Source of the DNA: a virus
Taxonomy: Duplodnaviria > Caudoviricetes
Virus record (IMG/VR): IMGVR_UViG_3300044272_000956
Span: 1 to 35,248 of that record
Reading direction: 5' to 3' (one strand)
DNA length: 35,248 bases
Below, one piece after another: positions 1 through 35,248 of the stretch. The stretch's first letter is position 1. Every line of letters starts with the position of its first letter. A program made the position numbers and the translations under genes. The notes below the pieces were generated by a model, which worked only from the letters and a program-made list of their open reading frames with translations, was not told the DNA's origin and searched no databases.

Positions 1-1
1 G

Positions 2-103
2 GGATTGCCGCTTGAGACTAGAGATTACGTCTCTAAGATTCTTGGCTACAACGAAAAGTTCGAGTCAGAGTATTACGACTCACCTCTTCGTTCAGGGAAC
101 TAA
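2..103 (+). CDS. 3' end of a soluble lytic transglycosylase (SLT/GH23-like) domain protein, truncated by the window start
   Basis: Manual translation from nt 2 gives GLPLETRDYVSKILGYNEKFESEYYDSPLRSGN*. LPxETRxYVxKI is the characteristic C-terminal motif of SLT domains. Not in the ORF track. Confidence 0.75.
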   Translation, partial: GLPLETRDYVSKILGYNEKFESEYYDSPLRSGN

Positions 104-531
104 GCCTCAAGGTTTATCGGTTCTCCGCCTTCGAGCTTCCTGTATATTCGCTGGACAAGCATCCGTCCCGACTGAGACAAACCGAGCCTGTGCTCATTAC
201 CAGACTTCTCATGGAATAAGGCGTTGATGTAAGAATCAACCTCTTTACCATGATGTATTACTTCTACATACCCTTTTTGTTTCAGGGGCAGTATGGTTCT
301 TTCGTACAGCTTCTTCCGGCTTCTGCTCATGGCATTCGCCAAATGAGTGATGGTGAAAAACTCGTAGTCGTAACAGAACAGAAGTGCTTCGACCTCAGCC
401 AGCCCTACGTCGAAGTTAAGCTTTACATCTCTAAGGACGAGTGAGAGTTTCTTGAGGTCGTTTCGCTTGACGTATCGTTTGTTTAGTTTACTGAAGTTGC
501 GTCTCCGACGTGCCGGATGGTGTCTACTCAT
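100..531 (-). CDS. Winged helix-turn-helix (MarR-like fold) DNA-binding protein, putative regulator
   Basis: 143 aa, basic. The pattern EALLFCYDYEFFTITHLANAM...ILPLKQKGYVEV...LGLSQSGRMLV resembles a wHTH. It is the only credible minus-strand gene and has its own TAACTTTG element upstream. Confidence 0.7.
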   Translation of the reverse strand: MSRHHPARRRRNFSKLNKRYVKRNDLKKLSLVLRDVKLNFDVGLAEVEALLFCYDYEFFTITHLANAMSRSRKKLYERTILPLKQKGYVEVIHHGKEVDSYINALFHEKSGNEHRLGLSQSGRMLVQRIYRKLEGGEPINLEA

Positions 532-537
532 TAGTAG

Positions 538-545
538 TATATTTG
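538..545 (+). promoter_or_regulatory. Bacteroidota sigma-A type -7 element TATATTTG
   Basis: Exact TAnnTTTG match in the 30-nt intergenic gap upstream of ATG 562. Confidence 0.75.
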
Positions 546-548
546 CTA

Positions 549-556
549 CAAAGTTA
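549..556 (-). promoter_or_regulatory. Bacteroidota -7 element TAACTTTG (minus strand) for the wHTH gene
   Basis: CAAAGTTA at 549-556 reverse-complements to TAACTTTG, 17 nt upstream of the minus-strand ATG at 531. Confidence 0.65.
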
Positions 557-561
557 ATCGC

Positions 562-1419
562 ATGGGAACACTTAGCGGAAACAGGATTAAGCTAACGTAT
601 CAAGGGCTCTTGAAAACCACTGATGCAGCGAACCTTACATCTAGTCTAAAGGTAATTGAAGACGGTAGCGGGAACGCCTCTGCTCTATCACTTTCGACGA
701 CTGAGGTAAAGGTTGCTGGACTCAAAATCGGCAGTGGTCCAAGTAGTCTGACCACCGGAACCGAAACAGATGTTTTGATTATTGCCAGCGATGGTACTAT
801 CAAGAAGAGGACATTCCCATCAGCGGCTACCGTCACGACTACCACTTCGGGAACTACAAGCCCACAAATTACTGTTGCTCAATCTACCGGAACTAGTAAG
901 ACTGTCACGTTCAGTGCAGGTGGCGGAATCACTCTTTCGAGAAACTCCGCAACAGACACGATTACAATTACTGCCGACTCTTCGGTGCCAACCATTTCTG
1001 AATTATCAGCAGCTGGGAGCATTGCGGCCAGTGACGGGAGCAAGGTCTACCTCTTGGATGGTAACTCAATCAATGGCGGTGTCATCAACCTACCTGCCAT
1101 CTCCTCTGCTGGAGACAACGTAAAGTTCATTGTGTCAACTGAAAAGGGAACCGCCTACACAATTAAGGCCGGCAGTGGAGACAAGTTCTTTGGAAAGGCT
1201 ACACTTGACAAGACTGATGGTAGCGCAAGGGCGATTCAAAACCAAGCCAAGAGCGGTAGCAACAACACCATTACGCTAGACAGTGATGCCGCAACCACTG
1301 GCGGAAAAGCTGGAGACGTGATTGAGTGCATCGCTGTTGACACGGAGTTCTGGATGGTCACCGCTCATCTTTCAACAAGTGGTGCCGCATCTAGCTGTTC
1401 CATCTTTTCAACTACTTAA
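562..1419 (+). CDS. Virion structural protein (S/T/G-rich, fibre or decoration-like)
   Basis: 285 aa, Ser/Thr/Gly-rich beta-type composition. C-terminal LPA...FIV...TITLD...TGGKAGDVIE...W pattern is typical of phage fibre tip domains. Confidence 0.55.
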   Translation: MGTLSGNRIKLTYQGLLKTTDAANLTSSLKVIEDGSGNASALSLSTTEVKVAGLKIGSGPSSLTTGTETDVLIIASDGTIKKRTFPSAATVTTTTSGTTSPQITVAQSTGTSKTVTFSAGGGITLSRNSATDTITITADSSVPTISELSAAGSIAASDGSKVYLLDGNSINGGVINLPAISSAGDNVKFIVSTEKGTAYTIKAGSGDKFFGKATLDKTDGSARAIQNQAKSGSNNTITLDSDAATTGGKAGDVIECIAVDTEFWMVTAHLSTSGAASSCSIFSTT

Positions 1420-1423
1420 TGCC

Positions 1424-1702
1424 ATGGATGATATTCTGAAGAAAGCAATGTTCTCTGAAGTCGCTGATGTTATGGAGCGTATTGAAGAGATTACCGAGAA
1501 GTACAAGCACTCGGGTGAGTTGGTCTACAGTGCTGCGTTTGGCTTTCTTGAGGAAGAAGGAGAAACCGAGAATCGGTGGAGCCTAGCCTACGGGCACAAC
1601 TGTAAAGACCCAGATGAGTTTGAAGAGTTCATGACCCTTCAAGTACAAGCCTTCTCAGTAAACGAGGAGGAAGACCCATTCCCGGGTCTTTACCTAAACT
1701 AA
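1424..1702 (+). CDS. Hypothetical acidic protein (92 aa)
   Basis: Start moved from the track's 1322 to ATG 1424 (MDDILKK), just after the upstream stop at 1419. Confidence 0.65.
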   Translation: MDDILKKAMFSEVADVMERIEEITEKYKHSGELVYSAAFGFLEEEGETENRWSLAYGHNCKDPDEFEEFMTLQVQAFSVNEEEDPFPGLYLN

Positions 1703-1706
1703 AATC

Positions 1707-1943
1707 ATGAACCTAATTAGAAAGATTGTCGTTGGGCCAAACCCCAAGGACGCAATGGCGTATTACGTCGGAATGAAAGCGGGGCCAGCCCGAGTGTGTG
1801 CAATCAAAGAAGACGAGGCATCGCTGTACAAGTACAATGTAAGGAGATACCACGTTTACCTAGAGGACGAAGATTCAACGTATATTTGGAAGACGGTTGA
1901 GAATCAGCCTATTCTAATTGAGTACGATTGTAATTTTGAATGA
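1707..1943 (+). CDS. Hypothetical protein preceding the co-chaperonin (78 aa)
   Basis: A-rich leader and ATGA overlap with the next gene. The IRKI...AMxYxVG...WK...IEY pattern recalls small genes at this position in Bacteroidota phages (from memory). Confidence 0.75.
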   Translation: MNLIRKIVVGPNPKDAMAYYVGMKAGPARVCAIKEDEASLYKYNVRRYHVYLEDEDSTYIWKTVENQPILIEYDCNFE

Positions 1944-2521
1944 AAGCACTAAAGCACTTCTTTGTTGAGGTGCCTGAGAAAACAACAGGCACGATAACAG
2001 TAGGGGGTAAAGAACTTTTCCTTGACACAAGATTCAACGAGTTTGAGCATCGCGTTTGTTATGGGCGTGTTGTTTCTACTCCTGTTCAGGTTAAGACGGG
2101 AGTAAAGAAAGGCGACACCCTTTTCTTTCACCACCACGTCACCAAGAGTGACAACCTTAGAATCGACGACGGCATCTACATGGCTGTCTTAGACCTTGAG
2201 AATCCCAGAGGGAGTCACGCCATCGCGTATCGTGATTCTAAGGGCGAGTTACACATGCTTGCCGACTGGGTGTTTCTTGAGCCGCTTGAGGAAGAGGGCG
2301 ATGAGGAGGTAACAGATGCTGGCATTGTTGTCGTTTCTCTCGAAGAGAAAAAAGAGCTGGAAGCAAGGATTGTCACCCCGTCCCAATACATGGTTGAGCA
2401 GGGTGTAAAGAAGGGTGATGTTGTCGGGTTCCTCCCGGACAGGGATTACAAGATGAAGCTGGACGACGACAGCATCGTGTATCGTATGACTGATGATGAC
2501 GTGCTGTATGTCCGCAACTAA
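1940..2521 (+). CDS. Co-chaperonin GroES/Cpn10-like protein with two tandem domains
   Basis: 193 aa with GVKKGD twice (GVKKGDTLFF, GVKKGDVVGF). The second half has a GroES-like DWVFLEP...EVTDAGIVVV mobile-loop segment. Confidence 0.75.
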   Translation: MKALKHFFVEVPEKTTGTITVGGKELFLDTRFNEFEHRVCYGRVVSTPVQVKTGVKKGDTLFFHHHVTKSDNLRIDDGIYMAVLDLENPRGSHAIAYRDSKGELHMLADWVFLEPLEEEGDEEVTDAGIVVVSLEEKKELEARIVTPSQYMVEQGVKKGDVVGFLPDRDYKMKLDDDSIVYRMTDDDVLYVRN

Positions 2522-2798
2522 GTTCACAACGATTAGCGCGGCTCAGCGACTCATGAAGTCTATGGAGGTTGCCATCAACAACATGATTGATGAGGTCAAG
2601 CGTCCTGTTGACCCTGAGGCTGGTGGCTCTGCACGGAAGGCTGAGCTTCAGTCAATCAAGCAAACTGCCGTTGACTGCAAGGAGCTGTTGGTTGAAAGAC
2701 AGAGACTTGAGCAGATGGTAAAGGACTTGAAGTCGAACGGAAGTATTGAACAAGAAAAGGATTACTCCGGCGGCTTCGCAGAGAAGTTTAGCAAATGA
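2508..2798 (+). CDS. Putative terminase small subunit
   Basis: About 96 aa helical protein directly upstream of, and ATGA-coupled to, the large terminase. Start chosen at ATG 2508. Confidence 0.55.
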   Translation: MSATKFTTISAAQRLMKSMEVAINNMIDEVKRPVDPEAGGSARKAELQSIKQTAVDCKELLVERQRLEQMVKDLKSNGSIEQEKDYSGGFAEKFSK

Positions 2799-4909
2799 GT
2801 GTCCTAGAAAAAGTCGATGGTTATGATGACGAGGTTATCAAGATTTGTCCCAACGGTACACTCGGAGATGTCGTGGAGCTTGGTGGGATTCTCATTGGTC
2901 TTCCAGAGACTCCGAAGAGGGGAATCAAAGGAGAAGGCTTGGAGGCAAGTATGCAGATGTGGGAAAGGCTACCTATGCCATCAGAACTGTCCCGTATTCG
3001 AAGCATGGATGAGTGGGCCGAAACGCCCAAGGAGTTTCGAGAAAAGTTTCGTCCATTTATCGAGGAAGAATTTAGAAGGCGCAGGGAAGGTTTTTGGTTT
3101 TACAATCAGGGTCAGCCTACGTTTATCACGGGGAGACACTACATGCTCCTCCAGTGGACGAAGATTGACATTGGCTACCCCTCATATCTGGGATTCCAAA
3201 GAGACATTTTCCTTCACATGGCTGCTTGCGAAGTTGACCCGCGCTGCGTTGGCCAGCTTTACACTAAGTGTCGCCGCTCTGGTTACACTAATATCTGTTC
3301 CTCTGTTCTGCTGGACGAGGCTACTCAGGTTAAAGACAAGCTTCTGGGCATTCAGTCGAAGACTGGTAAAGACGCTCAGGAAAACATTTTCATGAAGAAG
3401 GTGGTGTCGATGTTTCGTCACTACCCTTTTTTCTTCAAGCCTATTCAGGACGGTACCACGAACCCGCGTATGGAGCTGGCGTTCCGCGAGCCATCTAAAA
3501 GGATAACGAAGAACAACAAAACATCGTATGTTGGTGACGCGCTCAACACAGTGCTAAACTGGAAGAACACCACCAACAATGCTTACGATGGTGAGAAGCT
3601 TCACATGCTGTACATGGATGAGGCAGGCAAGTGGGAAAAGCCTTCTGACATCCGCGAGGCTTGGCGCATTGAACGTACTTGTCTTATCGTTGGCCGTCGC
3701 ATTGTCGGCAAGGCACTTGTCGGTAGCACCGTCAATCCGATGGATAAGGGTGGCTCGCAATACAAGCAGCTTTGGAAAGACTCAGACCCGACAAAGAGGA
3801 ACGCTAATGGTAGAACTACCTCCGGCCTCTACCGTCTATTCATCCCAGCCTACGAAGCCCTAGAGGGGTTCTTTGACGTTCACGGCAACCCCATCATTCA
3901 AGACCCAGAAAAAGAAGTGCCCACTCTTGATGGGGACATGATGACGTTTGGGTCTAAGACGTTTCTGAAAAACGAGAGGGATGCCTTGAAGAATGACGCT
4001 AAGGAGCTAAACGAAATCATCCGTCAGTTTCCGTTCACGCCCGACGAAGCCTTCCGGGATAGTGTCGAGGGCAGCCTGTTCAACATCGGAAAGATTTACG
4101 AGCAGATAGAACACAACGATTCGCTGTATCCAAACCCAGTGGTGAGGGGCAACTTCCAGTGGAAGGGCGGTGTGCCCGACACCGAGGTCGTGTTTCTACC
4201 GAACCATCAGGGCAGGTGGTATGTGTCGTGGATGCCTGACCAAGAGAACAGAAGCGTGATGTCCATGAACAGGAACAAGCGCGTGCCACCAAACCCACAC
4301 ATGGGGTGTGGCGGAGTTGACTCCTATGACCTTGACGCAACTGTAGATAGCCGCTCATCCAAGGGTGCTTGCCACATCTACAACAAGTTCAACATGGACG
4401 CGGCGAGCAACATGTTTGTTGCAGAGTACGCCAGCCGCCCACCCATGGCAAAGATTTTCTACGAGGACGTGTTGATGGCCGCTGTGTTTTACGGATACCC
4501 GTTGCTCATAGAGAACAACAAGTACGGGATTGTAAGGCACTTTGAGTCAAGAGGTTACGACGGTTATGTGATGGACCGTCCTGACCACTTGAGGTCAACC
4601 TCATCATCCACAAACGTCAAGACAAAAGGTATCCCCTCAAACTCTCAGGATGTAATTCAGGCACATGCCTCGGCCATAGAAGATTACATCCACAAGTACG
4701 TTGGCCTGAATGAGCAAGGCGAGCCGGGCAAGATGTATTTCAATAGAACCCTAGAGGACTGGATTGGATTCAAGATTGACAAAAGAACCAAGTACGACCT
4801 TTCTATTAGCTCTGGTCTTGCACTGTTAGCGGCACAAAAAGTCAAGCCAAAGGTGGAGAAGAAGCAGTTTGATGAGAAGGTTTTCTTCCGCCGATACAAG
4901 CTGAGCTAA
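2795..4909 (+). CDS. terL: Terminase large subunit
   Basis: 704 aa. Walker A-like KCRRSGYT, Walker B LYMDEAGKW, coupling motif VGST, and RNase H-like nuclease motifs GGVDSYD, LIENNK and YDLSISSGLAL. Confidence 0.93.
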   Translation: MSVLEKVDGYDDEVIKICPNGTLGDVVELGGILIGLPETPKRGIKGEGLEASMQMWERLPMPSELSRIRSMDEWAETPKEFREKFRPFIEEEFRRRREGFWFYNQGQPTFITGRHYMLLQWTKIDIGYPSYLGFQRDIFLHMAACEVDPRCVGQLYTKCRRSGYTNICSSVLLDEATQVKDKLLGIQSKTGKDAQENIFMKKVVSMFRHYPFFFKPIQDGTTNPRMELAFREPSKRITKNNKTSYVGDALNTVLNWKNTTNNAYDGEKLHMLYMDEAGKWEKPSDIREAWRIERTCLIVGRRIVGKALVGSTVNPMDKGGSQYKQLWKDSDPTKRNANGRTTSGLYRLFIPAYEALEGFFDVHGNPIIQDPEKEVPTLDGDMMTFGSKTFLKNERDALKNDAKELNEIIRQFPFTPDEAFRDSVEGSLFNIGKIYEQIEHNDSLYPNPVVRGNFQWKGGVPDTEVVFLPNHQGRWYVSWMPDQENRSVMSMNRNKRVPPNPHMGCGGVDSYDLDATVDSRSSKGACHIYNKFNMDAASNMFVAEYASRPPMAKIFYEDVLMAAVFYGYPLLIENNKYGIVRHFESRGYDGYVMDRPDHLRSTSSSTNVKTKGIPSNSQDVIQAHASAIEDYIHKYVGLNEQGEPGKMYFNRTLEDWIGFKIDKRTKYDLSISSGLALLAAQKVKPKVEKKQFDEKVFFRRYKLS

Positions 4910-4926
4910 CGCTTCCCCGGTATGAC

Positions 4927-4934
4927 TATATTTG
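4927..4934 (+). promoter_or_regulatory. -7 element TATATTTG upstream of the portal gene
   Basis: Exact TAnnTTTG match in the terL-portal gap. Confidence 0.75.
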
Positions 4935-4958
4935 CACTTGAGTCCAACAAAGTATTTC

Positions 4959-7412
4959 ATGACCCAAGGGAGCAAAAATAACAAATACGGAAATTTCCCA
5001 GACCCCTTTGCGTCACCACTAGAGAAATCAGACCGCTCCTATGGATTGAGGTATGCGAAAGCTATTGAAAGCCAGTGGGGAAAAAGCGACAACTCCGGCT
5101 CTCTGCTGAGACAACGCTTGCACGATTTCGAAAAGAATCGTGACTACGCAAACGGGACTCAGGACACCTCTGTGTACAAGCAGATTCTAAACGCGCTCGA
5201 CCCAAACAATGGCGACGGCACGCTGCTCAACCTTGACTGGAGTCCGGTGCCTATCGTGCCGAAGTTCGTCAAAGTTGTAGTCAACAGAATCCTGTCAAGA
5301 AAACCGTATCCATCTATTGATGCTATTGACCCTGTGAGCAAGGGGGAGAAGGACGAGGCACGCGCCGCTATCGAAGCATCAATCGAAGACAAGGAGCTTC
5401 TCAAGGAGGCCAAGGCTATGGGGCTTCAGCCTCAGATTGACCCAGACATTTTACCCGACACTACCGAAGAGGCGGAAATCTTCATGGAGCAAAACATGAA
5501 GACCAACGCTGAGATTGCTGCTCAGCTGGCGACATCGCTTACGCTGGACTGGAATGACTTTGACCAGACAGTTTATCGCAGAGCTGTCGAGGACTTGGTG
5601 GTCTGTGGTATGGGTGTAATCAAAAGAGACAACGACCCCAACTATGGAATCACAACCAAGTATGTAGACCCAGCCAACTTTCTTCACAGCTACACCGAAG
5701 ACCCTACGATGTCTGACATTGTGTATGGGGGCCACATCAAGCGAATTAGCATTCAAGAGCTGAAGCGCATGGCTGGTAGCGAGATTTCGGAAGAGCAATA
5801 CGAAGAGATTGCTAGGAGCGTGATGGGGAAGAAGTACAACGACAAGAGCTTGTTCGGTGTCAAGAGTTACGATAGAGGTGCTGGGGGATACACCCATGGT
5901 TACGACGATTACCTGATTGACATCATGGACTTTGAGTTCTTGTCTGTCGATTGTGTGTACTACGAAAGCAAGGAGTCTCAGTTTGGAAACACGGGCTTCT
6001 ACTTCAAGGGTGGTGAGTACAAGGAGCCAACAAGCTCTGTGTACGACAGACAGCCATACAAGATGGAAAACCAAACCATCTATGGCGGGTGCTACGTTGT
6101 TGGCACTAGCATGATTTTCGGATACGGCATGAAGAAGAATGTGCCGAAGAACGTACACGACCTCACCAAGGCTAGACTCTCGTACAGCGTAGCGTGCACG
6201 AACATTCGTCGCATGAAGCCCAAGTCTATCGTGGGTAGCGTCATCGGTTTCGCTGACCAACTACAGCTTACACACCTGAAGATTCAGCAAGCTGTTGCTA
6301 AAGCAAAGCCGGACGGTGTTCTGGTTGACATCGAGGGTCTTGAGAATGTACAGCTCGGAAGAGGTGGTGACTTGCAGCCGTTGGAGATTCAAGACATCTA
6401 TGAGCAGACTGGTGTCTTCTATTACAGGAGCAAGAACCCAGAGGGTGGCTTTCAGAACCCTCCAATCCGCTCAATCGAGAACAGCATTCGCAACATCAAT
6501 GAATACATCAACCTGTACAACCACTACCTAAGAATGATTCGTGATGCTACGGGCATCAACGAGGTAATGGATGCGAGCACCCCAAAGGGTGACGCTCTGG
6601 TTGGAGTAAGACAACAGGCTCTTGCCGCAGGCAACAACGCACTGTACGACATTACCAACGCAAGCATGGTTTTGTACCGCAGGGTTTGTGAGGACATTGT
6701 GAAGTGCTTGCAGGTTATCCCTGACGACTCAGTGCTTTACAGGGTGTACCAAAAAGCTGTAGGTGAAAAGAGCATGGCGATTCTCCAGAGCTTTGAAAAC
6801 CTACCCATGTACAACTTTGGTGTCATAGTCATTCAAGAGATGTCCGATGATGACCGCATCTTCCTTGAGCAGAATGTTCAGGCTACTCTCGCGCAGAAAG
6901 AGATTGACCTTGAGGATGCTATGGCAATCAGACAGGTCAAGGACATTGACCAAGCTCAAAGACTTTTGGCCGTAAAGAGAAAGAAGCGTATTCAAATGCT
7001 TCAGCGTCAGCAGCAGCAGAACATGCAGGCTCAGGCTCAGGCCAACGCTCAGGCTTCTCAAGCTGCGGCTCAGTCGGAAATGCAGAAGATGCAGATGGAG
7101 GCTCAAGTGGAGGCGCAAAAAATTCAGCTCAAGGGTCAGGTCGAGGTGCAAGTTGCAGCAGCCCTGCACCAGATGAGAAAGGAGTTGGAGATGATTAGGG
7201 CTCAAGCAAGTCTTGGCTTCAAGGCTGACGACAAGGAGTTCAGAGAAAAGATTGAAACCCTCAAGGAAGACCGCAAGGACGAGAGGGTGGTTAAGCAGGC
7301 CGTAGAGCAATCCAAACTTATCTCACAGAGACAGGGCAATCGTGGTGAGCTTGAAGGCCAGCAAGCCGGAATGAATCAAGAAGTAATCAACGAGATTTTT
7401 GGAGATGAGTAA
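4959..7412 (+). CDS. Portal protein
   Basis: About 817 aa immediately after terL, with LDWSPVPIVPKFVKVVVN and a long Q/A-rich C-terminal coiled coil (barrel), as in podovirus portals. Start moved to ATG 4959 because the track's TTG 4932 lies inside the promoter motif. Confidence 0.88.
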   Translation: MTQGSKNNKYGNFPDPFASPLEKSDRSYGLRYAKAIESQWGKSDNSGSLLRQRLHDFEKNRDYANGTQDTSVYKQILNALDPNNGDGTLLNLDWSPVPIVPKFVKVVVNRILSRKPYPSIDAIDPVSKGEKDEARAAIEASIEDKELLKEAKAMGLQPQIDPDILPDTTEEAEIFMEQNMKTNAEIAAQLATSLTLDWNDFDQTVYRRAVEDLVVCGMGVIKRDNDPNYGITTKYVDPANFLHSYTEDPTMSDIVYGGHIKRISIQELKRMAGSEISEEQYEEIARSVMGKKYNDKSLFGVKSYDRGAGGYTHGYDDYLIDIMDFEFLSVDCVYYESKESQFGNTGFYFKGGEYKEPTSSVYDRQPYKMENQTIYGGCYVVGTSMIFGYGMKKNVPKNVHDLTKARLSYSVACTNIRRMKPKSIVGSVIGFADQLQLTHLKIQQAVAKAKPDGVLVDIEGLENVQLGRGGDLQPLEIQDIYEQTGVFYYRSKNPEGGFQNPPIRSIENSIRNINEYINLYNHYLRMIRDATGINEVMDASTPKGDALVGVRQQALAAGNNALYDITNASMVLYRRVCEDIVKCLQVIPDDSVLYRVYQKAVGEKSMAILQSFENLPMYNFGVIVIQEMSDDDRIFLEQNVQATLAQKEIDLEDAMAIRQVKDIDQAQRLLAVKRKKRIQMLQRQQQQNMQAQAQANAQASQAAAQSEMQKMQMEAQVEAQKIQLKGQVEVQVAAALHQMRKELEMIRAQASLGFKADDKEFREKIETLKEDRKDERVVKQAVEQSKLISQRQGNRGELEGQQAGMNQEVINEIFGDE

Positions 7413-7803
7413 CGCAACGAAGATTAACCTAGATACCGCATCAAGAGTTGATGTGACTTGCAGAAAGGGAGACACCTTCTCTCTCAGACTCACTGTGACC
7501 GATTCAGCTGGGGCTGCTGGCTTCGCGGCTGGTGACATCTTTTTGTTTCAGGTCAGAGACTCTGACACGGGCTCGTTGGTGGCTAATGGGTCAGCCTCCG
7601 ATTTTGCAAAGAGCGTAACAGCGGCTGGTGGCGATGTGACAAACAAGTATGTTGACATCACCGTGACGGCGGCTGTCATGAAGACCATGCCGTCAGGACT
7701 CTACGTCTACGATGTTGAGCAAAAGCTTGCCAGTGATAGCTCTGTTTCTACTTTGATTTTTGGTACACTGAAGGTGAACGAAGATGTTTCAATAACCGCG
7801 TAA
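7405..7803 (+). CDS. Small beta-sandwich structural protein (BppU N-terminal-like; fibre attachment/hub)
   Basis: RKGDTFSLRLTV...GLYVYDVEQ...TLIFGTLKVNEDV pattern. First gene of the fibre block. Confidence 0.55.
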   Translation: MSNATKINLDTASRVDVTCRKGDTFSLRLTVTDSAGAAGFAAGDIFLFQVRDSDTGSLVANGSASDFAKSVTAAGGDVTNKYVDITVTAAVMKTMPSGLYVYDVEQKLASDSSVSTLIFGTLKVNEDVSITA

Positions 7804-7812
7804 TGAAGCACA

Positions 7813-8835
7813 ATGCCTGTAAGTGTAACCCAGCCTAAGAATGTAAAGGTATCCAGCCAACACGGTGACATCATCAAGGTGTCCATTGTCAAAGGTGGCA
7901 CGGATACCAAAGTCGTTACTGTAAATCAGGTAGCGAAAAACAACATCACTATCCAAGGGGTAGTCAGTGGTGGGGGTGGTGACTCAAGCATCAGCTCTCA
8001 GATTACCGTGTCCAACAACGACGCGGCATTCTCGCACATGACTAGCCCCATCACGGCGGGTACATCGGTTGAGGCTATCCTAAGTGACATGCTGGAGGTG
8101 TACAACAGGACAACTATTTCTATGTCCTCAATCACCAGAGCTCTTCAGGGCACTGACGGAAGCTATGGCTCGGCAAGTACATTGAGTTCTAGTGAGACGC
8201 TTGAGGTGGGTCAGGGTGTCAAGGTATCCGCGTTTACCATCTCTATTGCAGATAGCTCGCAGACGACAGACGACTCTGTTAAGTTCCTGAGGGGCAGTAC
8301 CGAAGTCCAGACTGGATTCTCTGACGCAAACGGGACGAAGACGCTTTCTTCTGAGGACACTCAAGACCCGGGAACTGTAACCAGCATAAGCTATAGGGCG
8401 ACAGCTGTAGATGATGGTGGCTCTGGCCTTGGGGACTTGACGATAAAAAGCGGAACTATTTCAATTTCTTGGAGGAATAGAATTAAGGTTGGGGGTGCTT
8501 CTACGTCTTCAATCAACTCAAACGCTACGGCCCAAACCCTGTTTGACTCTGGGATTACCGCAGCATACAATCAACTTCGAAGTGAATCTGACTTCAACGT
8601 CACGGCCAACACCGCGATGGATACAGCAGGCAACTTCACTTGGATTGCATACCCCGCCTCTTTTGGCAACTTGAACAAGATTGACTTGGCTGGCACCGAC
8701 GTGCTGTCTGATTTTCAATCGCCAGTAGACTACAGTTTAACTAACTCTTATGGTGTAACTACATCCTATCGGTTTTACAGAAGCAACTTCTCTAAGGCTT
8801 TTGCATCCGGTCAGGTGATAACGATTGATTTCTAA
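7813..8835 (+). CDS. Virion structural protein (fibre/decoration, Ig-like composition)
   Basis: 340 aa, S/T-rich, with C-terminal WIAYPASFG...YRFYRS. TAATG-coupled to the next gene. Confidence 0.55.
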   Translation: MPVSVTQPKNVKVSSQHGDIIKVSIVKGGTDTKVVTVNQVAKNNITIQGVVSGGGGDSSISSQITVSNNDAAFSHMTSPITAGTSVEAILSDMLEVYNRTTISMSSITRALQGTDGSYGSASTLSSSETLEVGQGVKVSAFTISIADSSQTTDDSVKFLRGSTEVQTGFSDANGTKTLSSEDTQDPGTVTSISYRATAVDDGGSGLGDLTIKSGTISISWRNRIKVGGASTSSINSNATAQTLFDSGITAAYNQLRSESDFNVTANTAMDTAGNFTWIAYPASFGNLNKIDLAGTDVLSDFQSPVDYSLTNSYGVTTSYRFYRSNFSKAFASGQVITIDF

Positions 8836-9338
8836 TGCCGATTTTTCCCGGACCAGTATCGCACAATAACCCCAATGCTCCCATTCTTGATGCCACTGGC
8901 AATCAGGTTAAGGGCTTTGGCTTCTTTGCGAACACTACCGCGAGAGCAGCGTTAGATGCAAACCTTAGGGTAAAGGGGTTCTTAGCAATCGTAGGCACGA
9001 CTCCCTTCGTCTATACAGTCGATGGTGTTACTGATGCTGAATGGGGGAATGACAGCAACTGGACAGAGGTTGGTACTGGCAGTGGGTTGAACAATGTCGT
9101 GGAGGATATGTCCCCTCAGCTGGGCGGCGACCTCGACTTGTTTGACGGGACCACGGAGTTCAAGATTACCACCACCAAAACCAACGGCCACATCCAGTTT
9201 ACCCCGAACGGTACGGGTAAAGTAAAGCTAGATGGTGTGGTGGAGTTCAAGCAATTTGACCCCTCGTCTCCCCCTGCCGCTTTTGCTGGCGGTATGTACG
9301 CAGATACCAATGACAATCTCTACTTCGGAGTAAGTTAA
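8835..9338 (+). CDS. Fibre-associated structural protein
   Basis: 167 aa containing VVEDMSPQLGGDLD and IQFTPNGTGKV, motifs recurrent in marine phage fibre proteins. Confidence 0.6.
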   Translation: MPIFPGPVSHNNPNAPILDATGNQVKGFGFFANTTARAALDANLRVKGFLAIVGTTPFVYTVDGVTDAEWGNDSNWTEVGTGSGLNNVVEDMSPQLGGDLDLFDGTTEFKITTTKTNGHIQFTPNGTGKVKLDGVVEFKQFDPSSPPAAFAGGMYADTNDNLYFGVS

Positions 9339-9345
9339 AACTTAC

Positions 9346-9353
9346 TATCTTTG
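9346..9353 (+). promoter_or_regulatory. -7 element TATCTTTG
   Basis: TAnnTTTG match in the intergenic gap before ATG 9381. Confidence 0.7.
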
Positions 9354-9380
9354 AGCGCAAACAAAAAGTAATCACTTCTC

Positions 9381-10562
9381 ATGGCTACATGGAAAAAAGT
9401 CTTAATTCAAGACGCTAACATTACGGTTGGCTCTATTACAGCAACGCTGGCAAACAACGCCACAGACATTACGTCGGCCAACTCCGGAACCACGTTTAAC
9501 ATGGTAACCTCCGCTAACGCTGGAGGAGCCTCTGGTGCTTTGGAAATCCGTACCATGAACCTTGGAACGGCGGCCTTTGCTGCAACAGGTGACTTCCTTG
9601 CATCAGGGGCAGCCGCTCGGGACTTGACAACTAGTGGCGGTCTGACTGGAGGTCAGAACAACGTGCTTGTTGGCTCCGACGCGGACGTTGATATTAGTCT
9701 TGCAGACATCGCCGACCTGCGGGTTCTTGGTAACGTAACTGGGTCTAGTGGCAGCCCGTCCAATCTCGTGGAGATTAAGGACGAGGACGACATGACCTCT
9801 GACTCTGCTACGGCTCTTGCTACGCAGCAGTCTATTAAGGCTTACGTTGATTCTCAGACCTCTACTCCCGGAAACGGTACGATTACTGTTACTGCGGGTG
9901 CGGGTATCGCTAGTGGAACAGCCACATCGTTTACTGTAAACCAAGGCGGCAACACAACAGTCGCCATTGCTGTGGATGGCGTGCTTGAAGACCTCGATAG
10001 CCTTGGCGCAGCATCTAATGACGGAGAGTTCATCGTAGCTACAGGCGCAGGTACTTTTGCATACGAGTCTGGTGCTACAGTTAGAACCTCACTTGGACTT
10101 GGAACTGCCAATTCACCTTCGTTCACAAACCTGACCCTTAGCGGAAACCTGACTGTTAACGGCACGACCACCACACTCGACACCGCCAACCTTCTTGTTG
10201 AAGACAAGATTATCATGGTGGCGAACACCACCACCCCAACTCCTGACACTGGTACTGCTTCAGGTCTTGAGGTTGAGACTTCTACTACAGCTGCAAACCG
10301 CCCACGATTTGAGTGGACTAAAGACCTTGGTGCATCTAATGACGGAACCTACGATGGTTCGGGTACAGCAGTTGGACTTACGGGTTGGGGTCTCAAGAAC
10401 CACCAAGAGTCGAACCAAGCTCTCTTCCCCATCGCCATCATGCAGATGGAAGGGGCAGACGCTACGGCTCCTAGTGGCAACTCTGCTGGTATTGGCTCAT
10501 TCTACTTTGCCTCTTCAAACATTGGCACCGCCGCAGGCGAACTGTACTTGAGAGTATTGTAA
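9381..10562 (+). CDS. Tail fibre-like protein 1
   Basis: 393 aa, G/T/A-rich, with DEDDMTSDSATALATQQSIKAYVD and LSGNLTVNGTTTTLDTANLLVEDKII fibre motifs. N-terminus MATWKKVL. Confidence 0.7.
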   Translation: MATWKKVLIQDANITVGSITATLANNATDITSANSGTTFNMVTSANAGGASGALEIRTMNLGTAAFAATGDFLASGAAARDLTTSGGLTGGQNNVLVGSDADVDISLADIADLRVLGNVTGSSGSPSNLVEIKDEDDMTSDSATALATQQSIKAYVDSQTSTPGNGTITVTAGAGIASGTATSFTVNQGGNTTVAIAVDGVLEDLDSLGAASNDGEFIVATGAGTFAYESGATVRTSLGLGTANSPSFTNLTLSGNLTVNGTTTTLDTANLLVEDKIIMVANTTTPTPDTGTASGLEVETSTTAANRPRFEWTKDLGASNDGTYDGSGTAVGLTGWGLKNHQESNQALFPIAIMQMEGADATAPSGNSAGIGSFYFASSNIGTAAGELYLRVL

Positions 10563-10735
10563 TGGGGCTTCTGAATAAGGGCGGGGATGTTGGTGCCGTA
10601 AGCACTGATACTCTGACCCAACAGGAGTTGACGTTTATCCTAAAGACATTGCATGAGGGCAAATTCGATGGGAAAGACGTACTTTTGTTGGCGGAGGTAG
10701 TAAACAAGCTACAGAATCAATTAAAAGCCAAGTAA
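10562..10735 (+). CDS. Small helical protein, 57 aa (absent from the ORF track); possible fibre assembly chaperone
   Basis: TAATG-coupled ATG at 10562 gives MGLLNKGGDVGAVSTDTLTQQELTFILKTLHEGKFDGKDVLLLAEVVNKLQNQLKAK*. It fills the gap exactly and resembles the next ORF. Confidence 0.75.
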   Translation: MGLLNKGGDVGAVSTDTLTQQELTFILKTLHEGKFDGKDVLLLAEVVNKLQNQLKAK

Positions 10736-10752
10736 GGCGAAAACCAAATACA

Positions 10753-10935
10753 ATGAAATTAGACATCACCGAAATCCATTTCCTGAAGAGCGCATTAGAG
10801 GCAATCAATATCAAGGCTGCCGATGCTCCCACTGTGGCAAGGACGATAGAAAAACTGGACAAGGAATTTGTCCGCTTGCAAAAACTTGAAGAAAAAAAGC
10901 AGCCATCCAACGGCGTGATGGAAGCTGCAAAATAA
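10753..10935 (+). CDS. Small helical protein, 60 aa; apparent paralogue of 10562-10735
   Basis: A-rich leader. Shares the LxxxExxF[IL]xxxL...DxxxxAxx[IV]xKL spacing with the preceding ORF. Confidence 0.75.
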   Translation: MKLDITEIHFLKSALEAINIKAADAPTVARTIEKLDKEFVRLQKLEEKKQPSNGVMEAAK

Positions 10936-10944
10936 TGCGGCACC

Positions 10945-12045
10945 ATGGCAACTTGGAAAAAGGTACTTACCGATGGTGACAACACCAACCTAGGCACTAC
11001 CAACCTTAGCACAGCCTCGGCTAGAACGTTTCAGCTTACCAGCTCTAATACACTGGCGTTTCTTTCGCAGCACGGAACTGAGTTGCTGAAATTTGTCAGT
11101 GCTCCTGTAACCCCAAATGCGGATAGGGTTGATATAGTAGCGTCCGTTCTCTCAATCACTCATCCGATTGGCTCAGCACCGGGTGTAATTTCATTAAAAG
11201 AGGGAACAGATAACAATACGGGGTTTACCAATGCAGTTAATCTGAAGGCTCCCGCAGCCCTTAATTCAAACGTCACCCTTACGCTTCCCGGTACGGACGG
11301 TAGTAATGGTCAGGCAATCGTAACAGACGGAAGCGGAAACCTTTCGTTTAGCACGGTTTCGGGTAGTGGAACCACTATTAACAACAATGCGGACGACCGT
11401 GTAATTACTGGTTCTGGCTCAGCAAACACCCTCAATGCGGAGGATAGCTTGACGTTTGGCAGCTATACTATTGCCCAGCAGAACGGTCTGGGCACCAACC
11501 GATTGCTGAATCAAGGTGTTTACATTGCCAAGTCAAATGGTTCTAAACCAACTGGGTATGTGTGGGACACGGACAACTCCTATGGGGATAGCGCATTGGA
11601 TGCGGGAAGCACTGGCAGTACCCCATACTCAAATACCGGGCAAAGCCTTTCCTTACAGTTCACATCGTCTGATTTGACTCAGGGAAGGTTGCACATGCTA
11701 AACGCTAGCGGTGCTCTCATTAAGCCTCAGGCAAATGCAGGCAACACGTCCGTAGGTTTGGTTGGCCTGTATCTTCAGGGTAACCTTCAATCTCAGACCT
11801 CTGCAACCCTACTTATGCAGGGTATGGCTATACTGCCGAACACTTGCTTTGAGGGGACATTCTCTTCGTCAGGCTTACTGTATCTATCTGACACTACAGC
11901 AGGTAAATTGACATACACCATTCCAAGTTCAGGTAGCGACATCGTTCGTCACATGGGCTATGCGTTGAGACAAGTAACAGCCTCTAGCACTGCAAGCACG
12001 CTGATTTACTTCAACCCATCTGTGGACTTCTTGGAAATTGCGTAA
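10945..12045 (+). CDS. Tail/head fibre-like protein 2
   Basis: 366 aa, N-terminus MATWKKVL. Fibre motifs LTLPGTDGSNGQAIVTDGSGNLSF and NNADDRVITG. C-terminal LYLSDTTAG...IVRHMGY...IYFNPS domain. Confidence 0.7.
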   Translation: MATWKKVLTDGDNTNLGTTNLSTASARTFQLTSSNTLAFLSQHGTELLKFVSAPVTPNADRVDIVASVLSITHPIGSAPGVISLKEGTDNNTGFTNAVNLKAPAALNSNVTLTLPGTDGSNGQAIVTDGSGNLSFSTVSGSGTTINNNADDRVITGSGSANTLNAEDSLTFGSYTIAQQNGLGTNRLLNQGVYIAKSNGSKPTGYVWDTDNSYGDSALDAGSTGSTPYSNTGQSLSLQFTSSDLTQGRLHMLNASGALIKPQANAGNTSVGLVGLYLQGNLQSQTSATLLMQGMAILPNTCFEGTFSSSGLLYLSDTTAGKLTYTIPSSGSDIVRHMGYALRQVTASSTASTLIYFNPSVDFLEIA

Positions 12046-13730
12046 TGCCTAGTACTTCCTTTCTCCACTTTGATGAGGTATCGAGCAGCAGTGGTGCCGA
12101 CCTAGCCACGGGTGATTCCAATGCAGACTTCTTAGCCGGAACTGTTGTAGACCAGTCCTTCTTTTCGGTAGAAACCGTAAACGATACGATTAGGTTTAGG
12201 GGCGTTTCCTCAACTGGGATACCCTCCGGCTCCACCATAAACGGTTTAGAGTTTAGGGTTCTCATGAGGGGCCAAGGCAGTACTTATAAGTTTACCCTGA
12301 GGCCGGGAAGACTGGCCTCTGGCTTTTATCAGGGCGGTACTGCGACCGAGGTAACTCACAGCTCATCTGTCGGCACAGCCTTTACAAATCATGTTGTAGG
12401 CGACTCAACGGATTTGCATTCGGTTAGCTCTCTGACGACCTCCAATCTTGACACCCTCACCCTCGACTACACGACAACTGAGAACTCATCAAGTGGTGCC
12501 TTTAGGTTTCATTCGTCTGATGGTACGACAGGTCTTTCTGCGCCAACTGTAAGGATACACTATACAGAGCCAGTTCCTGATAGTGATGTCAACAAGTGGA
12601 ACAAGACTCTCATCAACACGAGCGCATCTGATTATTCTGTAACGGATGACGACGTTGGGACTGAAACAGATGGTTCTATTGCCACTATGGACGGCCAGAC
12701 GAGAACCTCTGGGGAGTGGTCTCCAAGCAACGGGGGCGGCACTCAAGGTAGCAACAACCTGACGGGTTGGGTTAATGGTAGTAGTGCTATTGACGGGACT
12801 TATTGGAAGTCAACAAGTAATCCTCAAACACCGAGGATTACTAATAATCAAACCGCAAGGGGTTGGAGCTGTGGGCCTTCGTCATCAAGCAACGGGACAA
12901 GCTCCTCAAATACGGGGCCGAGAGGGGGTGTAGACACGAGCACACTTACTGCCGCGTCAGGCACTCTAACGCAGGGTGCAAACACTTCAGTAAGCGATTT
13001 GAACTCTAGGTTTCTTTTCACAGAAACGTCAAGCATTTATGGAAGCAGGCAATTCGTCATGCGAAGCCGAGCTTACAACTGGAACCAGTCCATGACGGAC
13101 ACATCAAATCCGCTGATTCTAAGCTTCTTTTGCTATGCTCATGGCTATAACTGCGGAACGCTTTCCATCTACATACATGATGACACCGTAGCAAATGACG
13201 ACGATGCCACATGGCTCGCGAACGTAGAGTTTAGAACTACACCAGCGTCAGGGCAAAGCAGTAATAGTAGCCACAGAGAAACAAAGGCAAGGGTTTACAC
13301 AGGCGTAGTTGAGGGCAGTAGTCCTATTTATGGCGGGCCCGGGGCGGGCAGTAGCTCCTTTGGGGGTGTAAACACAGGAACAGAGAATGTATGGGGTAAC
13401 TATTACAACAGTAATGTAAATGTCAACAGCTCCACAGCCCTATGGAGAAAGATTGAGATTGCCATACCCAACATCTTCAAAGTAAGCAATCAAAGCTATT
13501 ACATTTACTTTGTTCACGAGGGCTCAACCCTCTCTGAAAACAACGCTATTCTAGAGTCGGGAGAAACATCCATAACGGGCAGTAACTTTAGTTTTCTAGG
13601 AGACCTAAGTCTCGATAACATCAAGACGACAGAAAGGATTGCAAGTACAGTTGCCAAAAGACTCAACAATGTTGTAACTCAAAACTTGAGTGGCGGCACA
13701 AAAGAGATTAACTTAACAGAAGTGCCATGA
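12045..13730 (+). CDS. Putative receptor-binding/adhesin protein with a C-terminal MAM-like (ConA/jelly-roll) domain
   Basis: 561 aa. Ordered MAM hallmarks: SSNTGP, FLFTETSS, LSFFCYAHGYNCGTLSIY, WRKIEI, YYIYF, GDLSLDNI. Confidence 0.6.
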   Translation: MPSTSFLHFDEVSSSSGADLATGDSNADFLAGTVVDQSFFSVETVNDTIRFRGVSSTGIPSGSTINGLEFRVLMRGQGSTYKFTLRPGRLASGFYQGGTATEVTHSSSVGTAFTNHVVGDSTDLHSVSSLTTSNLDTLTLDYTTTENSSSGAFRFHSSDGTTGLSAPTVRIHYTEPVPDSDVNKWNKTLINTSASDYSVTDDDVGTETDGSIATMDGQTRTSGEWSPSNGGGTQGSNNLTGWVNGSSAIDGTYWKSTSNPQTPRITNNQTARGWSCGPSSSSNGTSSSNTGPRGGVDTSTLTAASGTLTQGANTSVSDLNSRFLFTETSSIYGSRQFVMRSRAYNWNQSMTDTSNPLILSFFCYAHGYNCGTLSIYIHDDTVANDDDATWLANVEFRTTPASGQSSNSSHRETKARVYTGVVEGSSPIYGGPGAGSSSFGGVNTGTENVWGNYYNSNVNVNSSTALWRKIEIAIPNIFKVSNQSYYIYFVHEGSTLSENNAILESGETSITGSNFSFLGDLSLDNIKTTERIASTVAKRLNNVVTQNLSGGTKEINLTEVP

Positions 13731-14014
13731 TGACGGATGATGAGATAGGAGATTTTTACATCAGGTATCATGACAGGGGGTATGATGTTTTGGTTACTCC
13801 GGCTGTAGAGGTGGCAACTAAAAGCCATGTTACGATAAAGTCTAGGGTAGACGACTCCATTCTTTATGAGGAGGAGGCTGAAAACTCTATCGGAAACGAA
13901 AAGCCCCGAAGAGATTTGCTCTGGGTAAGTGAATACAACAGAGCATTTGACGACTTCAACCAGTTTGACCAGTACTACAGAGCCCTCAAGTCTAACAGCG
14001 AATTGAGCGATTAA
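13727..14014 (+). CDS. Hypothetical protein (95 aa)
   Basis: ATGA overlap with the upstream stop. Fills the gap to the next promoter. Confidence 0.6.
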   Translation: MMTDDEIGDFYIRYHDRGYDVLVTPAVEVATKSHVTIKSRVDDSILYEEEAENSIGNEKPRRDLLWVSEYNRAFDDFNQFDQYYRALKSNSELSD

Positions 14015-14023
14015 GTAGTTGAT

Positions 14024-14031
14024 TATATTTG
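14024..14031 (+). promoter_or_regulatory. -7 element TATATTTG at the head of the capsid operon
   Basis: Exact match, 4 nt before ATG 14036. A TTG lies about 18 nt upstream (14003-14005). Confidence 0.75.
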
Positions 14032-14035
14032 CAGT

Positions 14036-14356
14036 ATGTCTAAAGCTGCGGAGAAGGCGAAAAGATTAGGGTTTAAGGGTGTCAACAAACCTAAGTTGAC
14101 CAAGAACCACCCCACCAAAAAAGCTGCCGTTGTCAGCACGCTTGGTCCGGGGCAGGAGGATGGTGCGCTCGTCAGGTTTGGTGACCAGAAGATGGGCAAC
14201 AACTACAGTGCAAAAGCACGCAAAGCCTTCAGGAGCAGACACGCAAAGAACATTAAGAGAAAGGGCAGTGCCGCATACTGGGCAAACCGATTTCTCTGGA
14301 GTAAGGGCGGGCACAGTAAGACACCGCCGAAAAGCCAAAAGAAAACTTACAAGTAA
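14036..14356 (+). CDS. Highly basic small protein, DUF5754-like
   Basis: 106 aa, K/R-rich. The VRFG...RKAFRSRH...SAAYWANRFLW pattern matches my recollection of the viral DUF5754 family. Confidence 0.6.
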   Translation: MSKAAEKAKRLGFKGVNKPKLTKNHPTKKAAVVSTLGPGQEDGALVRFGDQKMGNNYSAKARKAFRSRHAKNIKRKGSAAYWANRFLWSKGGHSKTPPKSQKKTYK

Positions 14357-14362
14357 TTCAAT

Positions 14363-15475
14363 ATGAGTAAAGAACTAGAAAACGCAATGGCGGAGGCTGG
14401 GTTCGCAATCAGCGACACACCGCCAGTACAAGAACCTACGCAAAATGCTGTGGAAGAAACCGTGGCAGATGCTCCAGTGGAGCCTGTCCAAAACGAAGTC
14501 GTGGCTGAACAAGCTACTACTGAAACCCCGCAACCTGTGGCAGAGCCTGAAGCTCAACCTTCAGAGCCTGTTCAGGAAGCTGTAAAAGAATCTGAATCAT
14601 TCGAAGGCTTGGATGTTGATTCCGAAGTCCTCAAGTACCTGAGCGAAAAGCTTGGAACAGAGGTCTCTGGATACGACTACTTGTCTGAGATGATTTCAAA
14701 TAAACCCGTTGAAATCGACGAGCGCGTTTCCGCTATCAATGATTTCGTTCTCAAGACGGGTCGTAGTCCAGAAGACTGGTACAAGTATCAGCAGTTGAAC
14801 CCATCCGAAATGGATGACCTTACAGCTGTACGAAACCAGATGGTCATCGAGCACGGCAACCTCACAGCTGATGAGGTATCACTGCTGATGGCTAGTAAGT
14901 ACAAACTGGACTCTGACCGTTTTGATGAGGGCGAAGTCAACCTAGCGAAGCTGCAACTCAAGATGGATGCGGAATCCGCACGGAAGTCTATCTCCGAACT
15001 CAGGGACGCTTACCAGCTCCCGATTGATGAGAACGGTGAGGCGGAAGTGCAATCTCCTATCACTGAGGAATGGGTGAGAACAATGACTGCTGAAGTAAAG
15101 GACTTCGATGGTTTGGTATTTGAGCTTCCATCAGGTGAGAAATTCACCTACGGAATCAAGGACGACTATCGGGCACAACTCATCAGCAAGAACTCTCGCT
15201 TAGAGGAATACTTCGACGACTATGTGAATGACAGTGGCGACTGGAACTTCGAGAAGCTCAACGCCCACAGAGCTGTAGTAGACAACATCGACGCTATCGT
15301 AAAGTCCGTGTACCAACAGGGACTCAGCGACGGCCAGAGAAAGGTTGTGCAAACGGCAGCGAACGTGAGCAATGATACAGCTCAAAGAGACCCGTCTCAG
15401 AGTCAATCAGATGGCATCGCGGAACAACTCAGAAATGCTTTAGGTGGTAGGGGGTCAATGACTTTTAACATCTAA
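14363..15475 (+). CDS. Putative capsid scaffolding/assembly protein
   Basis: 370 aa, acidic, with an E/P/A-rich disordered N-terminus and helical body. Directly upstream of the capsid gene. Confidence 0.7.
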   Translation: MSKELENAMAEAGFAISDTPPVQEPTQNAVEETVADAPVEPVQNEVVAEQATTETPQPVAEPEAQPSEPVQEAVKESESFEGLDVDSEVLKYLSEKLGTEVSGYDYLSEMISNKPVEIDERVSAINDFVLKTGRSPEDWYKYQQLNPSEMDDLTAVRNQMVIEHGNLTADEVSLLMASKYKLDSDRFDEGEVNLAKLQLKMDAESARKSISELRDAYQLPIDENGEAEVQSPITEEWVRTMTAEVKDFDGLVFELPSGEKFTYGIKDDYRAQLISKNSRLEEYFDDYVNDSGDWNFEKLNAHRAVVDNIDAIVKSVYQQGLSDGQRKVVQTAANVSNDTAQRDPSQSQSDGIAEQLRNALGGRGSMTFNI

Positions 15476-15487
15476 AAACAAGAAATC

Positions 15488-16918
15488 ATGGCAATTTCAC
15501 CAAGCCAAAGTCAAGGCAATGCGAATACTAATGCCCCCAAGGGTGGCGTTAACAACGCATTCAGACTTGACGCACCAGTTGGCAAGTACGCCTCTCTCGG
15601 CGACTTGGCCTCTGTTCTCGCACCCGATGTGAGAAAAGACCTCGTTAAGACTTTTGGGAATCAGGGTATCTCTGGTCTCCTTGAATTGATGGGGGCAACA
15701 AAATCAGTCGGTACAGCCGACGAAGTGACGTACTACGAGGAGCAGAGACTGCACCCAATTCAGGTTGTCACTAATAGTCAAAGTCCCGGAGCAGATATTG
15801 CGGCGGGTGCTTCTCAAGACTTCCCAGCAGGCGTTGCTTCAGCAGCAGGAACAAACACGGTTACAGCTTTGAAGCTTCGTGTCAATGACCTCGTGCTTGA
15901 CAGCGCAGGAAAAGTTGCAATCGTAACCGCTGCCACCGCAAGTACCGGAGCTTTCACTATCAAGTCTCTTGATGGTACTAACCTCGCTGTGGTTGCGGAT
16001 GGTGCTACCACTCAGTTGCCGATTGTCGGTAACATGTACAAGCAGGGAAGCGACCAGCCCGGTGAGTTCTTTGAGTCCGGTATTGTCAAGAGAACCAACC
16101 CATTTGCAATCGTGAAGGAAAGCTATGAGGTGAGTGGTTCTAACGCTACCAACATCGGCTACATCGACGTGGGTGGTGGTGACTACCGCTGGTACATCAA
16201 AGGCGAGATGGACGCTCGTCAGCGTTTCCTTGACGCTAGAGAGTTGACCTTGCTTATGGGAGAGAAGACATCTGTGCCTACTGGTATCTCAGGAACTGAA
16301 GGTTACTTTGCTGCTGTCAAGGACAGAGGCATTGTGTCAACCGAGGGTGGGTCTCCTACCGACACCTTTGATTCTGTTGATGACCTCGACAATGTTATTG
16401 CTCTCCTCGACAAGAACGGAGCCGCTCCTGAATATGCAGCCATGCTGAACAGCGCAATGTTTGTTCAGTTCAACAACATGCCTGCTGTCGCTGGTGCCAC
16501 TGGTAGTGGAGTAACCTCCGGTGTGGCGGCAAACTTCGGTGCGTTCCAAAACAATCAGGAGGCTGCAATCAACCTCGGGTTCCAAAGCTTCGCTAGAGGT
16601 GGGTACACTTTCCACTTGAAGAAGATGCCTTTGTTGAACAGCCCGAACCTGTTGGGTCACGCAAGCGGTCAGAAGGTTGTTAAGGGAATGATGATTCCTT
16701 TGACCAATGTTGTTGACCCGCAAACTGGTAATTCAGCACCTGCATTGGAGTTGAACTACAAGGCTGCAAACGGATACAACAGAGAAATGGAGCACTGGGT
16801 AACTGGTGGTGGTGTTCTCGGTTTCACTAATGCAACCGAAGACATTGCGAAGTTCCACTATCGCTCTGAGTGCTGCTTGATTACTCGCGCTGCTAACCAG
16901 CACGTTTTGATTAAGTAA
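15488..16918 (+). CDS. Major capsid protein
   Basis: 476 aa after the scaffold, with a strong A-rich leader and a downstream hairpin. Motifs EEQRLH, GTEGYFAAVKDRG, NLGFQSFARGGYTFH and FHYRSECCL fit Bacteroidota podophage HK97-fold capsids. Confidence 0.85.
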   Translation: MAISPSQSQGNANTNAPKGGVNNAFRLDAPVGKYASLGDLASVLAPDVRKDLVKTFGNQGISGLLELMGATKSVGTADEVTYYEEQRLHPIQVVTNSQSPGADIAAGASQDFPAGVASAAGTNTVTALKLRVNDLVLDSAGKVAIVTAATASTGAFTIKSLDGTNLAVVADGATTQLPIVGNMYKQGSDQPGEFFESGIVKRTNPFAIVKESYEVSGSNATNIGYIDVGGGDYRWYIKGEMDARQRFLDARELTLLMGEKTSVPTGISGTEGYFAAVKDRGIVSTEGGSPTDTFDSVDDLDNVIALLDKNGAAPEYAAMLNSAMFVQFNNMPAVAGATGSGVTSGVAANFGAFQNNQEAAINLGFQSFARGGYTFHLKKMPLLNSPNLLGHASGQKVVKGMMIPLTNVVDPQTGNSAPALELNYKAANGYNREMEHWVTGGGVLGFTNATEDIAKFHYRSECCLITRAANQHVLIK

Positions 16919-16932
16919 TCTGATTAAGTAAT
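16908..16932 (+). repeat. Tandem 12-bp direct repeat TGATTAAGTAAT duplicating the capsid gene end
   Basis: Copies at 16908-16919 and 16921-16932, separated by one C. Confidence 0.85.
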
Positions 16933-16964
16933 GTGGGGGAGGGAATGGCTCTCCCCTTCATTAC
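16928..16964 (+). terminator. Strong stem-loop after the capsid gene (attenuator or mRNA-stabilising hairpin; no U-tract)
   Basis: GTAATG-T-GGGGGAGGG / AATGG loop / CTCTCCCCT-T-CATTAC forms about 15 pairs with one mismatch. Confidence 0.6.
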
Positions 16965-16987
16965 CTCCTTCAATAAAATTTTTTACA

Positions 16988-17794
16988 ATGGAACAGACCC
17001 AAAAGCGCGGAGGCCGCCCGCCCAAAAAAGCTGCCGCCCCGTCAAAAACAAAGTTCAAGAGAACTCTAAAAGACGAAAGCAATCTGCCCAGAACGTATGA
17101 GGTAATCAACGGCTGCAATTACATACTGAGGATTGCGAGCAAAAATGTTCAGGTGTTTGACAAGGAGTCAAATCGTGTTAGAGCAATTAGGTATGCCCCG
17201 TTAGAAAACTCTGTCTTTATGGACGAGCAGTCTAGTCTTGCCCGTGTGGAGCATGTCATGTTTGAAAACAAATACCTTGTTGTGCCGGTCGAAAAGCCGA
17301 ACTTGATTCAGTTCATGGAACTTCACCCCGACAACGTAGCAAACGGAGGAACGATTTTCAAGTTGGTAAACAAAGAAGAAAACTTCGAAGAGGATGTCGA
17401 GATGGACTTCAAGATTAGTGATGCAATCAGCATCATTAAGTCCAGACCAATAGACGAACTTCTCCCAGTGGCATTGGCCTTGAGGGTAGACACAAATCAA
17501 AAGGACTTAGCCATCAAGCATGGGCTGATTAGATTCGCAAAGCAAAAACCAGATGAGTTTTTGGCTACGCTCAATAGTCCTATGGTTAATGCACGCTCAG
17601 TTGTTTCTCAATGTCTTGACTTTCAAGTGATTGAGCAAAGAAACGGTGCTGTGGTTTGGTTTGATACAGGCAAGATGATTGTTTCTGTACCCGTAGGACA
17701 GGATGCTGTTGAGGTAATGACTAGATTTGTAATGACTGATAAAGGTTCAACGGTGCTCACAGAGCTGGAACGCCAGCTTGAGGCCATTGCCTGA
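16988..17794 (+). CDS. Conserved-type protein downstream of the capsid gene (positional equivalent of crAss-like gene 75), function unknown
   Basis: About 268 aa from ATG 16988, with RAIRY...SVFMDEQ and FMELHPDN. The track's start at 16931 lies inside the hairpin. Confidence 0.7.
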   Translation: MEQTQKRGGRPPKKAAAPSKTKFKRTLKDESNLPRTYEVINGCNYILRIASKNVQVFDKESNRVRAIRYAPLENSVFMDEQSSLARVEHVMFENKYLVVPVEKPNLIQFMELHPDNVANGGTIFKLVNKEENFEEDVEMDFKISDAISIIKSRPIDELLPVALALRVDTNQKDLAIKHGLIRFAKQKPDEFLATLNSPMVNARSVVSQCLDFQVIEQRNGAVVWFDTGKMIVSVPVGQDAVEVMTRFVMTDKGSTVLTELERQLEAIA

Positions 17795-17813
17795 CATCAA
17801 CGTATTCATCGGG

Positions 17814-17843
17814 GAAGGGGGGCCAAGAGCCCCCTTTCTTTTT
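17814..17843 (+). terminator. Rho-independent terminator
   Basis: GAAGGGGGGC-CAAGA-GCCCCCTTTC stem-loop followed by TTTTT. Confidence 0.85.
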
Positions 17844-17846
17844 CTG

Positions 17847-17854
17847 TATATTTG
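17847..17854 (+). promoter_or_regulatory. -7 element TATATTTG starting the tail operon
   Basis: Exact match directly after the terminator, 20 nt before ATG 17875. Confidence 0.75.
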
Positions 17855-17874
17855 CCTGAGATTCCCCTTAATCC

Positions 17875-18612
17875 ATGGCAAGCGTAAGAGAAGTTTACAA
17901 TGCACTGAAAGACATCGCTAATAAAGACCAGCGAGGCTTTGTTACACCCGCTCAATTCAATGCGTTTGCACCTATTGCGCAATCCAACATTTTCAATCGG
18001 CTGTTCACTAAGCTCAGCAACATTGAAGCCTTGAGAAGACGGGGTATTGACCCCGGCAGAGACAAGTCTCTAGCCAAGCAGATTAAGGAGGACTTGGCAA
18101 TGTTTTCGAAGTCGTCCGGTGCAATTACCAGAACGTCTGGTTCTCACTTTGCAAAGCCCGACGACCTCTCCAAAATCATCACAGTAAAGACACACGGCTC
18201 CATCCTCATGGATGTGTCGTCATCTGTTACTATTCCCGTGGAGTACGACGAGGAGAAACTTGAGTACATCCTCAAGAGCAATCTAAGCAAGCCAACAGAA
18301 GACAATCCTGTTGCGTTCTTGGATGATGAAATCATGGTGTTCCCAGACAGCATCAAGAAAATCAATGTTCGATACTACAAGCAACCCGAAGGCTTGAACG
18401 CCAGCACGGGTGCTAGAACTGTGTCTATGCCCACGTTTGGCTTCACCACCACCAACAACAAGGAGGTGTATCAGGCTTCTACCAGTGTGGACTTTGAGTT
18501 GCCAGAGCACTACGTTCCTGAGATTGTCGAGGAAATGGCTAGGCTTATCGGTGTTACACTGCGTGACGCTAACATCTACAACTACGCAGAAACTCAATCG
18601 CAAAAGAGATAA
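17875..18612 (+). CDS. Putative tail ring/adaptor protein
   Basis: 245 aa with NKDQRGFVTPAQFN, VRYYKQP and DFELPE. Position matches ring/head-tail connector genes. Confidence 0.65.
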   Translation: MASVREVYNALKDIANKDQRGFVTPAQFNAFAPIAQSNIFNRLFTKLSNIEALRRRGIDPGRDKSLAKQIKEDLAMFSKSSGAITRTSGSHFAKPDDLSKIITVKTHGSILMDVSSSVTIPVEYDEEKLEYILKSNLSKPTEDNPVAFLDDEIMVFPDSIKKINVRYYKQPEGLNASTGARTVSMPTFGFTTTNNKEVYQASTSVDFELPEHYVPEIVEEMARLIGVTLRDANIYNYAETQSQKR

Positions 18613-18615
18613 CAC

Positions 18616-19437
18616 ATGGCAAGGAACCTCGTCACCGTAGACCAAGTGGTTAATGACTTTGTTCTGACCCTTGACTCTGATGATTACGTCAGCAACGCTT
18701 CTGATGTAGTTATCAGGAACCTTGCCCTGCGCGGAATCAGAGAGATGGGATTCGACATGCTGAAGCGCGTGCGCTCAGTGAAGTTGAACAGAAACAGCAA
18801 CGACACCGTTGACTTGCCAGATGACTTTGTGAGTCTAATTAAGATTGGCATCGTGGGTGACGACGGCTTGGTTCATGTGTTTGCCGAAAACAAGAACATT
18901 GACTACGCTCAAGCCTACGCAAACAGCAGTGGCACCAAGGTGTCTTCTACAGCTGATGCGGTTGACTCTGATGGTGACGGTGTGTTTGACAGGGTAGATG
19001 ACAAAGGAACTACCACTGGTGGTGTCTTCGGAGATGAGGACTTCATCACCTTTAGCAACTACGTCTTTCAGGGCGGCATCGGTCAGATTTACGGTCTTGG
19101 AGGTGGATTCTACGAGGGTCAGTACAGACTCAACGAAGACCAGAACAGGATTGAGCTGTCCGCAGGGTCGGGCAATGAAATCGTTATTGAGTACATCGCA
19201 GACGAGGCCCGCTCTTCAAACCCCACGGTTCATGTGGAGGCTGAGGAGGCTTTGCGTTCTTACATGTACTACAGGCTCATCGAAAGAAAAGCCAGTGTGC
19301 CACTTGGAGAAAAGGGCAGAGCAAGACAGGAGTACTACAACGAAAGAAGAAAGGCGAATGCTAGGCTGAAGGCGTTTAGCAAAGAGGACGCGCTCCAGAC
19401 TATTCGCAAGAACTTCAAGCAAGCACCTAAATACTAA
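18616..19437 (+). CDS. Putative tail tubular/ring protein
   Basis: 273 aa with VDLPDDFVSLIKIG and IVIEYIAD. TAATG-coupled to the stabilisation gene. Confidence 0.65.
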   Translation: MARNLVTVDQVVNDFVLTLDSDDYVSNASDVVIRNLALRGIREMGFDMLKRVRSVKLNRNSNDTVDLPDDFVSLIKIGIVGDDGLVHVFAENKNIDYAQAYANSSGTKVSSTADAVDSDGDGVFDRVDDKGTTTGGVFGDEDFITFSNYVFQGGIGQIYGLGGGFYEGQYRLNEDQNRIELSAGSGNEIVIEYIADEARSSNPTVHVEAEEALRSYMYYRLIERKASVPLGEKGRARQEYYNERRKANARLKAFSKEDALQTIRKNFKQAPKY

Positions 19438-22400
19438 TGGCTATTGAGAAGCTTGTACCCCAGTATCTCAACAAGGATGAGGACGAAAGACTCGTAAAGC
19501 CTTTTGAGATGACCGATGCGCTCAACATCCGCGTTTCACACGAGGATGATGGGAATCAAGGCGTGGTAAAAAACGTGGAGGGTAACACCGCTATCGCCGC
19601 AAGAACTTCCGCAGATGCCATCCCAAGCTCTGGCACCAACAGGGTTATTGGCTGTGTGTCATCCGACGCAGAGAAGAGCATCTACTTCTTTCTTTACAAC
19701 TCGGCTGGAACTCACGGTATCTACCTGTATGACTCCTCTGACAACACCTACAGAAAGGTGTACGAGGATGACGTTCTAAATTTTTCTCAGAGCGGTTTCG
19801 TGAAGGCCGACATTGTTGTCAATCAGTTTCAGGAGCACTTGCTCTACTTCACCGACAACAGAAACGAGCCAAGAAAGATTAACGCAACTAAGGCAGTATT
19901 AGGGCAGTACAGCTCTGCATTAACGAACGGAACAGACGACACCAAATCAAGGTTCCTCACTGTTGCTAAGGCACCACCCCAAGAGCCCATTACGTTTGCC
20001 TTCCAGACCAATCAAAGCTTAGGAGTAAACAACCTCAAGGAGTCTTGCTTTCAATTCGCCTATCAATATGTGTACGATGATGGTGAAGTGTCTGCGCTTT
20101 CTGCGTATTCAGCACTAGCTGTAAGTAGGTCGCACACGGCATTTAACTCCAGAGAGTTTGGCTCACTAGAGAAAAGAAACAATGAGCTTAGGCTGACAAT
20201 CACAAATGCTTACGGCCCGGTTGAGAAGATTAGGCTGTTTGGTAGAAAGAACAATGATGGTGCATTCGTGCTAATCAAAGAGCTCGACAATGTTGAGCCG
20301 ATTAGCTTGGGCACACAGACTCAAGAGTTCATTTTTAGAAACGACGGAGCGTACACTTTTCTTTCTGATGAGGAGGTAAACAAGTCTTTTGATGCTGTTC
20401 CCAGAAGGGCTGGTGCTCAGTGTGTCACTGACGGTAGACTAATCTATGGTAACTACCTAGAGGGTTTCGACAACATCGACACCAATGTCTTCAGCTACCC
20501 TGTTTACAATCCCGAAAGCACTCTCGGCGGCGACTACGACTTTACTGTTGATGACAATGATGCTATTGTTAGGTCTCCTATCGCCTTTTACAGCAGTTCA
20601 AGCGGCTCATACAATACAATCTTTTCAGAGGCTTTCTTTGCTCCGCTCAATGGCGTAAGTAACGCCAGTCCAGCAGAATTAGATTTTGCTTCAAACCACC
20701 TTAGCACGTTTGGCTCTGGTTTCACAGACCCGAATAATACCAGCGACACCAGCTTTACAACGACGGGGATTCATTTTGATGTAGACCTTTCTGAGTTTCC
20801 TGAAGGGGGGTTCCCAGAAGACATGTCCCCATCTATTGACTTCAACGTAAATCTGTCTGCGAGCAAGATTGGGATTGTAGGTCATGGGGATGGAGACTCT
20901 GCTATAGGTGTCCCCGCAAGCACGTTTCAAAACGGCCAGCTCGTTCATTCAGGCACTTGCACCATTCTTCACCCAGACAACTCAAACGGAGCCCTTTCAA
21001 ACCTCGCCCCAAACAGCGACATCATCTTTAACAAGCAGTTTGATGTAACTGGTGTCACAACTCTTGATGCTTTTCGAGATGCTCTTATCGACGGGGTGGT
21101 CGGTCAGACCACTTCATTTGTCGGGGTGTCTCCCGGTCAAACTCCAAGCTCTCAAGCTGGAGACCCTTACGGAAACAACCTGTCTTCTAACGACGACAAC
21201 AGGGGTCAGTTTGGTGGTATGACCACTCACATGGCGATTGTTGCGGGCAACAACCACGACCTAATTCCATCAAATGTCAATAACAACGAGCAACTATTCG
21301 TCGCATTTGCTGGTGAGCTCAAGTTCATTATTCACTCCTCGGCAGTAATCTCTCCGACCAAGGTTAGGTTCTTCGTGCGCATGTCTGGTGTTGACCTCAC
21401 ATCTCAAAAGGTCAAGGCCGTTGACAGGGGTTTTGGCTCCACGCAGACAGGAAACCAGTTCATTGATACTTCGAACCACCCTCTGGTTGAGGAGAACTAC
21501 AGTGGTTATGATGTCTACGACATTGACGAACACAGTGTCATTATCAACTCAACGCATACTAACGCTGACGGATTTACTGTAGAGGATTACGATAACGGAA
21601 GCAGCTCAATCAGAACGCTGCTTTTCGATTACGACGCTACAGGAAATGTAGATGTATTTGGGGAGTCTGACAAGGTTCAAAGCTTCAAGGCTGGTGCAAC
21701 ACATGATTTTGGGATTGTCTATTATGACGAGAGAAACAGAGCGTCTGGTGTTCAGAGAATTGACACCGTAGATGTAGCTCACTTCGGGACTTCTCAAAGG
21801 CAGGGAAGGAACGGGCCCGCTGAGATTGACATGAGGCTCTTGCATGAGCCACCGGAGTGGGCATCAAAGTGGGCTCCTGTGTATAGCAAGAACACCAGCT
21901 ACGACAAGATTATGCAGGTGAGTATTGCTGAGGCTTGTTTGGGCAAGCAAACAACTTTCTCCGACATCCTATCACCTCAAAGTGCGGCAGCGGATAGGGA
22001 CAGACCAGTTATTGAGTCCATTGCTGGGGGAATCAACGGTCAAATCTTTATTTCGATGAGGCCAACTGAAGGCAAGGCAAACTCCTACAAGCAATTCAAG
22101 GGGGGACAGCTTGACTATCAGTATCAAGAGGGGGATGTAATGCGCATCATCGAGTATGTTGGCCCAGATGGTAACCGTGTTAGACCGTTGCACGAGTTTG
22201 CAATCACGTCATACAAGTACTACGTCGATGATGACACGAATCCGATTAAGCTGTCGGTACAATCCACAGCTTCCGGTGGTGCTGTTCAAGCAGACGAAAA
22301 CAACTTCCGAAGAACGGGGTGGTTCTTGACCGTCAGAGACAACAACACCCCAAGGTTTACTAGAGATGAGGTTGCTGTAGGTACGGACTTTTTCTCTCAA

Positions 22401-24773
22401 GGGTGCGTGGTGGAAATCTACAGACCCCAAAAGCAACAGGAAAACAGGATTTACTACGAAGTTGGCAAGTGCTATGACATCAAGACGGTAAGCGGAAGTA
22501 GGACGCACGGAGGCTCTCGCAGCAACTCCTCGATTTCTGCATTTAGCATGACGGTTGAGGGCGAGCTTTCGTTTGTCTCTTCTCAAAGGCTGTACAGAGG
22601 TGATAGGGTCAACACTGGCAATAACGGCGATGGTAATGCTATTAGTGCCACTGGTCGCGTCTTTGTTGAGAGTGTAAGGCCGGAGGGTAATGGGCTGTAC
22701 GCATACAAAGTGCATCCATCGAATCCCTTTGATTCTACCACCATAGGAACTACAGCCGCCTCAAACAACGTAGATACTACGGTGGGCAGCTCGAACAGCT
22801 TGTTTCCCGGTGTAGTTACACTCAAGGAGGGTGACGTTTACATGCGTATCAGGGAGCAGCTATTTAATCCTGAGTCGTCGTTTGAGCCAGTGTCTGGAAC
22901 CACTAGGATTTTCGACCCGACAAAGGTTGATGAGGCCAGATACAGGAAGCAGATTGTAGAATCAGAAAGCGTTAGCGACTTCTTTGATTCTAAGGCGATT
23001 GATATAGGCCGACCATTTATTGAGACGGTAGAGCAAAAAGAGATTGTCCGCGAGTCGGCAGTGACGTACAGCGATAGATTTGTTTCTGACTCCAGCAGAC
23101 TCAACCTTTCCTCGTTCAACCCATCGTTATTCCCATTCAAGGACTACAATAGTCAGCACGGAATCATTACCTATTTGGTTGATGCTGGCGAGTCCTTTTT
23201 CAACCTACAAGAGAACAAGATTAGTCTTACTCCGGTAGGAAGAACCCTGATTCAAAGCACGGGTCAGTCTCAGCTCGTCACCTCTACTGACGTACTTGGC
23301 AAGGAGACATACTTGGCTGGTACCTATGGCCCGGGAAGAAACCCAGAGTCAGTGGTCGAAAGGTTTGGTAGGATTTACTTTTCTGACATGTCCTCGGGCA
23401 AGGTCATTGCGGTGACCGCATCTGGCATCAGTGCGATTAGCGACACCAAGATGGAGTCCTTCTTTGAGACGGCCTTCATGAACGCCTTTGAAAGCTCATC
23501 GACACCCAAACTACCCTCAGGTATTGACCCAGAAAACAACGAGCTTATTGTCACTATTGAAAGCACGGACACGGCACCGCTAACCTTTGGAGGCACAGCT
23601 ATTGGGGACATCGTTAAACCTCCAACGAACCCCGACGTTACATCTGCTGACGGCAGGGTGTCAATCGTTCCATCTACCAACACCCTGACTTGGGACAAAG
23701 ACGAATACCCTTGGGATAGTGACCACATTGATGGCGATGACAGAGAGCCCATTTGGGACAAGACTCACGCCGGGGTTGTGTATGCAGACCTTCTCATGAA
23801 GAGGGGCTCTGTTTTCGTTGACCCAATTCATGTTGACAAGGGAGACAAGATAGCTGTAGACGTTGTATTGAGTACGTCAGGAGAGTTTAGAGGGACTGCT
23901 GAGCTGTCGTGTAAGGATGGCTCAATCAAGTTCTGCACTAACATCATTGACATCGGGACTGATGTAGCCTCAGATGCGTCAGATGCCGTGGCTGTAGGCA
24001 GTACCGTCACCAACAACGGAGACACGATTGCATACTCTACAACGAAAGAGTTTTGGATGACGAGGTACAGCTTCATTCCGGAGATGTATGCTCACATTCA
24101 CAATAGATTCTTCTCCTTTGAAGCGGGTCAGATGTACAGGCACAACATCAATACCACGCGAAACAACTTCTACGGGAATCAATTCACCTCAACCATCGAC
24201 GTGGTTTCAAAGCAGTCACCATCCATGGTTAAGGCTTACACAGCCATGAGTATTGAGGGCAACGACACTTGGTCCGGAACCGTAGAAAACGTCACACAAA
24301 CCACGAACATTACGGAGGCAATGTTTGAGGAGAAAGAGGGCATGTACTACACGAACATTCCTAGGGGTATTGCTGCAAACGCCAGCGATTCTATTGGAAC
24401 TGAGCGTGTTGTTTTGGGTGTTGTTGCATCACAAGCAAACAGCAACAAAGAAATTACCTTTACTTCTAGGATTAGCAACCTTCCGTTCGGTCTTGGAGAC
24501 CAAGTAAAGGCAATCACTGGGTCAGGTGAGGGGACAACAAACAAAAGCATAGAATCAATAAAGGACAGAAAGACAATCGTGGTAGATGAAGACCCCGGAA
24601 ACCTAGTTGGTAGCACGCTATTAGCCTTGTCTTCTGATGTAATCAACGGAGAGGTTTTGAGAGATTACTACGCCAAGTTCAAGCTCGTAAATGACAACAC
24701 ATCTGCGATTGAGCTGTACGGGGTCAATGCGGTGTACACACCTTCTCCACTAGATAACTCACAAAACCAGTAA
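19437..24773 (+). CDS. Tail stabilisation / muzzle-type protein (P22 gp10 / crAss-like)
   Basis: 1778 aa. N-terminal LNKDEDERL...DALNIRV, LYFTDNRNEPRKIN, FAYQYVYDDGEVSALS, RLIYGNYLEG, C-terminal FEEKEGMYY and LRDYYAKFKL. Beta-propeller-like composition. Confidence 0.78.
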   Translation: MAIEKLVPQYLNKDEDERLVKPFEMTDALNIRVSHEDDGNQGVVKNVEGNTAIAARTSADAIPSSGTNRVIGCVSSDAEKSIYFFLYNSAGTHGIYLYDSSDNTYRKVYEDDVLNFSQSGFVKADIVVNQFQEHLLYFTDNRNEPRKINATKAVLGQYSSALTNGTDDTKSRFLTVAKAPPQEPITFAFQTNQSLGVNNLKESCFQFAYQYVYDDGEVSALSAYSALAVSRSHTAFNSREFGSLEKRNNELRLTITNAYGPVEKIRLFGRKNNDGAFVLIKELDNVEPISLGTQTQEFIFRNDGAYTFLSDEEVNKSFDAVPRRAGAQCVTDGRLIYGNYLEGFDNIDTNVFSYPVYNPESTLGGDYDFTVDDNDAIVRSPIAFYSSSSGSYNTIFSEAFFAPLNGVSNASPAELDFASNHLSTFGSGFTDPNNTSDTSFTTTGIHFDVDLSEFPEGGFPEDMSPSIDFNVNLSASKIGIVGHGDGDSAIGVPASTFQNGQLVHSGTCTILHPDNSNGALSNLAPNSDIIFNKQFDVTGVTTLDAFRDALIDGVVGQTTSFVGVSPGQTPSSQAGDPYGNNLSSNDDNRGQFGGMTTHMAIVAGNNHDLIPSNVNNNEQLFVAFAGELKFIIHSSAVISPTKVRFFVRMSGVDLTSQKVKAVDRGFGSTQTGNQFIDTSNHPLVEENYSGYDVYDIDEHSVIINSTHTNADGFTVEDYDNGSSSIRTLLFDYDATGNVDVFGESDKVQSFKAGATHDFGIVYYDERNRASGVQRIDTVDVAHFGTSQRQGRNGPAEIDMRLLHEPPEWASKWAPVYSKNTSYDKIMQVSIAEACLGKQTTFSDILSPQSAAADRDRPVIESIAGGINGQIFISMRPTEGKANSYKQFKGGQLDYQYQEGDVMRIIEYVGPDGNRVRPLHEFAITSYKYYVDDDTNPIKLSVQSTASGGAVQADENNFRRTGWFLTVRDNNTPRFTRDEVAVGTDFFSQGCVVEIYRPQKQQENRIYYEVGKCYDIKTVSGSRTHGGSRSNSSISAFSMTVEGELSFVSSQRLYRGDRVNTGNNGDGNAISATGRVFVESVRPEGNGLYAYKVHPSNPFDSTTIGTTAASNNVDTTVGSSNSLFPGVVTLKEGDVYMRIREQLFNPESSFEPVSGTTRIFDPTKVDEARYRKQIVESESVSDFFDSKAIDIGRPFIETVEQKEIVRESAVTYSDRFVSDSSRLNLSSFNPSLFPFKDYNSQHGIITYLVDAGESFFNLQENKISLTPVGRTLIQSTGQSQLVTSTDVLGKETYLAGTYGPGRNPESVVERFGRIYFSDMSSGKVIAVTASGISAISDTKMESFFETAFMNAFESSSTPKLPSGIDPENNELIVTIESTDTAPLTFGGTAIGDIVKPPTNPDVTSADGRVSIVPSTNTLTWDKDEYPWDSDHIDGDDREPIWDKTHAGVVYADLLMKRGSVFVDPIHVDKGDKIAVDVVLSTSGEFRGTAELSCKDGSIKFCTNIIDIGTDVASDASDAVAVGSTVTNNGDTIAYSTTKEFWMTRYSFIPEMYAHIHNRFFSFEAGQMYRHNINTTRNNFYGNQFTSTIDVVSKQSPSMVKAYTAMSIEGNDTWSGTVENVTQTTNITEAMFEEKEGMYYTNIPRGIAANASDSIGTERVVLGVVASQANSNKEITFTSRISNLPFGLGDQVKAITGSGEGTTNKSIESIKDRKTIVVDEDPGNLVGSTLLALSSDVINGEVLRDYYAKFKLVNDNTSAIELYGVNAVYTPSPLDNSQNQ

Positions 24774-24778
24774 ATTTG
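24771..24778 (+). promoter_or_regulatory. -7 element TAAATTTG overlapping the upstream stop codon
   Basis: TAnnTTTG match whose first three bases are the TAA of the 1778-aa gene. ATG follows 5 nt later. Confidence 0.6.
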
Positions 24779-24783
24779 TAGAC

Positions 24784-25716
24784 ATGGGACCATTCGATGA
24801 ACTAGGAGGGGCAGACCCAAACATTCCACCACCACAAACGCCCGACAACACTGGCGGAGGAGGGGGAAGCACATTCTCCCCTGCAACAGCAGCTGTGGGA
24901 ATGATAGGCTCTGGTGTCGCCACTGCTTTAGGTGGTGTTGTAGACATTTTTGCTGGGAGTGCTGGAATTAAAAGAGGTGAAGAGGCACTTGGGGTTGCGG
25001 AGGCAGAGCTAAAAAAGCTCAAGGCTTCTCAGCCATCTCTGTCAACACCCTCAGAGTACTACGAGGCTGCAAAGAATGCCTATGACCAAAGACTGGTTCA
25101 GATGAGAACCGAGGACATTAACCGTTCCTTAGCTACCACAACGCAGGCAGCGGGTCAGTTTGGGGCCAGAGGTCTTGGGGCTGTAATGCAGGCACAAAGA
25201 GACGCTCAATCTCAGATGAGAACGGAAGCCCTAACGCAGCAACAGCTGCAAACACAGGCTCTCACGAACTTGGCCGATGCAAGACAGCAGGAAGTTGCCA
25301 GAAGGGAGGCACGCTCTACAAGAGACCTTGAGTATGGTTACGACGCACAGGCACTAGCACAAGCTCAAGTTGCTCAAGCTAGACAGCAGCGTACAGCAGG
25401 ATTTGCCGGTGCTCTTGGGGGTGCAGCGCAAGCAGGATTGGGCGCATTGGCTCTTGATAAAATGGGTGGATTCGAAGCACTTGCAGCAGAAAAGGGCGCG
25501 AAGGTTCAAAAGACACCGGGTGAATTTAACCACGACACGAATGAGATGTACGTCGTGGACGAGGACGGCAAGTCCGTAGGTATCGCTCTTACTGGTGGCG
25601 AATACGTCATTGCACCAAAAGACGCAGCTCAGTTGAGAAACCTTTCAAATAAAGGCAAATCAGGTCTGCACAAGTTTGTTAGGAAGCTTGTAAACAGATT
25701 CGAAAAGGCAGACTAA
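24784..25716 (+). CDS. Putative internal virion / DNA ejection (cargo) protein
   Basis: 310 aa. Two G/A-rich hydrophobic helices flank a Q-rich coiled coil, followed by a C-terminal TPGEFNH...LTGGEYVIAP domain. Located after the tail genes. Confidence 0.65.
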   Translation: MGPFDELGGADPNIPPPQTPDNTGGGGGSTFSPATAAVGMIGSGVATALGGVVDIFAGSAGIKRGEEALGVAEAELKKLKASQPSLSTPSEYYEAAKNAYDQRLVQMRTEDINRSLATTTQAAGQFGARGLGAVMQAQRDAQSQMRTEALTQQQLQTQALTNLADARQQEVARREARSTRDLEYGYDAQALAQAQVAQARQQRTAGFAGALGGAAQAGLGALALDKMGGFEALAAEKGAKVQKTPGEFNHDTNEMYVVDEDGKSVGIALTGGEYVIAPKDAAQLRNLSNKGKSGLHKFVRKLVNRFEKAD

Positions 25717-25717
25717 C

Positions 25718-27385
25718 ATGGCAGAAGGAACAAGATTTAAGACTGGTTTTCTCCCAGCACCAATAAGCTACACCAACATCGGTGCTCAGATTGGGGACAG
25801 GATTAGCAAGGGCATTCAGAGCATGTCTGATGAGTTTGAGAGAAAAAGAGCTCAGGCAAATCAGACTATGGGATTTACTGATGCCCTAAAGGATGCTGTG
25901 CCTGCGGGCATTACTTCAAGATACCGGCAGGGTGCTCAACTTCTTTTGGATGAGTATCAAAAGGCAGCTACAAAAGCGTATAGAACTGGTGTTCAATCAG
26001 ACATTGACGAGTATCAAAGGCTTCGTGGAGAGTTCATTGAGTTCAAAAACATTGCAACAGCCAAGAGTGCGTTAGATAATCAAACAAGACTGTCAATCGC
26101 ACAGGGTAATTTCAAGAACCTTTCAGGTGGTATTGCAGAAAACTTAGATAAATACAACGAATACTCTAAAGCAGACTACAGCTTCAACCCAGCCACTAGA
26201 CAGCTTGAGGTTACCGCCGACGGAGGTCAAAAGTATTGGAGGGACTCTAACATCGGGGACATGAATGATGTGTTTGTGCCTTCTGTTCTTTGGCAGGGCA
26301 CAGAGTTCATGCCAGAAAAAGTAGGATTGTCAATCTATGAAGACGTTCTACAGCCAAGAGAAGTAGAGCTTCAGAAGAGAACGGATAGGGGTTTTGCCAC
26401 AGGAGAGCTCAAGGATGCGGAAGCCTATGCCTTGATTGATGCCAACCTAAAATCTCGTCAATCTGTTCGAGGAGCTGAAATGCTGGAGGCCATTCAAGTG
26501 ACTGGCTTCAAGAACATTGAGAAGCCGGGAACCATCAACCTCAATGAAGAAGACTTGGCCGATGCTGGGGTAATTTACAATGAGGAGAACTTGTTTGCCA
26601 ATCCTATTGACAAAGACGGAAATTCTATTGGCAGTATTGGTTCTGGCTCCTTGAACAGCTCAGGTGAGTTTGTCTTTGATGTAAGTGATGAGGAGATTTT
26701 GAACTCCGGATTGATGCCAGAAAGTGCCAAGGAGTACATCCGAACGAGACAGGCCATCAAGCTGTACATGGAATCGAGTGCGAAGATTGCGTATGACCGC
26801 ATCAAGAGGGACAATCAGATGTCTTCTGACCTTACAAGCAGACGCACTGATGCTGCCAATGAAGCAAGGCTCGAAGCCACTCTCGAAAAAGACGCTCCAG
26901 CAACAGACCTCATCCCTGTAAAAGATAGACTTACAATTCCTGAGTTTAGGGATGAAAAGAATAACCTTAGAAAGGCAGAAGAGGTAGATGTTTACCGAGT
27001 CCCTGCAAGCGTCAAGGGTAGGGAGTTTAAGTTTGTCGTAGAGGGGCCAGAGCTCACACCAGAAGAGAAAGCGGCTGGTAAAGAGCAAGCTGCTCAGACG
27101 GTTCTCGTTACCAACGCCGTCCTTGATACCAAGGGAAATCTTGTTGCCTACGATATTGCTACTGGACCGGGACTTATTGAGGGGGTGCAGCAAGACATTG
27201 CTGGTCTCGACTTGAGCACAGAAACTGTGTTTAAGAACGACTCAAGGTTTGAGCTAATTAACAGCAAATTCCGTGCTGTTGACCAGCCAACAGGCAGAAG
27301 AATTGGTAGGGACATTTTGGAAGAGGCACAAAACCGAGTGATTCTAGCAGAGTTCAAGGCATCTCAAGAGGGAGGTCAGGAATAA
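25718..27385 (+). CDS. Putative internal virion / ejection protein
   Basis: 555 aa with a helical N-half, lying between the pilot-like gene and the giant ORF. Confidence 0.55.
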   Translation: MAEGTRFKTGFLPAPISYTNIGAQIGDRISKGIQSMSDEFERKRAQANQTMGFTDALKDAVPAGITSRYRQGAQLLLDEYQKAATKAYRTGVQSDIDEYQRLRGEFIEFKNIATAKSALDNQTRLSIAQGNFKNLSGGIAENLDKYNEYSKADYSFNPATRQLEVTADGGQKYWRDSNIGDMNDVFVPSVLWQGTEFMPEKVGLSIYEDVLQPREVELQKRTDRGFATGELKDAEAYALIDANLKSRQSVRGAEMLEAIQVTGFKNIEKPGTINLNEEDLADAGVIYNEENLFANPIDKDGNSIGSIGSGSLNSSGEFVFDVSDEEILNSGLMPESAKEYIRTRQAIKLYMESSAKIAYDRIKRDNQMSSDLTSRRTDAANEARLEATLEKDAPATDLIPVKDRLTIPEFRDEKNNLRKAEEVDVYRVPASVKGREFKFVVEGPELTPEEKAAGKEQAAQTVLVTNAVLDTKGNLVAYDIATGPGLIEGVQQDIAGLDLSTETVFKNDSRFELINSKFRAVDQPTGRRIGRDILEEAQNRVILAEFKASQEGGQE

Positions 27386-27389
27386 TCCG

Positions 27390-27397
27390 TATTTTTG
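27390..27397 (+). promoter_or_regulatory. -7 element TATTTTTG upstream of the giant ORF
   Basis: TAnnTTTG match in the 16-nt gap, 4 nt before ATG 27402. Confidence 0.6.
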
Positions 27398-27401
27398 AGT
27401 C

Positions 27402-30400
27402 ATGGACGAACAGTTAAAGGCACTGCTTACAGAGGCGCAGGCTAATGGTGCTTCTGAATCAGAACTTCTAGCGATTATTGCCCAGTACAATAGTCAAAAA
27501 AAAAAAGAAGACACTTCACAATCTCCCTTGGTTTCGGAGGTGGGTTCGTTGGATTCAAGCTCGCCTACACCTCTGGGTGGAGAACAAGACGATGCACTTT
27601 CGGATTTTCTTACGGCACCGAGGATAGGTGATACGCGGATTCCAGAGTTTGAGGCAAACATTCTAAACGATTATGCCGCGTCGTTCGACAATGCGTACCT
27701 CCAAACGATTTATGAAAAGTTTGACGTTTCCAAGTTTACGGATATTGTCGGCATTGATGGCACTCAATCTAGCTATCAAGAATTTCTAAATGCCTTTAAC
27801 CAGTCAACTACCGAGGACGAGAGGTTCACAGCTAAAAAAGAGCTGGTTGATTTTTTGATTGAAGAAGGAGACCCTGATTTTGAGATAAACAGAAAGGTTC
27901 TTGGCGCGGTGACGGATGAGGTTTACAAAGACCTCACTGGAAACCCAGAGCTTGAGGGAGAAGGCATCTTAACGCCTGTTCCTCTCAAAACTCAAGTGTC
28001 TAAATCCCTTCAAGACTTAGGCTCGGGAGTTGCTACTAGGTCTGGTGCCAAACTTAGGGAGAATCTACCTCAAGAGATTCTGCAAGACCCCAAAAAGGTA
28101 AGCGATTATGAGAGGTATTTGTATGACAATTACGGGTTGTCTGTTGACCTAAATGAAGACAAATACATCGGTGGTGTAGAAGTCGTTGAAGGTGGTGCTT
28201 TTGCTGGATTTGGACGTTCTGTATCTAAGGCGTGGAAAGAAACCATGGCTGGTGCAAACTTCATGCTTGGTGACGCAGTGGCTACCATGTTTGGCGACGA
28301 CAATGCGTTTACTCAGTGGGCGATTCGTGCTGGTGAGGAGGGTAGCAAGCAGGCGGAAGAGATTGCAAAGCAGCTGCCGATTTCTCTAGAAAGACTTTCA
28401 GCCAAAACAGACAAGGTTCTGTCTGGTCAGGGTGATGAAGGTGAGTTTGATGACTTGATTAACGACTACCTAAGAATGGGCGGAGAGTCCGTCCCAATGA
28501 TGGGAGGTGCAATCGCGGCTGGGGTGTTGACTAGGGGCGCGGCATCGAGAAGCACGGGGCTTGCACAGCTGAGGTCTTCATTAAAGGGGTTGAAGCGTGT
28601 TGAGCAGATTGCCAAGGTCAGACAATTCCAAGCCGCTGGAAGAACTGTTTCTCAAGCCAAGAAAATTATCAAGACAAGTCAGACTGCTGGTGCGTTTACC
28701 GCAACTAGTGCCATGGGTATGGGCACACAATACAATGCAGTAAGAGACGAGGAGTGGTTCCAAGAAATGAGTGGGGCAGAGAAGGCCGCATACACTTCAA
28801 TCATGGGTGTTGCCGAAGGTCTTCCCGCACTCGTTGCGGCAAACATCAGTGCGCGAGCACTGGGTAGGCTTTCTAGGGCTGGTAAGGAAAACTTTGTCAA
28901 GGGCTTCTTGAAGGCGACAGGTCTGGGCATGATTGAGGAGGGTGCTACCGAAGCCACTACAGCTGCCATCCAGTTCATCACAGAGTCTGGGTTTAGGGAT
29001 GGTGTCTTGCCGTTTGAGATGGCTGGATTGGGGCGCATTCGATTCAACGACAAGTTTGATGTCGATGGCTTTACAGCCGCAGTAAAAGACGGCTTGTATG
29101 GGGGTATTGCTCTTGGTGGGGGTGTGTCCGTAACCGCACAAATCCCGGGTGCCATTTACGCTGGTGCCATGGCAGTTACATCGCTGCCCGCAGTACGCGA
29201 CTCCATCAAAATTGATAAGCTCACTAGAGAGTACGACAGCGCACCCGACCAAGCCACAAGACAGGAGATTGGCAAGAAGCTGGAGGAGGCTGTTATGGGG
29301 CGGGCTACTAGAAACCGCAACAGAAGAAAGTTTTACGAAGACCTATTCGAAAACAACAAGGAGGCTTGGTCACAGCTTACTGGAATCCAGAAGCAAATCA
29401 TCCGACTGGGCTTGCAGTATGAGAGAACTGAGAAGGGCGAAACCCGCGACGGGTTCAAGGCAGAGATGGTTGCCCTCCTTGAGGAAAGAACCAAGCTTGA
29501 GAAGGAGCTTGGAATGGAGTACGACCTTGACATCAACAAAGAGTTCAAGCGTGTCAGCGGTAGAATCTCTAAGATTGACAGGTATTACAACGACTACGGC
29601 TCTCTGTTTGAGGGTGACTCAGAGTCCACCACTGTCACCGGAGAAAACGCAGACACAGTTCTCGATGCGATTAACGAGGTCACATTCAACAGGATTGACC
29701 AAGTTGAAAAGCTAAGCACGGGGGTAAGCATGAAGCGTGCTCTCAAAAATGTGGTAACTGTAGCCAAAGCACTAGCCAAGACAGGTAAGTTTGAGGGTGT
29801 TGTAATTCACAAGACCGACACATCATTCATGAACGCGACTGGAGAGGCTCTTGGTCGCGGCATGTGGCTGGGCAAGGGTAGGATTCACATCTACGCACCA
29901 GCTGCCATGGAAAACACCTCCTTTCACGAGGCGTTTCACGACCTTGTTCTTGAGGCTATTGGTGAGGATGCGGTACAGCAGCTGTCAGTCTCTTTGTACA
30001 AGGGGCTGTCTGGAGAACTGCGAAAGAAGTACAACAACTTCCTTGCTGGTCAAAGGGGTGTTACACGTCGTCAGGCGCAAGAGATGGAGAGAGACCCCAT
30101 GACTGCTGAAGAGTTCTTGGTTGAGCTGCTTGGGGACATTACGACTGGCGATGTAAGTATTGAAGTTCAAAAGGGACTGGTAAATCAGTTCAAAGACTTT
30201 GTTGCCAAGGCCGTTAACACCATCCCCGGTGTAGAGGTGGACATGACTGAGGCAGACCCAAGGGTAGCAGACCTTGTTACAGCTATCCAGAAAATGACTG
30301 GTCAGCTTGCAGCTGGTGAGGCAGTAACTGCGACCGAAGACCTGCGTAAAGCCGCTGTTCGTGCGGGCTATAGCGCGATGACGGTGGAGCTCGCCGACAT

Positions 30401-33400
30401 GGATGCCAAGGCTCAGGGAATCTTTGCCAGAAACAGGGATGTAGAGGAGGTTACCGATGCTGGGCGTTGGGCGGCTGCTATGGCAGAGGCTACGGATAGG
30501 ATGAAGGAGCTCAAGCAGAAGATGTTCCTTCAGGTTACCGCCATGACCGAGGCTCAGGCGCAGGAAATACTTGATGACGGCGGCAAGCTGTTTATGACCA
30601 AGGATGGGCTAGGGGGTGCGTACCTCAAAGCCGACGGGTACATGGGCGGCCTGTTCAAAAACCCCGACTCACAGCTCAAAGCAATTAGCGGTCCACTTCA
30701 GACTATCAGAGCAAGAGAAGGCGGCAAGTTCTACGATGCGTTTGCTACGAGGCTCGAAGAGATTTACGTCAAGAACGGGTGGAAGCCAGTTGCTAGACTT
30801 GACTTCGACGAACAGTTTGCGCCAGAAGGTTGGAACGACCCGGACTCTCCGCTGAGAGACAAGCCGGACGTTGTGTTTTTCGTGAAGGGAGAAGGCAAAG
30901 TCGGTGACGGTATTCGGATGTCGAGGGGTCTTGAGGATGACTACGATAGAGCATACGACTACACGAAGAGTGTTGCCGATGGTAAGCCACAAGCCCTTGT
31001 CCGCGCCCTAGAAGAGAAGGTGGGTAGGGAGTCATACCTCCAAACTCAAGGTGTGACTGAGGAAGAATTGGAGAAGAGAAAGGAGGAGCTTCGTCTTGAA
31101 GAAAACCAAAGACAAAAAAGAACCCCGAAGGTTGTAGATGCACTGAAGAGGTATGTTGCTCAAGAAATTACGCAGGAACAGTACATCGAAATTGTAAGAA
31201 CGGAATCCCCCATCACGCCGTTCAAGGTTGTTCCTGAAATTCCCCCAACTCTGGACATGGGTGCTGTCTTGACCAGCAACAAGACCGAGACGGGAATCAT
31301 CGGACTCAATAAAGAGGTTCCTGACAACTACTACGTTGGTTTGCGCCTAGATATTCCTGCCTATGACTTCTTCGATACATGGGTAGTTTCCGTTCACCAA
31401 GGTTCAAAGACGGGTGAAAGGTCACCACACATGGGAGGAAAGCCCATTGGCTATGCTCAGACTGCGCTTGCGACAAACGTAGAGTTTCATTCCGTTCCTC
31501 TGGGTGCTTTGAACATCGCCTTGGAAAAAAACAAGCAGACTATCGCAAGAATGTTTGGTGATTGGAATAACCACAATCCCGGAGAGCTTCGTCAGCGTGC
31601 GATAGACATCATGGCCGGAGACCAGTACAACATCTCAGACCACCCCGTAGGAAAGCACGAGGGTTGGGTGCAGGTGGGCATGAACCCCTTCCGTCACAGC
31701 TGGTTCTATGACAAGAGGGACGGTAATCCCATTGTGTCTGCATCTGAGGTCATTCAGATTGGTGCCCTTGTACTCGCTAAGGATGTAGAGAAAGTTCCCG
31801 TCACTGACGAGCGATTCAGCATAGTCACCAAAGATGGCGTGCCAATTAAGTTTCAGCACATCCTTCCGGGTCAAGACGGCATGGACACCAAGGTGTCTTT
31901 TAGCAACAAAGCCCAGAAGTTTGGTCGCATCTCAAACAGATACGCGGTAGAGGACGGTGAGTTCGAAGAGAGTGCTGATGTGGTGCTTCACAATGCCGTG
32001 TTCGATGAGGTGCTCAACGAAAGCAGAGTGATTGTCTCCTCTCCAGACCACATGCTCGTTGGCACAGTTTATCTGGACGACGAGGTTCTGGCTGAGGGTG
32101 GCGGTGGATTGTACTATCCTGTCCGCACCAAGAATACATGGGCGTTCGGTCAGAAAGGTGATGCTAATGCATTCAAGAATACGGTAAACCAGATGCGAGC
32201 CGATTCCCCTGACGGTAAGGTGCACATCTTACTTGTCAGCGGAACCGACGACAAGGTGAAGAGCAACATCACCACGATGGAGGCTACGATGAACCTCATG
32301 GACAGCCTTGTCGGTGAGAAGATTCTTACACAGAATCAAGTTGACAAGCTCATCGTTGATTCCTTGAACGACATCATCGACGCTCTCCCAGCTAAGGATG
32401 AGGGTAAGTTCGGCGATAAGGTTAAGTTCAAGGGTAAGCGAGCTGACATTCGTGCAGCTGTAGAGGCAAGCCTGCGTAGAACAGACAATACCTCGTTCGA
32501 GCTGAGAAGGAAGTACATGGACAAGCTGTTCGCCAACCTTGGGCGTATGTCTGTGATTAAAGAAAACCCCAAGTCTCTTGCCACCATCAAGGAAATGACT
32601 GGTGTGGACAGGATGACCAAGGGTCAGGTGGGTAGCACGCTGAAACGAACCACTATTCTCGCCATGATTGAGGGGTACTTGCAGGGTGTCCCACAAGACG
32701 TGGTGTACGCAGCTATTGAGGTTGACTCAGACCTTGAGGTTGACATGATGCCGGGTAATGAGGCGTTCCCAGCCGCTGTGGTTATGAGGGATGCCAACGG
32801 AAACAAGAAGACACCTAAGATTCACTTGTTTGCAGACAAGCCCCACGTTAACGACGTAATGCTTGACAACGAGACTGGCCTTAGCAGGGCAGACTTCATG
32901 GAGGCTAAGCTTGCCGACGGTGAGTACGCCATGAAAGAGGTGAGAAAGGGTGTGTTTGAGAGGAGAAGCGAGGCGAACGAGCGCAAGGCGATTGACGGCA
33001 GATGGAAGGGCAGCATGGGCTTGCTTCAGGCGGCCTACGGGCGCGGTAAAACCAGACCCAAAGCTCAGGCCATTGCTGATACGGAGGCTAAGGCTCAGGG
33101 CAGCTTCTTGAAGAAGGTATCTCAGATGATTGATAAGGCGTACCCGTCGCCAATCATCACCAGAGACAAGAGAAGAAAGAATCCAGTGACTGGACTTGAC
33201 GAGTCTCAACAGATGGATGCCTTCGCCTACGCTAAGGATGAGGTCATCAAGACCCTGATGGACATGGGCATGTCTAAAGAGGGGGCTGAGATGATGTTCA
33301 AGAAGGCCGTTGCCTACAAGCAGGGTCGATTGCAGGGTAAAAAAGAGGGTATGCGTGTGGCTATGGCTAACGCAGCTGAGACCCGCAAGATGGGAACCAA

Positions 33401-35248
33401 GGCCAAGAACTTACAGAAGGCTCTCACGCAGCTCAAGGACAAGTCAAAAACATTCAACGAGTTCCTGACTGAGGCTATCAAGCTGATTGACGAACGCATG
33501 AAGGAGAACGCAAAGACTCCATTCACCCGCTCTCAAATCACAGCTATGGTCAAGGCCATCAGACAGGCTCACAAGACAAGCGGCAAGCGCGTTGAAGCGG
33601 AGGGGCTGGAGGCTATGCAAACCTTCATTGACAAAATCTCTGCCATCTTTGACAAGCGCGACTCCAAAGCAGAAATGCAGCGGTACTTGGACGGCATCAA
33701 GCATGCTCAGAAGTTGCAGAAGCGACTCAAGAGAATGGCTAGGCCGAAGGGTAGAAGCGGAGCAGCAAAGAACGTAACGACCTACGCCAAGATTGCAAAC
33801 GGTCTTGCTAGAATCAACCCGGCCCTGCTTCCTCAGAACGAACTGGAGGGTTTCGTAAACACACTGATGTCCACCATCAGCTCGATGTCCAAGACCAAGG
33901 CTGTCTTTGACCCTGAGATTGAGGCGTATGTTGGTGCTGCCTTCCCCAAGGCCGAAGCACAGCTGCTGTACAACAAGCTCAGCAACTATCAGGCTATGGA
34001 GGAGCTGGGTAGGCAGGCCGTATTCATGGCTCGTGCTCAACTTCGTGCGGCTAAAAACAACACCACCGTAGAGGAGGAGTATGACAAGCTGGTCAAAAAC
34101 TACGAGCGCAGTAGGCTGTCCTCTAGCAGGAGAGCCATCCTAAAATTCATTGACGAGAACCCAACGATTCAGCACCCCGACACAGGTGAGACCGTTGTTC
34201 TCAACGCAAGCAACCCCGCTCACGTTGACCTGATTACTCAGATTTTGGCTGACCAAGCGGTGACTAAAGAGGAGTTGCAGAAGGATGCCATCATCAACGA
34301 TGTGCTACTACCAAGGATTGTAGCCAACATTGAAAAGCTTCTAGAGGATACTCAGATTGCCGACATTCTTGGAATCTACAGCGTGGAAGACCTTGACTTT
34401 GATAAGCTCAGAGAAAGGCTAAACAAGTTGAAGAGGCATCACATCATCAACCTTGACTACAGGCTTGACGACTACATTGTTAACGACTCGGTGTACGGCA
34501 TCGGGTACATGCACGCTTTGGTGCAGGGCAACATCGACATGCCCAGTAAGCTCGACCGTCTGGTAAAGCGTAAGGGTCTGAAGGCTAGAAAGGGTGCGTT
34601 CTTTGGCATGCTGGATACCGTAAACTCCTACCTGTCCAACGTCATTCCCACTGACAGGATAACCTTTGCCAAGCTTAGGGTTGCGATTGGTTTGGCACAG
34701 CTAACCAATGACTTTGCTAAGGCTGACTTCATTCACAGTCAGGTTGTTGAGCTTCTTGAATCTGAGATTGACAGAATCACTGAGGAGGGTGGAAGCGTAA
34801 CCACGAGAATGGATAGGGCTATCATGCAGCTTTACTCTATGGCTAAGCAGATGCCCGAGTTTGAAGGTGAGCGCGGACAGGCTGAAGCTGCTTGGTACTT
34901 GGAGCTTCGTAATGCAATGCGTAGAACCATTGACTACTACGCTGAGCAACAATCTTTTTCTAATCAAGAGATTGATGAATTTGAAGATGCATTTTCATAC
35001 CTGTTTAATCAGGCTGAAACCCTTCCCGAGATGATTGCTCGTATCGAGTCTGAACGAAAGGACGTGGTGGAGATGGTGCAGTTCACAGCTGACATCCACA
35101 CCAGCCTCATGCCAGCGTTCAGGAACTACGTTGAAAGGTATCTTGGAAAGGAGTTGGTTGTGGAAGACAACTACACGGCGTTCGAGGTTATCCCAGAGAC
35201 GGGAGCAAAGGACGTGGACGACATGCTTCAAATGCGAATCTCTTTGAT
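27402..35248 (+). CDS. Giant multidomain (polyvalent) internal virion protein, at least 2615 aa, truncated by the window end; contains HExxH zincin and GNAT-like domains
   Basis: ATG 27402 (MDEQLKALLTEAQANGASESELL...). Every stretch I translated is open, and the track lists no terminated ORF in this frame. HEAFH at 29925-29939 with downstream EEFLVE; FYDAFATRLEEIYVKNGWKPVAR at about 30730-30800. Confidence 0.88.
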   Translation, partial: MDEQLKALLTEAQANGASESELLAIIAQYNSQKKKEDTSQSPLVSEVGSLDSSSPTPLGGEQDDALSDFLTAPRIGDTRIPEFEANILNDYAASFDNAYLQTIYEKFDVSKFTDIVGIDGTQSSYQEFLNAFNQSTTEDERFTAKKELVDFLIEEGDPDFEINRKVLGAVTDEVYKDLTGNPELEGEGILTPVPLKTQVSKSLQDLGSGVATRSGAKLRENLPQEILQDPKKVSDYERYLYDNYGLSVDLNEDKYIGGVEVVEGGAFAGFGRSVSKAWKETMAGANFMLGDAVATMFGDDNAFTQWAIRAGEEGSKQAEEIAKQLPISLERLSAKTDKVLSGQGDEGEFDDLINDYLRMGGESVPMMGGAIAAGVLTRGAASRSTGLAQLRSSLKGLKRVEQIAKVRQFQAAGRTVSQAKKIIKTSQTAGAFTATSAMGMGTQYNAVRDEEWFQEMSGAEKAAYTSIMGVAEGLPALVAANISARALGRLSRAGKENFVKGFLKATGLGMIEEGATEATTAAIQFITESGFRDGVLPFEMAGLGRIRFNDKFDVDGFTAAVKDGLYGGIALGGGVSVTAQIPGAIYAGAMAVTSLPAVRDSIKIDKLTREYDSAPDQATRQEIGKKLEEAVMGRATRNRNRRKFYEDLFENNKEAWSQLTGIQKQIIRLGLQYERTEKGETRDGFKAEMVALLEERTKLEKELGMEYDLDINKEFKRVSGRISKIDRYYNDYGSLFEGDSESTTVTGENADTVLDAINEVTFNRIDQVEKLSTGVSMKRALKNVVTVAKALAKTGKFEGVVIHKTDTSFMNATGEALGRGMWLGKGRIHIYAPAAMENTSFHEAFHDLVLEAIGEDAVQQLSVSLYKGLSGELRKKYNNFLAGQRGVTRRQAQEMERDPMTAEEFLVELLGDITTGDVSIEVQKGLVNQFKDFVAKAVNTIPGVEVDMTEADPRVADLVTAIQKMTGQLAAGEAVTATEDLRKAAVRAGYSAMTVELADMDAKAQGIFARNRDVEEVTDAGRWAAAMAEATDRMKELKQKMFLQVTAMTEAQAQEILDDGGKLFMTKDGLGGAYLKADGYMGGLFKNPDSQLKAISGPLQTIRAREGGKFYDAFATRLEEIYVKNGWKPVARLDFDEQFAPEGWNDPDSPLRDKPDVVFFVKGEGKVGDGIRMSRGLEDDYDRAYDYTKSVADGKPQALVRALEEKVGRESYLQTQGVTEEELEKRKEELRLEENQRQKRTPKVVDALKRYVAQEITQEQYIEIVRTESPITPFKVVPEIPPTLDMGAVLTSNKTETGIIGLNKEVPDNYYVGLRLDIPAYDFFDTWVVSVHQGSKTGERSPHMGGKPIGYAQTALATNVEFHSVPLGALNIALEKNKQTIARMFGDWNNHNPGELRQRAIDIMAGDQYNISDHPVGKHEGWVQVGMNPFRHSWFYDKRDGNPIVSASEVIQIGALVLAKDVEKVPVTDERFSIVTKDGVPIKFQHILPGQDGMDTKVSFSNKAQKFGRISNRYAVEDGEFEESADVVLHNAVFDEVLNESRVIVSSPDHMLVGTVYLDDEVLAEGGGGLYYPVRTKNTWAFGQKGDANAFKNTVNQMRADSPDGKVHILLVSGTDDKVKSNITTMEATMNLMDSLVGEKILTQNQVDKLIVDSLNDIIDALPAKDEGKFGDKVKFKGKRADIRAAVEASLRRTDNTSFELRRKYMDKLFANLGRMSVIKENPKSLATIKEMTGVDRMTKGQVGSTLKRTTILAMIEGYLQGVPQDVVYAAIEVDSDLEVDMMPGNEAFPAAVVMRDANGNKKTPKIHLFADKPHVNDVMLDNETGLSRADFMEAKLADGEYAMKEVRKGVFERRSEANERKAIDGRWKGSMGLLQAAYGRGKTRPKAQAIADTEAKAQGSFLKKVSQMIDKAYPSPIITRDKRRKNPVTGLDESQQMDAFAYAKDEVIKTLMDMGMSKEGAEMMFKKAVAYKQGRLQGKKEGMRVAMANAAETRKMGTKAKNLQKALTQLKDKSKTFNEFLTEAIKLIDERMKENAKTPFTRSQITAMVKAIRQAHKTSGKRVEAEGLEAMQTFIDKISAIFDKRDSKAEMQRYLDGIKHAQKLQKRLKRMARPKGRSGAAKNVTTYAKIANGLARINPALLPQNELEGFVNTLMSTISSMSKTKAVFDPEIEAYVGAAFPKAEAQLLYNKLSNYQAMEELGRQAVFMARAQLRAAKNNTTVEEEYDKLVKNYERSRLSSSRRAILKFIDENPTIQHPDTGETVVLNASNPAHVDLITQILADQAVTKEELQKDAIINDVLLPRIVANIEKLLEDTQIADILGIYSVEDLDFDKLRERLNKLKRHHIINLDYRLDDYIVNDSVYGIGYMHALVQGNIDMPSKLDRLVKRKGLKARKGAFFGMLDTVNSYLSNVIPTDRITFAKLRVAIGLAQLTNDFAKADFIHSQVVELLESEIDRITEEGGSVTTRMDRAIMQLYSMAKQMPEFEGERGQAEAAWYLELRNAMRRTIDYYAEQQSFSNQEIDEFEDAFSYLFNQAETLPEMIARIESERKDVVEMVQFTADIHTSLMPAFRNYVERYLGKELVVEDNYTAFEVIPETGAKDVDDMLQMRISL
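27496..27506 (+). repeat. A11 homopolymer at codons 32-35 of the giant ORF
   Basis: CAA AAA AAA AAA GAA; the longest homopolymer I saw in the window. Confidence 0.9.

Follow-up and report, generated by a model that had tools for sequence, protein, structure and literature searches.

The three-residue tag K-x-Q, which recurs at the domain joints of a giant phage protein, is probably a cleavage code read by the zincin-like metallopeptidase resident in the same, probably injected, polyprotein, as sequence comparisons suggest. The polyprotein would be packaged in the virion and injected into the host, and its zincin domain would cleave it at the conserved tags, freeing a predicted GNAT acetyltransferase (D1) and two further cargo domains (D2 and D3) from between constant N- and C-terminal parts. 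The zincin might act in trans as well as in cis. Cutting would most likely take place after ejection and refolding in the host, the alternative being inside the head. If the cuts fall after Gln, the expected pieces are of about 109, 21, 33, 43 and 160 kDa, accompanied by a 20-residue and a 10-residue spacer. Two joints carry doubled tags, which may have arisen if every module came with one tag in front and one behind.

The giant ORF and its genomic setting

In the window (the whole stretch of 35,248 nucleotides analyzed), the giant ORF runs off the contig; its full length is 3,311 aa in identical public contigs (L001-L003). The relevant features are:

19437..24773, + strand: muzzle-like tail protein (crAss_MUZ_C), a context gene
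24784..25716 and 25718..27385, + strand: ORFs of 310 and 555 aa after the muzzle-like gene, probable smaller cargo proteins judging from gene order
27402..35248, + strand: giant ORF, likely a virion cargo (ejection) protein, 2,615 aa in the window, 3' end open
27402..29693, + strand: N-terminal region (aa 1-764), Gly/Ala-rich in its middle and devoid of conserved K-x-Q
29694..30398, + strand: zincin-like metallopeptidase domain (aa 765-999), from predicted secondary structure and conserved residues
30408..30416, + strand: Tag 1, KAQ (aa 1003-1005), zincin/D1 joint
30417..30983, + strand: cargo D1 (aa 1006-1194), predicted GNAT acetyltransferase fold
30984..30992, + strand: Tag 2, KPQ (aa 1195-1197), D1/D2 joint
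30993..31847, + strand: cargo D2 (aa 1198-1482), a widespread mobile domain
31848..31856, + strand: Tag 3a, KFQ (aa 1483-1485), D2 end
31908..31916, + strand: Tag 3b, KAQ (aa 1503-1505), D3 start
31917..33059, + strand: cargo D3 (aa 1506-1886), predicted alpha/beta domain
33060..33068, + strand: Tag 4a, KAQ (aa 1887-1889), D3 end
33090..33098, + strand: Tag 4b, KAQ (aa 1897-1899), start of the C-terminal part
33099..35248 in the window, + strand: conserved C-terminal part (aa 1900-3311), common to all 12 cargo arrangements among relatives

The order of the muzzle-like gene, two mid-sized ORFs and the giant ORF matches that in crAss001. This gene position, together with the label "structural protein" of an Elemovirus homolog, makes it likely that the giant protein is packaged in the virion and injected. 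We infer, as a guess at function, that the N-terminal region might have a role in the ejection conduit; a membrane-spanning N-terminal part is not supported by hydropathy (no strong hydrophobic segment, maximum 1.31). No homology to the two-barrel virion RNA polymerase was detected when the full-length family profile was compared with PDB sequences (nothing below E 0.6), and neither Pfam nor PHROG gave a match. Sequence searches against solved structures with the zincin, D1, D2, D3, the full family, the 310-aa ORF and the muzzle-like protein likewise returned nothing significant.

The zincin motif of the original prediction is in place, with HEAFH at 29925-29939 (aa 842) and EEFLVE at 30108-30125 (aa 903). 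H842, E843, H846, E904 and E908, i.e., HExxH plus the distal Glu, are invariant in 63/63 aligned relatives, which supports an intact zincin in the giant protein. The element order predicted by AlphaFold2 is a helix, three strands, the HEAFH helix and a second helix with EEFLxE. The zincin of the window has no Pfam or PDB match at threshold, and the zincins of relatives show weak Pfam matches to several zinc peptidase families. Modeling the zincin in complex with Zn and a 32-residue peptide carrying a double tag gave no usable answer (score 0.03).

Cargo domains are swapped at the tags

The three discrete segments expected downstream of the zincin do appear in the AlphaFold2 model, which comprises four domains (the zincin and D1-D3). 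D1 is predicted to be a GNAT acetyltransferase from its fold: the best match is 1ghe_A (Z 11.3, rmsd 2.8, 138 aligned; VIA fold search), the 50 VIA matches listed are all GNATs, and Foldseek matches agree (E 0.0025 or weaker). It is the only cargo with a predicted fold assignment; in fold searches with the multi-domain model, the matches are filled by D1, and D2, D3 and the zincin are barely covered. The host-takeover and anti-defense roles first suggested for the cargoes are conjectural. Single-sequence structure prediction of D1 gave a pLDDT of 38.

D2 matches 1,247 cluster representatives at E<=0.001 and is weakly similar to mycobacteriophage L5 gp82 (PF25735; 34/39 members match), on which our literature search returned nothing usable. 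An ADP-ribosyltransferase assignment of D2 was considered from scattered R, S and E residues and not adopted. P0013, which has a 190-aa insertion inside D2, was omitted from the alignments. D3 is 28-37% identical in 13 of the 14 aligned relatives, whose D2 is 54-76% identical, and its position is occupied by DUF7178 or other domains in other relatives. No usable match to D2 or D3 was found in the ESM Atlas.

The giant protein joins several unrelated domains in variable architectures, and several relatives have no D1. Twelve relatives carry different cargo sets on one N-terminal part, zincin and C-terminal part, and 35 of their 42 joints carry K-x-Q, as counted by eye and without a composition-shuffled control. 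When the tags were masked, 25 of 81 homology end points fell within 10 aa of K-x-Q, compared with 10.6% for random positions. Both results agree with the earlier view of the protein as a swappable cassette, the tags being the points at which relatives gain, lose or replace domains. The remaining 7 joints have no strict tag, though the zincins there keep HExxH: K-S-A-Q or nothing is seen in L107 and L128, K-P-L and R-F-Q are seen in P0030, and the D0/D1 joint and one L104 joint are bare.

The tags are conserved in protein sequence

All six originally listed K-x-Q triplets were confirmed in ORF 27402-35248; three further ones (aa 196, 1740 and 2104), absent from that list, are not conserved. K-x-Q is not enriched over the whole window ORF (9 observed vs. 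8.7 expected). The narrower K[APF]Q, a pattern chosen after the fact, occurs 6 times vs. 1.45 expected. Among 26 homologs, K-x-Q is in excess in the cargo zone (174 vs. 85 expected), in contrast to the N-terminal part (65 vs. 63) and the C-terminal part (88 vs. 114). K and Q are invariant in 15/15 homologs at positions 1003, 1195, 1483, 1503 and 1897 and in 12/15 at 1887, whereas the flanks are 43-65% conserved. The Tag 4b site has K-x-Q in 29 of the 31 relatives looked at (26/26, then 3/5 more). It is this conservation of K and Q, together with the cargo-zone excess in relatives, and not the counts in the window, that marks the tags as non-random.

The motif as first described, K-(A/P/F)-Q, is too narrow: K and Q are kept and the middle residue varies widely (e.g., KAQ, KRQ, KKQ and KQQ at Tag 2 in relatives), with R taking the place of K in the wider family. 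The placement of the motifs between domains was borne out in part. In the AlphaFold2 model the tags lie at domain edges: the segments that contain 1003 and 1897 fall below pLDDT 50, 1195 belongs to a loop and 1887 closes the confident part. However, the final predicted strand of D2 includes 1483, and 1503 begins the first strand of D3. The Phe of KFQ may be partly structural, since it is kept in all lineages and lies on a predicted strand.

The tag follows the zincin lineage

Of 93 family members, 69 have [KR]-x-Q within the 40 aa that follow the zincin, compared with a background of 17.8%. In 148 proteins grouped by the tag at the end of D2, all 33 K/R-F-Q proteins have an HExxH zincin, none with Pro after HExxH. 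Where a Q-F-S protein has an HExxH match (10 proteins), it is always HExxH-Pro, and HExxGH is found in most K/R/Y-F-S proteins. Zincin and D2 trees were compared for one set of 46 proteins: the tag class needs 4 changes on the former and 10 on the latter, with class labels assigned by the analyst and modest tree support values. By these results, each zincin lineage has its own tag, and the tag follows the zincin lineage. Such co-variation does not single out the zincin, because its tree equally represents the entire host protein and the phage.

The position of the tags relative to the zincin is also informative. D1 located upstream of the zincin is tagged at 0/17 starts and 1/17 ends, a set that possibly represents only a few lineages, whereas D1 located downstream is tagged at 16/23 starts and 22/23 ends (background 14%). 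In L245, a cargo protein of 2,927 aa contains 8 [SF]FR tags (0.57 expected), and a zincin of the same family (E 6.5e-21) ends the gene upstream, so that the gene break comes right after the zincin.

Alternatively, though we regard this as unlikely, the tags stay uncut and serve as signals for docking, threading or pausing. While the protein is packed or ejected they would bind the zincin fold, the C-terminal part or the tail machinery, and the zincin itself would attack the cell wall or host proteins. Known giant proteins offer precedents. The N4 virion RNA polymerase, which has an HExxH domain, is packaged uncut, and the region is needed for encapsidation (PMC5512222). Its structure shows the HExxH domain complexed with the polymerase (PMC13434306), and the zincin of phi24B gp47 was proposed to degrade peptidoglycan (bioRxiv 10.64898/2026.04.10.717836). 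In addition, F-x-x-G-G closes D2 in 73 shorter proteins, of which only 3 have an HExxH-like motif; seam tags thus do not require a zincin in the chain that carries them. On the other hand, a lineage-specific three-residue tag at both ends of every module that varies with the active-site type of the zincin fits a protease site better, and both the confinement of tags to the region downstream of the zincin and the gene break in the L245 lineage speak against uncut tags.

Other proteases and DNA-level explanations

We consider it quite unlikely that the tags are cut by another protease, be it a phage ArdC-like zincin, an M43 peptidase, an unrecognized head protease or a host protease. An ArdC-like zincin gene (ArdC-N plus MPTase-PolyVal) is present in 6/6 near-complete relatives and could act in trans. 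An M43 peptidase is present in 3 of these 6 but missing from the other 3. Neither the S78 nor the ClpP-type head protease was found in five near-complete relatives, in searches with working controls; the S77 search also gave 0/5, but with a silent control, so that this zero carries no weight. K-x-Q is not in excess in the 21 other ORFs of the window (14 vs. 19 expected) and is absent from the N-terminal ends of the probable scaffold and capsid proteins. In these ORFs K-x-Q does not behave like a prohead-protease code of the T4 gp21 type, in which scaffold, capsid and other head proteins share the motif. The host signal peptidase pattern, A-x-A and then Gln, is a misfit with KFQ, KPQ and KKQ. 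An outside protease would also leave the downstream-only tagging unexplained.

The tag codons vary about as much as the rest of the gene (AAG 57 and AAA 14; CAG 43 and CAA 28; 25 different 9-mers in 71 sites), and the flanking DNA is unrelated between sites, a pattern indicating that the constraint on the tags is on the protein and not on the DNA. This variation, with K and Q invariant while their neighbors change, largely refutes the very improbable reading in which the tags are footprints of DNA recombination or arise by chance in linkers rich in Lys and Gln, despite the module swaps at tag points and the lack of whole-ORF enrichment.

Relation to known systems

Autoproteolytic release of domains by a zincin-like MPTase was proposed for polyvalent proteins by Iyer et al. 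(2017; PMC5512222), and zincin-bearing cargo such as the N4 virion RNA polymerase, ArdC and TraC1 is reported there to be packaged or transferred uncut. The giant protein resembles polyvalent proteins in being a giant multidomain phage protein that has a zincin with HExxH and a distal Glu and variable enzyme cargo (the predicted GNAT here, and the typical polyvalent domains LPD23, ART-PolyVal and LPD38 in relatives). No LPD or MPTase Pfam model matched its zincin or D1-D3 at threshold. We found no named cleavage site for zincin processing of polyvalent proteins in the literature, including the accessible text of PMC5512222. Self-processing by the zincin has been a proposal since 2017; unlike that text, in which no site or linker motif is named, the present analysis documents a specific tag, swaps at the tag and co-variation with the zincin.

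Among crAss-like phages, gp45-gp50 of crAss001 are virion cargo proteins (PMC10172136), and for phi14:2, with gp65-67 and the fused "polyprotein", the zincin was suggested to cleave the fusion (bioRxiv 10.1101/2020.03.07.982082), as far as the accessible parts of both sources go. The order of muzzle, two smaller cargo genes and giant cargo is alike. Unlike the crAss-like cargo, the giant protein has no RNA polymerase homology, its cargo consists of swappable small domains, and the genomes are about 57-61 kb. The N4 virion RNA polymerase and phi24B gp47 are also giant ejected proteins with an HExxH metallopeptidase-like domain, but, unlike in our proposal, the accessible text on them reports neither self-processing nor seam tags.

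With somewhat less assurance than for the K-x-Q code itself, we lean towards a broader plug-in delivery system in Bacteroidota podophages and many other phages, in which a resident zincin of a giant ejected protein reads a lineage-specific three-residue code, and protease and code co-diverge (K/R-x-Q, Q-x-S, x-F-S, S-F-R and E-x-R). If so, any domain that gains the local tag at both ends would become a released early effector, and the tags would show exactly where hundreds of unknown injected enzymes start and stop. This would explain the delivery of several independent enzymes by a single huge ejected chain, provide a rule for dividing uncharacterized giant phage proteins into working units, and reveal a family of small-tag, mutually distinct proteases. 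The defined tag, predicted fragment sizes, natural tag variants and a cultured relative make the self-processing idea testable.

Elemovirus is that cultured relative; our search of the literature on Elemo proteomics found nothing usable. Its structural protein gp18 (YP_010108995, Flavobacterium phage elemo) has a zincin of the same family and D3, with R-F-Q and R-Q-Q at its joints. It differs from the giant protein in its cargo order and in having R for K, and the two share about 25% identity over 15% of the length.

The giant protein and its genome setting

The window is an entire 35-kb virus contig with a head and tail module of co-chaperonin, terminase, portal, probable scaffold and capsid protein, ring-like proteins and a muzzle-like protein. 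A GroES-like co-chaperonin gene (1940-2521) lies directly upstream of the terminase gene. The probable capsid protein shares ~29% identity with proteins of Flavobacterium and Cellulophaga phages (85 records), a resemblance that points to a Bacteroidota host. After the muzzle-like gene come two mid-sized ORFs, and then:

27402-35248, + strand: giant ORF, the last ORF of the window, open at the contig end

Its full length, taken from identical IMG/VR contigs, is 3,311 aa. This gene order matches that of the crAss001 cargo genes (PMC10172136), and an Elemovirus homologue of the giant protein is labelled 'structural protein'. From these two analogies we infer that the giant protein is packaged and injected.

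Upstream, a 310-aa ORF (24784-25716) has a C-terminal domain of ~75 aa preceded by A-E-K-G-A-K, which resembles the F-x-x-G-G seam class of 73 D2 proteins (D2 is the second cargo domain). Judged by this seam, the phage may have a second tag system.

K-x-Q tags are conserved at module joints

The original prediction placed K-x-Q motifs at the apparent boundaries of three discrete segments that follow a zincin, and proposed a swappable cassette; every motif is present where it was reported. Within the giant ORF itself K-x-Q is not enriched (9 found vs 8.7 expected). A query with the zincin region retrieved 26 proteins among 5,157 candidates, and 15 of 27 sequences were aligned, leaving out near-copies, partial sequences and P0013. 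Among these 15, K and Q are invariant at residues 1003, 1195, 1483, 1503 and 1897 and retained at 1887 in 12; the flanks of the conserved tags are 43-65% conserved, and the remaining three K-x-Q of the giant ORF are not invariant. In 26 homologues the cargo zone contains 174 K-x-Q vs 85 expected; no excess was found in their N and C parts or in the other 21 window ORFs. The tag pattern is a real feature of the giant protein.

As predicted for a cassette, relatives have the N part, the zincin and the C part in common and vary in the cargo between them, with domains gained, lost or replaced between conserved K-x-Q joints. D1 is absent from L054-L058, L049-L053 carry an additional small domain, some relatives have DUF7178, LPD23-linked or other domains in place of D3, and L128 has zero cargo domains. 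In a by-eye tally without shuffle control (12 arrangements, each represented by a single protein), K-x-Q occurs at 35 of 42 joints. The 7 joints without a strict tag are:

L107, two joints, and L128, one joint: K-S-A-Q or nothing
P0030, two joints: K-P-L, R-F-Q
L049, the joint between D0 (an extra small domain) and D1; L104, one joint

Once the tags are masked, 25 of the 81 end points of BLAST matches, which are noisy and non-independent, lie within 10 aa of K-x-Q, vs 10.6% for random positions. Compared with the related protein P0007, identity is 88-92% in the zincin, D3 and C part, 79% in D1 and 71% in D2; on these values, cargo alleles look exchanged between relatives. The L104 giant ORF has a second zincin-like cargo domain (aa 1340-1560), with K-A-Q inside its C-terminal part, away from an obvious joint.

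Predicted structure and domain identities

An AlphaFold2 model of aa 755-1905 (41 alignment rows, mean pLDDT 76) contains four domains, and the three segments after the zincin are modelled as separate domains D1, D2 and D3. The expected location of K-x-Q at domain boundaries is borne out in part: the tags lie at domain edges, and two of them fall in disordered stretches. KFQ 1483, however, forms part of the last D2 strand, and the first D3 strand begins at KAQ 1503. The predicted element order of aa 765-999 (helix, three strands, HExxH helix, Glu helix) is that of the MPTase core described by Iyer et al. (PMC5512222), and 63/63 aligned relatives keep the same metal ligands and catalytic Glu, as befits the zincin originally proposed.

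D1 is a predicted GNAT acetyltransferase (Z 11.3, rmsd 2.8, 138 aligned), whose fold starts directly after the first tag. D2 is widespread (1,247 representatives) and weakly like L5 gp82 (34/39 members); the family search for D3 gave no match. P0013 has an insertion of ~190 aa within D2 (aa 1433-1609), away from any tag, which could reflect chimeric assembly or a rare insertion event.

Tag class and zincin type

Of 93 family members, 69 have [KR]-x-Q within the 40 aa that follow the zincin, vs a background of 17.8%, and some sub-lineages have other tags. The tag at the end of D2 was used as a probe.

D2 end tags in 148 non-redundant proteins
K/R-F-Q: 33; all with HExxH zincin, Pro never next
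Q-F-S: 14; HExxH match in 10, HExxH-Pro in 10/10 of these
K/R/Y-F-S: 9; HExxGH in 6/9
x-F-R: 3
F-x-x-G-G: 73; shorter proteins (P0038-P0175), HExxH-like motif in only 3/73
Unclassed: 16

A zincin profile search of four F-x-x-G-G loci (L059, L060, L081, L082) gave no match. Among 46 zincin-bearing proteins (near-copies thinned, labels author-set, P0060 and P0155 hand-assigned), tag class changes 4 times on the zincin tree vs 10 on the D2 tree, with a minimum of 3. The tag therefore goes with the host protein and changes upon cargo movement; the zincin tree also represents the rest of the phage, beside the zincin itself. Downstream of the zincin, D1 is tagged at 16/23 starts and 22/23 ends, and upstream, in a set of possibly few lineages, at 0/17 starts and 1/17 ends (background 14%).

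E-E-x-x-H zincin variants pair with E-x-R-type tags. In the L061, L063 and L064 giant ORFs, E-E-x-x-H replaces H-E-x-x-H and the seams are E-R-A-[AS] or E-S-R-E-G-G. D3 homologues of other lineages (L188-L242) have other repeated tags at both ends (N-Y-S-I, S-F-Q, S-F-S).

P0035 has S-F-R tags without a zincin. Its relative L245 has 8 S-F-R tags vs 0.57 expected, and a same-family zincin ends the gene upstream of the cargo gene (E 6.5e-21):

L245:4141-18742: split giant protein, N part ending in zincin and cargo part with S-F-R tags

By its gene layout, L245 is a natural break directly after the protease. Its cargo protein has a weak zincin-like insert (E 0.0045), absent from P0035. A ferritin-like gene (L245:9492-9995) lies between the two parts.

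Proposed processing and alternatives

Zincin processing has already been proposed for polyvalent proteins (PMC5512222) and crAss-like polyproteins (bioRxiv 10.1101/2020.03.07.982082). A literature survey, mostly at listing level and chiefly of openly available main texts, found no published naming of such cleavage sites; linkers might be listed in the online files of Iyer et al.

We consider it probable that the giant chain is packaged uncut, ejected and then cut at the tags by its own zincin. The zincin would stay with the N part and D1, D2, D3 and the C part would be released, giving pieces of ~109, 21, 33, 43 and 160 kDa. Doubled tags would arise if, as we propose, each module carries its own pair.

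That the tags are instead an uncleaved docking or threading signal seems unlikely. Three points speak against the main reading. PMC5512222 and, for N4, a structure paper report that N4 virion RNA polymerase, ArdC and TraC1 are packaged or transferred uncut; the phi24B authors give their metallopeptidase a peptidoglycan role; and proteins of the F-x-x-G-G class are tagged although they mostly lack a zincin in cis. Cutting by another protease is quite improbable, and an ArdC-like zincin remains a rival cutter, being found in 6/6 near-complete relatives:

L243:6792-7796 and G002-G006: ArdC-N + MPTase-PolyVal gene

An M43 peptidase occurs in 3/6 relatives; searches for S78 and ClpP-type proteases were negative in 5/5 near-complete relatives, and the S77 search of near-complete relatives had a silent control. 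A DNA footprint or chance is very hard to credit: both Lys and both Gln codons are in use and 71 sites comprise 25 different 9-mers, which argues for selection on the protein.
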